Source of the DNA: Candidatus Marinacidobacterales bacterium
Lineage (GTDB): Bacteria > Acidobacteriota > Vicinamibacteria > Marinacidobacterales > DATDRI01
Reading direction: 5' to 3'
NCBI GenBank assembly: GCA_965219415.1
Contig: OZ244742.1
Span: forward strand, 544,001-608,000
Length of the DNA: 64,000 nt
Shown here: positions 1 through 64,000 of the stretch, piece by piece
How positions within the stretch are numbered: position 1 is the first letter of the stretch
How the letters are laid out: each line of letters starts with the position of its first letter
Translations under genes and position numbers: made by a program
The notes under the pieces: generated by a model
What the model was told of the DNA's origin: nothing
Databases searched by the model: none
The model's input: only the letters and a program-made list of their open reading frames with translations

Positions 1-319
<319 letters not shown>

Positions 320-639
320 GCCGACGCCTTGAGAAGGATCTCGTTCGCCCCCTTTAGCTCACGGTTCTCTCGCTCAAGCTCCTTCAGCCGCTGACCCTCG
401 TCCGTCGTCAGTCCCGCTCGTTTCCCAGCATCACGCTCTGCTCGACGCACCCACGTGCGTAGCGTTTCCCGCGTACAGTCAATCTTCGACGCAATCGATG
501 AGATCGCTGACCACTGAGATTCCTGCTGAACCTGCTGGTCGATAACCATCCCCACTGCGCGCTCTTTTACCTCCGGTGAATACCTCCTTCGTCTTGTCAT
601 GACTCCATCCTCTCAAGAGGTGGAGTCTCCGGGAAACCC

Positions 640-2006
640 GGATCCGTCCCGCTTCCGTGGAAATAAGAATGGCGTAACCTCCGGTTAAGCAAAACGAAAC
701 CGCGCCTGGAAAGGCGAGGAGGAGGATTACGCCATGGAGAAGCCTACCACCATATTGAAGGAGTCTGTAAGCGAGTACCGGGAGTTCGTCCAACTTCGGC
801 TGCGTATGCGGGTACTGGAGGCGATCGAGGTTGTGCTCGAGGAAGAAGTCGACCAAGCGCTGGGGTGTTGTAGCTACGAGCGTGCGGAAGACCGCCGTGG
901 ATATCGCAACGAAGCCGAAACCCGTCGCGTGACGACGTCGGTGGGAACTCGCGAGCTCCGGGTGCCACGAGCCCGCGTGCGAGACGAGGAAACGGGAGAA
1001 ACGACAGAGTTCAGGAGCGAGCTGTTGCCCCGGTACGCGCGCCGGACTCGTGAGGTCGACGAGGCGCTCTTGGGGACGTACTTGTCGGGCGCGAATAGCC
1101 GCCGGGTCCGCAAAGCGCTGAAACCACTGCTCGGTGAGGAGCACCTATCGAAGAGCGCGGTGTCTCGCGTGGTTAGCCGGCTGAAGGAGCGCTTCGAGGA
1201 ATGGCAGAACCGTGCTCTCAGCGAGGAGGTCTACGCGATCGTTTACCTGGACGGCTTCCACCTGAAAGTGCGGATGGCGAAACGTGTGATCAGCGTACCC
1301 GTACTGGCCGCGCTCGGGGTCGCGCCAGACGGGCACAAACGTCTGTTGTCATTGCGTCTGGCGGTGAGCGAAGCCTCGACGCATCGGGGCTCCGTGCTGG
1401 AGGGACTCCAGGCTCGAGGACTCCGGGCTCCCAAGCTAGTGATCAGCGACGGCCACAAGGGGCTGACGAAAGCGCTGGAGAAGTGGCCGGGGTGCCGGTT
1501 GCAGCGATGTACCGAGCACAAGCGCGCCAACTTGCTCCAACATTGCCCGGCGCACGCACGCCGTGAGCTCCGGCGTGACTACAACCGGATCGTCTACGCC
1601 AAGAACGGGATCGATGCTCGCAAAGCCTATGACGAGCTCGTCGCCAAGTGGACGCCTCTCGCGCCGGCCGTCGTCCGAAGCCTAGAGGAGGCCGGTAATC
1701 AGCTGCTGACCTTCTACGAATTCCCTCGTGCCATGTGGAAATCGATTCGAACGACCAAAGCTCTGGAGAATCTCAACCGCGAGTTTCGACGCCGGACGAA
1801 AACCCAAGCGTCGTTCTCCAGCGAGGAGTCTGCGGTCGCTTTGCTGTTTGGGCTTATCGCCTCTGGCCAGATTCAACTACGACGCATCGACGGCTACCAA
1901 CGTCTGAGCGAGGTTCTCGAACACGCAAAGGTCACCGCCTGATATGATACTCTGATGACGGAGTGGAGGGCACCGTTCTTTTTCCACGGACCTCGGGACA
2001 CATCCC
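640..2006 (+). mobile_element. IS256-family insertion sequence
   Basis: Imperfect terminal IRs: GGATCCGTCCCGCTTCCGTGGAAATAAGAA (640) vs reverse complement GGGATGTGTCCCGAGGTCCGTGGAAAAAGAA (ending 2006). No target duplication seen. Confidence 0.85.
734..1942 (+). CDS. IS256-family (Mutator) DDE transposase
   Basis: Motifs RRGYRN, VYLDG, VISDGHKGL, QRCTEHK, IRTTKALENLNREFRRRTK. Confidence 0.95.
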   Translation: MEKPTTILKESVSEYREFVQLRLRMRVLEAIEVVLEEEVDQALGCCSYERAEDRRGYRNEAETRRVTTSVGTRELRVPRARVRDEETGETTEFRSELLPRYARRTREVDEALLGTYLSGANSRRVRKALKPLLGEEHLSKSAVSRVVSRLKERFEEWQNRALSEEVYAIVYLDGFHLKVRMAKRVISVPVLAALGVAPDGHKRLLSLRLAVSEASTHRGSVLEGLQARGLRAPKLVISDGHKGLTKALEKWPGCRLQRCTEHKRANLLQHCPAHARRELRRDYNRIVYAKNGIDARKAYDELVAKWTPLAPAVVRSLEEAGNQLLTFYEFPRAMWKSIRTTKALENLNREFRRRTKTQASFSSEESAVALLFGLIASGQIQLRRIDGYQRLSEVLEHAKVTA

Positions 2007-3031
2007 AGCTGTTACACAGCTGTGGTCTGTTGCGAGGCTCGTTTCGTCCTGGTGAGTCGGTCTGCCGCCTACGCTCGCTTCACCGACAGCGTTGCAGCCT
2101 CATCGAGCAGTGTAGTCGAGCTATTCAATGGATACAGAAATCTCTGGACCAAATGAACGTTCAGGTCCATCGTGCAGTGACCGACATCACCGGCGTCACA
2201 GGCATGCTCATCGTGCGCGCCATCGTTGATGGTGAGCGTGACCCGTCAAAGCTGGCTGCATTTCGTGACCAACGCTGCAAGAAGAGCGAAGAGGAGATCG
2301 CCGAGCATCTTACCGGCACTTGGCGTGACGAGCATCTTTTCAACCTCGCATCGGCTCTGCGTCTCTACGATGCGCTACAAGCCGAAGTCGAACTGTTCGA
2401 CCAGCGTATCCTTGAAGTGCTCATCGAACTCCAGCCGCCACAACGCAGACACCACAACGTGCCAGCTCATCCAAATCCGCAAAAACGATACGACATGCAG
2501 CATCGGGGCGAGAGCGAACTGCGCAACGAGCTGTGGCGTTTTGCTGGATGCGACCTCACCAGGATCGACGGAATCAGTCCAAGTCCAACCACCGCCGCCA
2601 TTGTCCTCACCGAGATCGGATTCGACCTCTCTGATTTCCCTTTCGAAAAATTCTTCGTCTCATGGCTACATCTCGCCCCACGTCGCCCTATCTCCGGCGG
2701 TAAACAACTCTCCAAACGCCGCAACGGCGCCGGCTCCAATCGCATCGCCGGTGCCTTACGTATGGCCGCTGTATCTCTCTCCCGCTCCAAGACCGCCCTA
2801 GGCGCTTACTATCGCCGCACTGCTCGCCGTAAAGATGGCAAAACCGCCGTCTTTGCTACAGCACGCAAGCTCGCCCAGCTCGTCTTCCGCATGCTCAAAT
2901 ATGGCCACGATTACATCGATATCGGCGAACGTGCCTTCGAAGACCGTTTTCGCCAAAACCACATCAACGGTTTACAAAAGGCAGCCGAAGCTCTCGGATA
3001 CACCCTCACTCCCCAGGCTTCCGGAGGGTAG
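2007..3031 (+). pseudogene. IS110-family recombinase, N-terminally truncated by IS256
   Basis: QLLHSCGLLRGSFRP, DITGVTG, DLTRIDGIS, FVSWLHLAP...ISGGK, AVFATARKLA. The N-terminal RuvC-like part is absent; the first codons of the ORF call lie in the IS256 IR. Confidence 0.88.
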
Positions 3032-3169
3032 TTTCGGGTCAGGTCGTCGCGAAGTCCCGTTACATCCCCTCAGAGGCCGCGAAGTTGCGTCAGCGCCGCT
3101 TGGGCGGTGTTCCGATGGGAAGGGAGGCGGCACCGACGTCGGGGCTCGGTGGAAAAGCTCTGGAAAACT

Positions 3170-3300
3170 TGTGCATAACGTGTGTGATCGTTGTGAAAAT
3201 CCCACACCCCCTATATGTTGGGGGTGGAGCCTATAAATACCCCAAAAAATGGTTGACAAAGCCTCCAAATGCCCCGACAATACGCCCCGACATTTGGAGG
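3170..3300 (+). promoter_or_regulatory. Sigma70-type promoter with a DnaA-box match and NrdR-box-like palindromes
   Basis: TGTGCATAA at 3170-3178 (reverse complement TTATGCACA); CCCCTATATGTTGGGG at ~3208-3223; TTGACA 3253-3258, 17 bp spacer, GACAAT 3276-3281. Confidence 0.5.
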
Positions 3301-3528
3301 TTTAGGTTGGGACGAAAGGGCATTCTCTGGGTTCTAAAGCCTTTTTGAAAGGCTTCTGGGATCATCCCCTCACACGGGGTGAGGCTTCCGTCTCACCTTC
3401 CGCATTACGTTTCGCCCAAATTCTCCCCCCCGTCAAAGGTTGGTTTTCTCGCTCTTGCGCCGAATAAAAGTGGAATAGAGGACCCGCCTGCCCGGTAACC
3501 CCTCCGACACTGCAGGAGGAGGGATACC

Positions 3529-6082
3529 ATGAACCCGTTTTCAAACTCAGTCCTGGCCGGCTTCGTACTTTTTTCCGCCGCCTGTATCGGAGCGGAAGCC
3601 GAACCTACTTCTCGACCTGCCTCTGGCCCAGCCGGTTTCGAACCGACCCCGGCCACTTTATCCGACCGAGGCAAGATCTCGAGCGGCGACTTGAGGGTCA
3701 TGGATGACGACCTGGGGGTGCGGAGCTTCCCGCTCAAACAGACCAACGTTCGCGCCGAGATCGTCGAAACGTAGCCCGAGTCGAAGTCACTCAGAGCTTC
3801 CACAACCCTTACGACAAGAAAATCGAGGCAGTCTACGTGTTCCCCCTCCCCAACCGAGCCGCGGTGGACGATATGACGATCGTGGTCGGGGAGAGAACCA
3901 TTCGTGGCGTCATCAAGAACCGCGACGAGGCTCGCCAAATTTATGAGGCGGCGCGAAAAGCAGGGCATGTCGCCGCCCTGCTGGATCAAGAGCGACCGAA
4001 CATCTTCACCCAATCGGTCGCCAACATTCTCCCGGGCAATCAAGTGGAAGTGAAGATCCGCTACGTCGAGGCACTCCCCTATGAATCGAGCTCCTACGAG
4101 TTCTCGTTCCCGATGGTCGTCGGACCGCGGTTTATACCGGGCGCAGCAACGTCATCCGGCAACCGGGGGTGGGCCCCGAACACCTCGGACGTGCCGGACG
4201 CCTCACGTATCACGCCACCGGTTCTCAAACCGGGCCAGCGCTCGGGGCATAATATTTCGGTAAAGGTGACGCTCAACGCCGGCACGAAGCTGCAGCAGCT
4301 AATGTCCCCTTCCCACGACATCGACATCCAGCGAAAGGGTCGGAAGCGCTCATCGAGCTGAAGCAGGAAGACTCCATTCCCAACAAGGACTTCGTGCTCC
4401 GCTACCAAGTCGATGGGAATGCTCCGAACGTGGTGCTCCTCCCCCACCGGACGAAGGGCAGCGGTTACTTCTTGATGCTCATCCAACCGGAGGAGCGGCC
4501 AGCCGACACGAAGATCACACCCAGGGAGATGATCTTCGTTGTGGACGGCTCGGGCTCGATGCGTGGATTCCCCATGGACAAGGTCAAGGAAGCCATGCGG
4601 CACTCGCTCAAGAACTTGAACCCGCAGGACACGTTCCAGATCGTCCGCTTCTCCAACCGGGCGGAGACCTTTGCCCCCCTACCGGTGCCGGCGACCCGCG
4701 AGAACGTCCAGCGCGGGCTGGGTTATGTCGAGGGCCTTTCCGGTCGCGGCGGCACGATCATGTTGGAGGGGGTCAAGACCGCCCTCAACTACACCGATGA
4801 CCCCACGCGGCTCCGCATCATCTCGTTCATGACCGATGGATACATCGGAAACGAAAACCAGGTCCTCGCTTACCTCGAACAGAATCTCGGCCGCGCGCGG
4901 CTCTTCTCGTTTGGCGTCGGGAGCTCGGTGAACCGCTTCCTGTTGGACAAGATGGCGGACTTCGGAAGAGGTGCGGTGGAGTACGTGCTCCCGAATGACG
5001 ACGCCGAGGCGCCGGTCAAGAGATTCTACGAGCGCATCCGGGATCCATATCTCACCGACATCGAGATCGACTGGAACGGGCTCGAGGTCACGGACATTTA
5101 TCCCGAACGGATTCCCGACCTCTTCTTGGGCCAACCCGTGGTCGTACATGGCCGCTACACAGAGGCGGGCCACGCCTCGATTACGCTTCACGCGCGACTG
5201 GGTGGCAAGCCCTATCAACAGAAGATCAAGGTCGACCTTCCCAATCGACGCAAGCGAGGAACGGCTATCGGTACTCTGTGGGCACGGGCTCGCATCGAGG
5301 ATCTTTCCGACCAGCACATCGTGCATCCTCGACCGGAGCTCGTCGAGGAGATCACCAAAGTCGCGCTCGCTCATCGTCTGGTTTCTGCCTACACGTCTTT
5401 TGTCGCGGTCGAGAAACAGCTCGTGACCGGCTCCGAGCAACCGGTCCTGGTGGAAGTACCGGTGGAAATGCCAGCCGGGGTCAGCTACGAGGGCGTCTTT
5501 GGAGGCGAAATGGAACTGGAACAAACCGCCAAGCGCCGTGTGGCAGGGAAACTATCCAGTCCCATGATCCTCGCCTCCCCGGCGGCCCCTAGCGAGCCAG
5601 TCGCCCAATCGGCGGAATCCGCGGTCAGGAGCGTTACAACTCGCCCGCGGGAGAACCAGCGCCAGGAAGAACGAGACCGATTCTCCCTCGACGACAAGGG
5701 CGAGGAGCAAGCCGTTGTGGCCTGCCGCATCGAGGCGGCCCGCACGAGCTACCGCGTCGGCGAACCGATCGAGATCCTGGTCACCATCGCCAACCTCACC
5801 GGCCAAACGGTCCAAGTTCCCGCGGCGCTTTCTGCCATCGACGGGACGGCACGATTCCAAGTCTTGGACACGAATTGGAAGCCCTTCCAGCACCCGACAC
5901 CGAATGCCGTTACACCGAAATCGATCCCCCTTCAGCCCGGCGCGAAGGTGACTCTGCGCATGGTTCTGAACGCCGCCGGTGGATACCAACTGAGCCTACC
6001 CGGGACGTACCACATCGTGCTGCTCGGCGCAGCGATCGGCCTACCCAATTCCAACACACTCACGATTCGCGTCGTTCTTTGA
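3529..6082 (+). CDS. Secreted VIT + von Willebrand A domain protein (inter-alpha-trypsin inhibitor-like); two apparent frameshifts (~3770, ~4348)
   Basis: Signal peptide; VIT motifs (IEAVYVFPLP, ARQIYEAARKAG, RPNIFTQSVANI); MIDAS DGSGS...TDG; LWARARI; LVSAYTSFVAVE; extra C-terminal Ig-like domain. Confidence 0.85.
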
Positions 6083-6206
6083 CGCGGAGAAGGGGATCCC
6101 GGCCGCGCCCAACGGCCAGGGGTCCTCTTCGTTTTTCCCAACTCTTTCCCACGGCGTTGGTGTGCGCGAGCCAAGGAAAATATAATGTCTGCGAAAGGAC
6201 GACTGA

Positions 6207-8234
6207 GTGTATTCAATTCAACCCGCTCAACTGAAACCCGGCGTCACAGCGGACGGCCTCCCGTCCTCGAGCCAGCCCACGACCGAGGGCGGTCGAGCCC
6301 TCATCCAGGGAAAAACTCTCATCTTCTGGGATCCCAAGCGACCGGGCGAGAAGCTCGACGCCATCGATACCGACCAAATCACTCCCGCCAAGGACTGTGT
6401 ATCGGAGAGTCTCGACAAGCTGGACGAAAAATGGAAGGTGGGAACGTTCCGTTACTTGATGCCGGATTTCCGCAAGAGGGTGCACGCCGGCGAGACGTTC
6501 GTCATTGCCGGGGATCGCTTCGCGATCGGCTCTTCGCGGGAGATGAGCCCCGCCGGACTCAAGGCCGTCGCCGAGGAAGTCGGGCTAGAGCTCGTCGTGG
6601 TCTGCGGAAACAACCTGGGCGACATCTTCCGTCGCAACGCGTTGAACCTGGGGCTGCGGGTGGTCCAATCCCCAGAGGCCGTCGCAGACGCGCAAGACAA
6701 CGATATCTTCGGCTTCAATCCCACGACACGCACTCTCACCAACGAGACACAACAGCGAACGTACGAGCCGCTTCCACTGACTCCAAAGGAAGACGAGATC
6801 CGCCGGAGCGGCGGCATCTTCTCCGTGGGCCGACGTGAGTTTCGACACTCGGTAGAGCAGCCTCCGGTGATCGAGTGGCCCGATGCCGACACCGCGCGCC
6901 GACTGACTACGACCGAGCAAATCGTCTGGGCGCATCGCGTGGACAAGAACGCCGAGGTCCGCCCGGGAGCCACCTTGCGGGTCTATGCCGATCTGCTCCC
7001 GGCGTCGGACGGAACCGCCCCCTTCGCCATCCACACGTTCAATCAGATCACGGGTGGCAACACGATCTATCCGCGCCTGGCCGCCATCGCCAACGACCAT
7101 TTCGTCTTCACCGGCAAAGACTCCGACGAAAAACAAACGTCCATCGGCCGCGCCTTCGCCAAGATGCATGAGATGGAAAAGCCCTACTATGCCACCCCCG
7201 GTGACGGCATCTTTCATTTCTACTTCCCCGAGCAGGGATTGATTCTGCCCGGACAGTTCATCCCTGGAGCCGACTCACATAGCCGCGCTTACGGAGCCTA
7301 CGGCGCGGTTGGGATCGGGGTGGGTTCGACAACCCTGGGGTTCGGTTGGTCGACCGGCTACGTCTACTTCACACTCGCCAAGGCACGACGTGTCGTCTTC
7401 ACCGGCGAGCTACAGCCTTGGGTCAGCGGCAAGGACATCGTGCTCAAGCTTCTCGAACGCTGGGGCGCGGGGCAGTCGCAGGGCATGTCGGTCGAGTTCG
7501 TAGACAGGGACCGGCAATTTCCCATCGCCTACCGCAACACCATCGCCAACATGATGGCGGAAGGCGAGGCACAAAACGGTATCTTCGCGGCCGACGACAC
7601 CACGCTAGCCTGGTATCGCGAAAAAGGGCTCGAGCTCCCTTACCCCCCTATCCAGCCCGGGACCGATGCGGCCTACGAGATCGACGAGGAGCTCGACCTA
7701 TCGGAGGTCAGGCCTATGATCGCCAAGCCCTTCAGCCCGGGCAATGCGTTTCCGGCCGACGAAGTCGCGAAGGAACGGCTTTCCTTCGACAAGGCCTATA
7801 TCGGCTCGTGCACCAACGGCAGCTACCAAGATCTGCTTCAGGCCGCGCTCGTGATCCGGGCGGCACGCGAGACGGGACACAAAGAGGCCGCCAGGGACTT
7901 CGTGATCTTTCCTGGCTCGGGGGGAGTGAGGAAGCTCATCGAGAACCCCGAGCCGCGTCTAGACGGGGAGTCCATTGCGGATGTCTTGCGTTCGGTGGGA
8001 GGGCAGATCCGAGATTCCTGGTGCGGGCCCTGCTTCGGTCAAGGCCCCGACGCGCTGCAGTCGGGTGAGCGCGCCATTACCTCCTTCAATCGTAACTGGC
8101 AAAACCGCATGGGATTCGGTGGCGAGGGATTTCTCGCAAGCCCCGCCGTGGTAGTCTCCTCCGCACTTCTCGGGTACATGGCCCCACCGAGCGAGTTGCA
8201 GCTCTCGTGGAAGCCCGAGCTCTACGGCCTATAG
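6207..8234 (+). CDS. Aconitase-superfamily dehydratase, fused LeuD-like swivel (N-term) + LeuC-like large domain
   Basis: IDTDQITP and GSSRE (small-subunit motifs) precede GIFH, GADSHS, IGSCTNG, CGPCFG and SFNRNW (large-subunit motifs, three [4Fe-4S] Cys). Confidence 0.9.
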   Translation: MYSIQPAQLKPGVTADGLPSSSQPTTEGGRALIQGKTLIFWDPKRPGEKLDAIDTDQITPAKDCVSESLDKLDEKWKVGTFRYLMPDFRKRVHAGETFVIAGDRFAIGSSREMSPAGLKAVAEEVGLELVVVCGNNLGDIFRRNALNLGLRVVQSPEAVADAQDNDIFGFNPTTRTLTNETQQRTYEPLPLTPKEDEIRRSGGIFSVGRREFRHSVEQPPVIEWPDADTARRLTTTEQIVWAHRVDKNAEVRPGATLRVYADLLPASDGTAPFAIHTFNQITGGNTIYPRLAAIANDHFVFTGKDSDEKQTSIGRAFAKMHEMEKPYYATPGDGIFHFYFPEQGLILPGQFIPGADSHSRAYGAYGAVGIGVGSTTLGFGWSTGYVYFTLAKARRVVFTGELQPWVSGKDIVLKLLERWGAGQSQGMSVEFVDRDRQFPIAYRNTIANMMAEGEAQNGIFAADDTTLAWYREKGLELPYPPIQPGTDAAYEIDEELDLSEVRPMIAKPFSPGNAFPADEVAKERLSFDKAYIGSCTNGSYQDLLQAALVIRAARETGHKEAARDFVIFPGSGGVRKLIENPEPRLDGESIADVLRSVGGQIRDSWCGPCFGQGPDALQSGERAITSFNRNWQNRMGFGGEGFLASPAVVVSSALLGYMAPPSELQLSWKPELYGL

Positions 8235-8268
8235 CTCGCCGTAGCGACACAGGACGGAAAGAATCAAA

Positions 8269-9906
8269 ATGAAGACGTTGAGACCTGCCGATTACCAACC
8301 GAAACTACCGATCGATAAACTGATCCTCGAAGAAGCCCCGGGCGACGAAGCCGTTCCCATGGACGTCGTCTTTGTAGGCGGCGGGCCCGCGGGATTGGCG
8401 GGCGCCATCGAACTGGCACGCCTGGCCAAGAAGGACGACACCGAGCTCGAGATCGGCATTATGGAAAAAGCCGAACGGCTCGGCGATCACTGTTTGTCGG
8501 GCGCGGTCGTCGACCCGATCGCCTTCCGCGAGCTTTACCCCGAGCTCGAAGACAAGGATTTTCCCTTTCGCACTCCGGTCGAGAAGGAACGCGTCTATTT
8601 AATGACCCAAAATGGGCAGTTTCGGCTACCCACGCCGCCAACCATGCAGAACCATGGCTTCTACGTCGCCTCGCTCTGCGAGATCACGCGCTGGCTGGGA
8701 GAGAAGGCCGAGGAGCTCGGGATCAATGTCTTCACCGGTTTCCCGGTCGATTCCCTGCTCGTCGAGGGCAAGGGCGTTCGCGGAGTTCGTACCACTCCGG
8801 GCGGCCTCAACAAAGATGGCCAACCGGGCGGCGCCTATGTCCCGCCCACCGACGTAACTGCCCGCGTCACCGTGCTTTCGGAAGGAACGCGCGGCCCCCT
8901 GACCCAGGCTTACTTGAGCTGGCAACAAATCGGCGCACCGAATCCACAAATCTTCGGTCTCGGCGTCAAGGAGCTTTGGGAGGTCAAGCGCCCTTTGGAT
9001 GCTGTCGTCCATACGCTCGGCTGGCCACTTCCCCTGGACGCGTTCGGGGGCAGCTTCTTCTACCCGATGGCGGAAAACTTAGTCGCGCTAGGCATCGTCG
9101 TGGGACTCGACTATCGGCAGCACTCGCTCGACGTGCACGAGCTCTTGCAGAGACTGAAGTCCCATCCGCTTTTTCGTCCCTACCTGGAAGGTGGGGAAAT
9201 GCTGGAGTGGGGAGCCAAAACCATGCCCGAGGGCGGGTACTATTCGCTCCCGGATCGCTTTCATGGGGACGGCCTCTTGATGGCGGGAGACGCAGCCGGA
9301 TTCGTCGACGTACCGTCGTTGAAAGGCATTCATTACGCGATGATGTCGGGCATCTTGGCGGCACGGACCATCTTCAAGGCCTTGAAGGCTGACGATACGT
9401 CGGCGAAGGCGCTCGGCGGATTCGACGCCGCGGTCAAAGACAGCTTCATCTATCGCGATCTTTACCGCAGGCGGAACATGCGGCTGACCTTCAAATCCGG
9501 TTTCTATACTGGAGGGGTCAAGGCGGGCCTAATGACCGTCACCAAGGGTGCCTTTCCTGGACGTAAGATCGACATCGAGGAAGACGCGGCCGAACCGAAG
9601 GAGGTGGTTCCCACTTCCGAAACCAAACCGGACGGCAAGCTTACCTTCACCAAGCTGGACGGCGTCTTCCGGTCCGGCAACAACACGCGCGACGACATGC
9701 CTTCGCATCTCGACGTGACTCCCGACGTGCCCCCCGACGTCGCCGAGCTCTACGAGCACATGTGTCCCGCATCGGTCTACGAGCGCCAGGACGGCAAGCT
9801 GGTCGTCAACCCCGCCAACTGCGTCGATTGCAAGACGACGGACGTGCTGGGGGCCCGCTGGGCGCCGCGCGAGGGCGGCGCCGGCACCAAGTACAACCGC
9901 ATGTAG
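8269..9906 (+). CDS. Electron-transfer flavoprotein:quinone oxidoreductase (ETF-QO/FixC-like with C-terminal ferredoxin-like domain)
   Basis: DVVFVGGGPAGL FAD motif, LSGAV, GLGVKELW, GAKTMPEGGY, GDAAGFV...KGIHYAM, CPASVY...NCVDCK. Confidence 0.93.
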   Translation: MKTLRPADYQPKLPIDKLILEEAPGDEAVPMDVVFVGGGPAGLAGAIELARLAKKDDTELEIGIMEKAERLGDHCLSGAVVDPIAFRELYPELEDKDFPFRTPVEKERVYLMTQNGQFRLPTPPTMQNHGFYVASLCEITRWLGEKAEELGINVFTGFPVDSLLVEGKGVRGVRTTPGGLNKDGQPGGAYVPPTDVTARVTVLSEGTRGPLTQAYLSWQQIGAPNPQIFGLGVKELWEVKRPLDAVVHTLGWPLPLDAFGGSFFYPMAENLVALGIVVGLDYRQHSLDVHELLQRLKSHPLFRPYLEGGEMLEWGAKTMPEGGYYSLPDRFHGDGLLMAGDAAGFVDVPSLKGIHYAMMSGILAARTIFKALKADDTSAKALGGFDAAVKDSFIYRDLYRRRNMRLTFKSGFYTGGVKAGLMTVTKGAFPGRKIDIEEDAAEPKEVVPTSETKPDGKLTFTKLDGVFRSGNNTRDDMPSHLDVTPDVPPDVAELYEHMCPASVYERQDGKLVVNPANCVDCKTTDVLGARWAPREGGAGTKYNRM

Positions 9907-9923
9907 CGGGCGGAAAGCCCCTA

Positions 9924-12172
9924 TCAGAACCGCACGGAAAAGCTCAGATAGAACTGTCCCTTCGACTCGTTCGGCAAGGGATCGAGGTTGAAGCCGTAGC
10001 CAAAGCGGAAGGGGATATTCCAAACGGGGATGCGAATTTGCGCCTCCGCCCCCGCGTCGAAGCGTAGCAATGGCTGTTCTTCGCCTTCGAAGTCGCTGGT
10101 ATAGACGTTGCCGAGGTCGAAAAAACCTACCAGACGAAGCCTCCGGTGGATCGCGTACTGATACTCGGCGCCGGCGTAAAGAAGTTGTTCTCCTCCGACG
10201 ACGACGTCTTCCGTTCGAGGGCCGACCCCTCGTACGGGAAAGCCGCGCATATCGTTCTCCCCTCCCAGGAAGAGTCTCTCGAAACGAGGAAGTCCTTCCG
10301 CCTCGGTGGTACCGAACGGCCATACGGCTCGGGCTCGACCGGATAGTGCGACCAGGTGCCGACGACTACCGTCCAACGGCTGAAGATGATTGACCTGGCC
10401 GCCGGCGCCGAAGAGCTCTACGTCGCCTCCTAGAACCCCCTCGACAAATTCCGTCCTCATCTGGGCCGAGGTCCCTCGAGTCGCAAATACCGGAGCGTCA
10501 CGTCCATCGAAGCCAACCGCCCACTCGACACGATGAGTCCGGAACCGCTCGCCCACGAACGGAGTCAAAAATGGAACGAACTCATCGAGCTCCGAATCGA
10601 GTGTAAATTGGGAAAAAGCCAAACCAAATCGATGCTGGAGTCGACGTACCGCCGGGCCGGTCGCTCGAATTCTGAGATCATAGGAATCCTCGGAGGTCTG
10701 GTCGGGAAACTCGAGGGAGAAGCGTGTGAAATCCACGGCCAGGGAAAACGCCCGGCCGAGCGTGAACGGATCCAAGTAGCCCACCGCGAAATTCTGGAAG
10801 CGATTTCCCAGATCGACCTCGGCCCGGAACGTTTCGCCCCGGCCCAGGAGACTCCGCGTGAGGAACTGACCAGTGCCCGTCGCCCCCTGGATTGGGTTCG
10901 CATTGCCCCCGATCAAGTACTCGAACGTCGGGATCTCGTCGAGGTGGAACGCAATCTCGGCCGTCAACAACGCGGAGACCAGTTTGACCTCGGGCTGCAC
11001 GGAGCGAAAGCTTGCGAGCCGCATCAAGGACTGTGCGCTGGCCTCGAGTCCGCGCGGCGTGAATGGCTCTCCTTCCGCCAGGACGAGATACTGGCGCAGA
11101 TCCTGATCCCGGTACCGGCTATTGCCCGTGAAACTCGATCCGCCCTACGCGATACATGGGGCCTACGGTCACATCGAGACTGAGATGAACGCCGACGGGT
11201 TTGCGCCTCCACCCGTTCGTCTCGTTCCACTCGAACCAACGCGTAACCCCGATCCCGGTAATACTCCTCGATGCGCCGAACCACCCGATCGATGGCGGTG
11301 GCATCGTAAACGTCACCCCCGGACATCGAGATCCACTCCAGAACGTTTTCTTCCGTCAAGAGAAGGCCGGTAGCAACGGCTATTTGGCCGAGCTCGTAAC
11401 GCTCTCCCTCGTTGATGGGGATGACGATCGACACGCGACCGGGCTCTATCTGTTTGGTCAGCACAGGTCCGACGTGCACTCGCAAGTACCCCTGGCGGCG
11501 ATAGAAAGAGCGGGTTCGCTCGACGTCCGCGTCGAGCTCTTCCGAGCGCAGGCGATCCTTTCGCGTGAGCCAGCTTTTCCAATCAGAAGGACGTAGCTGC
11601 ATGGCGCCCCGGAGCGCCGCATCGTCCTGCTCGCGGTTTCCCCGGAATTCGATGCGGGCGACCCGAACCATGATGCGCCGCGAGACATCGAGAACCAGGT
11701 CGATTCGGTTCCCCTCCGCCGGCTCGAGCTCCGCCGATACGTGGAAGGAATCTCCGAGGAAACGACCGAGCACCTTGGCGGCCCTTGCAGCATCAGTCTC
11801 ATTGAAGAAGCTTCCCGGGCGCAGGTCGACGCCTCGCTCTCGAACCTCTTCCACGAGATCCGAGTCGGTCTCGGGGTCTCCCCGGATACTTACCGAGCGC
11901 AGCAGGGGTTTTTCTTCGACCTCTACGACCAACCGAACGCCACCCGATGCATCCTCGGTGCCGAAGCGGATGTCTTCGAAAAACCCCGTGTCCCACAGGC
12001 GGCGAAGGGCGTCTCGAAACTCCGTCGGGCTGGGAGCCTTTCCTCTGAGTGGACCCACGTACGCCATGATCGTCTCGGCAGGCACGTGCAGGTTTCCAAT
12101 GACTTCGATACCGACTACCGGCTGCTGGGGAGAGCCCCATAAGAGCGCGACGATGCTGAACGGAAGCAGCAT
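9924..12172 (-). CDS. BamA/Omp85-family outer-membrane protein (about 5 POTRA domains + barrel); frameshifted around 11120-11200
   Basis: Signal peptide; POTRA repeats (IEVIGN, LWDTGFFEDI, IEFRGN, INEGERY); barrel motif FLGGENDMRGF; C-terminal Phe. Confidence 0.85.
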
Positions 12173-12334
12173 TTGCCTCAGGCCACGGGTTTGGAACGGG
12201 GGCTCCCCCTAGACTACCTTAAAGGACGTCCTCGGCTAGTGCCCTAGTGGTCAGGCTTGGAGGGTTATTTGGCTTCGCCCCACGAAACGCGGTAGACTTA
12301 GTCAACCCAATCCAGTCTAATCCGGGAGAATCCA

Positions 12335-12724
12335 GTGACTTTTTCCGCAGACAATGGCGCTAACCCGAGCGCACGAAGAAGATACCGTTTTGAAGCCAAG
12401 GAGCCGATTCCGGTGCTGGTACAGACGGCCGGCAGCTGGCAACCGGGACACGTCCACAACCTCAGCCCTCGAGGCGCGTTCGTGACGCTGGACGCCGACG
12501 TTTGGGTCGGCGAAGAGGTCACGATGGTCCTGGGCTTGCCGACCAACGCGGGAGGCCGCTTGAGTCTACGCGGCCTCACGGTCTGGCGAAATCCGTCTTC
12601 AGAGATGCCAGGCTACGGTCTGATGATTCGCGATGAACCCGATCGTGACTCGAGTCTTCAGCAGGCGATCGGTCGATTGTCTCAAAGTGGTTTGCTGTTC
12701 GATACCGAGAAGGGACTAGGGTAA
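12335..12724 (+). CDS. PilZ-domain protein
   Basis: RRRYR (RxxxR) and NLSPRG (D/NxSxxG) c-di-GMP-binding motifs. Confidence 0.8.
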   Translation: MTFSADNGANPSARRRYRFEAKEPIPVLVQTAGSWQPGHVHNLSPRGAFVTLDADVWVGEEVTMVLGLPTNAGGRLSLRGLTVWRNPSSEMPGYGLMIRDEPDRDSSLQQAIGRLSQSGLLFDTEKGLG

Positions 12725-12742
12725 AACCCCCGATGGGTACCC

Positions 12743-13767
12743 ATGAGCACCGAAGTCATCGTCTTTTCCGATCTGCACTTCGGAGATCCCCGCTCTTTAC
12801 TTCATAGCTCCCGCCATCTCGAGAAACTTCTCGCGATCGCTCGTGCGCATCGGCCGATCCGTCGCTTCGTCCTTCTCGGGGACATCCTCGATCTCCAGAT
12901 CGGCAATTGGTCGATAGCCATCGAGGGCATTCCCGAGGGAACCGGTGGACGCCGTTCGGTAGGTTTTCGCAGATTCCTGAACGAGTTAGTCCGCGAGACC
13001 GAGGCACGCCAAGTTCATTACATCCCCGGGAACCACGACTACCGAGTCTTCGACTACCTATCCGTCGAACGTTACCTAATGGCCAGAGTCGCTACCGGGA
13101 AGCGATTGCACGGCAAGGTGAGCTTCTATCGTCACTGGCCAACACCGTTCCTACGCGGCATACTTGCCGACGGTGACGTTTCCTTCGAAGTTCGGTACCC
13201 GCACCTCGAGCTTCGCCTCGCAGGTCATCGGCTGGTTCTGGGCCACGGGCATTATCTCGACGCAAGCCAAGGTCTAGGCATCGACGCGCGCCGCGCTTTC
13301 GACAAGGTCGATCCTAAAGACGCCAAGGCAGTGACCAAGGCCCGCCAATATTTCTTTCGACGAGTCGGGCTCTACCAAAGCATCGTGGACGGCGGCGCCG
13401 TGAACTATCAGGTCAAACAGGGAATCTATCGACGTGCGGTCGGTGCGGTTCACGCCATCACCAAGCTCAACGAGTTGACCGGAGCCAAGGCCCGGGGCCG
13501 CCCCATCGATCGCGGTCTCAAACAAAACATCCTAGCCTACACCCGGTTCTGTTGCCGAGGACGCAAAGTGGATGGTTTCGTCTTCGGCCACACGCATCGA
13601 GCCGGCGAGGCTGCCATCGCCCTCGCGAACAGGCACTAAGGGTCTGGAACTGCGGCACGTTTCTCGACGAGAAAGGCGCCAAGGGAAAAGTTGGGAGCTT
13701 CCTCTTGCTCTCGTCGAAGAAAGACGTCCCGCTCTCGGAATTGGTACAGACGATGTGGTTGGACTGA
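12743..13767 (+). CDS. Calcineurin-like metallophosphoesterase; frameshift near 13637
   Basis: SDLHFG, LGDILD, PGNHD, GHGH, FGHTH; continues as VWNCGTF in the 13552..13767 frame. Confidence 0.85.
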
Positions 13768-13769
13768 GT

Positions 13770-15140
13770 CTACTTGATGTGGGTGGCGAGAAAGTCGATG
13801 AGGTCGATCTTGGCCACGATGCCCACGACATCTTGTTCGTCCAAAACGACGGCGACGTGACCCCGGGCAAAGATCTCTGCCAGGGCCTCGAGTGAGGTGC
13901 GCGGCCCAACGAGTTCCATGTGCTCGGTCGTCACCAGCGGGGCGATGGTCTCGTCTTTCTGGTGGGGCGCCCCATGTACCATGTGATTCAAAAGATCGAC
14001 CTCGGTGATCATCCCCTTGAGGTCGCCCCTATCCACCACCGGAACCTGCGAGATATTGTGTTTCTTCATGGTGCGAATGACTTCCATCATCCGATCGTGC
14101 GGGGACACGACGATGACCTTGCTCAGTCGCTTGATTCTCAGGATGTCTTGAACCGTCCCCTCCACCAGATCGGACTCCAAGAATCGGTTCTGCCGCATCC
14201 AGTCGTCGTTGAAGAACTTGGACAGATAGCGCGAGCCGGAGTCGGGAAGCACCACCACCACCATCTTCCCTGCCGGCAAGCCTTTGGAATAGCGCAGCGC
14301 CGCCGCCACCGCCGTTCCCGCCGACCCACCGACGAACATGGCTTCCTCCCTCATGAGGCGACGCGCCATCAGGAAGGACTCCCGGTCGCTCACCTGAACG
14401 ACATCGTCCACCACGTCGAAGTCCATCGTGGAGGGTAAGAAGTCCTCCCCCACGCCTTCGACCTTGTAAGTGTGCGCCGCACCCAGTTTCCCGGTCTTGA
14501 AATACTCGTAGTACAAGGAGCCCACCGGATCGGCACCAACGATCTCGACCTCGGGGTTCTGTTCCTTCAAGTATTTCCCGGTGCCACTGATCGTACCGCC
14601 GGTGCCCATGCCCACGACCAGGACATCGAGCTTGCCTCCAGTCTGCCTCCAGATCTCGGGACCCGTCGTGTGGTAGTGCACCTGTGGGTTCACCGGATTG
14701 TGATACTGGTTCGCGTAGACGGCGTTGGGCGTCTCGTCCGCGATCTTGCGGGAAACCGCGTAGTAGCTACGCGGATCCTCGGGCTCGACCGCGGTCGGCG
14801 TGATGACCACTCGGGCACCAAAAGATTGCAGCAGCCGGATTTTCTCGTCACTCATCTTATCCGGCATGACGAAGACGCACTTGTATCCCTTGATGGCCGC
14901 GCCAATCGCCAATCCCACGCCGGTGTTCCCCGACGTGGCCTCCACGATAGTGCCGCCGGGTCGGAGGTCACCGCGACGCTCGGCCTCCTCGATAATCGCC
15001 ATGCCGATGCGATCCTTGACCGAGCCCCCGGGATTCAAGAACTCCGCTTTCGCAAGAAGAGTGGCCTTTATGCCACGAGTGACCGAGTTGAGTTGGACAA
15101 GCGGTGTATTACCGATCGTCGCCAGGATGTTGTTGCACAT
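13770..15140 (-). CDS. cbs: Cystathionine beta-synthase with C-terminal CBS pair
   Basis: IGNTPLV, NPGGSVKDR (PLP Lys), EATSGNTG, GMGTGGT, PDSGSRYLSK, tandem CBS domains. Start placed at MCNN; the longer ORF extension is spurious. Confidence 0.92.
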   Translation of the reverse strand: MCNNILATIGNTPLVQLNSVTRGIKATLLAKAEFLNPGGSVKDRIGMAIIEEAERRGDLRPGGTIVEATSGNTGVGLAIGAAIKGYKCVFVMPDKMSDEKIRLLQSFGARVVITPTAVEPEDPRSYYAVSRKIADETPNAVYANQYHNPVNPQVHYHTTGPEIWRQTGGKLDVLVVGMGTGGTISGTGKYLKEQNPEVEIVGADPVGSLYYEYFKTGKLGAAHTYKVEGVGEDFLPSTMDFDVVDDVVQVSDRESFLMARRLMREEAMFVGGSAGTAVAAALRYSKGLPAGKMVVVVLPDSGSRYLSKFFNDDWMRQNRFLESDLVEGTVQDILRIKRLSKVIVVSPHDRMMEVIRTMKKHNISQVPVVDRGDLKGMITEVDLLNHMVHGAPHQKDETIAPLVTTEHMELVGPRTSLEALAEIFARGHVAVVLDEQDVVGIVAKIDLIDFLATHIK

Positions 15141-15284
15141 GTCCGCCTGGGCAGGAGATCCGGCTGGCTTGGTCGGCGTTTTAGTCTTCGTTTTCGTCTT
15201 CAAGGGCGGCTTATCGACTTTCGATCCATGATAGGACCAGCCCCGCGGGAAGTCAACGAGGGCCGTTCTCGAAAAGGCACCAAG

Positions 15285-15913
15285 ATGATCATCTGGTCGC
15301 TCGGCGCCATTGTCGCACTCAACAACGCCGGATACGACGTCGGAGCCTTGATCGCTGGACTCGGCATCGGCGGTCTGGCCTTGGCGATGGCGGCTAAGGA
15401 TACGGTCTCTAACATCTTCGGTGGCTATACGATCTTTTCCGACCGTCCTTTTACGCTCAACGACCGCGTCAAGGTTTCCGGCTACGACGGCTTCATTCGG
15501 GAGATCGGAGTCCGAAGCACTCGACTGGAAACCCTGGAAGGTCGTGTCGTCACCCCATTCCGAACTCGACGTTCTCGGACTCCCCGGTCGAAAACGTGAG
15601 CGCGGAGCCCTCGAGGAAGGTCGTCTTGAACCTCGGCCTGACCTATGACACGACAACGGAACAGATGAGCCAGGCGATGACTCTGCTGAAGGCGATCGCA
15701 GCCAAGAACGAAAACCTCGAGGAAAAGGTACTCACGTCCTTCAACGCCTTCGGAGATTTCGCGATGAACATTCTATTCATTTACTACATCAAGCCGGATA
15801 GCGACATCTCGGGCACGACGACGGATGTGAATATGGCGATCCTAACGGAGTTCAACCAGGCCGGGCTCGACTTTGCCTTTCCAACCCAGACGCTTTACAC
15901 GAAAAGGCTCTGA
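15285..15913 (+). pseudogene. MscS-family mechanosensitive channel, N-terminally truncated and frameshifted (~15557)
   Basis: ALIAGLGIGGLALAMAAKDTVSNIFGG, DRPFTLNDRV, IGVRSTRL, LDFAFPTQT; no upstream membrane region. Confidence 0.8.
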
Positions 15914-15961
15914 TCTCGCGCGGGAGTCGCCGTATAACGGATGGGCTATACTGGAGCCCAA

Positions 15962-16696
15962 ATGCGCATCGTCGTCGTGATACCGGCGCTCGACGAAGAA
16001 CGATCCCTGCCTTCGGTTTTGGCGGACATACCGCACCCGTTGGTCGATGAGGTCGTTGTCGTCGACAACGGGAGTCGCGATCGCACCGCGGATGTTGCGC
16101 GCGCCGGTGGCGCGACGCTGGTCCCGGAGCCAAGGCAAGGCTACGGGCAGGCTTGTTTGACCGGCATCGCGGCACTGAATTCCAATCCACCCGACGTCGT
16201 CGTCTTTGTGGACGCCGACTATAGCGACCGCCCTTCGGAGCTTCCCCAGCTGATCGATCCAATCCTCACCGATCAGGCAGACATGGTCGTCGGCTCGCGG
16301 GTTTTGGGAGAACGGGAGCCAGGCGCACTAGCACCGCACGCACGTTGGGGGAATTGGCTGGCCACCTGGCTGATCCGTCTACTCTATGGAGTTCGGTTCA
16401 CCGATCTCGGGCCGTTTCGCGCCATACGCTACTCGACTCTGCTCGCCCTAGGAATGAAGGATCGGGATTACGGATGGACCGCAGAAATGCAGGCCAAGGC
16501 GGCGCGAGCCGGTGTGCGTTCGACGGAAGCTCCGGTCAGCTATCACCGTCGCATCGGCCGCTCCAAGATCACCGGCACCGTAAAAGGAACGGTCCTGGCC
16601 GGCTGGAAGATCATCACTACGATTCTTCGCTGTCGTCTCACTTCCGTTCCAGACGCCGCCGGCCTCCATGAGGGCGCACCGCTTCTCCGACGTTGA
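15962..16696 (+). CDS. Glycosyltransferase family 2
   Basis: VVIPALDEE, VVDNGSRD, GYGQAC, DADYSD, FTDLGPFRAI. Confidence 0.93.
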   Translation: MRIVVVIPALDEERSLPSVLADIPHPLVDEVVVVDNGSRDRTADVARAGGATLVPEPRQGYGQACLTGIAALNSNPPDVVVFVDADYSDRPSELPQLIDPILTDQADMVVGSRVLGEREPGALAPHARWGNWLATWLIRLLYGVRFTDLGPFRAIRYSTLLALGMKDRDYGWTAEMQAKAARAGVRSTEAPVSYHRRIGRSKITGTVKGTVLAGWKIITTILRCRLTSVPDAAGLHEGAPLLRR

Positions 16697-16697
16697 C

Positions 16698-18113
16698 ATG
16701 CGGCGCACCAAGATCATCGCCACCCTCGGTCCGGCTTCCTACCAGGCCAACGTCATCGAGCGTCTCATGGAAAGCGGCGTGAACGTTTTTCGGCTCAATT
16801 TCTCTCACGGGACCCACCGGCAACACCAAGAAACCCTCGAAACCGTGCGTCGGATCGCGAAACGGCTCGGCCAGGCGGTCGCGTGTCTACAAGACCTCTC
16901 CGGTCCTAAGATTCGAACCGGCGATGTTTCGGACAAGAAGGGCGTCCTCCTGAAGGAGGGTGCTACTTTAACGCTGACGACGGAGGCCATGGTTGGAACC
17001 ACCGAGCGTGTCTCCACGACTTACCGGCATCTTCCTCAGGATGTTCAACCGGGCAAGCGCATCCTCCTCGACGATGGTCTCATCGAATTGGAGGTAGAAG
17101 CCGTCTCTGGTGGGGAAGTGAAGACCAAGGTCGTGAGCGGCGGCCGTTTGAAGTCGAAAAAGGGCATCAATCTGCCGGGGGTGCGACTCTCCGTTCCTTC
17201 CTTGACTCAAAAGGATCGGGATGACCTCGAATTTGGATTGTCGCTCGACGTGGACTTCGTGGCCCAATCCTTTGTCAGAAGCAAGAAGGACGTGGAAGCA
17301 CTGGGTAGCCTCTTGCAGGAACGGGGGCGCGCCGACATGCCGGTCATTGCGAAGATAGAAAAACCGAGTGCGGTCGATAATCTATCCGACATTCTCGATG
17401 TCGCCCAGGGGGTCATGGTGGCGCGCGGTGATCTCGGAGTCGAGCTCCCGACCGAGCGCGTACCCATGCTTCAAAAGGAGATTATCCACGCCGCGAATGA
17501 GAGGGGGCGGACCGTCATTACCGCAACCCAAATGCTGGAGTCGATGGTGGACCATCACCGTCCGACCAGGGCGGAGGCTACCGACGTCGCCAACGCGATC
17601 TTGGACGGGACCGACGCGCTCATGCTCTCCGCCGAGACCGCATCTGGTAAGTATCCCGTCGAGTCCGTGGCAACCATGGCGCGCATTGCCGAGTACACCG
17701 AGAAAAGCTTGGGGCCACGCCGTCGACGCTCCGACTTCAACACTCTCGAAGGGTCTCCGGTTGCAAGGGCCGTTGCGGTCGGTGCCTGCCGCGCAGCTGA
17801 ACAACTCGGAGCCCGTTACGTCGTCGTTTTCACCGAGTCCGGCTCCACGGCTCGGCTCGTCAGTTACTGCCGGCCGGAATCCGAGATCCTCGCCTTTACC
17901 CCCAATGAGCGCGTGTATCGCCAGCTCGCCATGACGTGGGGGGTTACCCCGGTGCGGGCCCAGCACTATGAAACGACCGACGCTATGCTGGAGTCGGGTA
18001 TGAAGCTTCTTTCGGCGATGGGCAGGGTTGATTCCGGCGACATCGCGATTCTGGTCTGTGGCACGACCACCATCGAGGGCGCCACCAATATGATGAAGAT
18101 ATATCGGTTCTGA
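16698..18113 (+). CDS. pyk: Pyruvate kinase
   Basis: RRTKIIATLGPAS, RLNFSHG, DLSGPKIR, IAKIEK, MVARGDLGVE, TATQMLESM, PTRAEATDVANA. Confidence 0.98.
   Translation: MRRTKIIATLGPASYQANVIERLMESGVNVFRLNFSHGTHRQHQETLETVRRIAKRLGQAVACLQDLSGPKIRTGDVSDKKGVLLKEGATLTLTTEAMVGTTERVSTTYRHLPQDVQPGKRILLDDGLIELEVEAVSGGEVKTKVVSGGRLKSKKGINLPGVRLSVPSLTQKDRDDLEFGLSLDVDFVAQSFVRSKKDVEALGSLLQERGRADMPVIAKIEKPSAVDNLSDILDVAQGVMVARGDLGVELPTERVPMLQKEIIHAANERGRTVITATQMLESMVDHHRPTRAEATDVANAILDGTDALMLSAETASGKYPVESVATMARIAEYTEKSLGPRRRRSDFNTLEGSPVARAVAVGACRAAEQLGARYVVVFTESGSTARLVSYCRPESEILAFTPNERVYRQLAMTWGVTPVRAQHYETTDAMLESGMKLLSAMGRVDSGDIAILVCGTTTIEGATNMMKIYRF
18092..18111 (+). repeat. attL-like direct repeat (3' end of pyk)
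   Basis: GATGAAGATATATCGGTTCT, repeated at 24651-24670 with one mismatch. Confidence 0.85.
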
Positions 18114-18181
18114 GCCGACCGAGCAGTAGGTGATTTCGACCTAGATGTAGCGATTGGAATCATGTTAAAGCCTGTACCTGC

Positions 18182-18213
18182 ATCATACCCGACGTGTTCT
18201 CGGGTCTTGTCAA
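18182..18213 (-). promoter_or_regulatory. Outward-facing TTGACA-N20-TATGAT promoter-like site with a spacer dyad
   Basis: Minus strand TTGACA (18213-18208), 20 bp spacer, TATGAT (18187-18182); ACCCGA-N7-TCGGGT dyad; AT-rich tract upstream. Confidence 0.5.
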
Positions 18214-18235
18214 GTCCTTTTTTTCACAAAAAAAT

Positions 18236-18865
18236 TCACTCGTCATTTTCCGTGATCCTATATTTCGTCAACTCCAGAGAGATGATACCCTGCTCTTCTT
18301 CTTTAGAAAGCCGTTCCGTGAGCGTTTTTAGGAAGTCGACGCCGAACCCGAGACCCTTGACGGCACACTTCCTGAGTTCTTCTAGAGAGTCGCCATAGAT
18401 ACGCGCCTGTTCCTTAAGGCCATCGCTGACGATCTTGTATTTTTCTTTCGCCAAGTCCGTCGCGTCGAGCTTTTCAATCACCTTGCGTCCAACCTCCGAT
18501 TGCGCCCTAGCGACGTCGTTGAGGGCTTCCACTATTTTGGCGTCCGGTAGTAGAAAGCCAGCTTTAACCGCCATCGCGTCCACATCTATAAAGAGTGGCT
18601 CTCTGGTTCGATCGAGGTTCTGAACGCTTTCCTCATCGTGAACAAGGTAAGAAGAACGGATCTGGCGAGTTAGGTTTTGTATTCGCACGAGAAGCTCGAC
18701 GGAATCGATATAGATGCTTCTTTTCAGTGTCCACCACTGCTGTTTCTTCCAAACCAGGAATGAGATCCATTGGCCCAGCAGCATCAAGAGCACAGCGCCT
18801 ACGATCGCGAAAATAAATTGATGCTGTTCAACGAACGTTTTTGCAGGCTCTTCTACCAGGGTCAA
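18236..18865 (-). CDS. Hypothetical protein with N-terminal transmembrane helix
   Basis: 209-aa ORF overlapping the integrase stop by 4 bp; hydrophobic FIFAIVGAVLLMLLGQWISFLVW. Confidence 0.65.
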   Translation of the reverse strand: MTLVEEPAKTFVEQHQFIFAIVGAVLLMLLGQWISFLVWKKQQWWTLKRSIYIDSVELLVRIQNLTRQIRSSYLVHDEESVQNLDRTREPLFIDVDAMAVKAGFLLPDAKIVEALNDVARAQSEVGRKVIEKLDATDLAKEKYKIVSDGLKEQARIYGDSLEELRKCAVKGLGFGVDFLKTLTERLSKEEEQGIISLELTKYRITENDE

Positions 18866-19979
18866 AACAGACTCCCCTCCAGCCGGTCGACCTCATCAAT
18901 CCGATCGGCGGTCGCTAGGTTGTGGAGCTGCGCGTACTTTCCGTACAGATCCAATGTGATCGTTATCACCTTGTGGCCAAGCTGGCGCTGAAGCCAGACC
19001 ATATCCGCTCCCTTCTCGAGGTGGATCCTAGCAAAGGAGTGGCGGAGCGACTTGGGTGTGTGGTGAATCGGTAGCTCGGCCTTCTCGAGGATCTTCTTGA
19101 AACGGTGCGGAAGCTCGCTCGGAAGGTAGTGCGTGCGTCGCCGATTTAGGAACAGCCACGGCGGCATTTCCGGCCAACCCTTGCCGATCTTCTCCTCGGA
19201 CCGCTGAGCCTTCCACCCTAGGAGCGCGGACTTGAGGCCGCTACTCATGTCGACGTAGCGATCATCTCCGGTTTTGGTGCAAATCACCTTGCTCGCGGCA
19301 GAACGTTCCACATGGATCCGCCGGTCTTTGAAGTCGATATCTGTCCACTGAAGCGCGGCCGCCTCGCCAGGCCGGAGTCCGGTTCGCGACATGAGATAGA
19401 AAAGGGGGAAGAGGTCCGGGTCGACTCTCTTTGCCGTCATCAAGAACTTGTTGACCTGGCTCTCCGTGAAGGACTTCACTTTCTCGGGTAGCGAGCTCTG
19501 CAACTTCCCAAGATTCATCCTCGAGGAAAGTTTGGTCGCCGGGTTCACGTGGATGAGCCCATCCTCCACGCCTGGTCGAAGATTTGAGTCAGAAGAAGGT
19601 TGAGCGCTTGAACCGAGCGCGGAGCCTGACCGGCCTCGAGTCGACTCGCCAGAAACTTACGCAACATGGAACGCTTCACGTCGCGGAGCCGGTAGTGGCC
19701 CAGCATAGCAACAATGTGCGCGTTCATCTTCGAATGATAGGTCCGATAGGTTTGCCGGCGGAACGTTGGTTTCTTGACCGCGAGCCACTGCATCGCGTAC
19801 TGGCCGAAGAGAGTTTTCGGGTCGACGCCGGGTTCGTCGTCGAGCTGCGCAATGAGCTCGTCCCTCTCCTTCTCTGAGTGGGTCGTGAGGTTGTGGCGAA
19901 CCTTGTTGATGTCGCGCCAGTGGACGATATAGACGTAGGCCTCAAGTTTCGGTCGCCATACCTTTGTCCACCCCGCCAC
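18862..19979 (-). CDS. Tyrosine recombinase/phage-type integrase; one frameshift at ~19567
   Basis: GTG start after a GGGAG SD-like site; arm-binding and core-binding region in frame 19545..20408; catalytic TGLRPGE, KTG, KSLRH, LGH, LYG. Confidence 0.9.
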
Positions 19980-19998
19980 GTGGTCTCTCCCTTTTCTA

Positions 19999-20857
19999 TG
20001 GAACGTAATCGTCGGAGATAATGCGACCGGCAAGACCACGCTTCTACGGGCACTGGCGATAGGCCTCTGCGACGCGTCGAGCGCAGCGGGACTCGTTCGC
20101 GAGCTGAAGGGTGGGCTGTGCCGGTCCAACTCAAAAGAAGGCGAGATCGTTATCGAATTACGCGAGCGTGAAAAGTCTCGGAGGTCTTGGACGATCAAGA
20201 CGATCCTTGAAGTGATTGAGAATACTGGCGAGCAGGTCACGCAAGAAGTCTTCTCAACGACGATCGATGACGTGTGCGGTGGAGCCAAGTCTATCGATAA
20301 CCGTAACTTTCCTTGGGAGAAGTTATTCGTCGTCGGGTACGGTCCAGGGCGAGCTGTCGAAGGCCGCGAGGAATACACCGAGTATCGGAACGTTGACGCC
20401 GTATACACCCTGTTCCGCTATGACCAGCCGCTCCAGAGCCCCGAACTCGCTTGGCGACGGTTGCAGTCAGCCGCAGCAGAGAAGGCAGCGCCGAGAAAGA
20501 AAGCGCTCGCGCAAGGGTCGATCTGCAAATCCAAGATTTGCTCAACGACGTTCTGGATCTTCAGCACGGTGAATTTGCGGAGCTGCGACCCAAAGGCATA
20601 TATCTCAAGAGAGTCGAGGGCACTCAACCGCTAAGCTCACATGCGGACGGGTATCGGTCTACAACAGCATGGGCGCTTGATTTGCTCGCATGGAGACTGC
20701 TTTTTAACCGCGGTCGTCTCGCCGATTCAATGGATGGTATCGTGTTGATAGACGAGCTTGAGCAGCATCTTCACCCTCGCTGGCAACGTTTTCTCGTCGC
20801 AAAGCTTGCTCGACAATTCCCAACGCTACAGTTCATAGCCCCAACGCACTCTGCGTT
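19999..20857 (+). pseudogene. ABC-type ATPase fragment (AAA_21/PtuA/AbiEii-like)
   Basis: Walker A VGDNATGKTTLL, YGPGR, signature-like SHADGYR, Walker B IDELEQHLHPRWQ, THS. No start codon, frameshift ~20500, cut by an IS remnant. Confidence 0.82.
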
Positions 20858-21060
20858 GGAGTCAAGCCCATTCTTAGTTGAAACTCTCCACGGCTCACGT
20901 TTAAGCGACCTTCTTCTTCGATACGGTTGATGTCTTCGCCTCGATCTTCAGTTCCCGCTTGAGAGCTTCGCGAAGCTTGGGAAGATGGCGGTAGCCCACC
21001 ACCTTCCTCAAGCGCGGTTCGATGTCTACGAGCGCCGTTGCCAACCAGCGCTGGCGTTGG
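20858..21060 (-). mobile_element. IS256-family remnant (transposase C-terminus and terminal IR)
   Basis: Translation QRQRWLATALVDIEPRLRKVVGYRHLPKLREAL...KKVA*, followed by TTCAACTAAGAATGGGCTTGACTCC. Confidence 0.75.
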
Positions 21061-21123
21061 CTTATGTGGTGGCCGCCTAACGTAAGTATTCTCCCTGAGG
21101 TAGGGGCAAATTAGGACACTACC
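21060..21123 (+). mobile_element. Possible second IS256-type right-end remnant
   Basis: ...YVVAA* followed by GGCAAATTAGGACACTACC, resembling IS256 right ends (pattern recognition only). Confidence 0.35.
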
Positions 21124-21180
21124 ACTGAAGGTCCTGTTATTTCGTGTCCCTCACACTCTGCGCCCGGACGGCAATTTTGG

Positions 21181-22550
21181 AGCTCTTGTCAATAGGTGTG
21201 TAAAAAAGTTCAGGCAGCAGCAACCTTCGACGACTCCGTTACCCTGTCTCCATCTTCAAATCGAACGCCCAGGTGAACCTCTCGCATCAGCTCCGGTGCG
21301 TTGAGCCGGCGAAAATTCTTCTCCGCAACCAGAAGCAGTTTGAAGATTGTCGCAGTGGCGGACTCGACTTTCTTGAACCTTTTGGCCGCATCCGTTCTCA
21401 ATCTCAGTGCAGCGAACGGTGACTCCACGACGTTGCTCGTGCGAAGGTGTTGCCAGTGAGGCTTGGGAAAGGAATAGAAGCTGACCATCCGCTCCCAGTC
21501 CTCGTCGAGCACGTGCGCGGCCCCCGGAAGACCCTTGCGCAAGCACCAATCCTGGAACTTGGCCTTCTTCGTCTCGCACTCCTGCAGGCTGGTGGGGTAG
21601 GGGGTCGCCGTCAACAGCGGCTTGGCCTGCGCCTGGTCCCTTTTCGGAATCCGGTCCAGTACGTTGAGGATTCGGTGGTTCCAGCACCGCTGCTCCTCAG
21701 CTTCTGGAAATACGTTTCGGGTCGCGGCCCAGATGCCGAGATGACCGTCACCGATCACCAAACGGGGACATCTCAGACCGCGCTTCTTCAGTCTCCGTAG
21801 CAGCGACGACCATGACGCTTCGGATTCTCGATGCCCGGCCTCCAGCGTCAGGACGATTTTCGTCCCGTCGGACAGGCCACCAACCGCAACTAGCACCGCC
21901 GCCTTGTCCTTCTCAAGGCCGGCCTTCACGTACACGCCATCTACCCACAGGGACACGAGCTCGAGTTCGTCCAGTGGGCGAGCTAGCCACTGCTCGTACT
22001 CTCCCTGCCATTTCTGTTTCAGCCGCGACACCGTGCTGGGAGAAAGTGGAGCGTCCTCCCCTAGAAGCCCGCGGAGCGCCAAATCGAAATCTCCGTGAGC
22101 TAGTCCATGCAGGTACAGCTCCGGAATCAACTCGCTCACCGTTTCGCTCCGACGCTTGAACAGCGGAAGCACTCGACTTTCGAACCTCTCCTCCACGTCC
22201 CCTACTCTCGGCCGGCGAACCGTCACCGTGCCCACGCTCATCGTCAGCTTCCGAGGCTTACCGTATCCATTTCGATAGCCCGCCGTTGTGTCCACGGGCT
22301 TCCGTCTCTCCGATTTCTCACGCCCGAGAAGCTCCGTGACTTCGGCTACCATCAGCTCCTGCACCCAATCCTGGATCTCGAGCCTCGCCCACTTCTCCAG
22401 CGACTCCCAAGCCACCCTTGACGAGCTCCGTCGTCCTGTGGTCTTTTCCTTCATGGCGGTGTCTCCTTCCGTTGGCCCCTTCACGCCGTGTTTCGTGACG
22501 CGGAAGGTTACTCCGCCTTTACTTTATTTCCACACCTTCTGAGGGTAGCT
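21181..22550 (-). mobile_element. Complete IS256-family element with target-site duplication
   Basis: IRs AGCTCTTGTCAATAGGTGTG / AGCTACCCTCAGAAGGTGTG; flanking direct repeat CAATTTTGG at 21172-21180 and 22551-22559. Confidence 0.92.
21210..22454 (-). CDS. IS256-family transposase
   Basis: GYRNGYGK, LWVDGV, IGDGHLG, EQRCWNH, LRTSNVVESPF. Confidence 0.95.
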   Translation of the reverse strand: MKEKTTGRRSSSRVAWESLEKWARLEIQDWVQELMVAEVTELLGREKSERRKPVDTTAGYRNGYGKPRKLTMSVGTVTVRRPRVGDVEERFESRVLPLFKRRSETVSELIPELYLHGLAHGDFDLALRGLLGEDAPLSPSTVSRLKQKWQGEYEQWLARPLDELELVSLWVDGVYVKAGLEKDKAAVLVAVGGLSDGTKIVLTLEAGHRESEASWSSLLRRLKKRGLRCPRLVIGDGHLGIWAATRNVFPEAEEQRCWNHRILNVLDRIPKRDQAQAKPLLTATPYPTSLQECETKKAKFQDWCLRKGLPGAAHVLDEDWERMVSFYSFPKPHWQHLRTSNVVESPFAALRLRTDAAKRFKKVESATATIFKLLLVAEKNFRRLNAPELMREVHLGVRFEDGDRVTESSKVAAA

Positions 22551-22719
22551 CAATTTTGGATTGAACAACGGCCTGTTTCCAGAAGGACTGGAGAATCTAG
22601 GGACGACTCGCCGCTGAATTCTTGCCCTTAATTGAAGACGGCCCGTGCTGGAGGCCCCAGCCGACATTTACTGCGAAGCCTTACGACTTAGCTTCCGCCT
22701 CGAAGAGGCCGGCCGTTGG

Positions 22720-23142
22720 TCAACGGGCTTTCTTGTGAAGCGAGCGCGACGGGGGAACGATGGTAAAAGAGGATTCTCCCTCTGGCTCCGGGCTCGACGA
22801 AGGTGGAACGATGGCGAATTTCATGATGTCTCGGATGGCAAGGGCCGTCTCGGGCGGGACTTTCGTCAGACGCATGCCGTAACCGGGCGGTAAAGCGCCC
22901 GTGGATTGAGCACCCTGGTTATCCCACTGCACTAGGCCCTCCGCCTCGACCGGCTGTTCCGTATCGCTCAGCAGGAACAGCAGCAGACGAACCGTCGCTT
23001 GGGGCAAAATGCGCATGTTGGTGGCGATGTAGACGCCGCCGTGCGAAAGAGAGAGGACAGTCCCTTGGCCCCGGTGGAATGCTGTCTTGATTATGACAGC
23101 GTGCTCCCCGGAGAGGTCGACCCGCGAGACTAAGACCGCCAT
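22720..23142 (-). CDS. PilZ-like domain protein
   Basis: SLSHGGVYI, EAEGLVQW, PPGYGMR; no clear RxxxR motif. Confidence 0.65.
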   Translation of the reverse strand: MAVLVSRVDLSGEHAVIIKTAFHRGQGTVLSLSHGGVYIATNMRILPQATVRLLLFLLSDTEQPVEAEGLVQWDNQGAQSTGALPPGYGMRLTKVPPETALAIRDIMKFAIVPPSSSPEPEGESSFTIVPPSRSLHKKAR

Positions 23143-23607
23143 GCTACCATTCTCATCTTCAGCATTGGGGGTCGCTGCGAGGTGGCCCCGAGAGACGCTC
23201 GGATTCGAGACTCGGAACTACTCTCACGATATAGGGATAGGGCAAGAATTGCCGTGATGCGGGTCACACGTCACGAGAATTCTAAGGGGTGCGTCCGCAA
23301 ATTTCGTGGTTGGGTACCGGAGGGAAGGCAGCGGGCGTGTGCAAGGCTCGTCTCGGAGGTTCGAGCCAGGCTGACCGGTAAGGTAATCGACTACGGGGCT
23401 CCGTGTGTGACTGGATCGTTGATACAGGTCAAATTGACAACGTCCAGCAGCTTCACTTAGAATAGAAATAACTCATCATAGAGGCCTCTAGTCCTGGCGC
23501 CGCAGAGCGCCTACGCGAAGAAGCGTGTTTTTCGGGAGCTTTTTGACGATTTACCACCTGCTCGGGGCTCCCGCACTGAAACTCAGAGAGGAATCATCGG
23601 GAGCCTC

Positions 23608-24036
23608 ATGAGAGATATCGAAAGGGCGAGACCAAAAGTCCTTCGCAACGCATGGCGTTCTCTCAAACTGCAAGGCGTTGGCTATGCGAAGCTGTGGCAC
23701 CGCTTCGATTATCCCGAGGAATGCTGCGGCGGCGTGTTGGTCTGGCGCGTGCGCATAGGAGGCCCCAAGCCTCGCAGACGGGTCGTTCGATCTGACGTCA
23801 ACGTACAAGAACTGAAATACGGAATCACCCGGAGCGATTGTGGGAGGACCTGGCAACACCAAGGTCGTGATAAGTTGAAACTTAGAAAACTGGGAGAAGG
23901 AGAGTTGCGGAAGGATCTGTTCTTGCTACAGCAGGATGTGTTCCCCGAGGCTCTCGCATGCGTGGCGTTCATTGAACCCAGGATCCAATCGCAAACCGAA
24001 GTCGATCCTTCAGAAAGGACTGTTTCCGGAAGTTAA
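23608..24036 (+). CDS. Hypothetical protein
   Basis: 142-aa ORF with GGGAG upstream; no recognisable motif. Confidence 0.35.
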   Translation: MRDIERARPKVLRNAWRSLKLQGVGYAKLWHRFDYPEECCGGVLVWRVRIGGPKPRRRVVRSDVNVQELKYGITRSDCGRTWQHQGRDKLKLRKLGEGELRKDLFLLQQDVFPEALACVAFIEPRIQSQTEVDPSERTVSGS

Positions 24037-24055
24037 GTAATCAGGGTTCTCATGG

Positions 24056-24214
24056 CTACCTCCTTGGAAAGACACCGACCAGTCCCGCCCGCCGGCGAGC
24101 CCACTCAAGCTCGTCCTCTTCCCGAGCCTTCGGATCGGTCTCGATGATGTCCGCGACGCACGCGACGCATAGCCGGCCTTCCTCGAGCGGGGAGCCGCAG
24201 GCTTCGCATCTCAT
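24056..24214 (-). CDS. Small zinc-ribbon protein (52 aa, not in the ORF track)
   Basis: MRCEACGSPLEEGRLCVAC... has two CxxC motifs; ATGA overlap with the upstream gene. Confidence 0.6.
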   Translation of the reverse strand: MRCEACGSPLEEGRLCVACVADIIETDPKAREEDELEWARRRAGLVGVFPRR

Positions 24215-24435
24215 TTCGACACCCCTAGCTCCGCCTCCATAGGCGGGATCGCGAAGTTGAGAGCCTTCCGAACGACCGACGCACGTGAAACGGTCGGGTC
24301 GGCATCGGCCGCCTTTTTCGCTTGGACGATTCGATCGAGACGCTCCATCTGCGTGCCGGTGATATAGACAACCAGGCGCTCCATCGAGGGGCCCTCAATA
24401 GCCTTTGGTGGCTTCGCGTGGCTCACAGGGCACAC
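24211..24435 (-). CDS. Ribbon-helix-helix (CopG-like) DNA-binding protein
   Basis: MERLVVYIT strand, helix, then VSRASVVRKAL; start position uncertain. Confidence 0.65.
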   Translation of the reverse strand: MCPVSHAKPPKAIEGPSMERLVVYITGTQMERLDRIVQAKKAADADPTVSRASVVRKALNFAIPPMEAELGVSK

Positions 24436-24650
24436 CTCTCACTGGACTGCGGGACCCATGTCGGAGCCAAGGACACGCTACGACCAGCAGGATCACTCGG
24501 TACCGGGTTTGTAGCGGTCAGGCGGGGGGGTCTTAGCCCAGTAAATCCGGCCCCTCGAAGAGAAAGGGGAAGGGCCTCCTGGGCCGGCGACTTGTTAGGC
24601 CAGTGTCGCCTGGAGGCGCCTAGTGATCGGCACTCCACAAGCCGAAAGTA

Positions 24651-24670
24651 GATGAAGATTTATCGGTTCT
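24651..24670 (+). repeat. attR-like direct repeat (displaced pyk 3' end)
   Basis: GATGAAGATTTATCGGTTCT then AG; encodes MKIYRF* like the pyk tail. Confidence 0.85.
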
Positions 24671-24692
24671 AGATCTTTTATAATAGACTGAC

Positions 24693-26999
24693 TTGAGCAA
24701 GAAACGTCGAACCCGGCGGCGCCGCTATTCGCGCCTTCGCTTCAAGATTACCTTCGCCGCGCTCACCCTTGTCAGCATCGCACTTTTCTATATTGCCGCG
24801 GTGCTCATCGTCCACTACTTCAAGTTCTCTCGTGAGATCGCCCTGCGGCTCGAAGGCGAGCGGCTGGCGAGGCCAAGCTGGGTCTACGCGCGGCCCTTCG
24901 AGCTGCGCACCCAGCAGAGGCTGTTGGAATCCGAGTTCATCGAGCTTCTGAACTCGCTTCGCTACCAGCGAACCAAGAGCTCCGTGCAAGAGCCGGGTAC
25001 GTTTTACAAAGCCAAAGACGAAATCCGAGTGCATCTAACACACTCCGGAAAAAGCGACTCGCCGCACATCATCGGGGTTCGTTTTTGGGACAAGTCGGTA
25101 CAAGGCATTCGAGAGTTCCCTAGTGAAAACGCCCTCACAACAGTAGGCTTCGAAGCCGTCCCCGTGACAACGCTCTTCGGAGAAGAGCGGAGCAAACAAA
25201 GGTGGGTGTCTCTAGAGGAGATCCCGCCTCTCGTCATCGAGGCGGTGCTGGCTACCGAGGACCGTCGGTTCTTCGAGCACACCGGTCTCGATCCCGTTGG
25301 GATCGTGAGAGCCGCATGGCTGGACATCAAGAGCGGCGAAGTAAAACAGGGAGGAAGCACGCTCAGCCAACAGCTGGTCAAGAACTACTTCTTGACCCCG
25401 GAAAGAACCGTGCGGCGCAAAGCCCTAGAAGCCTTTCTCGCCATCATCCTCGAAAGCCGCGCAAGTAAGGAAGAGATCCTCCAGCTCTATCTCAACGATG
25501 TGTACTTAGGCCAGCGTGGCTCGTTCGGAATCAACGGTGTGGGCCAAGCGGCCAAGATCTATTTCGGTAAGGACGTCAAGAACCTGGAGCTCGAAGAAGC
25601 TGCACTCTTGGCAGCTCTCATCCGTGCGCCCAACGCCGCGTCCCCTTTCCGACATGCGGACAAGGCCCGCGCCCGCAGGGACATCGTGCTCGACCAAATG
25701 GCGCGCCATGGTTTCATCGAGCGAGACGCCGCAGAGGCAGCCGCCGCGAGACCGCTTCGAATCGAGATCGGGGCGGTGGACGTGGGTGAAGCCCCTTACT
25801 TCATCGACGCTCTACGCGAAGAGCTCTTCGACCGCTACCCACCGGAAGCGACCGTCAACCTGACCGTGCACTCCACGATGGATCGATATCTTCAAACCGC
25901 CGCCCAGCGCGCGGTGGCGGACGGACTCACCGAGATCGGGGAGAAACTCTCCGGAAAGAACAAACCCCGGGACGTCCAGGCGGCCCTCATTGTGATGGAG
26001 CCCTCTCGCGGGGACGTCCTGGCGCTCGTTGGTGGACGAAGCTACGGTCTCAGTCAATTCAACCGGGCGACCGAAGCACGACGTCAGCCGGGAAGCGCCT
26101 TCAAGCCCTTCGTCTACCTCGCCGCTTTCGAGCGAAGCTACGAGTTGACGCGCATCGGTGGTTCATCGATCCGATACTTCACGCCCGCCAGCGTCGTGCG
26201 CGACGAGCCCACGACGATCTGGCACGGAGGAAGGCCATGGCGCCCGTCCAACTACGATCATCGATTCTCCGGCGACGTCACCTATCGTCACGCCTTGGCT
26301 CGTTCACTCAATGTGGCCACCGCGAAAGTCGGAAAGGAAGTTGGCTACGAACGAGTGGTCAAGCTCTGGGATGCCATCGGAACGCACAGTAATCTCCAAC
26401 CATACCCTTCCGTCGTGCTGGGAGCCTTCGAAATGACACCACTGGACCTGGCCACCGCCTACACCGTCATCGCTAACCATGGTGTCCGCGTCGATCCTCG
26501 ATTCTTCGTCGAGGTCAAAGACGCCAAGGGACGGACCCCCGACCGGTTGGAGACCGCCCGCCATGCGGTAGCGCATCCGGCGAGCGCCTATCTGGTAACC
26601 GACATGATGCGAAGCGTCATCGACCGGGGCACGGCGAGAGAGATTCGGGCGCGCGGTTTCAAAGCGGTCGCTGCCGGCAAGACCGGCACCACCAACGATA
26701 CTCGCGACGCCTGGTTCGTCGGGTTCACGCCTGACCTACTCGCCATCGTGTGGGTCGGATACGATGACAACAAACCGCTGGGACTCACCGGCTCGCAAGC
26801 GGCATTGCCGATATGGACCCGCTTTATGAAGTCCGCGGTCTCCGGTCGAGAGAGTGGAGTGTTCGAGCCACCGAGCGGCGTGACCTTCGCCCGCATCGAT
26901 CCCGAAACGGGGCAGCTCGCGCGAGCATCTTGCCCCAGCGGCCAGTCCGAGACTTTCATCACCGGTACTGAGCCGCGCGCCTTCTGCGCCCGACACTAA
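24693..26999 (+). CDS. mrcB: Class A penicillin-binding protein (PBP1b-like)
   Basis: TM helix; UB2H-like region; EDRRFFEHTG, GGSTLSQQLVKN, RKALE; SAFK, SLN and KTG transpeptidase motifs. Confidence 0.9.
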   Translation: MSKKRRTRRRRYSRLRFKITFAALTLVSIALFYIAAVLIVHYFKFSREIALRLEGERLARPSWVYARPFELRTQQRLLESEFIELLNSLRYQRTKSSVQEPGTFYKAKDEIRVHLTHSGKSDSPHIIGVRFWDKSVQGIREFPSENALTTVGFEAVPVTTLFGEERSKQRWVSLEEIPPLVIEAVLATEDRRFFEHTGLDPVGIVRAAWLDIKSGEVKQGGSTLSQQLVKNYFLTPERTVRRKALEAFLAIILESRASKEEILQLYLNDVYLGQRGSFGINGVGQAAKIYFGKDVKNLELEEAALLAALIRAPNAASPFRHADKARARRDIVLDQMARHGFIERDAAEAAAARPLRIEIGAVDVGEAPYFIDALREELFDRYPPEATVNLTVHSTMDRYLQTAAQRAVADGLTEIGEKLSGKNKPRDVQAALIVMEPSRGDVLALVGGRSYGLSQFNRATEARRQPGSAFKPFVYLAAFERSYELTRIGGSSIRYFTPASVVRDEPTTIWHGGRPWRPSNYDHRFSGDVTYRHALARSLNVATAKVGKEVGYERVVKLWDAIGTHSNLQPYPSVVLGAFEMTPLDLATAYTVIANHGVRVDPRFFVEVKDAKGRTPDRLETARHAVAHPASAYLVTDMMRSVIDRGTAREIRARGFKAVAAGKTGTTNDTRDAWFVGFTPDLLAIVWVGYDDNKPLGLTGSQAALPIWTRFMKSAVSGRESGVFEPPSGVTFARIDPETGQLARASCPSGQSETFITGTEPRAFCARH

Positions 27000-27004
27000 A
27001 GCTC

Positions 27005-28046
27005 ATGCCCACCATTACCGAGACCGAAATCAAGGAGCAGCCCGAAGCATGGGCGAAGACGTTCAACCGGTTCCGCTCGGATGGAGAAAACGTCCGGGCC
27101 GCGCTCGAAGCCTTCGCCGACAAACGGTTGGACTTTACCGGCTGCGGGACCTCGTACTACTTGGCCCTCTCGGCCGCCTCGGCCTGGACCAGCATTGCGG
27201 GTCGTGCGGGTCGCGCCGTGACCGCTTCCGACGTGTTCCTCCATCCCAGCTCCCTCTTTTCGCAAACCGGCAAGCCGGCGGGAATCGTCATCTCCCGATC
27301 CGGTGAAACGACGGAAGCGGTTAGGGCGGCCGAGTACCTGAGCAAGAAAATGGAAACAGAGACCGTCGCCGTAACCTGTCACGCCGACAACCAGTTGGCG
27401 GGCGTCTGCCGGCGGAAGCTAGTTGCGGAAGCGGCGGAAAAAAACGTCGTCATGACGAAGTCCTTTACCAGCATGCTGCTGCTATTGGAGTGCCTGGCGG
27501 CCAGTGAGTCCGGCAATGACGAGCTCCTCGACGAACTGGCCACACTTGCCGCCCGGTGTCGGGAGCTCATCCCTGAAGTGGATGCTCGGGCAAGAGAAAT
27601 CGCCCAGCTCGATGCCCCGGACCACTTCGTTTTTCTAGGGCAGGGGCCCCTCTACGGGCTCGCGTGTGAGTCGATGCTCAAAATGAAGGAAATGTCCCTC
27701 TCCGCCTCCGAAGCCTTTCATACGCTCGAATTTCGACATGGCCCCGTTGCGACGGGTTACCGAAGAATCCTTGGTGGTGCTACTCCTCTCGGACATGGCT
27801 CGGGAGCAAGAAATAAGGGTCCTACAAGACGTACAACGTTTAGGGGCCACCACGATGGTGATCGGGGACAATTTGAAAGGTGTGACCGCAGATTTCGTCT
27901 TCGAGTTGCAATCCGGCGTGCGCGATGTGGTCCGTCTTCCGCTCTACATGCCCATCACGCAACTTCTTGCCCATCATCGCGCAAGACACAAGGGCATCGA
28001 TCCCGACAATCCCAAGAACCTGACGCAAGTCGTTCTGCTGGAATGA
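27005..28046 (+). CDS. SIS-domain sugar-phosphate isomerase/deaminase (AgaS/GlmS-C-like); frameshift ~27745
   Basis: EIKEQP, GCGTSYY, ISRSGETTE, VMTKSFTS, ESMLKMKEMS, EFRHGP, GIDPDNPKNLTQVV. Confidence 0.88.
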
Positions 28047-28980
28047 AAGACTACGACATCCTCGTCGTCGGTGAACTGAACGTCGATCTCATACTTGACG
28101 ACATCGCGGCCCCTCCCCAATTGGGGAAAGAGATCTTGGCCGAACGAATGCACTTGGTGCTGGGAAGCTCTTCCGCGATTTTTGCCAGTAACGTGGCGAG
28201 CCTAGGCGCCCGCACCGCCTTCGTCGGCAAGGTGGGCCAGGATGACTTCGGTCGTTTCGTGATGAGCCGCCTCGAGGAAAAGCACATCGACACCAGCTAC
28301 ATTCTTCAGGACGAGCATCTCACCACCGGCGCCAGCGTCATCTTGAGTTATCCGGAAGAAAGAGCCATCGTCACCTACAAAGGCGCCATGGACGAGCTGG
28401 TTCATGGCGATGTTGCCGGCGAAGCGCTGAGTCGGGCGCGTCACCTTCACCTCTCGTCCTACTACCTACAAAAGGGCATCCAACCAAGCTGCCCGGCTCT
28501 CTTCAAAACCGCCAAAGATTCGGGCCTCACGACGTCTCTCGACACCAATTGGGATCCGGAAGAGAAGTGGGGCAACGAGATCTTCGACCTCTTGCCACAC
28601 GTAGACGTGTTTCTCCCCAACAAGAACGAGGCGTCTCTGCATTTCCCGCCAGGACTCGGTCGATAGCGCCCTCGCTCACTTGAGCCAATACTCCCCGACC
28701 GTTGTGATCAAGTTGGGCGAGGAGGGTGCGCTAGCGACTCAGGATGGAGCCATTCATCGCGGCGCCCCACTCGATGTCACTCCTGTGGATGCGGTAGGCG
28801 CCGGGGACAGTTTTGACGCGGGCTTTGTCCTTCACTATCTCGAGGGCTCCGATATCCGGCGTTGCCTGGACTACGGGAATCTTTGCGGAGCACTTTCGGT
28901 GACCCAGCCCGGGTGGAACCGCGGCCTTCAGCAACCCGGAACAGATCGAGCGAGACCTGGAGAAGCTCAGTGGCCACTAG
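28043..28980 (+). CDS. PfkB-family carbohydrate kinase; frameshifts ~28642 and ~28911
   Basis: VVGELNVD, LGSSSAI, VGKVGQDDFG, FLPNKNE, VDAVGAGDSFDAG. Confidence 0.88.
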
Positions 28981-29864
28981 GTCGAAGCTCTGGCTGATCT
29001 TCGCCTTGATCACGACTTCGTCTTGGGGACTGTGGGGTGCCCTGATCGAAATTCCCGAAAAGGCAGGCTTCCCCGCGACACTCGGCTACTCAGTTTGGAC
29101 CCTGACCATGATCCCGCCGGCATTGATCGCCCTTCGACTCATTAGTTGGAAACTCGACACGCACCCACGCTCCGTTTGGTTCGGTTTGGTTATCGGTTTT
29201 CTCGGCGCGGGCGGCCAGCTCATTTTGTTTCAAGCGCTCCGAATGGGCCCGGCCTACTTGGTCTTCCCTTTCATTTCCCTCTCGCCGGTGGTGACTATTC
29301 TGATGTCCTACGGGCTCCTGAAAGAGCGCGCTAGCCGGTTGGGATGGCTTGGAATCGCGCTGGCTCTGCTAGCTATCCCTCTGCTCTCATACCAGGAGCC
29401 GGGAAGCTCGGTGGCGGACGGCTACTTCTGGATGCTCTTGGCGCTCCTCGTGTTTCTAGCTTGGGGAGTCCAAGCCTATTACATGAAAGTCGCCAACCAA
29501 ACCATGAGGGCGGAGAGTATATTTTTCTACATGATGGCGACCGCCATCATCCTCCTCCCGATGGCACTCCTGATGACCGACTTCTCGCAACCCATCAATT
29601 GGGGCTTCAAGGGGCCTTACCTTGCTGCCATGATCCAGGTCCTGAACTCCATCGGCGCGCGCTGCCTGGTCTATGCGTTTCGTTACGGGAGAGCCATCAT
29701 CGTTAGTCCGATGACCAATGCCATCGCGCCGGTGATCACGGTGGTCATCTCCCTAGCCCTCTATCGCGTAGTGCCCCACGCTGTTGTACTGAGTGGGATG
29801 GCTTTGGCCCTTAGCCGCTGCATTCTTAATGGCGATCGAAGAAGAGCCGGGATCGCCCGCCTAA
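28970..29864 (+). CDS. EamA/DMT-family transporter; frameshift ~29811
   Basis: About 10 TM helices in two repeats; ISLSPVVTILMS, LLKER. Confidence 0.85.
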
Positions 29865-29886
29865 GGCTCGATTCGCGACGTGCTAC

Positions 29887-30820
29887 TCGCCCCAAACGCG
29901 CCGGCTCCAGGTACTCGCCCTCGAGTGGACCGGCGATAGCTTTTCCAGAAAGAACGAGCCATGTCGTGCCTGTCTGCTCGTCCTTCATCGTCAGGCGATC
30001 GTCTTCCTTCTCGACTTCGCCGAACGTTAGCTCGCGCCCTTCCTCCGACTGGGCCACGAACGCAACCGCCGTCTTCGCGCCCTTGGCGTAGGCCGTCACC
30101 AACGGAACTCCGGCCAGCCGCGCTTGAACAGATTTCTTCTTCTTGAGCTTTTTCAGAGGAAACACCATCGTTTGCCCTTCGACGTAGACGCCGATCACTT
30201 TCTCCTTCCCGTGCAGGCGCTTGTCGGTCACCGTCGCGTAGCCGATCCCGATGGAACGGTCGTTGAAGTAACTCGCGTAGGCCGATCCGCGGGCGCGTTC
30301 TCCAGTATGGAGCACGAGCGTATCCGGATGGAGCTTCTTCCATTCCTTCCAGGTTAGGAGCGACGAAGCGATAGGGCGAAGTTGCTTACCTTGGTAGCGT
30401 CCCGAGATCGCGGTCCCATCAACTTGCGGCCAGAGGCTATCGGTCTGGCGATCGTACATCACCAAAGAGTCCTCGATGAGCTTTCCGCTGACACCGAAGG
30501 TCAACTCCTCCCCTTCCACTTCGCGGGCATACACGATGCCCGTATGCGCGAGTGGTCACCAGGTCACTGCGACGGGTGTGTCTCCCGAGCCGGTCGTTCA
30601 CGATCTCGTGTCCATCGAGTACCCAAGCGGAGTAGGCCTTCGCTGCCTCCACGTCGAAGAGCCCAATGACGAGCTCTCTGTCCGAAAGGAACTTGTCACC
30701 CTCTTCTGCGCTCACGAATTGGGGATCATCGATCGCCGGTATGGCGTCTCTCTCAACAACCTGAACGATCTGCTGGCTGGGAGCCAGCATCGTGTATAGA
30801 ACGAGCCCGTACAGAAACAT
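29887..30820 (-). CDS. DUF3179-family protein, candidate selenoprotein (in-frame UGA at 30556-30558; frameshift ~30585; 3' end uncertain)
   Basis: RDAIPAIDDPQF, HEIVND, AVTW-UGA-PLAHTGIVY, TFGVSGKL, LVMYDRQTDSLW, TWKEWKKLHPDT. Confidence 0.82.
30516..30555 (-). promoter_or_regulatory. Candidate bacterial SECIS hairpin
   Basis: Immediately 3' of the UGA: CCACU-CGC...GGGCAU-CGUGU-AUGCCC-GCGA-AGUGG. Confidence 0.6.
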
Positions 30821-30888
30821 TACCCACCTCCACCCGCCAGTATACTTTCGTCGCCGATGAGCGATGTGAGATCCCCGACAGTTCCTCG

Positions 30889-30954
30889 TGTCACATAATT
30901 GGATCCGACCCCGCCGTCTTGACCATACACGGGGTCGGATCTAATTATGTGACA
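30889..30954. repeat. REPIN-like inverted doublet
   Basis: 25-bp arms TGTCACATAATTGGATCCGACCCCG / CGGGGTCGGATCTAATTATGTGACA (1 mismatch) with a 16-bp spacer; same motif flanks the RAYT gene. Confidence 0.85.
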
Positions 30955-31642
30955 GGCGGCGGTAGCCACCCACATCCTGTTGGGGTTTCCCCCCAACGGA
31001 CTCCAAGCCGTTGAACACCTGGATATCTCCTTAAACACCTCAATGGAAAGCGTTTGAACATCTCGACCGCACACGCAGACCGAGGCATGGTTCTTGCCTT
31101 ATGTGACCTTAAGTTCGCCACACCTGCGCCATTTGGGTAGTGGCACCTCAGACCGAAGGAAAGGAAATGACCGGCCAGATCGAGTCGCTCCGAGCCGAGA
31201 AGCGTTCGCTCTCGTTCTCGCCGAACCCGGCGAGCACCCAGGCTACCAGCTCCGCTATTGCCTCGTCTTCAATCAGTGCATCGTATACCGTCCCGGGCGC
31301 GACTACCCCGAGTCCAATAACGGTTTCTTCCTCAACGAAGTGTTTGACAGCGGCTGGGCACTCTATGTGACGTAGGCGAGCCGCCGACCTCAAGCGCCGG
31401 CCCTGAGGCCGTGAAAAAGTCTGCAAAAACACTTGACAAGGTTGGGCAGGTGTTTCGAAAAACGGAGACTTCTGCACGCAGATGCCATCCTGAAGCGCAC
31501 AGGCGCTCACTCCCTTCCTTACCCCAGAGTTTGAACATTTTTTCTCATCCCAGCCGGTTTGCTCCGCCTAACAGCGTCCAAGGGCCTCAAAAAAACTGTT
31601 GTTATATTAGGAGAAGCTCGATTCGAAAAAGGGGGCAACGCC

Positions 31643-32510
31643 ATGATCGAAAGAATAAAGACATACTTCGAGGCACGCGAGCGTGTCTCCACCGAACAGC
31701 TCGACCGCACAGCCGAGAAACTCGTTCGCGCCGAGAAACGAAACGTCGCACTCGTCATCGCGCACATCGCAGAGATGTCGAGAAGAAAGGGGCATCTCGA
31801 GCGCGGGTACAAGAGTCTCTTCGAGTGCTGCACCAAGCGCTTGAACCTAGGCGAGGGTTCGGTCGCACGGCGGATTCAGGTGGCCAATGTATCGAAACGT
31901 TTTCCCCAGCTCCTCGTCGCGTTGGCGAAAAACCGGGTGAGCCTTACCGTCGCCGGTTTGCTCGCACCGCATCTTCGAGGGGAAAACATCGAGAGGCTCC
32001 TAAGCGACTGCGCCGGTATGACGAAACGTGAGGTCGAGGAATATCTCGTCCCGCTGGGCCCGAAGCCCGTCTTCTCACCCTCTATTCGCAAGGCGCCTTC
32101 TCTTTGCAACACATGGCCGAGATCATGGAGCAAGCGCTGGACGTGGCTCTCGACGAAAAAGACGTGAAGAGAAAGCGCGCACGCGGCTCAAACGCCAATC
32201 GAAGACAGGCGACAGACCTCGCCCGGGCAAGGTCCCCGCGAAGTCCCGCTATATTCCGTCAGAGGTTCGCGAGCGAGTGCACGAGCGGGCGGGATACCAG
32301 TGCGAATACCGAGGTCCAAACGACACCCGGTGTTGGGCGCGAGCGGGACTGCAAATCGAGCACCTGCGGCCTTTTGCCTTGTATCGCAGCCACGACGAGG
32401 GATTACTCAGGCTTCACTGCAGCCCGCACAATCGTTTTGCCGCAGAGAAGGTGTTTGGAGCCGCGTTCATCCAAGGAAAGATCGATGCTTCGCGGGTGAA
32501 GCAGCGTTGA
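31643..32510 (+). pseudogene. DUF222-like/HNH endonuclease protein, internally shortened and frameshifted
   Basis: GYKSLFECCTKRLNLGEG...RRIQVA N-terminal region; SRYIPSEVRERVHERAGYQC...IEH...HCSPHN HNH domain. Confidence 0.78.
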
Positions 32511-32512
32511 AA

Positions 32513-32590
32513 TGGTAGCGGGGGGCGGACTTGAACCGCCGACCTACGGGTTATGAGTCCGTCGCTCTAACCAGCCTGAGCTACCCCGCC
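32513..32590 (-). tRNA. tRNA-Met (CAU), probably elongator
   Basis: GGCGGGGTAGCTCAGGCTGGTTAGAGC...CT CAT AA...GGTTCAAGTCC...CGCTACCA; lacks the initiator C1 mismatch and the three G-C anticodon-stem pairs. Confidence 0.93.
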
Positions 32591-32605
32591 TAAAGGACTT
32601 ATGAC

Positions 32606-33478
32606 TTACGCCCGATACCGGTGTAGTGAATAGCGTAGTGGAATGGACGCCGCTTTTTTCTCGATGGTCCGTTCCACAGCCTCCGCTTTGTGACTCGGGC
32701 TTAGATGAGCATATCTTAACACCATACTGAGATCCTTCCATCCCCCAAGCTCCTGGACAGTCCGGAGGTCAACGCCAACCATCACCAACCGACTCGCGAA
32801 GGTGTGGCGGAGCGTGCGTGGCGTGACGTCGCGCCCCAGGCCAGCACGCCGGCAAGCGGTAGTGAAGGCCGTTCGAATGGCCCGCAGCGGAATGCCCAAA
32901 CGATTCACGAAGACCGGGTCTTCTGGGCCGGCATCGGCTGAAGTTTTGCGATGCTGCGAGAGTGCCGCGTGTAGCTCACTGTTGATCGGGATCGTTCTGG
33001 TCTCCCCGTTCTTGGCAAAGGCGGCCTCTACAAGTGAGTTGCCTCCGGTCAAGGTCGATGCTGCCCCATTTCAGCGTGAGTGCTTCGGAGGCGACACGTG
33101 TGCCCGCATGGATACCCATCAGAACAACGGTTCTCGGCGGTTCAGCGCACACCGCCAGGAGCCGGTCCTCTTCCTCATGCTCGAGAAACCGGATCTTCCC
33201 TTTCGACTCCCTCAGGAACTTCACCGTGCGGGACCGTTTGTTGGCCGCTGCCCATTCTCGGAATAGTTGGGCGGCATCGTCGAAGGCGATGTCTTCTTCT
33301 TGCGGCCACCGATGCCGGCTTCACCCTTCAGGATGCGGGCGCGTTCCACCGCGGCCAACTCTTTGGCGGCGGTGCGGGTGATGTTCTTGCCCAGAGACCG
33401 AAAGTATCGATTGCCCCTGATGACACAGTCGAGCCACCAGGTTCGTCCTCGCAGATAGATCCCCTCACCTTTTGGCAC
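32606..33478 (-). pseudogene. Tyrosine integrase remnant next to tRNA-Met
   Basis: GIYLRGRTWWLD arm domain; IRFLEHEEEDRLL; HAGTRVASE; AKNGETRTIP; TLRHTFASRL; ELGGW...RYAH. Three frames; core-binding domain largely deleted. Confidence 0.85.
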
Positions 33479-33965
33479 GACGGACTCCTTTCTTCTTGCC
33501 GCGTTTCCTTTTGTGACGTTTCTTCCGTTGATTCTCGCGCCAAACAGCTTGGTTGTACCGGTTGCGGCAGGCTGTGGTGCAGTACAACTGTCTCCGGACG
33601 CGGACGAGAGATTTCCGCATCTCGGGCAACGCTTCAAATCAACGGTGTTTCGATCTGCGATCAGGTGAGCCAGCGAATAGAGGAATAGCTTTTGGAATGG
33701 AGGTTCCTCTTGAACAGACTAGGCCACTTGACGCCGGAGGAGTCTCTTCGAGTTCATTGACTAGGGCGGCGGTGCAGGACCAGCGGCCAGCATCTCCTGG
33801 ACTGCCCGGAGTGCCTATTCGAGCTGGACTTTCTTCTCCTCTGCGAGGCCCCGGCCACGCCCGAGGAGGAAGCCGTCCTCAAGGCTATCCGCTGAACGGG
33901 CAACTGCATGATTTCCATACTGAATCAGCCGGTGGTATCTTCCAGCGCACAAGGAGGTTCCCGCT

Positions 33966-34472
33966 ATGAAGTTCCTAATGCTTTTTTTCATTCCTATTTC
34001 TCTGGTCGTCGCCTTGGCCGCTTGCGCCACGCCTGCGACACAGGAGCCAGCCGCCGAAGAAGCCCCCAGCACCGAGGCCGACGCGGAGGCGATAAAAGGC
34101 GTGAACGACCATTTCTTGGCGGGGCTCAACGACGGCGACCTGGAGCCTTGTTTAGCCGTAGTTGCCGATGATGTAGTCATGTTGGCGCCAAACCACCCGA
34201 CCGCTACCGGCAAATCAGCAGTGGAGTCGTGGCTTCGGACAATTTTTGATCAATTCACCATCGAGGAGACTTGGTCCTCGGAAGAGCTCGTGGTGGCCGC
34301 AGACTGGGCGTTCAACCGAGGCACCTACTCAGGCACGTTCACACCTAAGGCCGGTGGTGAGCCCGTGCAGGAGGAGGGCAAGTACATCTGGATTCTGCAC
34401 CGACAAGCGGACGGTTCTTGGAAATACGCTCACTCCATCTGGAACAGCGACAACCCGCCGCCCGGCTCCTAG
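33966..34472 (+). CDS. NTF2/SnoaL-like (DUF4440) lipoprotein
   Basis: AGGAGG SD; lipobox LAAC; GKYIWILHRQADGSWK. Confidence 0.85.
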   Translation: MKFLMLFFIPISLVVALAACATPATQEPAAEEAPSTEADAEAIKGVNDHFLAGLNDGDLEPCLAVVADDVVMLAPNHPTATGKSAVESWLRTIFDQFTIEETWSSEELVVAADWAFNRGTYSGTFTPKAGGEPVQEEGKYIWILHRQADGSWKYAHSIWNSDNPPPGS

Positions 34473-34660
34473 AGCGTCGCACTCGTCACTGCTGGACCCC
34501 TCTGCGGTGCTCGCGTCTGCGGCGGGCGCGGCGTGCGGGAGAGGGTCGGGGTGTGCCTTTCGTCGCTTCCCCCTCGCGACGCATGAGTAGTGGCCGTAGA
34601 AGCGGGCGCTGTGGCGCCTCGGCTCTGGAATCTGCACGAGCACGCGAGCGGCTTGGGATG
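34473..34660 (-). mobile_element. IS91-like (Y2) transposase C-terminal scrap
   Basis: LARVLVQIPEPRRHSARFYGHYSCVARGKRRK resembles the IP-x-H-x-RYYG motif. Confidence 0.55.
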
Positions 34661-34722
34661 TCGGGGGTCAACAGCCGCCTCGCCGAAGCGTTCCTGAACC
34701 GGCAGTCTTCCGCCGTGCGTCG

Positions 34723-35643
34723 CTATTCTTGGGATTGGCCTCGGAGGGCGAGTGCGACGGCGCCGATCGTCTCGGGCGTCGTGCGACAGCACCCACCGAT
34801 GAGGCGCGCACCGGCCGCGTACCACTCGGGGGCGCACGCGACGATCGAGGGGGACTGTTCGGCCGCAAGCCAGCGATGCCGAGCGGCGTCCCACGCTTCC
34901 CCACTGTTCGGGTAGACGGCGAGGAGCTTCTTCGTAGCGCCGCGCGCCGAATCGAGGAGACCCGAAACGTATTGGGGCGCGGTGCAGTTGATTCCCGTCG
35001 CGACGACCCGGTCCAAGCCACTCACCAGCCGCACGCAATCGGCGAATGACTCACCGTGGCAGACCTCCGTCTCGTTCCGGCAGCTGAAAGTAATCCACGC
35101 GGTGGTATCCGGGGCGTCCTCGAGCAGTGCGACGATCGCTTCCGCTTCCAGGAGGCACGGGACGGTCTCGAAGGCGAGAAGGTCGGGCTCCGCGCTCAGC
35201 AGCGCCTCCATTCGAGGCCGATGGAAACGGATGAGCTCGTCGCGATCGAGCTCATAGTCGCCCCGGTACTCGGAGCCGTCGTGCAGCACCGCGCCGTAGC
35301 ATCCGATCGACGCGGCAACCAGGCCACGTCCGTGGCGGTCCCGGGCACGCTGGGCGAGCTCGACCGACAGCCGTAGAAGCCGTCGAGCTTCTGCTTCGTC
35401 CAGCCCTCGGGCCGCGAAACCCTCGAAGCTTGCCTGGTAGCTCGCGCTCGTGGCCACGTCGGCGCCCGCTCGGAAATAGTCGTAGTGCAGGGCCTCGATC
35501 TTCTCCGGTGCCTCGACGAGGAGCTTAGCCGACCAGAGGGGGTCGTTCAAATCCTCTCCGCGCCGCTTGAGCTCAGTGGCGAGCGCGCCGTCGAGCAGCA
35601 CATAGCCCTTGTCATCGATGAGCGGTCCCAGCAGATCGTTCAT
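34723..35643 (-). CDS. mmuM: Homocysteine S-methyltransferase
   Basis: LDGALATEL, DPLWSA, AGADV..SASYQ, DGSEY, FETVP, GINC, YPNSGE, IGGCCR. Confidence 0.93.
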   Translation of the reverse strand: MNDLLGPLIDDKGYVLLDGALATELKRRGEDLNDPLWSAKLLVEAPEKIEALHYDYFRAGADVATSASYQASFEGFAARGLDEAEARRLLRLSVELAQRARDRHGRGLVAASIGCYGAVLHDGSEYRGDYELDRDELIRFHRPRMEALLSAEPDLLAFETVPCLLEAEAIVALLEDAPDTTAWITFSCRNETEVCHGESFADCVRLVSGLDRVVATGINCTAPQYVSGLLDSARGATKKLLAVYPNSGEAWDAARHRWLAAEQSPSIVACAPEWYAAGARLIGGCCRTTPETIGAVALALRGQSQE

Positions 35644-35668
35644 GGCTCTCATTTTAGTGTTTCGCGCC

Positions 35669-35776
35669 ATGTATTTCCTTGGCTACGACCTCGGAAGCTC
35701 GTCGGTCAAGGCCTGCCTCTTCGACGGCGAGCTTGGCCGCGGTGTGGCGCGAGCCAGCGAACCGGAGCCCGAGATG
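35669..35776 (+). pseudogene. FGGY-family (xylulokinase-like) kinase N-terminal fragment
   Basis: MYFLGYDLGSSSVKACL, then abrupt loss of similarity. Confidence 0.75.
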
Positions 35777-35882
35777 AATTTGGGGTGTGAGGATTGGAGA
35801 GAGAGAAGAAGAGAGAGATGCCCACACACCCCGGATTTGTTTTAGGGGGTGCATTGGCGGGCACCTGATTGGCTGGCTGTTG

Positions 35883-38075
35883 TTACTCGGGGAAGTTCAT
35901 GCGCCGCAGCAGGTCCTGAAAGCGCGGGTCGGGGCGGAGGTTGTCCCAGTTCGGATCTCCGCGGAGGTTCATCATTGCACCTTCGCGCTCCTCGTAGGCT
36001 CTTTCTAACCACTGGATGGCGTCATCGTGCTCGCCGGCGAGGGTGTAGAACCAGGCAATGTTATGGCGATCCCAGGGGCTGGCACGGAATTCTCCACGAT
36101 CCATTCCGCTAGGCGGCGCATCGCCCCTGTAAGTCCGAACTCGGGGTAGCTACGTTCGAGAAGCGCCACCTCATCATCCAGACCTATTAGCGAGAACGCT
36201 TTTCTCAATTCCATAACCCCTTCGTCATACTCTTCCATCAAGATGTAAACCGTGGCGAGGCCATAGAGAGGCAGAAAGCGCCTCGGATCGAGTTCCAGCA
36301 CGCTGAGATATTCGGATTTCGCTCGCTGGTACTGGTGTTGAAGTATAAAACAATGGCCAGCCTGTACACTGATACGCAGGTTCAACGGATCTAATTCGAG
36401 AGCTCGCTCCACTTCGGCGGTGGCTTCGTCTACTCGACCCTCGTTGGACAAGAGGAAGCTGCGGCGAAGGCGCGCCTCCGCAGAACCCGGGCTCAGCTCC
36501 ACGGCGCGGTCACACTCTCTTCGGGCGCCAACCCAATCCCAGTCGTACGACCGCTTGATGTTACATAAGGAGAGATGTGCCTCGGCCAGCGACTCGTCCA
36601 ACTCGAGGGCCTTCAACGCGGCTTCTCTTGCTTTCGGCAACATTTCTTTCTCAGGGCTGTATCCCGAACCGCCAAGAAATCGATAAATGTCAGCGAGACC
36701 TGCGTAGGCGGGAGCGTAGTTGGGATCTTTTTCCAGCGCCTTCTGAAAGTAGTCGAGAACCGTATCAAAGTCCTCCCTTCTGAAAAATGTGGCCCGTTCC
36801 AGAAAGTGACGGCCCCTGAGGTAGGCTTCGTGGGCCTCGGGATTGACCGGGCGGTCGCTTGCAAGGAAAGCGTCCTCCAGGCTTGTCAGCTTGACCTGGA
36901 TCTCCTCTGCAATGGTCCGTGCCACCTCACCCTGCAAAGCTAGTATGTCGGTTAGGTCCCGTTCGTAGCTCTCCGCCCAGAGATGTTGGTCCGTGGCCGC
37001 CTCGATCAACTGAGCCGTAATGCGCACACGGTCCCCCACCCGCATCGCTGAGCCTTCGATGACCGCATCGACACCTAGCTCACGAGCAATGTCTGGCAGC
37101 GGCTTGTCGGAACCCTGATAGCGCATGGCCGAAGTCCGAGAGATTACTTTCAGGGCGCTGATTTTGGCGAGGTTGGCGATCGACGCCTCCGTCATCCCGT
37201 CAACGAAGTAGTCTTGCTCTGGGTCGCCGGACAGGTTGTCTAGGGGCAAGACAGCAATCGACTCGATTTGAGGCGCGTCACTTCCGCCGGCGATCCAGTC
37301 CCGCACGTCACCGGTGAAGAGAGCGGCGATCATGACGACCAGGATCGCAACAAGTCCCACGCCAACGATACCGGCCACTGGCAGCCTACTCGCTGTCGGC
37401 GAAGCGGCCTGGGACGCACTCTCTACGCCTTCGAGCTCCCTCGCCAAGTCGCGCGTCGAGTCGTAGCGCTGTCCCGGTTCCTTTTCGAGACACCGACTGA
37501 TGATGTGGCCCAGCTGAGCCGGAGCATGCGAGTTGCTCAAGCTAACTGACTCTGGCTCATCGCGCATCACCGCGGCAAGAGTCTCCGTCATGGTCTCTCG
37601 GCTAAACGCATGCTTCCCGGTGGCCATCTCATACAGGATCGAGCCGAAGGAGAACTGGTCAGAGCGGTAATCGACCGGACGTCCTGCTGCTTGCTCTGGT
37701 GACATGTATTGCACGGTCCCGAGGACGACGCCCTCCCGAGTCTCTTTCGTCTTAGTTGCCATTTCCGGATCGATCTCCGATGGCTCCGGCATCAACTTGG
37801 CGAGGCCGAAGTCGAGGATCTTCACGAAGCCATCGTTTGTGACCATCAGGTTCTCGGGCTTGAGGTCTCGATGGACGATTCCGGCAGCGTGCGCCTTGGC
37901 AAGGCCATCCGCCATCTGCGTGGGGAGCTTGAGAAGCTTCTTGGCGGGGAGTGGTTCCCCGGTAAGCATTGCCCGGAGTGTTTGGCCGTCGACGTACTCC
38001 ATGGCGATGTAGCGAGTGCCTTCGTGCTCGCCGATGTCGTGAATGGTGACGATGTTCGGGTGGTTGAGAGCTGAA
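35883..38075 (-). pseudogene. Hanks-type Ser/Thr kinase + TM + TolB-N-like + TPR protein; N-terminus missing, frameshift ~36085
   Basis: Begins at SALNHPNIV; HRDLKPEN, DFGLAK, GTVQYMSPE, SIAVLPLDNLSGDPEQ, TPRs; glycine loop and VAIK absent. Confidence 0.88.
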
Positions 38076-38076
38076 A

Positions 38077-38271
38077 AGTCAATGAGTAGACGCTAATCGC
38101 ACGCCTCACCGGGGCCAGGATGTAGCGTGAGGATGGGCGGGGGCAAGAGGCTCCACCAACACAGGCTTGGCCTTCGCCGAAGTGGGTAGATCGGTTACTT
38201 GGTCCGGACCTAGTTGAGGTGCCGGCGTTTTAGTGAAGGCGCCCGTCCTCCAGCATCACCAGAAGGACGGG
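38077..38271 (+). ncRNA. Candidate IS110-type non-coding left end (bridge-RNA-like), orphan
   Basis: Sits exactly at the kinase breakpoint; several hairpins; CAATGAGTAGACGCT...CCAACAC...CTTGG pattern recalled from IS110 left ends. Confidence 0.4.
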
Positions 38272-38348
38272 ATGCTTCCGCGAGGCGCGCGCCACCGCAA
38301 TGCGCAGATAGGCTTTCCACTCTGACAGATGATGGTACTAGGAAAGTA

Positions 38349-39732
38349 GGGTCTACGCGGATTCGTGTGGGTTGAAAACTGCATTTCTGGGTAATGGCGG
38401 AAGGAAAGCCGCCACGATCTTCAGCTTGAGATATTCCTCGTCGCGATAGCCGTAGGCGCGTCGTTGCAGAACACGGATTTTGTTGTTGACCCCTTCAACT
38501 AGGCCGAGACTGACTTTGTTCTCCGGATGACAGTAGGAGGCGATACCATCCCAATGGGACTCAATCATACCGGCGAACTTCTGGTACGGATGCAGGCGTT
38601 GCCATTTGAGGCTGTCTTTCCAACGAGTGAAAAAGGCGCGAGCGCCGCGTTCGGTGCGGTAATCCCAGAGTTGCCCGAAGGCCTCCTTCAAAATATAGGC
38701 GGTGTTCAGGCGCCGGTTGGCCTGGAGCAACTTTTTGAGTGCGCGGCGACCGTCTAGGCTCAGGTTCTCCCGCCGGGAAAGCAAAGTGTAACGCTGCCCC
38801 TTGATGTACGACCGGTCCTTGCCGCTGAGGCGTTTGTACTCACCGCGCCGGACCTCATCGAGGGCCTTTGACAGATGACGCATGATATGAAACTTGTCGA
38901 AGATGATCCGCGCATTAGGCGCGTTGTGAATCACCGAGTTCCGGAAGGGCTTCCACATATCCATGGCGGCCAGCTTGATACGGGCGCTTTTCTTTCCGCC
39001 CGGCGCCTTGAAGAACAAATCGATGTCGGTTTCTTTGCGACCCTCACCGCCCACCCAGATGGGACGCGCCCGCTCCAGGTCGCTGACAATGACGCGATAG
39101 TTATGTCCCTTGCGGATGGAGATCTCATCGACACCGATGGCCCGAGGCGCCGGTAGCCCCGCCCGGTCGACCTGCTCTTGCATGTAGAGCGTATCCAGAG
39201 CCTTCACCGTACCGTGGTGCAGACGTTCCATCTCGGCCACCGCCTTGTTCGGCATATCCCGGCACAGCTTGCCCACATGCGTCGCAAAACGCTGGGTGTA
39301 GCGCGAGTTGTTCGCCAGCCAGTCTAGGTGTTCTACATGCACACCGCCGCACCCAGAACAGTTGACGCGCCAACGCTCGTATTCCAGATAGATCCGCCAG
39401 CCTGCCAACGACAGGTCGCGGACCCGGCACACTTGCTTGTCATAGCGCCCCCGGCACCGTTGCCCACAGTAAGAGCACACAGCTGTTTTTTTCGCCTCTT
39501 GAGCTGGATGACACGGGCGTATCGGTCACCGAATAGACCCTTCAATCCGGCACCAACCACGAAACCTGGCAGCGCAAACAGCGAGCGGATCGACTGGGAA
39601 TTTTTCACTCGGTTAGCCTATCCTAAAAATGGACCACTTTTCAGCACCTGATGAAGTACTCGATACCTTTTCCACACAATGAGTTACACTGTTTTTCCGT
39701 CAGAACTTACCCACACGAATCCGCGTAAACCC
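38349..39732 (-). mobile_element. Complete ISL3-family element
   Basis: 24-bp IRs GGGTYTACGCGGATTCGTGTGGGT; 8-bp TSD GGAAAGTA at 38341-38348 and 39733-39740. Confidence 0.96.
38353..39608 (-). CDS. ISL3 transposase in two frames joined at an A7 run (39486-39492)
   Basis: CSYC...CSGC zinc finger, IGVDEIS, AMDMWKPF, FDKFHI, VEGVNNKIRVLQRRAYGYR. Confidence 0.93.
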
Positions 39733-39842
39733 GGAAAGTATTAGAAAACTTCGAAAACTTTGCTGTGAGATCTTCTCAAGGGAAATCTTCATTTTTTTTG
39801 GAGGGACATTGAGGAATGTGGGTCGATCGGGGCAGACGAGCG

Positions 39843-41190
39843 CTAATTTTCCATCCCCCCTTCCCTCTTTTGTAGCGCCGACAAGTCTGGCTGTGCCTCA
39901 TACTCCCAGCCACCACCCAGCGATCGGTAGAGTTGGACGAGGCTCTGAACCAAGAACCCTTGGCTCTCCGCCAATTGATCTTGCAGCCGAAACAGGGAGC
40001 GTTGGCTATCGAGCACGTTTTGAAAGTTGGTGAGCCCCGACCGGTATTGCGTTGTCACGAGATCCACAGAGCGTTGCGTGGCGTCCACCGCTTCGACCAA
40101 GCGATCGCGGCGGTTCTCCTCGTTGACATACTCAGACATCGAGTTCTCGACGTCTTCCAGGGCACGGAGCACCGTCTGTTCATACGCGAAGAAGGCCTGT
40201 TCGGTCCGTGCTTCTTCGACCCGAATCCGATTGTGGATGCGCTCGCGATCGAACAAGTTCCACCTAAAGCCTGGGACAAGACCCCACCCGATAGCGCTAT
40301 CCGCTCCGACGTTCCCGAAATCGAAGCTGAGAAATCCGCTCAAGGAAAAACTCGGGTAGAGATCTGCAGTTGCCACGCCAATCAGCGCCGTCTGGGAGGC
40401 AAGGACCCGCTCGGCGGTTCGGATGTCGGCCCGCTGGCGCATGAGATCGGCGGGAATGCCGATTGCAATACCCACGGGGGTCCTCGGAATCGGCCCTCCG
40501 ACCCCGAGACGGTCGTCCACACTGCCGGGGGCGACCGCCAGCAATACTGCTAGACGATTGAGGGAAAGAACCAAACGTTGCCGGAGCTGGGAGATGGTGG
40601 CCTCCGTATCCCCTAGGTTGGACTCGGCCTGCGCGACGTCGAGTGCCGAAGTCAATCCTGCAGCGAACCGGTCCCGAGTTAGCTGAAGCGTTTGTTTTTG
40701 CGACTCAACATTGGCCTCGGCGAAGGCAATGCGTTTTTGAAGCGTTCGTACTTCGATGTAGCCGAGCGCAACCTCGGCCAGCAACGATACCAACACGTCC
40801 CGGTAGTCCTCGATCGACGCCTCGTAGCTCGCGGCCGCCGACTCGATGTTGCGAGCCAGGCGACCAAAGACATCGATCTCCCAGGAAGCATCGAGTCCCA
40901 GTTGCAAGAGGTAGGTCGGGTCAGTGCCGCCCTCCGGCACCACCGGAATAACCGCTTCGCTCAATTCTTGGAAGGTCACCTGACCCAAACCATCCACCAC
41001 CGGCATCCGATCCCCGGTGGCGACCCCGAGAATGGCGCGGGACTCCATCACTCGCGCAACAGACTGTCTCAAGTCGAGGTTCGATTTCTGTGCGCTTGCG
41101 ATGAGCTCGTTGAGCTCTCGATCGTCGAAGACCTTCCACCAGCCCATCGACGGCCGCCTGATGCCATTCGTCGGGCATCGGAGCCCCGTC
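39843..41190 (-). pseudogene. Outer-membrane efflux lipoprotein (OprM/NodT family), lacking signal peptide/lipobox
   Basis: WWKVFDD, NLDL, SWEIDVFG, RADIRTAE, ADLYPSFSL, LYRSLGGGW. Confidence 0.85.
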
Positions 41191-41956
41191 GGGCAAAGGT
41201 GTTTCCTTCGTCCGTAGCGAGGGGGGCGAGGTATCGTCCGGTAAACGAAACCTCGACGTCAACTCGGCCAAACGGAAACGGCGCGAAGGCATACACACCC
41301 GGCGCCTGGCGGGTTACGGCAACCTCGACGTCTTCCTCGGCGTTCAAGGGCACGTGGTCGAACGCCGCGGGGCTCCGGACCTCGTCGTGTCGCATCTGAA
41401 AATAGAGGGCGGCGGTGTCGAAAAACTGAAGCTGTTTGTAGTTCTGCATCAATCGCGGTTCTTCGAGCCATTCTGCGGTGGCCGGACTCGCGGCCAGTTG
41501 GGCCTTCAATCGCTTTTGACGCTCGAGCTCGCCGTCCAACATCGCTTGTACCAGCGGTCTCGATTCGTCAGAGATCGAATCGAGCAGCACCATGTCCGAT
41601 AACCCGTAGCGGCCGTTGTAGAGTCCCCATGTGTGCATACTCGAGAGCAGCCCACAATAAGGATGCCGTTCGGAATTCAGGCTCGGAGACTTCTCGCTTG
41701 TCGTGATGATCTTCTCCAGGGGGGTCTCCACGAGGTGATACGGCAGCCGGGTCTCGGGATCCATGGGTGCCTCGGCATCCAACTCTCGCCATCCTTGATC
41801 GTGGTGATCGATCAAGTAGAGCATCTCCTCCCGGGGCTCCACCGGCTCGAAACGATCGTTGCCGAACAAGCGGGCCAGCTGTCCGGCGAAGCTCGTATGC
41901 TCCGCCATCGTAATGATGAAACGCGGTACACCTTCTGGAGCGGTCTGTACGATCAT
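41191..41956 (-). CDS. DUF3891-family protein, C-terminus apparently lost (reads into the efflux gene)
   Basis: EHTSFAGQLA..FGN, HHDQGW, DPETRLPY, GLLSSMH, LQFFD, PFPF. Confidence 0.7.
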
Positions 41957-42155
41957 GGCGGCTCTCGCCCGGTCAGCATACCTTAATACTCGGCAAGGAG
42001 TTCAACGCGCCCTGACATTGTCCAATTCCGGACACCCGAATGGCCGAATGCGAACGACGAGCGCGGCTCGGCGCGGCTGAGCGTGCCCGATCCCAGGGTT
42101 TACAGCGCATGGCAGGTGGCATGCGGATTGCCTATGGCCTATCGTGGAGGTCGTC

Positions 42156-44581
42156 ATGAATGGCCTGATCACAGATATTCGCCTCGCCTTTCGAGCCATC
42201 CGCAGGCACCCAATTGTCACATTACTGGCGGCGGTCTCGCTCGCGCTCGCCATTGGGGGCAATGCGATGACCTTCAGCCTGGTGAACGTCCTCCTGATTC
42301 GTCCGTTGCCGTATCCGGATCCCGATCGTCTGGTCGTGCTATGGCAGAGTGAGAAAGAGAATACGGGGTTCGACTTAATCCCCACCTCCCCCGCCAACTT
42401 CGTTGACTGGCAAGAGCGAAGCACGAGCTTCGAAGAGATGGGTGCGATTAGGGAGTCACCGTTTAGCCTGATCGGAGGTGATCAACCGGAGCCAGTGTTC
42501 GGCGCCGCCACTTCGGTCAACGTGTTTCGCATCCTGGGTGCCCAGGCCGCGATCGGGCGAACGTTCTTGCCGGAAGAAGAGGAAGAGGGCTTGCACCGCG
42601 TCGTGGTGTTGGGTCACGATCTCTGGAGAAACCGCTTTGCCGCCGATCCGGCTTTGGTGGGCCGGACCATCGACCTCCGGGGCGAACCGTACCGCGTCGT
42701 CGGGGTCATGCCCGAAGACTTCGAGCTCCTCGATCCCAGCGATCAGCTCTGGGTGCCACTCACCCTGCCCACCGATGGGCTTCCGCGCGACGAGAGAAGT
42801 CTCTTCGTCCTGGGGCGACTGAAGCCAAGTGTGCCGCTGGCCGAAGCCCAGAAAGAAATGGCGACACTCGCCGCCAACCTCGAGTCCGAGTATCCGGACG
42901 CCAACCGTGGTTACTCGGCGAAGGTGCTGACGTTGCAGCAACAGATGACGTACGGCGGTGGCCGAGAGATCCTCGTCTTATTGCAAGGGGCTCTCGTGTT
43001 CGTCCTCCTCATTGCGGCCGCTAATCTTGCGAATCTTCTATTGGCCCGCGGGCAAGACCGGCAACGCGAAATCGCCCTGCGCGCCGCGTTGGGAGCATCG
43101 AGGCACCGCATCATCCGGCAGCTACTCGTGGAGAGCGTGGTCTTGGCGCTTGGCGGTGGGCTCATCGGGCTGCTACTAGGAGCATGGGGAATAGACTTCT
43201 TGGTCAACGCATTCGGTGGACTGTGGCCCAAGATGATCATCCCTCAGTTGGACGGGAGTGTCGTGGGTTTCACGATGGCCATCTCGGTGTTGGCTGGCAT
43301 TGCCTTCAGACTCGCTCCGGCGCTCCGCGCATCGCGTCCGAGCCTGGTCGGTGATCTGCGAGAGGGCGGCCGTGGAACCGGGATCGGTTCTCGACGTCGC
43401 GTCATGAGCAGAGCGTTGGTCGTTGCAGAGGTTGCGCTGGCCCTCGTCATGCTGAGCGGGGCCGGTGTCTTCATCACCAGCATTCGAGAATGGCAGCAAG
43501 CGGACGCCGGTATCGATGTCGATCAACTACTGACCTTCCAACTCGGCCTGCCGCAATCTGGATATGGGGACGATAGCGCGGTAGCCGTGCTTTCGCGGAG
43601 AGTCGTCGAGGAGTTGGAAGCACTGCCCGGCGTCACCTCGGCAACCTTAGCCAATCATCTCCCGCGGAGCCCGTTTCCGCCTCGGGTCTCCTTCTCGGTC
43701 GACGGCCGGCCGCTTCCAGAGGAAGAGCGGTTACCGAACGCCGCGGCGCTCACGGTGTCTCCCGGCTACCTAAGAACCCTTAAAGTACTTCTCCTTCAAG
43801 GCCGCTCGTTTTTGAGGAGCGATGGGCACGCCGCCGCGCCCGTCGTGTTGATCAACGAAGCCATGCGGCGCGCACACTTCCCCGACGAGAGCCCGCTGGG
43901 GCAGAGAATCACGTTCAAGACGAGTCACGTGAAATCGTTGGGGTCGTGAGCAATGTAAAAGAGGACATGTTTCGCGACTCGCAAGCGGGCCCCGAGCCGA
44001 TCCTTTACCTACCCCAGGCACAAGTGCCGTCGCGACAAGTTAAGGTCGTGGTTCGGACGACTCCCGAGACGATGAGCCCGCTGAGTTTGAGCGGCCCAGT
44101 GCGAAGCGCGCTTGGGGAGCTCGACCGCAGCCTCTCGGTCGCGCAAATTCGGACGATGAAAGATTTCATCGCTCAGTTCTTCGTTAGCATGAGGGTTTTC
44201 AGCACGATCTTCACGGGATTCGGGTTTCTTGCCGTCGTGCTCGCCGCAGTCGGCATTTACGGAGTCATTGCTTTCTCCGTCTCCAAGCGCACCCACGAGA
44301 TCGGTGTCCGCATGGCGCTCGGGGCCCGGAAGGCGGACGTCACCCGCCTCGTGATCAAGGAGGGTCTGCTCCTCGCCGCCCTCGGTTTCGGAATTGGTTT
44401 GCCGGGAGTTCTGATCGTGCTCCGCGTTGTGTCCAGCGCAGTGGCGGCCCTCACACCCACGGCGCCGGGCGCGAGCCTGGCAGTGGGTCTTGCGCTTTTG
44501 GTGGTGGCGCTGGCGGCGAGTTATGTGCCGGCGCGGCGAGCGGCAGGCATGGATCCCGTCGTCGCTCTGCGCCATGAGTAG
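42156..44581 (+). CDS. ADOP-type duplicated MacB/FtsX ABC permease; frameshift ~43917
   Basis: LALAIGGN, RPLPYPDPDRLV, REIALRAALGA, LLVESVVLA, RTHEIGVRMALGA, PARRAAGMDPVVALRHE. Confidence 0.9.
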
Positions 44582-44587
44582 CAGCCG

Positions 44588-47485
44588 TCAGGCGCGGTGT
44601 TTCTGAACTGTGGGGTCCCCCACCGGCTCTTCTGTCTGGCTGACAGGCACACGCACTTCTAGACGCGTGCCGAGCCGGGGCTGTGAAGTGATACGAAAAC
44701 TTCCACCGAGCAGCCGCACTCGTTCCTCCATACTTACGAGTCCTAGCCCTCCCTGCGTCCGGTCGCTATCGAAGCCCGAACCGCTGTCGGCAACGTAGAG
44801 CTCCAAGCTCCCGTCGGCGCCGGTCAGTGTCACACGGACCTCCGGGGCTCCCGAGTGTCTGACCGCGTTGCGAAGGGCCTCCTGGGCCACGCGATACAGG
44901 CAGAGAGCGACCTCCCGGGGAATGTTCTCGGGTACCTTGACTAGAGTCAGTTTGGCGCGGATCTCCTCCTGCTTTTCGATCTCCAAGCAGTGAGTTCTCA
45001 ACGCCGATACGAGCCCCACGTGCTCCAGGGACGCAGGGTGAAGCTCGCGAGACATATGTCTGACATCCTCGATGACTTGGGCCGCCCTCGTCTGAAGCTT
45101 ACGAAGGCGCTCCCGCATGTCGGCATTCTCCTCGGGTAGCCGCGACCGAAGGAATCCTATTTCGAAGGATAGGGCGGCCAGGTTCTGATTGAGACCATCG
45201 TGGAGCTCCCGCGACAGCCGTCGCCGTTCCTCCTCTTGCGCGGCAATGAGTTGTCCTGCCAGATCCTTGATCTTGGCGTGGCTCTGACGGAGCGCTGCCT
45301 CTCGATCCTGAAGTGTCGCCAGTGCTTTGGTGTGCTCGATGGCGACTCTGGCTAGCGAGGCAGCCTTCTGAGTGACATCCGTCTCCCGACTGTTCGGCTC
45401 GTAGGATCGAGTGTGGAAAACACATAGCGTGCCTAGCACCTGGTCGGATTCGGAGAGAATCGGCACCGACCAACTCGACTTGAGACCAAAACTGCGCGCC
45501 ACCTCTCGATATTTTTCCCACAGCGGATCCTTCATCATGTTCGCCACAATGACCGTCTCACGCCGATACGCTGCAGTACCGCACGAGCCCTCTGCGGAAC
45601 CGATCGGCAAACCATCGACGCTCTCGTGGAACTCTTTGGGGAGATTCGGTGCGGCGCAAAAACGGAGTCGCTTCTCAGCCTCGTCCGCAAGCAACACCGA
45701 GCAGCGCGACGAAGCCCCGAGTTGGCTCTCGACCGTGCAGGCCAACTCGTCGAAGACCTCGACGATGTCGCGGCCTTCGGCAAGCAACTCGAGCACGCGG
45801 CTCATCCCCGTTTGCAGCATCTCCGCGCGCTTTCGGGAAGTGATGTCTTGAACAACATTGCTGACGGCATAGACCGTCCCATTCTCGAGCTTTAGGGGGT
45901 AGAAGCTGGCTAGCCAGTGCCTCTCGGTATCCGGGTCGGCCGGTGTGATGCCGCTTACCTCAGCGTCCATGATGGGTTCCCCTGTCTCGAACACCTTTCG
46001 GTAAACGGGCTCTGATTTCGCCGCTATCTCCGGTATCAGATCCCTCATTCGTCGGCCAATATGCTCGGAGACCGGCTTCCCATGGAAGCGGGCCAGTTGC
46101 TCGTTGATGCGGACCCAACGAATCTCGCGATCCACAAGGCAGAAGCCGACCGGAGCGGTCTGATAAAGATGCTCCAGTTCGGCGAGCTGCTTGCGGGCTC
46201 GCCGCTCGCTTTGCTCCAACGCCTCTTCGGCGTGACGGTCCGTCGTAATGTCGATGCTGGTTCCCGTCATGCGAACCGGCCGGCCGTCTTTGTCGCGGCG
46301 TGCGTTCCCGCGCACGAAAAACCAGCGTATGCTGCCGTCCTTGTGAACGGCGCGGTGGGAAACCTCGTAGTGAGCCGTCTCTCCGTCTCGATGGCTCATC
46401 ACTTCCGCTTGGACGCGTTCGAGGTCGTCCGGGTGCACGAGTTTGTCCCAGTCGCTAATGTGGTTTCGAATCTCGTGGTCCTGATATCCAAGAATGCCTT
46501 TTAAGAGTGGATCGACATAAATATCATTGGTCTCGAGATCCCAATCCCAGACGCCGACCGCCCCAGCGTTGGTCGCCAAGTTGTAACGACGCTGGCTTTT
46601 CCGAAGCGCCCGCCCAACCTGCCCTCTTTCGGTGGTGACCGCCCCCAGCACCAGTCCGGTCAGGACGATGGCGGCAACGAACGCTTGTAGGAGAACCAGA
46701 CCTTCCATCGTCGACGCGCGAGCAAAAGGTCCGTGCCCACCCGCCGTCCCGGCGACGGCGTGCACGGAAGTCAGAAATGCTGACGTTACGGCACCATGTC
46801 GGCCGAACCGAAGGGCCGCCCACATGACGACCGGGAACGGCAGGTAGGCGATCGGAAGGTCAATGGAAGGAATGGTAAGGTACCCTCCGAACGCCGCCTC
46901 GCAAGCGAGAAATAGGCAGACCATCAAGACTGACAATTCTGCGATCGTGCGACCGGTGATGCGAAGCTGAGGGCGGGTCGCCCAGACCAGCATGAGCGGC
47001 GCGGCAAGCAAAACACCCATGCCATCCCCTAGCCACCACAACCACCACAGCGACAAGAAGTCGGCCCACGAGGCCAGGTTCAAGACGGCCAGGCCGGCCA
47101 CGCAAATCGCAGAGCCTAGCATCGTCGCAAGAATGGCACCGATCATCACTAGGCCAAGGACATCCTTGACGCGATCGAGACTGTTTGAAAAATCTACGAA
47201 GCGGCGAAGGAGATAGGCACCTAAAAGCGCCTCCGCGGTCTTTCCCACTGTAACGATGGCCGCCACTCCGAGCGGTAGCCGGACCGCGTGGTCCACCACC
47301 ACCGCCAGAGCGACGATGGGCCAGAATCGGTATCCAAACAAGAGGATCGCGGCCAACGCGATACCCGTCGGGGGCCAGAGGGGAGAGACCTGCCCCGGCC
47401 CAAGGGTGACCAGCAGTCCGAGCCGCGCCCCGAGAAAATAGATAATCAGGAAGATCGCGACCTTCTTGAGAAAAGCTTGATTCAC
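44588..47485 (-). CDS. Sensor histidine kinase MASE1-PAS-PAS-GAF-HisKA_3
   Basis: LWPPTGIA and WWLGD (MASE1); VHPDD (PAS); GSCGTAA (GAF); EERRRLSRELHD, QEALRNAVRH, DSGSGF, GLGL. Confidence 0.93.
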   Translation of the reverse strand: MNQAFLKKVAIFLIIYFLGARLGLLVTLGPGQVSPLWPPTGIALAAILLFGYRFWPIVALAVVVDHAVRLPLGVAAIVTVGKTAEALLGAYLLRRFVDFSNSLDRVKDVLGLVMIGAILATMLGSAICVAGLAVLNLASWADFLSLWWLWWLGDGMGVLLAAPLMLVWATRPQLRITGRTIAELSVLMVCLFLACEAAFGGYLTIPSIDLPIAYLPFPVVMWAALRFGRHGAVTSAFLTSVHAVAGTAGGHGPFARASTMEGLVLLQAFVAAIVLTGLVLGAVTTERGQVGRALRKSQRRYNLATNAGAVGVWDWDLETNDIYVDPLLKGILGYQDHEIRNHISDWDKLVHPDDLERVQAEVMSHRDGETAHYEVSHRAVHKDGSIRWFFVRGNARRDKDGRPVRMTGTSIDITTDRHAEEALEQSERRARKQLAELEHLYQTAPVGFCLVDREIRWVRINEQLARFHGKPVSEHIGRRMRDLIPEIAAKSEPVYRKVFETGEPIMDAEVSGITPADPDTERHWLASFYPLKLENGTVYAVSNVVQDITSRKRAEMLQTGMSRVLELLAEGRDIVEVFDELACTVESQLGASSRCSVLLADEAEKRLRFCAAPNLPKEFHESVDGLPIGSAEGSCGTAAYRRETVIVANMMKDPLWEKYREVARSFGLKSSWSVPILSESDQVLGTLCVFHTRSYEPNSRETDVTQKAASLARVAIEHTKALATLQDREAALRQSHAKIKDLAGQLIAAQEEERRRLSRELHDGLNQNLAALSFEIGFLRSRLPEENADMRERLRKLQTRAAQVIEDVRHMSRELHPASLEHVGLVSALRTHCLEIEKQEEIRAKLTLVKVPENIPREVALCLYRVAQEALRNAVRHSGAPEVRVTLTGADGSLELYVADSGSGFDSDRTQGGLGLVSMEERVRLLGGSFRITSQPRLGTRLEVRVPVSQTEEPVGDPTVQKHRA

Positions 47486-47599
47486 ATCTGAAGCTTATCC
47501 CACTATCGGTGGGATATGGTAAGACAATGGCCAAACTTGCCGCGCCGTTTAGCAAACCATAGAATTTGCAGTGCGGCGAAAAACTTGGGAGGCGGATTC

Positions 47600-49023
47600 A
47601 TGACGACGTTTACACGCCCATTGCTTGCAGCGAGTGTGTTAATCGGCACGGTCGGATTGCTGGCGGCTCTTGGCGAGGAGAAGCTAGCCGAACGATACCG
47701 AGGTGCCGCGGGACGAATCGTCGGCAGCGCGCTCCAAGACATGGAAGGTTGGGAGAAGCTCACCTACCTTACGACCGAGATCGGCCCGCAGTCTCAGCGG
47801 ATCCTCGGGCCTCGAAAGAGCCATCGAGTGGGCGCATACGACGATGAAGGAAGAAGGGCTCGAGAACGCGAGGCTCCAGCCGGTCAAAGTTCCGCACTGG
47901 GTGCGCGGCAAGGAGTCCGCTGAAGTGGTCTCCCCATTCGAGAAACCACTCGGGATCTTGGGACTGGGAGGAAGCGTCGGCACATCTGTGGAAGGGATCA
48001 CCGCCGCGGTCGTCGTCGTCAGTAGCTTCGACGAGCTTGAAGCGCTAGGTCGCGAACGCATCGAAGGAAAGACAGTTCTCTACGCGGCGCCATGGGTGAG
48101 TTACTCGCGGAATCGAGAGTACCGGAGCGGAGGTGCGTCCAGGGCGGCGAAGTTCGGCGCGGTGGCGGCTCTCATTCGTTCGGCAACCGATAAGAGTCTC
48201 TACACGCCTCATACCGGCGGCATGCGATACGAAGAGGGCGTGCCCCGCATTCCCGCCGCCGCGATCACGCCTCGAAGACATGGCGTGGATGCAGCGCATC
48301 ACGGAAGCCGGGCACGAGGTCGTGGTCAAGCTCTATATGGAGGCAAAGAACTTGCCAGAAGCCGACTCCGCCAACGTCATCGCGGAGCTGGTGGGAAGCG
48401 AGAAGCCGGAGGAAGTTGTGGTGATGGGCGGGCACTACGACTCTTGGGACGTGGGGCAGAGTGCTCAAGATGACGGAGCAGCGTGCATCGCCGCGTGGCA
48501 GGCACTCAAGATTTTGAAAGATCTCGGGCTGCGACCACGACGGACGCTCCGCGTCGTACTTTGGACGAACGAAGAGAACGGCCTGGCTGGCGGGCGAGCG
48601 TATCGGGAGATGGTCGGGGATGACATCGATCGCCACGTCGCGGCGATCGAGATGGATGGTGGGGCCGAAAGTCCGATTGGATTCGGCTTTGGGCTCGAGG
48701 GTGTCGCCAGCGACGACACGAGCAACCCCACCTACGAGTTAGGCCTTCGAGAAACTGCAACAGATCGGTCGCCTCCTGAATGGCATCAAGGCCGGCAAGA
48801 TCCTGCGTGGAGGCGGAGGCGCCGACATCGGCCCCCTGATGCGCGACGGCGTCCCCGGGCTAGCCCAACGAACCGTCCAAGAGCGCTACCGTTATTGGGG
48901 CGCCACACACACGCCGACACCCTCGACAAGGTCGACCCGCAGGACTTCCGCAAGGCCGTCGCCATACTAGGCGTCATGGGGTATGTCCTGGCCGACATGC
49001 CCACCCGCCTTGTAGCAAGATAA
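47600..49023 (+). CDS. M28 peptidase (carboxypeptidase Q-like); several frameshifts
   Basis: Signal peptide, PHWVRG, PHTG, GGHYDSWDVG, AQDDG, TNEENG, EMDGG, HTHADT. Confidence 0.87.
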
Positions 49024-49036
49024 CCGGGGGTCGATA

Positions 49037-49066
49037 ACCGGGGGTCGGATCCAGTTTTTGTGACAC
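49037..49066 (+). repeat. REP-like repeat left of RAYT, preceded by a 14-bp tandem duplication
   Basis: ACCGGGGGTCGGATCCAGTTTTTGTGACAC; GATAACCGGGGGTC occurs twice at 49019-49046. Confidence 0.8.
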
Positions 49067-49131
49067 GGTTCCCCCGAAACAGCGATCTGGGAGGGAGGTC
49101 TGGAGCACTCGATTTCGTCTATCTCTCCAGG

Positions 49132-49976
49132 ATGGCTAGACCACTCAGAATAGAGTTTCCTGGCGCGTTGTACCACGTCACCGCGCGCGGTAACGCTCGC
49201 CAAGACATTTACCTAGTCGAGCAAGATCGGCGGGACTTCCTGCGCATGCTGGGCGAGGAGGTCGACCGCAACAAATGGGCTTGTCACGGCTACTGCTTGA
49301 TGACCAACCATTACCACGGAATCCTGCAGACGCCCGAACCGAACTTGGGCAGGGCATGCACCGCTTGAACAGTATGTACGCGCAGCACTTCAATCGAACG
49401 CACGGCCGCGTCGGCCACGTCTTTCAGGACCGCTATAAGGCAATCCTAGTAGAGAAAGACGCGTACTTGCTGGAGCTCGCTCGCTATGTGGTTCTAAACC
49501 CGGTTCGCGCCGGAATCACCGAAGACCCCGCGGACTGGCCGTGGAGCAGCTATGGGGCTACATGCGGTGACGTTCCATCGCCTCCTTGGCTAGAAACAGG
49601 CTGGCTACTACGCCAGTTTGGGAACGGCCAAAGTGACGCGACTCAAGCCTATAAGCGGTTCGTCGAAGCAGGCAGGAAGCGAGAGAGCGTTCGGACTGGT
49701 CTTCGCAACGATCTCTATCTGGGCTCGGAGCAATTCGCAGAGCGAATGCAAGGGCTGGTTAGACCAGAGGATCAGCGCGGAGTTGCACGATGGCAGCTCC
49801 GACCGGTTACAAAACCACTTTCCTAGTTTGAGGAGAGCTTCCAGAACCGCTACGAGGCGATGGCCCGCGCCTATTTCAGTGGCGGCTACACTCAAGAGTC
49901 CATCGCGTCACATTTCGGAGTCCACTACCGCACTGTCGGTCGAGCGGTGAGGCACTTTGAACGCTCACCGGATTAG
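49132..49976 (+). CDS. REP-associated tyrosine transposase (Y1 HUH) with C-terminal HTH; frameshifts ~49353 and ~49820
   Basis: MARPLR, YHVTARGN, CLMTNHYH, GHVFQDRY, YVVLNPVRAG, WPWSSY; tail GYTQESIASHFGVHYRTVGRAV. Confidence 0.9.
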
Positions 49977-49998
49977 TCGAGATTCTACGCCCTCTGAG

Positions 49999-50026
49999 GT
50001 GTCCCATTTTTGGATCCGACCCCGGT
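49999..50026 (-). repeat. REP-like repeat right of RAYT (inverted)
   Basis: GTGTCCCATTTTTGGATCCGACCCCGGT. Confidence 0.8.
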
Positions 50027-50027
50027 A

Positions 50028-50797
50028 TTATTCCTTTACGTTGCAGGGGTAGTCGCGCTGGGCTTGGGCGACGAGCTGGAGGTTGATGTCGTAGTACACA
50101 ACGGGCGTGCTGGTCGAAGTCTGGGCCATCACGTCGCCCACCGGATCACGACCCAACCGGCGCCGCCGAACTTCTGGCCGCGCGAATCGACTCCACCTCG
50201 GTTCGATGAAACCACGTAGCAGCCGGACACGATCGCCGCCATTTGCATAGCGGTTCTCCACCGGCGCGTGGTGCCACGCGGAGTCGCACGGGGGACAGCG
50301 ATGAGGTGAGCACCGCTGCGACCGTAGTGGCGTGCATGCTCATTGAACATCACCTCGGTGCAGATGAGGAAGCCGACTCTCAGCGCCCCCGCCTCCACCA
50401 CACGGAAGTGCCGCTCTCCTGGCTCGAACCAACGCGCTTCATAGTAGCCGGCCTCATTGGGAAAGAACTGCTTCGTGTGAACTCCTTGCAACCCCTCGTC
50501 CTTCGTCCACACGAACGCCTCGTTAACGCGGTGACCATCGAGCTCTGTGGCACGACTCCCGAGCACGACCTTGGCGCCGAGCTCGCCGAGTAGAGAGACT
50601 CCCTTGGCGTGCCCGTCACAAGCGGCGTTCCAGGTTTCCGGAACGACCTCCTCCCCCGCCGAGATCCATGACCTGAACGGCATCTCGTTGAGCAGGAAAA
50701 CGTCGGGGCCCTCCTCCCTCACATGGCTTGCAAAACGCGACCACGCTTCCGAGCCCGGAGTCATCTCGGGATGCAGCTCACAAATCCCGACTTTCAT
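50028..50797 (-). CDS. Carbon-nitrogen hydrolase (nitrilase superfamily); frameshift ~50140
   Basis: E-K-C triad: LLNEM, HTKQFFP, LICTE; SSNRGG. Confidence 0.88.
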
Positions 50798-51444
50798 TGA
50801 CTATCCTCTCTCGTCGCCCGATAGAACTCCGGTGAGACCATTTGTATCTTCATGTGACACTCCAAAACATGTGGCCCCCAGTGGATTTGGATCCATCCCC
50901 TCGACGGTTCCTCCTTGACCAGTCCCGGGTCAATACGAAGCTCGGCCGCCCGGTCCGGCGCTCGCGAGTGTTGGAGCGGGACCGTGAACATGACGGGCAC
51001 CTCGGTCGGTCGGGGAACGAAGGCCCAGGAGTCGATGAGCTTGCGGTGCACCGCTTTCGGCTCCACGAAGACTAGCGCCCACTTTCCTTCTGTGCCTCTC
51101 TCCACCGCAAGGTAGTAGATTCCTGGATCCACTCGCCGCTCCCCAAGCTCGAGCGTCAAGTTCGTGTCCAACGTCGTCCACTTATTGTTGCCGAGCCGGT
51201 AGAACTTCCCCTTCGTCGCCCGATCGAAGACCTCCGGATCGTCGAGCTCCGGCCGCCAAGCCGGGAGGCCGTGTTCTATTGAAATCCTTCCGCCACCAAT
51301 CTCCACGCCGTCTTCGCGATACGTCCAGTAACTGATGCTGGAATACCCCCGACGCATCGATTCGATAGACGGCGTCCAAGTGCCTTGTCGAACTTGCGCG
51401 ACCGCGGCACTCGCGAAAAATGTCAAAAGAATGATGAAACGCAC
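50794..51444 (-). CDS. Secreted DUF2911-like protein
   Basis: Signal peptide; ISIEHGLP, YRLGNNKWTTLDT, PGIYYL, IHWG. Confidence 0.65.
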   Translation of the reverse strand: MRFIILLTFFASAAVAQVRQGTWTPSIESMRRGYSSISYWTYREDGVEIGGGRISIEHGLPAWRPELDDPEVFDRATKGKFYRLGNNKWTTLDTNLTLELGERRVDPGIYYLAVERGTEGKWALVFVEPKAVHRKLIDSWAFVPRPTEVPVMFTVPLQHSRAPDRAAELRIDPGLVKEEPSRGWIQIHWGPHVLECHMKIQMVSPEFYRATREDSQ

Positions 51445-51453
51445 AGTTCCCTC

Positions 51454-52698
51454 CTAACCACGGGGCTCGGGGCGGAGACGTCCCGCCAGGATCGCAGCGA
51501 AAGCCACGACCGCACCCGCAGCATAAAACGGAGCATCGGGGCTTACGTGCTGAAAGAGCGCACCCGCCCAAAGCGGCCCGGCGATTCGCGACACACTCCC
51601 GAAGGCTTGCTGCACTCCCATGAGTTGGCCCAACTGATCCTTACCGCCCCTTCTCGAGAGCAGACCGGTCGTAGAAGGGAAAAGAAGTGCGGTACCGATC
51701 GGCACGAGAGCCATGACTAGCAACAACACCGAGAAGCGCTCCGGCTGCGGGTAAGCGACAAGGCCGATCGCCAGCAAGATCGCCCCGAGACGCATGACCC
51801 GAATCTCCCCGAAAGCACGAACGACACGACCGAGCACACCGGCACGCATGACAACCGATATGCTCCCAAGAAAGAGAAAGATGTAACCGATGTTGCCTTC
51901 CGTCATTTGGAAGCGCTCCATGAGGAAGAGTCCCAGAACGGCGGTAAGAGCACTGAACGCCATCATCGCCACCGCGTAGATCCAAATGAGCTCGGACGTC
52001 TCTTTCCTTGGGTACCGAAGCGTTTCCCACAGCATCGTCGATACCGATTTCCCCGCTCTTTGCTGCGCTGCGTCGGGGTCCACCGTCTCGGCCAGGGTAC
52101 CGACCTCGACCTCCTCGGTGGAGGGCACCCAGTTTCGCGGCCGCGACTCCGGGAGCCAACGCCAGGCGAAAATGAGATTGATGACACAAAGTGCAGCAGC
52201 GATGATACCCGGCGCCTCCGGCCCCAACCGCGAGTTGCTCAACGACCCGATTGCCGGCCCGACCATGACGCCGGCGCTAGTCGCGGCGGAAAGCCATCCG
52301 AGCGCCTTGGCCCGATCCTCGGGCGGTACCGAGTCGCCAATATAGGCCTGCATGATCCCGGTCGTCCCGCCGCTCGCCCCCTGAGCAAAGCGGGAGACGA
52401 ATAGAAGCCAGAGCGAGTCGGCGAATCCGAAAATAAGGAAAGCCACCGAGGACCCCGCCAGGCCAATGAGGAGTCCGGGCCGCCGGCCCCATTTGTCGGA
52501 GAAGCGACCCCAAAGAGGTGATGCCGCGACCTGAGCGATCGAAAAGGAAGCCACCATCAACCCGATCACTTGCGCGCTGCCACCGAGCCGCACCGCATAA
52601 AACGGAAGCAAAGGGAAAACCATGGCGTAGCCGATCATGTCGACAAAAGCGGCCATGAGAAGGACCCACAGCTTTCGCACTTCGAGTGAACTATTCAT
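51454..52698 (-). CDS. MFS transporter (DHA1/TetA-like)
   Basis: GRFSDKWGRRP motif A, GPAIG motif C, about 12 TM helices. Confidence 0.92.
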   Translation of the reverse strand: MNSSLEVRKLWVLLMAAFVDMIGYAMVFPLLPFYAVRLGGSAQVIGLMVASFSIAQVAASPLWGRFSDKWGRRPGLLIGLAGSSVAFLIFGFADSLWLLFVSRFAQGASGGTTGIMQAYIGDSVPPEDRAKALGWLSAATSAGVMVGPAIGSLSNSRLGPEAPGIIAAALCVINLIFAWRWLPESRPRNWVPSTEEVEVGTLAETVDPDAAQQRAGKSVSTMLWETLRYPRKETSELIWIYAVAMMAFSALTAVLGLFLMERFQMTEGNIGYIFLFLGSISVVMRAGVLGRVVRAFGEIRVMRLGAILLAIGLVAYPQPERFSVLLLVMALVPIGTALLFPSTTGLLSRRGGKDQLGQLMGVQQAFGSVSRIAGPLWAGALFQHVSPDAPFYAAGAVVAFAAILAGRLRPEPRG

Positions 52699-52724
52699 GT
52701 GAGATCGATTCGAGTCCGCCTACT

Positions 52725-54813
52725 CTATCGCGGATCGCGGTGAAGGGAAGAAACGCGCGTCAGCTCGGCGTCGCTCAGGGCGGCGACGCGTATAGTAGTA
52801 GCCAAGCGCTCGGCTCGCACCTGCGCGCCTCGATCGAGCTCGAGTCCCCCGAAACGAACGTGATAGTAGATCCGGGTCAGCTCGGTTAGACCTGGCAATC
52901 GGCCTTCGAGTGATTCGGCGTATTCGGCAGGCGTCGCTTCCAGGTGCACGATGGAATCCCATTTTCTCTAGCTTCACCAGCAAATCTCCGTAGAACCGAA
53001 CCGCGGATGCCGGCCCCAAGCTGCGGAACGCGATCGGTTTGAAGGGCCAACGTAGATGGAGTTTCGCCCACCACTTCTTACCGACCCGCCTCGTTGCGAC
53101 AACTACGACCAGAACGAACAGGCACCCAATCAGAGCCAGCCACTTGGCCCCCTCCTTGGCGAAGGCGATCGTCTTGCCCGCCAAGCCCACCGTCCATCCG
53201 AGTACTCCGCCCGCCCCCCTCAGGACCCCCCGTTGCCGCTCGTAGTCAAACGTGATGACGTATACATCCCACAGCATCCGGAGCGAATCGATGCTCTTGG
53301 CGACGAACTCGAAAGTCCGGGCCTCATTGCCACCGATCGCTGGAGGCGTAGGGTCGAAGCTTATCCAACCCCGTTGTGGCTCGAAGACTTCGACCCACGC
53401 GTGGGCATCCTCTTTTCGCACCACCTCGAAATGACCGACATCGTTGAGCTCACCTCCCAGGAAACCCGTCGCGATACGCGCCGGCACTCCTCGGGCTCTC
53501 AAAATCATCACCATGGTAGTCGCGAAAAACTCGCAATGCCCGGCTCGGGTCTCGAACAAAAAGTCTTCCAACGGATCCTTACGCTGGCGCGGTGGCGTGT
53601 TCAGCGTATACCCGTACTCGCTTTCGAGATAACTCTCCACCGCGGAAGCCATTTCCTGTGTCGATCTTCCTTCCGGAACGACCTCGCTAACGAGCTCTTG
53701 GAAATCGTCGGAGAAAGGCGGCACCTGAAGGTAAAACTGCCGGGATTCATAGCCGAGCCACACCGCTCCGAGAGAAGATGATTCCGGAGGTGCATCAGGC
53801 CGCCACTCGACGGTGTAGCGCCGACCGGCCCTTCGAGACCTTCCGGTGCGCACGGCCAGATATGGATCCACGAAAACGTAGGGCAGCGGCGTCAATAGGC
53901 GTTGAGAAGCGGGGGGCAGGAAAATGAGGTCTGTATCCAAAGGCTCGAGAAACACTTCGCTCGCGATCCCTTCCTCACCGGTCGGACGCTCCAACAGGAA
54001 CGGACCATCGGGCGACCTGGGGAGCTCCGACATGCCATTTAGGGTCTTGCTCCACTGGCCATCGGCGTACCGATCGTAGGACGCACCACGCCACCGAGGC
54101 GCCGTGATCGGACGGGATTCGTCGACCACCACCCTCATGACGACCTCCCGACTCCGCTTGATCTCCCCGAAGTCACCCAGACGAATCTGCTCATTCAGGC
54201 CGGTGGAGGTGACCCCGCGAAGGCCGCTGATTCGAAATCCCCCGTGGGTGGAACGTGGGAGCAGCACGAAGACGGTTCCAGCGAGGACGAGCACCGCGGC
54301 ACTCAAGGCAGACGCCGTTCGCATCGCTTGCCGGAGCAACGCTTTTTCGTCGAAGACCGGCGTGTCTTTTATCGCCTGCTCGAGTAACAGCACCAGCGAG
54401 CCGACTAGAACAAAGAGAACGAGAGGCACGAGAAAAGCCAGGGTGATGGTCATAGAAGCGGCCGCCAGCATCTCGAAGAGACAAAGAACATAGAGCCGAT
54501 TGCGATCTCGCCTCGTCCTCAAATGAAGCAACGTATGCACCTTCAGGTAGAACATCAGGTGAACCACAGCGAAGATCAGACGGTCCGAAAGCACGAGCCA
54601 ATCGATAGGGAAAAAAAACAGATAGAGGATGGCCAGAATCGAGGACGCGCCTCTCGCCAGCCCCGACCATGCGCTGTCCTCCTTGGCGAGCCCTACCACC
54701 GGAATCACGGTCAAGACGAGGACCGATAGCCACACCGGTATGTCACCGGTGAGAATGACGGCGAGCGACGAAACCTCACACCAAAGGACGATCGCCAAGC
54801 GCAGAGCCGACAA
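52725..54813 (-). CDS. Membrane transglutaminase-like protein (DUF3488/TgpA type); frameshift ~52940
   Basis: N-terminal TMs, FVLLPR, GHCEFFA, AHAWVEV, WISFDPTP. Confidence 0.9.
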
Positions 54814-54846
54814 CGAAGTTATCCCCTCCGCAAAAGGTCTGGAGAT

Positions 54847-56049
54847 TCAGACGCCAATCGTCTGCTCCTGAAAAAGTACCGTCTCCGGATCGACGATGTG
54901 AAGCTGCGGTGCGGACAGAGAACGTAGCGGCCCGCTTTCTCGATAACTCAAAACGAAAACCGTCTCGTCACGGCGGATTGCCTCCCTCACCCAAGTCACA
55001 AGTTCCGGCCCCGAAGTTCGCCGCCGCGGTTGCACGACTGCCAAGTACATGAGAACGCCCCTGCGGTGCTCGATGGATGCTCCATGGGGAAACGTGTCGT
55101 CGATTGACGCAAAGCTGAAAGACAAACCGTGTGCCGCGAGATGCCATGCGAGAGAGGCGGCGGCACCCACCATGGCCTCCAAGGGCTCGGCCGACGCGCC
55201 CGGTGTTTCGTCACCGGTGTTATCGAAAACGATGCTGAAGCGCCGTCGTTGCTCGGCGGCAAACTCCCTGACCATCAACCGCCCGAGCTTAGCGGTCGAT
55301 TTCCAGTGAATGTGGTGCAAATTGTCGCCCGATGCGTACTCCCGCAGCCGAAGGAGCTCTTCACTCTCGCCCCGGCGCTGTCGTTTCGGCACCGAGCCGG
55401 AACGTCCTTGAAAAACGAAGGAGATGTCGACCTGGCTGATGTGAGGAAAGACGGTGATCCTTCGGGCAAGCCGGACCTCCCGCCTGGTTTGAAACAACCC
55501 GAAAGGAAAGCCAGTCTTCAACCGCACCCGTTCGCTCTCGAAGACGCCGCGTCGGGAATAGACCTTCTCGAGAGATACGGTCGCGGCCTGCCCCCGCCCG
55601 AGGTGAGTTACCGAGGCGCTGGGCGAAAGCCCAGGGAAATCGACTTCCTCCAGCTCGATCCCGTACGCGTCCAGCATGCGAGATCGATTGCGAATTAGGA
55701 AACGCTCAGTCGACTTGGTGCCGGCGTAGAGGTCTTCATTCGCCTTCGCGGCCAGCTCGAGCCTTCGAAGCGAAAACCAACCGGCGACTACGGAAATCAA
55801 GGTGCCCCCCAAGCCCACCGAGAACATTAGGTACAGAAGGTTGTTCCGCGTGTTGAACGCGGCGAATCCCATCACGACGAGAAGGAAGAGTAGCCGGAGC
55901 CCGTCTCGCGTTGGGCGTACACCGGACCGGAAACCAGTCTTTCTAAACTGCGAGCCGGATGCCGATTCGACGAGGCGAGCGCCCTTCGCTCCCCCACCTC
56001 GGCCTGCACCCCACTTGCGGCGCCGCCCGGTCCGGAGACGAGGAGACAT
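54847..56049 (-). CDS. DUF58 protein
   Basis: NTRNNLLYL, FPFGLF, LREYASGD, IHWKSTAK, LMVREF. Confidence 0.9.
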   Translation of the reverse strand: MSPRLRTGRRRKWGAGRGGGAKGARLVESASGSQFRKTGFRSGVRPTRDGLRLLFLLVVMGFAAFNTRNNLLYLMFSVGLGGTLISVVAGWFSLRRLELAAKANEDLYAGTKSTERFLIRNRSRMLDAYGIELEEVDFPGLSPSASVTHLGRGQAATVSLEKVYSRRGVFESERVRLKTGFPFGLFQTRREVRLARRITVFPHISQVDISFVFQGRSGSVPKRQRRGESEELLRLREYASGDNLHHIHWKSTAKLGRLMVREFAAEQRRRFSIVFDNTGDETPGASAEPLEAMVGAAASLAWHLAAHGLSFSFASIDDTFPHGASIEHRRGVLMYLAVVQPRRRTSGPELVTWVREAIRRDETVFVLSYRESGPLRSLSAPQLHIVDPETVLFQEQTIGV

Positions 56050-56056
56050 GTTGTTG

Positions 56057-57065
56057 CTAGAGAGGAACGAGTACCGTTTCTAGTAGCTCGGCGAGTATCG
56101 CGTCCGACTCCTGACCTCGGCCGGCTCCGGCGGAGGCACGAGCGCGCGGAACGATTCGATGTGCGAGCACCGAGATTGCCACCGCCTTGACATCATCCGG
56201 CACTAGGTACGATCGGCCAGAGATGAGGGCGTGGGCCTGGGCGGCGCGTTGCAGCAACAACGTGCCACGCGGACTGACTCCAAGAGCAAGGTCACTCGAT
56301 TGGCGCGTCGCGGCCGCCAACCGGACGAGATAGTCGGCGAGAGAGGCCTCGACTTCAACCGCGCGCACCTGCTTTTGGATCTCTTCCACGTCGTCGCTTG
56401 AAAGGACCGGCTGCACGTCGTCAATCGGATGAGACAGCCGCTGCGCACGGAGGATCTCTTTTTCGTGATTCTCGTCGGGGTACCCCCATACGAATGCGCA
56501 TCAAGAAACGGTCTAGCTGAGATTCAGGAAGAGGGTAAGTGCCGTGGTGCTCGACTGGATTCTGGGTCGCGATCACGATAAACGGCCTAGGAAGCGGATG
56601 AGACGTGCTGTCGACACTGACCTGCGATTCGTTCATCGCTTCCAGCAACGCCGACTGCGTCTTGGAGGTGCTGCGATTGATCTCATCGGCGAGAACCACG
56701 TTGGCGAAGAGAGGACCCTGCTTGAACTCGAAAGTGGAGTTCGTGGGATTGAAAACCGAGACGCCAATAATGTCCGACGGAAGGAGGTCACTGGTGAACT
56801 GGATACGCCGAAAGGTTCCAGCCAGGGACCGAGCCAAAGCCTGACCGAGCATCGTCTTCCCTACGCCGGGCACGTCCTCGATCAACAGGTGGCCTCCCGA
56901 GAACAATGCCACCAAGGCCTGGGTGACGACTTCCGGCTTGCCACGGATGACCCCTTCCACCGATCGGCGAAGTCCCTCTATACGGCCAGTAAGATCCGAG
57001 TCAACGTTGGACGATTGGCTTGTCTTGGGACTGAAGGCCGTGGTTCCCGCACCCTGTGGCTGCAT
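56057..57065 (-). CDS. MoxR-family AAA+ ATPase; frameshift ~56485
   Basis: [55 protein letters not shown]. Confidence 0.93.
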
Positions 57066-57078
57066 GTAAACGCCTCGC

Positions 57079-57107
57079 TTGACGAGAGACCTACCTTCTT
57101 GTAGCAT
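57079..57107 (+). promoter_or_regulatory. Sigma70 promoter of tRNA-Val
   Basis: TTGACG-N17-TAGCAT, 11 bp before the tRNA. Confidence 0.65.
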
Positions 57108-57118
57108 TCGAAATGGAC

Positions 57119-57193
57119 GGGCGATTAACTCAGTGGGAGAGTGCTACCTTCACACGGTAGAAGTCGCAGGTTCAAATCCTGCATCGCCCACCA
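57119..57193 (+). tRNA. tRNA-Val (CAC)
   Basis: GGGCGAT acceptor stem, CTACC-TT CAC AC-GGTAG anticodon arm, GGTTCAAATCC, CCA end. Confidence 0.96.
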
Positions 57194-57271
57194 CCCCGCC
57201 TCACTTGCCCAGTTAGCCGCGAATGGTGGCACGCTGTACTCGCCGCGCCGCCCAAACGACTTGCGTTTGTC

Positions 57272-57760
57272 TTACGAAACTTTCTCTCGACGCGCGGCCC
57301 CAAATAACAGCAGGGCACCAACGCCGATAAGAAGAATCGGCCAAAGCTTCTCGAGCTCAAGCCAGGGGATGAAGTTCTTGAACAAGAAGGCCGCCCCGAT
57401 GACGATGAGAGCCAGCCCCACGAAGACCGTGGACCGGCGCTCCGGTCGATCTTCGTCGCCCTCGAGCGTGGCCTCGAACTTCTCTGCCAGAGAGCTCCCT
57501 ACTCGCCGCAGCTCGCCGACGACATCTTCCTTCAACTGCTGGTTCTTTGCGAAGGAGGGATTCGGACTCTGCTCGGGATTCTCCGGCACGATGAGCCAAG
57601 CGACCAAATAAACGACCAACCCGGCTCCTCCTAGGAAGATCGCGATGATGAAGACCAACCGGACCAGCGATGGGTCTAGGTTGAAATACTCGGCCAAGCC
57701 GCCGCAAACCCCCGCCACCAAAGCATCCCGGCGGGAGCGGAAGAGTCGTTTTGCCGCCAT
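57272..57760 (-). CDS. PspC-domain membrane protein
   Basis: KRLFRSRRD..VAGVCGGLAEYF..DP..VR, YLVAWLIVP; C-terminal LWPILLI TM pair. Confidence 0.9.
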   Translation of the reverse strand: MAAKRLFRSRRDALVAGVCGGLAEYFNLDPSLVRLVFIIAIFLGGAGLVVYLVAWLIVPENPEQSPNPSFAKNQQLKEDVVGELRRVGSSLAEKFEATLEGDEDRPERRSTVFVGLALIVIGAAFLFKNFIPWLELEKLWPILLIGVGALLLFGAARREKVS

Positions 57761-57883
57761 CAAGCCTCCGCTCCCAAAATTAGCACGCCGGTACCGTCCG
57801 CGTCAAAGTTTTGATGGGAGGGACGTTATAGGCCCGTCTGGCTAGCCCGCTTATTGCAACGACATGGTTTGACGACCTCCGTG

Positions 57884-58792
57884 CTAAATATCCTCGAAAT
57901 GCGTCAGCTCTTTGAACTCCCGGTATCGAGCATCGATGTCGGCTCGGCTAATAGACTCCAGCCGCCGGGTTCCGAAGTCCTCGACGCAGAAGGATCCCAG
58001 GGCACTCCCGAAGATGATGGCTTGCCTAAGAGCCTCATCGGACAACGATTCTTGGCTCGCCAGATAGCCCAGGAAGCCACCCGCGAAAGTGTCCCCGGCC
58101 CCAGTGGGGTCGAATACGGTCTCCAAGGGGTAGGCCGGTGCGGCGAACCGGTGGCTCTCGTTGAATAACAGCACTCCGTGTTCGCCCCGCTTGACGACCA
58201 AGGTCTTCGGACCCATCGCGTGGATTTTCTCGGCGGCACGCACCAGATTGTACTCATCGGTGAGTTGCCGGGTCTCCGAGTCGTTGATCAGCAAGACGTC
58301 GACACGCTCCAGCATTTGGCGGAGCGCATCGGGGGTCCTCTCGATCCAGAAGTTCATCGTGTCGGCGGCGATGAGTTTGGGGCTCTTCACTTGTTCGACG
58401 ACATCCACTTGCAAAGTGGGATGGATATTCCCCAGGAAGACGAAATCCGATGTCCGATAATCCTCGAGGATCGTTGGTTTGAAGTTCTCGAATACGTTGA
58501 GCTCGGTAAAGAGCGTCGTACGTTCGTTGAGGTCATAGCTATACTCGCCCCCCCAACGAAAGGTCTTCCCCGGGGCGGTTTGAAGTCCCGCTAGATCGAT
58601 CGACCTCCCTTCGAAGACGGCGCGCTCCTTGTCCGTGAAATCCTCCCCAACCACCGCGACCATCCCGACGTTGGTAAAGAAGGAGGCCGCCAATGAGAAA
58701 TGGCTTAGTGCTCCCCCCAAGATTTTGTCGACTTCACCGAACGGTGTCTTCAAGGTGTCGAAAGCTACCGAGCCAACAGCAAGAATGGACAT
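57884..58792 (-). CDS. PfkB-family sugar/nucleoside kinase
   Basis: VGSVAFD, LGG, DTMNFW, INDSE, DPTGAGDTFAGG. Confidence 0.92.
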   Translation of the reverse strand: MSILAVGSVAFDTLKTPFGEVDKILGGALSHFSLAASFFTNVGMVAVVGEDFTDKERAVFEGRSIDLAGLQTAPGKTFRWGGEYSYDLNERTTLFTELNVFENFKPTILEDYRTSDFVFLGNIHPTLQVDVVEQVKSPKLIAADTMNFWIERTPDALRQMLERVDVLLINDSETRQLTDEYNLVRAAEKIHAMGPKTLVVKRGEHGVLLFNESHRFAAPAYPLETVFDPTGAGDTFAGGFLGYLASQESLSDEALRQAIIFGSALGSFCVEDFGTRRLESISRADIDARYREFKELTHFEDI

Positions 58793-58814
58793 GCGCTTTA
58801 ATTTCTCCTTTACG

Positions 58815-59684
58815 CTATTTCAGGTATTTGCCGACAAGCGGTTCCAGCTCCCGCTTCATCGCGGGCGAGATATGGTCGGGCTGCGTAATGAGAGCGTACT
58901 TTAGTGCGCTAGCACATTCGCACGTTCTCTCGAAGGGCAGCTTCTTAACCGACTCCCGGATCATTTTACGAGCCGTCTCCGCATTTTTTGTCAAGTTTGC
59001 GATCACAGCGTCCACGGTGACCGCCTCCTCACTCTCGTGCCAGCAATCGTAGTCCGTCACCAAAGCCATCGTGGAGTAACAAATCTCCGCCTCACGGGCC
59101 AGCTTCGCCTCTTGGAGGTTGGTCATACCGATGACATCACAACCCCAGGAGCGATAGAGTTTGGATTCCGCTAGAGTCGAAAACTGAGGACCTTCGATAC
59201 AAAGGTATGTCCCTCCTCGATGGATCTTGGCATCGGTGCCGGCTCCCGCCTGGTAGAGGTGCTCGGAAAGAATGGAGCAGAACGGCTGAGCAAACGCCAC
59301 GTGTCCGACGAGTCCGGTATTGAAGAAAGTCGAGATGCGTCCTCGGGTTCGGTCAATGAATTGATCGGGAACGACGATATCCAGTGGAGGGATTTCCTCT
59401 TTCAAGGACCCCACCGCGCTGGCGGACAGAATGTACTCGACACCGAGCAGCTTGAATCCAAAGAGGTTGGCCCTAAAATTCAGCTCGCTCGGGGGAATGC
59501 GATGGCCCTTGCCGTGACGAGCAAGAAACGCAACGCGCTTACCCTCGAGCGTGCCGACAACGTATTTGGCGGAAGGCCAACCGAAAGGGGTCTCGAGAGA
59601 GACTTTTTCGACATCCATGAGCCCGTCCATCTGGTAAAGGCCGCTTCCTCCAATGATTCCGATCTGTGCCTGTGCTTGTGCCAT
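58815..59684 (-). CDS. mtnP: S-methyl-5'-thioadenosine phosphorylase
   Basis: IGIIGGSG, TPFG, LARHG, EGPQFST, GMTNLQEAKLAREAE, VTDYDCW. Confidence 0.93.
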   Translation of the reverse strand: MAQAQAQIGIIGGSGLYQMDGLMDVEKVSLETPFGWPSAKYVVGTLEGKRVAFLARHGKGHRIPPSELNFRANLFGFKLLGVEYILSASAVGSLKEEIPPLDIVVPDQFIDRTRGRISTFFNTGLVGHVAFAQPFCSILSEHLYQAGAGTDAKIHRGGTYLCIEGPQFSTLAESKLYRSWGCDVIGMTNLQEAKLAREAEICYSTMALVTDYDCWHESEEAVTVDAVIANLTKNAETARKMIRESVKKLPFERTCECASALKYALITQPDHISPAMKRELEPLVGKYLK

Positions 59685-59693
59685 CTCTCTTAT

Positions 59694-60089
59694 TCACTCC
59701 TTTTGCTTCAATTCCACTAAGACGCCATGCGTCGACTTCGGATGGACGAACGCCACCAGGTGTCCTCCGGCCCCCGGGCGGGGCTTTTGGTCTATGAGCT
59801 TGGCCCCTTGCTCTTCGAACTCCCGAAGGCTCGCCTCGATATCCTCGACTTCGAAACAAACGTGATGGAGTCCTTCGCCTCTCTTGGCCAGGAACTTCCC
59901 CACGTTGGAATCCTCTTCGTGAGGTTCGAGCAGCTCTAAATTGCTGTCGCCCACCGGCAAGAAGAGCGCCGATACCTTCCACTCGGGTAAATCGTAGCGC
60001 TGGCCCCGGTCGAGCCCGAGAAGCCCACCCCATCGAGTCGCCGCCTCTTCCAGATCATGCACCGCGATGCCGATGTGATGGATCTTCAT
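59694..60089 (-). CDS. mce: Methylmalonyl-CoA epimerase
   Basis: HHIGIAV, LELLEP, GEGLHHV, FVHPKSTHGVLVEL; adjacent to meaB. Confidence 0.9.
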   Translation of the reverse strand: MKIHHIGIAVHDLEEAATRWGGLLGLDRGQRYDLPEWKVSALFLPVGDSNLELLEPHEEDSNVGKFLAKRGEGLHHVCFEVEDIEASLREFEEQGAKLIDQKPRPGAGGHLVAFVHPKSTHGVLVELKQKE

Positions 60090-61012
60090 GGATTCTTCTT
60101 TTTTCTAATGGAAGCCAGGACGTTGTCGGCCGCGGCAAACGGATCGATGGACCGCGCCAGCACCCCATCCACGGCGTCCTTCCAAACTTCGTCCTTCACT
60201 TCTTCCCTCAATCGCTGGTGCAAGACTTCGGTGAGCCAACCCTCGACGAAGCGTTTTCGATTCGCCTCGGTGTGCACCCCCGAGACCGCGTCAAACTTCG
60301 CCGCTTCCTCGAAGAGTCGCTCCACGCCTTCGCCCGTCGTTGCGGTGGTACACACAACGGGGGGAGAGCCGGAGGGGTCGTTGTGAGCCGACCTCAATTC
60401 TTCCGCAAGACGATCGGCGCCATCTCGGTCGGCCTTGTTTACCACTAGCACGTCGGCGATTTCAAGGAGTCCCGCCTTGTTGGCTTGAAGCTCATCTCCC
60501 AGACCCGGCGCGAGGACGACGAACGTCAAACCCACCGCGGCGGCCACTTCGACTTCATCCTGACCCACCCCCACGGTCTCTACCAGAATGAAATCCTTGC
60601 CCACCGCTTCGAGCAGTGTAATCGCTTCGAACGTCGCCGCAGCCAATCCCCCGACGTGTCCGCGGGTCGCCATGCTACGGATGAAGATGTCCGGGCTCTG
60701 GTTAGCCGATTCCATGCGGGTCCGATCGCCGAGGAAGGCACCTCCCGAAAAAGGACTGCTTGGATCAATCGCGAGCACGGCAACGTTCTTGCCGCCTTCG
60801 TTAGCCCGGCCTGCAATCGCATCGGCGAGGGTGCTTTTGCCAACGCCCGGTGACCCGGTCAACCCCCAAACCGTGGCCCGTCCCGTCTCGGGATAAAGCT
60901 CCGCCACGAGCTCGCGTCCCTCCGGTCGACGGTTCTCGACGATGGTTAGTGCGCGCGCAAGTGCACGGCTATCGCCCTTCCGCACTCGCGCCGCTAGGTC
61001 TTGCTCACTCAT
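60086..61012 (-). CDS. meaB: MeaB/ArgK methylmalonyl-CoA mutase-associated GTPase
   Basis: TGSPGVGKST, IDPSSPFSGGAFLGDRTRM, ETVGVGQ, NKAD. Confidence 0.93.
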   Translation of the reverse strand: MSEQDLAARVRKGDSRALARALTIVENRRPEGRELVAELYPETGRATVWGLTGSPGVGKSTLADAIAGRANEGGKNVAVLAIDPSSPFSGGAFLGDRTRMESANQSPDIFIRSMATRGHVGGLAAATFEAITLLEAVGKDFILVETVGVGQDEVEVAAAVGLTFVVLAPGLGDELQANKAGLLEIADVLVVNKADRDGADRLAEELRSAHNDPSGSPPVVCTTATTGEGVERLFEEAAKFDAVSGVHTEANRKRFVEGWLTEVLHQRLREEVKDEVWKDAVDGVLARSIDPFAAADNVLASIRKKKNP

Positions 61013-61078
61013 CAGAGTAGGGATCGTACTAGAGATGCGGGTCACCCGCGAGGCCGTCCCGCTGCGAACTGGAGGAGT

Positions 61079-62221
61079 TTATTTGGAGAGAAGCTGGCGA
61101 GCGATCACCAGCCGCTGAATTTCAGACGTCCCCTCGCCGATCGTGGTGAGCTTCGCATCACGGTAATAGCGTTCGGCCGGATAGTCCTTAATGTAACCGT
61201 AGCCGCCTAGGACCTGCACCGCCTCGTTCGCGGCCCGTACCGCCACCTCGCTGGCGTAGAGCTTCGCCATCGCCGCTTCTTTCGTGTGCGGTTTGCCGTC
61301 GTCCTTTAGGGAAGCGGCACGGTACATGAGAAGACGGGCGGCATCGATCTCCGTCGCCATGTCGGCCAGCTTCCAGCGAATACCTTGAAAGGCAGAGATG
61401 GTTTTTCCGAACTGCTTTCGTTTCTGTGAGTAATCCAGAGCACACTCGAAAGCCGCCTGGGCGATCCCCAACCCGAGCGCCGCGATCCCGATCCGCCCCC
61501 CGTCCAGCACCTTGAGCGAAGCCACGAACCCCTCACCTTGCTGCCCGAGGAGAAACCTCTTCGGGACGCGGCAGTCGTCGAACACCATCTCCGAAGTATC
61601 CGAAGCGCGATGCCCAAGCTTGTCCTCTATCTTGCCGTTCTCGAAGCCCGGCGTGCCGCGAGGGACGATGAACGCCGAGATCCCGTGCGAGCCCTTATCC
61701 TTGTCGGTGACCGCCATGGCGATAGCCACATCGGCGACGCTCCCGTTGGTCGTAAACGTCTTGCTTCCGTTCACGACCCATTCGTCTCCCTCGAGAACCG
61801 CGGTCGTACGCGTGCCGCCGGCGTCGCTCCCCGCCTCCGGCTCGGTGAGACTCCAAGCCCCAATCCATTTCCCCGAGGCCAGGGGGGTCAGAAACTCCTT
61901 TTTTTGTTCTTCCGTCCCCTGTTCGTAAATGTGATTCGCACAAAGAGAAATGTGGGCGGATAGAGTGATCGCTACTGAAGCATCCGCACGCGCCAGCTCC
62001 TCGATCACCAGAGCGTAGTCGACGTACTTGAGACCCGCGCCCCCATATTCGGTCGGGAAGATCACCCCTAGAAAACCAAGCTCGCCCAAAGCCTTGATCG
62101 TTTCCATGGGAAAGATCTTCTTTTCATCCCACTCCTTAGAGTTCGCCAGGATCTCTTTTTCCGCGAAATCGCGCAGGACGCGGCGCATTTCCAGTTGTTC
62201 ATCGCTGAATTCGAAATTCAT
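61079..62221 (-). CDS. Acyl-CoA dehydrogenase (short/branched-chain type)
   Basis: LTEPEAGSD, NGSKTFTTN, KLGHRAS, RKQFGK, GGYGY, IGEGTSEIQR. Confidence 0.95.
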   Translation of the reverse strand: MNFEFSDEQLEMRRVLRDFAEKEILANSKEWDEKKIFPMETIKALGELGFLGVIFPTEYGGAGLKYVDYALVIEELARADASVAITLSAHISLCANHIYEQGTEEQKKEFLTPLASGKWIGAWSLTEPEAGSDAGGTRTTAVLEGDEWVVNGSKTFTTNGSVADVAIAMAVTDKDKGSHGISAFIVPRGTPGFENGKIEDKLGHRASDTSEMVFDDCRVPKRFLLGQQGEGFVASLKVLDGGRIGIAALGLGIAQAAFECALDYSQKRKQFGKTISAFQGIRWKLADMATEIDAARLLMYRAASLKDDGKPHTKEAAMAKLYASEVAVRAANEAVQVLGGYGYIKDYPAERYYRDAKLTTIGEGTSEIQRLVIARQLLSK

Positions 62222-62266
62222 TCTATGATTAGTATAAGGAAACACCCAACGCTTCGACAAGAAGAT

Positions 62267-62295
62267 TTGACACTTTGATGACCATTCTCTAGCAT
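62267..62295 (+). promoter_or_regulatory. Sigma70 promoter upstream of mtgA
   Basis: TTGACA-N17-TAGCAT, 12 bp before the ATG (very short leader). Confidence 0.6.
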
Positions 62296-62307
62296 TCGCC
62301 GTGAAAG

Positions 62308-63102
62308 ATGACCGACCAGCCGGCAAGTAAAAGAGGGTTCTTTAGACGACACTGGCTCCTCTCAGCGTTCGCAGCGCTCATCGGAGTTTTCACCGCCTAC
62401 CTGACTTACCTAACGGTCAGTCTCCCTTCGGTCGATTTTCTGCGCTCGAAAAACCCCGACACGACGAGCCTGATGACGGCGCGCGCCGCCGAGGCCGGTG
62501 CGAAGGGAGTAGAACCGAAGCATGTGCAGTACTGGGTCCCCCTGACGGACGTCTCGGAACGAGTGATCCAGGCGGTCCGCATGGGAGAAGATGCCGCGTT
62601 CTTCAGCCACTCCGGGTTCGATTTTCACGAGATCCGAGAGTCGGTCCGGAAAAACTTCCAGCGCGGTAAGTATGCTCGCGGCGCCAGCACCATCACCCAG
62701 CAGCTGGCGAAAAACATCTTCCTTTCCACCGAGAAGTCGCTCCAGCGCAAATTGAAAGAAGCGGTTCTGACCTACCGACTCGAAAACGGGCTGTCGAAAA
62801 AGCGCATCCTGGAGCTCTATCTCAACGTCATCGAATGGGGAGATGGCATATACGGCATTGAAGCCGCAGCACGTGCTTACTTCGGAAAGCCCGCAAAATA
62901 CCTCGATGCCGCGGAAGCGGCGTTCTTGGCGGCGATGATTCCCAACCCCCGCCGACTCAACCCCGCCAAACGCTTCGACTCTCTCAAGGTACGGCAAGAG
63001 CGGATCCTCGGCTGGATGGTACGCGCGGGCTTCCTGACCGAAGAGGAGTTCGCCCGGGCCAAGGAACAAACGCTAAATTTGAAGGTCGAGAGCTCCACCT
63101 AG
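62308..63102 (+). CDS. mtgA: Monofunctional peptidoglycan transglycosylase
   Basis: EDAAFFSHSG, GASTITQQLAKN, RKLKE, KKRILELYLNVIEWG. Confidence 0.92.
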   Translation: MTDQPASKRGFFRRHWLLSAFAALIGVFTAYLTYLTVSLPSVDFLRSKNPDTTSLMTARAAEAGAKGVEPKHVQYWVPLTDVSERVIQAVRMGEDAAFFSHSGFDFHEIRESVRKNFQRGKYARGASTITQQLAKNIFLSTEKSLQRKLKEAVLTYRLENGLSKKRILELYLNVIEWGDGIYGIEAAARAYFGKPAKYLDAAEAAFLAAMIPNPRRLNPAKRFDSLKVRQERILGWMVRAGFLTEEEFARAKEQTLNLKVESST

Positions 63103-63105
63103 CCC

Positions 63106-64000
63106 GTGAAGAGTCTCCTCGGCAACCTACTCGTTCTTGCGCTGTCGACCGTACTCGGCCTCATCCTCCTCGAGACGGCTTATCGGTTCTATCTTTTCGG
63201 TTGGGACGCCTTTTCCACCGAAAAGGTGAATAGCGTGAACGCGCTCGGGCTTTCCGGCTTGCTGCAGCCGTCCTCCAACACGGATCTCGTCTTCGAGCTC
63301 AAGCCCAATGTCGATACGTACTTCAAATTGGTTCCCTTCCAGACCAACTCGCAGGGGTTGCGCGACAAGGAATACGCACTCGATAAACCGACCGGTGTTC
63401 TTCCGTGTCGCGGTGCTCGGGGATTCGTTCACTTTACCCAGCGGCGTCGCCATCGAAGATGCGTTTCACTCCCCACTCGAAGATCGCTTGAATTTAGGCA
63501 AGGAGTCGACGCGTTACGAATTCATCAACTTCGCGGTGGGTGCCTATACCCTGCAGCAATACCTAAGCGCGATTCGACACAGGGCCATGGAATACGATCC
63601 CGATTTGATCCTCATCGGCTTTTGCGCCGGTAACGATCACAAGGTGTTCCTGCCCGACCGATTCCCTGATCGCTACCGTCCCAAAGGGCGGACCTATCCC
63701 TTCTACGGTTCGTTCGTGGTCAACGCGGTCGCCCTCAAGTTGCAAGAATCCCAGGTGGAGGAGGAACGAGGCCGCCTCACAGATCGGCAAGCTCGCTATC
63801 TAGAAAGGGTCTTCGGTGAGCTGGCGGCGTTCAGCGAAGCGGAAGAGATCCCCGTTGTGCTGGTATACCTTTCGAACCAGGAGGAAAACTACCAAACCAT
63901 CGAAGAGCTGGCGTTGGCCAACGGCATCGAGCATTTTCTCGACGTGAGCTCGGCCTTCCGCGGGACGAAGCTCTCCGACTATCGAATCCTCCCCATCGAC
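63106..64000 (+). CDS. Membrane-anchored SGNH/GDSL hydrolase-like protein, partial; frameshift ~63400
   Basis: TM helix, TNSQGLRD, then in the shifted frame RVAVLGDSFT, INFAVGAY, PDLILIGFCAGND. Confidence 0.82.

Follow-up and report, generated by a model that had tools for sequence, protein, structure and literature searches.

The window examined in this work, by which is meant the whole stretch of 64,000 nucleotides, contains the gene for pyruvate kinase (pyk) and, on the same strand, a gene for a class A penicillin-binding protein (PBP), which now lies 6.56 kb from pyk. The region separating these two genes harbors a tyrosine integrase gene, a fragmentary gene related to PtuA of the Septu defence systems, two IS256-family insertion sequences, one of them reduced to a stump, and a number of small ORFs (Table 1). 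It is bounded by a 20-bp direct repeat, whose two copies are both on the + strand and are identical at 19 of 20 positions. The left copy, GATGAAGATATATCGGTTCT (18092-18111), spans the final six pyk codons; the protein ends in ...NMMKIYRF, and the stop codon that follows is TGA (18111-18113). The right copy, GATGAAGATTTATCGGTTCT (24651-24670), encodes MKIYRF followed by TAG, and the PBP gene starts 22 bases beyond it. The two copies thus differ in an Ile codon (ATA vs. ATT) and in the stop codon. The positions and the 6.56-kb spacing of the repeats, the shared MKIYRF-stop, the synonymous Ile change and the swapped stop codon had all been reported in the initial annotation of this DNA, and our results confirm each of them. 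When up to two mismatches were allowed, the repeat pattern matched twice in the window, whereas it was not matched in any of 100 dinucleotide-preserving shuffles. In the whole genome (8,046,490 bases) only these two copies were present at one mismatch or fewer, with two further repeat-like sites showing 2 and 3 mismatches, and neither the window nor the genome search revealed the core a third time within the island.

Table 1. Features of the pyk–PBP gene region, with positions in the window and the evidence for each.
Feature	Position	Strand	Evidence
pyk, pyruvate kinase, 481 aa	16668..18113	+	PF00224 (E 5e-121), PF02887 (E 8.7e-33); 89% identical to pyk of G001
attL core, left copy of 20-bp direct repeat	18092..18111	+	Pattern search, junction alignment, genome-wide copy count
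orf209, 209 aa, predicted membrane-anchored	18236..18865	-	ORF; anchor read from hydrophobic N-terminal stretch
Tyrosine integrase gene, disrupted by a deletion of 1 nt (19569/19568)	18862..19979	-	PF00589, PF14659
PtuA-like (Septu-type) AAA ATPase pseudogene	19939..20858	+	PADLOC PtuA models
Terminal stump (204 bp) of second IS256-family element	20859..21062		About 1435 bp when whole (measured on another copy)
Whole IS256-family element; transposase of 424 aa at 21210-22484	21181..22551	-	PF00872 (E 4.5e-58), NF033543 (275.8 bits vs. cut-off 150)
PilZ-like 140-aa ORF, cargo	22720..23142	-	PF07238 (E 1.3e-4, 22.6 bits vs. cut-off 22.5)
74-aa ORF beside attR	24211..24435	-	ORF; no family match except TraM (E 0.096)
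attR core, right copy of repeat	24651..24670	+	Pattern search, junction alignment
Class A penicillin-binding protein gene	24693..26999	+	PF00912 (E 5e-64), PF00905 (E 2.9e-27); synteny

The presence of a tyrosine integrase near the left end, as suggested initially, is borne out by our analysis, since its catalytic domain is readily recognized and the 3' end of the gene, which converges on the 3' end of pyk, is only 750 bases from attL; the gene is, however, a pseudogene. Its N-terminal part begins with a GTG codon at 19979, before which stands GGGAG, and is ended prematurely by a stop codon at 19545; it contains a SAM-like core-binding domain (PF14659, E 3.3e-09) that is in a different frame from the catalytic domain. 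The latter is encoded by 18862-19569 of the minus strand (PF00589, E 3.7e-25, 89.1 bits vs. a cut-off of 27.1), and in the PHROGs collection the integrase matches phrog_1 (integrase, E 9.3e-38). These two parts align with residues 4-128 and 140-354 of a single homologue of 393 aa, and in an intact relative (P0011) the point of the frameshift is spanned by ...AMEDGLV.... The same frameshift is present, without any difference, in Logan contigs of two runs (X5 and X7) from two studies. In an alignment of 10 sequences, the residues R66, K99, R176, H199, and Y209, which are presumably the catalytic ones of this family, are invariant. The motif PKSLRH is found in the window integrase and in P0011, in contrast to PHSLRH in the other relatives, so that a Lys replaces the His of what is presumably the His-x-x-Arg motif.

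Of the other genes in this region, orf209, which overlaps the stop codon of the integrase gene by 4 bases, has the lowest G+C content in the island (0.495). It showed no family match in Pfam, PHROGs, PADLOC, or NCBIfam, and in the Atlas it matched only unnamed clusters of "hypothetical protein". The PtuA-like gene was recognized by the PADLOC PtuA models in two frames (19939-20631, E 2.7e-15; 20424-20927, E 1.7e-26), and the ATPase carries the Walker A sequence GDNATGKT. This gene lacks a start codon, its homology beginning near 19996 at profile position 26-40; it is frameshifted around 20470-20530 and is cut at 20858/20859 by the IS stump, due to which the C-terminal 23 residues of the second frame are IS sequence. 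With a score of 66.4 bits by the NCBIfam PtuA model, as against a cut-off of 500, it falls well short of a full-length Septu PtuA. Among the 47 stop-to-stop frames that were searched with PADLOC, only the PtuA-like frames were matched, with no sign of a PtuB partner. Phage structural genes and genes for replication or conjugation were likewise not detected, the only PHROGs matches being to the integrase and the ATPase fragment. The complete insertion sequence exhibits the features expected of the IS256 family, viz. the transposase, inverted ends (GAGCT...GGTGTG), an 8-bp flanking duplication (AATTTTGG at 21173-21180 and 22552-22559), and about 40 copies in the genome at 99–100% identity. The element from which the stump is derived has approximately 44–48 copies in the genome, and the transposase of one of these (L028) scored 208.6 bits with NF033543 (cut-off 150). 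The PilZ-like ORF also matched TIGR02266 (E 5e-12, below the cut-off of that model) and has one paralogue in the genome, to which it is 42% identical, whereas the 74-aa ORF may, judging from its sequence, encode a small ribbon-helix-helix DNA-binding protein, e.g., a regulator or directionality factor. Exclusive of the IS sequences, the G+C content of the island is 0.562, compared to 0.60 and 0.59 in the flanks. A scan of the island for promoters and terminators gave 3 vs. 1.9 and 8 vs. 7.0 in shuffles, i.e., no excess of either.

The organization of this region in relatives bears on its origin. The initial annotation had proposed examining whether pyk adjoins the PBP gene in relatives lacking the island, and this proved to be the case: the PBP gene directly follows pyk in 18 of 19 relatives' loci (17 of 18 if the unpublished genome G007 is left out), and in 19 of 20 with the inclusion of G002, a further genome from the same genus. 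The PBP gene is thus the ancestral downstream neighbour of pyk. In the single exception (L021), pyk is followed by genes for an MFS transporter and a CN-hydrolase, with no integrase. In G001, which is also from the same genus, an exact empty junction is present that consists of the left flank of attL, a single copy of the core, and the right flank of attR. The alignments of the two flanks with G001 (88.5% identity on the left and 88.4% on the right) overlap by exactly the 20-bp core, and none of the island DNA aligns with this stretch of G001. As is characteristic of a site-specific island, the repeats at its two ends match the single copy present in the empty junction of G001. In the empty sites of both G001 and G002, the stop codon of pyk is TAG, unlike the TGA observed here. 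The island DNA was not found in any of 20 relatives, barring one 34-base match (E 9e-4), or in the plasmid collection. Given the empty site in G001, and with the PBP gene adjoining pyk in all but one of the 20 relatives, the sequence from 18112 to 24650 is an insertion.

Evidence independent of the assembly was provided by Logan contigs from other sequencing runs. Single contigs from runs of two studies span attL and attR, with no differences over 17600-20884, and hence the junctions are not an artefact of assembly. Near-identical island sequence is present in runs from several studies. One run (X1) is a partial holder, containing 20063-20858 and 22916-25200 (the right half with attR) at about 99% identity and showing no cover over 17854-20062 at a depth of 3–5, although stretches without cover in X1 and in a further run (X2), both of depth 5 or less, are uninterpretable. 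In four runs no contig joining 18111 to 24671 was found, a result that carries little weight as rare variants are dropped from such contigs.

The repeat, the empty site, and the synteny establish the insertion with its exact ends and the restored 3' end of pyk. We consider it very probable that the insertion is an integrated element, which has since decayed; the central proposal of the initial annotation, that an element targets and rebuilds the end of this gene, is accordingly supported. The region 18112-24650 would then represent a horizontally acquired genomic island, which would have entered by tyrosine-integrase site-specific recombination between the attP of the element and an attB comprising the terminal 20 bases of pyk. 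The final six codons of pyk, together with a stop codon, would have been carried by the attP as well, due to which the hybrid attL keeps pyk full-length and the sequence of its protein unchanged, while the displaced original end would remain as attR before the PBP gene. Strand exchange could have occurred anywhere within the 20-bp block of identity, on either side of the single mismatch at position 10, because this is a synonymous third-codon site that could vary between host lineages. The insertion was most likely made by the integrase described above, and the element presumably had a circular form. In the subsequent decay, the integrase gene acquired its 1-nt frameshift, the cargo gene for a PtuA-like defence ATPase lost its start, became frameshifted and was shortened, and two IS256-family elements inserted, of which one was later truncated, pointing to a deletion. 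The PtuA-like homology begins 17 bases from the start codon of the integrase, which leaves no room for an integrase promoter. The island has hence undergone rearrangement, and its integrase may have arrived separately from its right half. With its integrase gene a pseudogene and the island decayed, this copy is probably immobile now.

A number of observations count against this interpretation. No circle was seen, and among the 166 homologue loci considered below none is linked to pyk. Arm-type repeats were likewise not found, as the 300-base stretches flanking the core shared no more 9- to 11-mers than the shuffle means. In addition, the 209-aa gene intervenes between the integrase and attL, the PtuA-like homology lies too close to the integrase start to leave space for a promoter, and X1 shows no cover of the integrase segment.

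Among the alternatives, the one that deserves most attention, although we regard it as doubtful, is that the region is a remnant of a much larger element (a prophage, an ICE, or a mobilisable element) or of two tandem integrations at the same attB that were fused by deletions. The reduction of one IS256-family copy to 204 bp implies that neighbouring DNA was lost, the PtuA-like gene that abuts the integrase start lacks both of its ends, and X1 contains the two parts of the island noted above but not the integrase segment. However, given the low depth of X1 its gaps may be gaps in coverage, the searches with PHROGs and PADLOC detected no gene of the phage or conjugative kinds, and the third core copy that a tandem array would leave inside the island is missing. 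It is improbable, in our assessment, that the island, rather than being integrated in this lineage, was imported within a larger piece of chromosome through homologous recombination with DNA of a donor strain already carrying it at pyk. Such a transfer would not need the integrase, which is broken here, and the near-identical island sequences in runs of several studies are also in accordance with it, but the identity to G001 shows no step in divergence in either flank. Moreover, an original integrase-mediated insertion at pyk would still be required in the donor, and an import of this kind would thus alter the history of the feature but not its nature. Lastly, although IS256-family copies abound in this genome (about 40 and about 48 for the two elements) and its assembly has an estimated contamination of 8.45%, the notion that the repeat arose by chance or as a transposition target duplication, with an IS-driven rearrangement or an assembly chimera between its copies, is refuted as far as the data allow, as the repeat is absent from all 100 shuffles, its 20-bp imperfect duplication coincides with the exact boundaries of the empty site of a relative and bears no signature of transposition, the IS copies are inside the island rather than at its ends, the whole IS having its own 8-bp duplication, and contigs from other runs span both junctions.

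To return to the preferred reading of an integrated element at the end of pyk, the relatives of its integrase provide some information regarding the target specificity of this group. The closest of those retrieved, P0011 (57% identity; on an ENA contig of 20,282 bp) and P0012 (55%), are both metagenomic. A linkage of integrase homologues to pyk, which had been put forward as a further check, was not observed: none of 166 loci among the matches listed (80 metagenome loci, the best listed; 80 viral; five of the same order; and one from the genome-contig collection), all of them no more than 46% identical and with P0011 and P0012 outside this count, has pyk nearby, and the same pairing of integrase and target was hence not found in independent genomes among them. 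At such a level of identity, target specificity would not be expected to persist. The metagenome scan yielded at least 80 loci (46% identity or less among the matches listed) and the viral-contig scan 80 (37% or less), none of which contained pyk or any island protein, while the scan of the genome-contig collection gave one locus at 27% identity. A word-based search retrieved only relatives of 38% identity or less, and no match at E 1e-45 or better was found in 400 sampled genomes of the phylum. A tRNA gene convergent with the integrase and within 200 bases of its 3' end is present in 17 of the 80 metagenome loci among the matches listed and in three of the five same-order loci (one of these from the unpublished G007).

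The island resembles those inserted in tRNA genes by P4/lambda-type tyrosine integrases, of which kind the retrieved integrase relatives are, in that the 3' end of the integrase gene faces that of the target and a short direct repeat restores the latter; it differs in having a protein-coding target and in the extra gene for a 209-aa protein between the integrase and attL, as compared to a spacing of 70–200 bases in the tRNA-targeting relatives. This shows that integrases of a group directed mostly to tRNA genes can also be situated at a protein-coding target. In attR and the bases following it there is a dyad of 8 bp, of which 7 are paired, with a 7-nt spacer (TCGGTTC). A dyad of this form at attB recalls a tRNA stem-loop, but it is statistically weak, since of 2000 shuffles 109 reached its score in the case of attR and 89 in that of the attB-like string, and none was found in the reconstructed attP-like string. 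It is a speculative and rather unlikely proposition that the window integrase, P0011, and P0012 form a small lineage that moved from tRNA-gene targets to the 3' end of pyk, where it would recognize this stem-loop-like dyad, to which the final codons of pyk, its stop codon, and the beginning of the intergenic sequence contribute. If this were true, its intact members would offer a new integrase-att pair with which DNA could be inserted site-specifically in a soil phylum that is poorly tractable.

Close parallels are also provided by the e14 element and phage 21, which are inserted in the isocitrate dehydrogenase gene (icd) of Escherichia coli (PMC6379469; PMC12540744). As described in the accessible text of these sources, a tyrosine-integrase element has in these cases, as here, inserted in the 3' end of the gene for an enzyme of central metabolism and brought a replacement end, so that the target gene remains intact and its former end persists, displaced, as a pseudo-end at the opposite junction. 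The present case differs in that the target is pyk rather than icd, no amino acid is changed, and the duplicated segment is 20 bp (six codons), as opposed to the 163 bp given for e14 in the accessible text of PMC6379469. In addition, the integrase is related only distantly to those of phages (32% identity or less among the matches listed in the phage collection), and this copy is decayed and without phage genes. With regard to its cargo, the island is similar to small Septu (PtuA/PtuB) defence islands in that a PtuA-like ATPase is its sole recognizable cargo, but unlike them it contains only a fragmentary pseudogene with no accompanying PtuB.

The initial annotation considered pyk unusual as an attB, on the premise that tRNA and tmRNA genes make up the majority of such sites. 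This premise is now dated, as 43.4% of about 1.75 million islands identified by TIGER/Islander are in protein-coding sequences, according to the accessible text of PMC12424338. This mode of insertion is well known for mobile DNA, whereas pyk as its target was not found in the literature that was accessible: searches for an attachment site in pyk, or in pyruvate kinase by name, retrieved nothing relevant, and the accessible text of PMC12424338 and PMC12884075 does not mention pyk, although supplements and the TIGER/Islander database may list it. The wider significance is limited, because more than 40% of islands have already been placed in protein-coding genes (PMC12424338, accessible text) and this copy is probably dead. 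The island nevertheless provides a cleanly bounded case, with an exact empty site, of integrase-borne DNA that uses and rebuilds the end of a glycolytic gene, and it shows the speed with which an island decays in an IS-rich genome. In three genomes of the genus, the PBP gene is co-oriented with pyk at a spacing of 22–160 bases; as the insertion has parted these two genes, the PBP gene may have come to depend upon the island for its expression.

A real and precisely delimited genomic island of the tyrosine-integrase kind, now decayed, is located at the 3' end of the pyruvate kinase gene (pyk) and rebuilds the end of that gene. It is bounded by a left (attL) and a right (attR) copy of a 20-base core, which differ from each other at one base. 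The complete 8.05-Mb genome of this bacterium (G000) contains no further copy when up to one mismatch is allowed, and no match to this repeat was seen in any of 100 dinucleotide-preserving shuffles of the window. Both copies encode the residues MKIYRF followed by a stop codon, with the Ile codon being ATA in attL and ATT in attR and the stop codon TGA and TAG, respectively. These positions and translations agree with the initial annotation, which had described a repeat of this kind with a synonymous Ile change and a swapped stop codon.

Features of the island and its flanks in the window
Feature	Position	Strand	Remarks
pyk (pyruvate kinase, 481 aa)	16668-18113		PF00224 (E 5e-121), PF02887 (E 8.7e-33); ORF closed by first core copy
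Core copy, attL	18092-18111	+	
orf209 (209-aa ORF)	18236-18865	-	Hydrophobic N-terminus; no family match
Tyrosine integrase	18862-19979	-	PF00589 and PF14659, in two frames
PtuA-like ATPase remnant	19939-20858	+	Matches to PADLOC PtuA models in two overlapping frames
IS256-family stump	20859-21062		Terminal 204 bases; whole element (~1435 bp) elsewhere in genome, about 44-48 copies
Complete IS256-family element	21181-22551		8-bp duplication AATTTTGG; ~40 copies at 99-100% identity
Right part of island	22552-24650		PilZ-like ORF (22720-23142), frames without matches, 74-aa ORF adjoining attR
Core copy, attR	24651-24670	+	
Class A penicillin-binding protein (PBP) gene			Starts 22 bases past second core copy; PF00912, PF00905

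The empty site is found in relatives of this bacterium. The pyk protein was searched in 40 relatives and the best 19 loci outside the window's own genome were used. In 18 of these 19 loci (17 of 18 when the unpublished genome G007 is left out) the PBP gene comes immediately after pyk in the same orientation, the exception (L021) having genes for a CN-hydrolase and an MFS transporter downstream of pyk and no integrase. The same arrangement is present in an additional genome from the same genus (G002); in all, 19 of 20 relatives have pyk as the immediate co-oriented neighbour upstream of the PBP gene. The empty pyk-PBP junction that had been proposed for checking is exact in another genome of the genus, G001, where the left flank of attL passes through a single core copy (T at position 10, stop codon TAG) into the right flank of attR, base for base. 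By BLAST, the left and right flanks in the window are 88.5% and 88.4% identical to G001, their alignments share exactly the 20-base core, and no island DNA aligns in that stretch of G001. In four relatives (G002:C7:24579-26020, G004:C14, G005:C11 and G016:C11) the pyk match is in two pieces or carries an internal stop, which could be due to frameshifts or assembly errors. A second pyruvate kinase paralogue, 41% identical, is present in G000 (G000:C3:5091000-5092397), and several relatives likewise contain one.

When the two halves of the island were sought in relatives, neither was found in 20 of 20, except for one 34-base match (E 9e-4), and neither was found in the plasmid collection. The G+C content of the non-IS island DNA is 0.562 versus 0.60 and 0.59 for the flanks, with orf209 at 0.495. 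Because the site is empty in relatives, the island was not found in them and its G+C content differs, the stretch 18112-24650 is inserted DNA that interrupts a conserved pyk-PBP junction. The earlier proposal of an integrative element that targets the 3' end of pyk and rebuilds it is upheld by the empty site and the restored gene end. The insertion has moved the PBP gene 6.56 kb from pyk, its immediate upstream neighbour in all but one of these relatives.

The junctions are real. In Logan contigs of the sequencing run X5, one contig of 14.5 kb covers 17600-20884 and another of 10 kb covers 22526-25200, with no difference from the window, and contigs of run X7, from another study, also cross both junctions; these runs show consistency rather than independence, since the assembly may derive from either of them. 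No contig joining across the island was present among the Logan contigs of the runs examined, and contigs cannot reveal rare excised forms. Run X1 contains part of the island (share 0.37, depth 3-5): it matches 20063-20858 and 22916-25200, which comprise the ATPase fragment, the island's right half and attR, at ~99% identity, with no cover over 17854-20062 (pyk end, orf209 and integrase). The missing segment could reflect either a gap in coverage or an island variant.

This anatomy is the standard signature of tyrosine-integrase integration, because the integrase adjoins an att site, the short direct repeats collapse into one at the empty site and element DNA restores the end of the target. 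The crossover fell within the 20-base block. To the right of it, attL is element DNA, including its TGA stop, and attR is host DNA, including its TAG stop, in agreement with G001. At position 10 of attL, the A may come from the element, or it may be the host's allele and the T that of the element; its origin is ambiguous because the position is the synonymous third base of a codon and about 1 base in 9 of pyk differs from G001, and the exchange could therefore have occurred on either side of this position. The empty site (attB) and attR contain a weak 8-bp dyad (7/8) around the 7-nt spacer TCGGTTC, equalled by 89/2000 and 109/2000 shuffles, respectively; it is absent from the string resembling the element's own site (attP), and no arm-type repeats stand out.

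A tyrosine integrase is indeed present near the left end, as the initial annotation stated, but its gene is frameshifted. The C-terminal ORF matches PF00589 (E 3.7e-25) and the upstream frame the SAM-like domain PF14659 (E 3.3e-09), these pieces corresponding to residues 140-354 and 4-128 of a single 393-aa homologue. From comparison with the closest intact relative, the metagenomic protein P0011, which reads ...AMEDGLV... where the window has ...QAW RMGSST-stop and, in the next frame, VEDGLIHV, a 1-nt deletion is placed between 19569 and 19568. A GTG at 19979, with GGGAG upstream, is a plausible start. This start and the first PtuA-like homology lie head to head, 17 bases apart (19979-19996); as this gap has no room for either promoter, it is probably a deletion or fusion junction.

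The PtuA-like gene lacks a start codon, its homology starting 17 bases from the integrase GTG, and contains the Walker A motif GDNATGKT. Its first frame matches the PtuA profile from positions 26-40 onward (E 2.7e-15) and its second matches positions 197-330 of 444 (E 1.7e-26). The gene is broken off at 20858/20859, the final 23 residues of the frame being IS sequence, and PtuB was not found in a scan of 47 frames. The two IS256-family elements are distinct from each other and nearly all of their copies in G000 are 99-100% identical, a pattern suggestive of a recent expansion of IS elements, with disruption of genes, in this genome. In the right part of the island, the PilZ-like ORF is a marginal assignment and also matches the TIGR02266 paralogous domain family, below cut-off; it has one paralogue elsewhere in the genome, 42% identical. 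The 74-aa ORF appears ribbon-helix-helix-like by eye, and a family search with it gave no significant match. With its integrase frameshifted, no space left for a promoter and IS elements having damaged it, this copy of the island is predicted to be very probably immobile.

Among described systems, e14 and phage 21, which integrate in icd, come closest; there the element provides the 3' end of icd, and a pseudo-end of 163 bp is left behind (PMC6379469; PMC12540744). Protein-coding genes are common integration targets: of the ~1.75 million islands covered by the TIGER/Islander announcement (PMC12424338), 43.4% are in coding sequences. It is also described as usual for the target gene to be restored (PMC12884075). 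The pyk island is a further case of this already known kind of insertion. No relevant account of an attachment site in pyk (pyruvate kinase) appeared in listings of the full-text literature; supplements, the island database and Mageeney et al. 2020 may list pyk.

An exhaustive search of 1.84 billion representatives gave 81 proteins with an E-value of 1e-30 or lower. Only two of them are close homologues of the integrase, P0011 (57%; 384 aa, encoded on an ENA metagenome contig of 20,282 bp) and P0012 (55%), both metagenomic singletons; the next is 44% identical. The suggestion that integrase homologues be tested for adjacency to pyk did not reveal any such link: all five loci from the window's own order (32-39%) are far from pyk, and pyk was absent from the 80 metagenomic loci listed (24-46%), which also lack any island protein, from 80 viral loci (at most 37%) and from the one locus in genome_contigs (27%). 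Among 400 sampled genomes of the phylum there was no integrase match at E 1e-45 or better. A convergent tRNA gene lies 70-94 bases past the integrase end in three of the five own-order loci (one from the unpublished G007) and within 200 bases of the integrase 3' end in 17 of the 80 metagenomic loci listed (Lys, Thr, Arg, Leu, Ser or Met). The integrase thus belongs to a broadly tRNA-targeting group, within which its own small clade could conceivably be pyk-specific. The tRNA-adjacent loci just named, L023, L024 and L025 (the last from the unpublished G007) and 17 of L030-L109, contain distant relatives of the integrase (32-46% identical) that lie 66-195 bases from a convergent tRNA gene for Lys, Thr, Asn, Arg, Leu, Ser or Met, and they look like typical tRNA-targeting islands.
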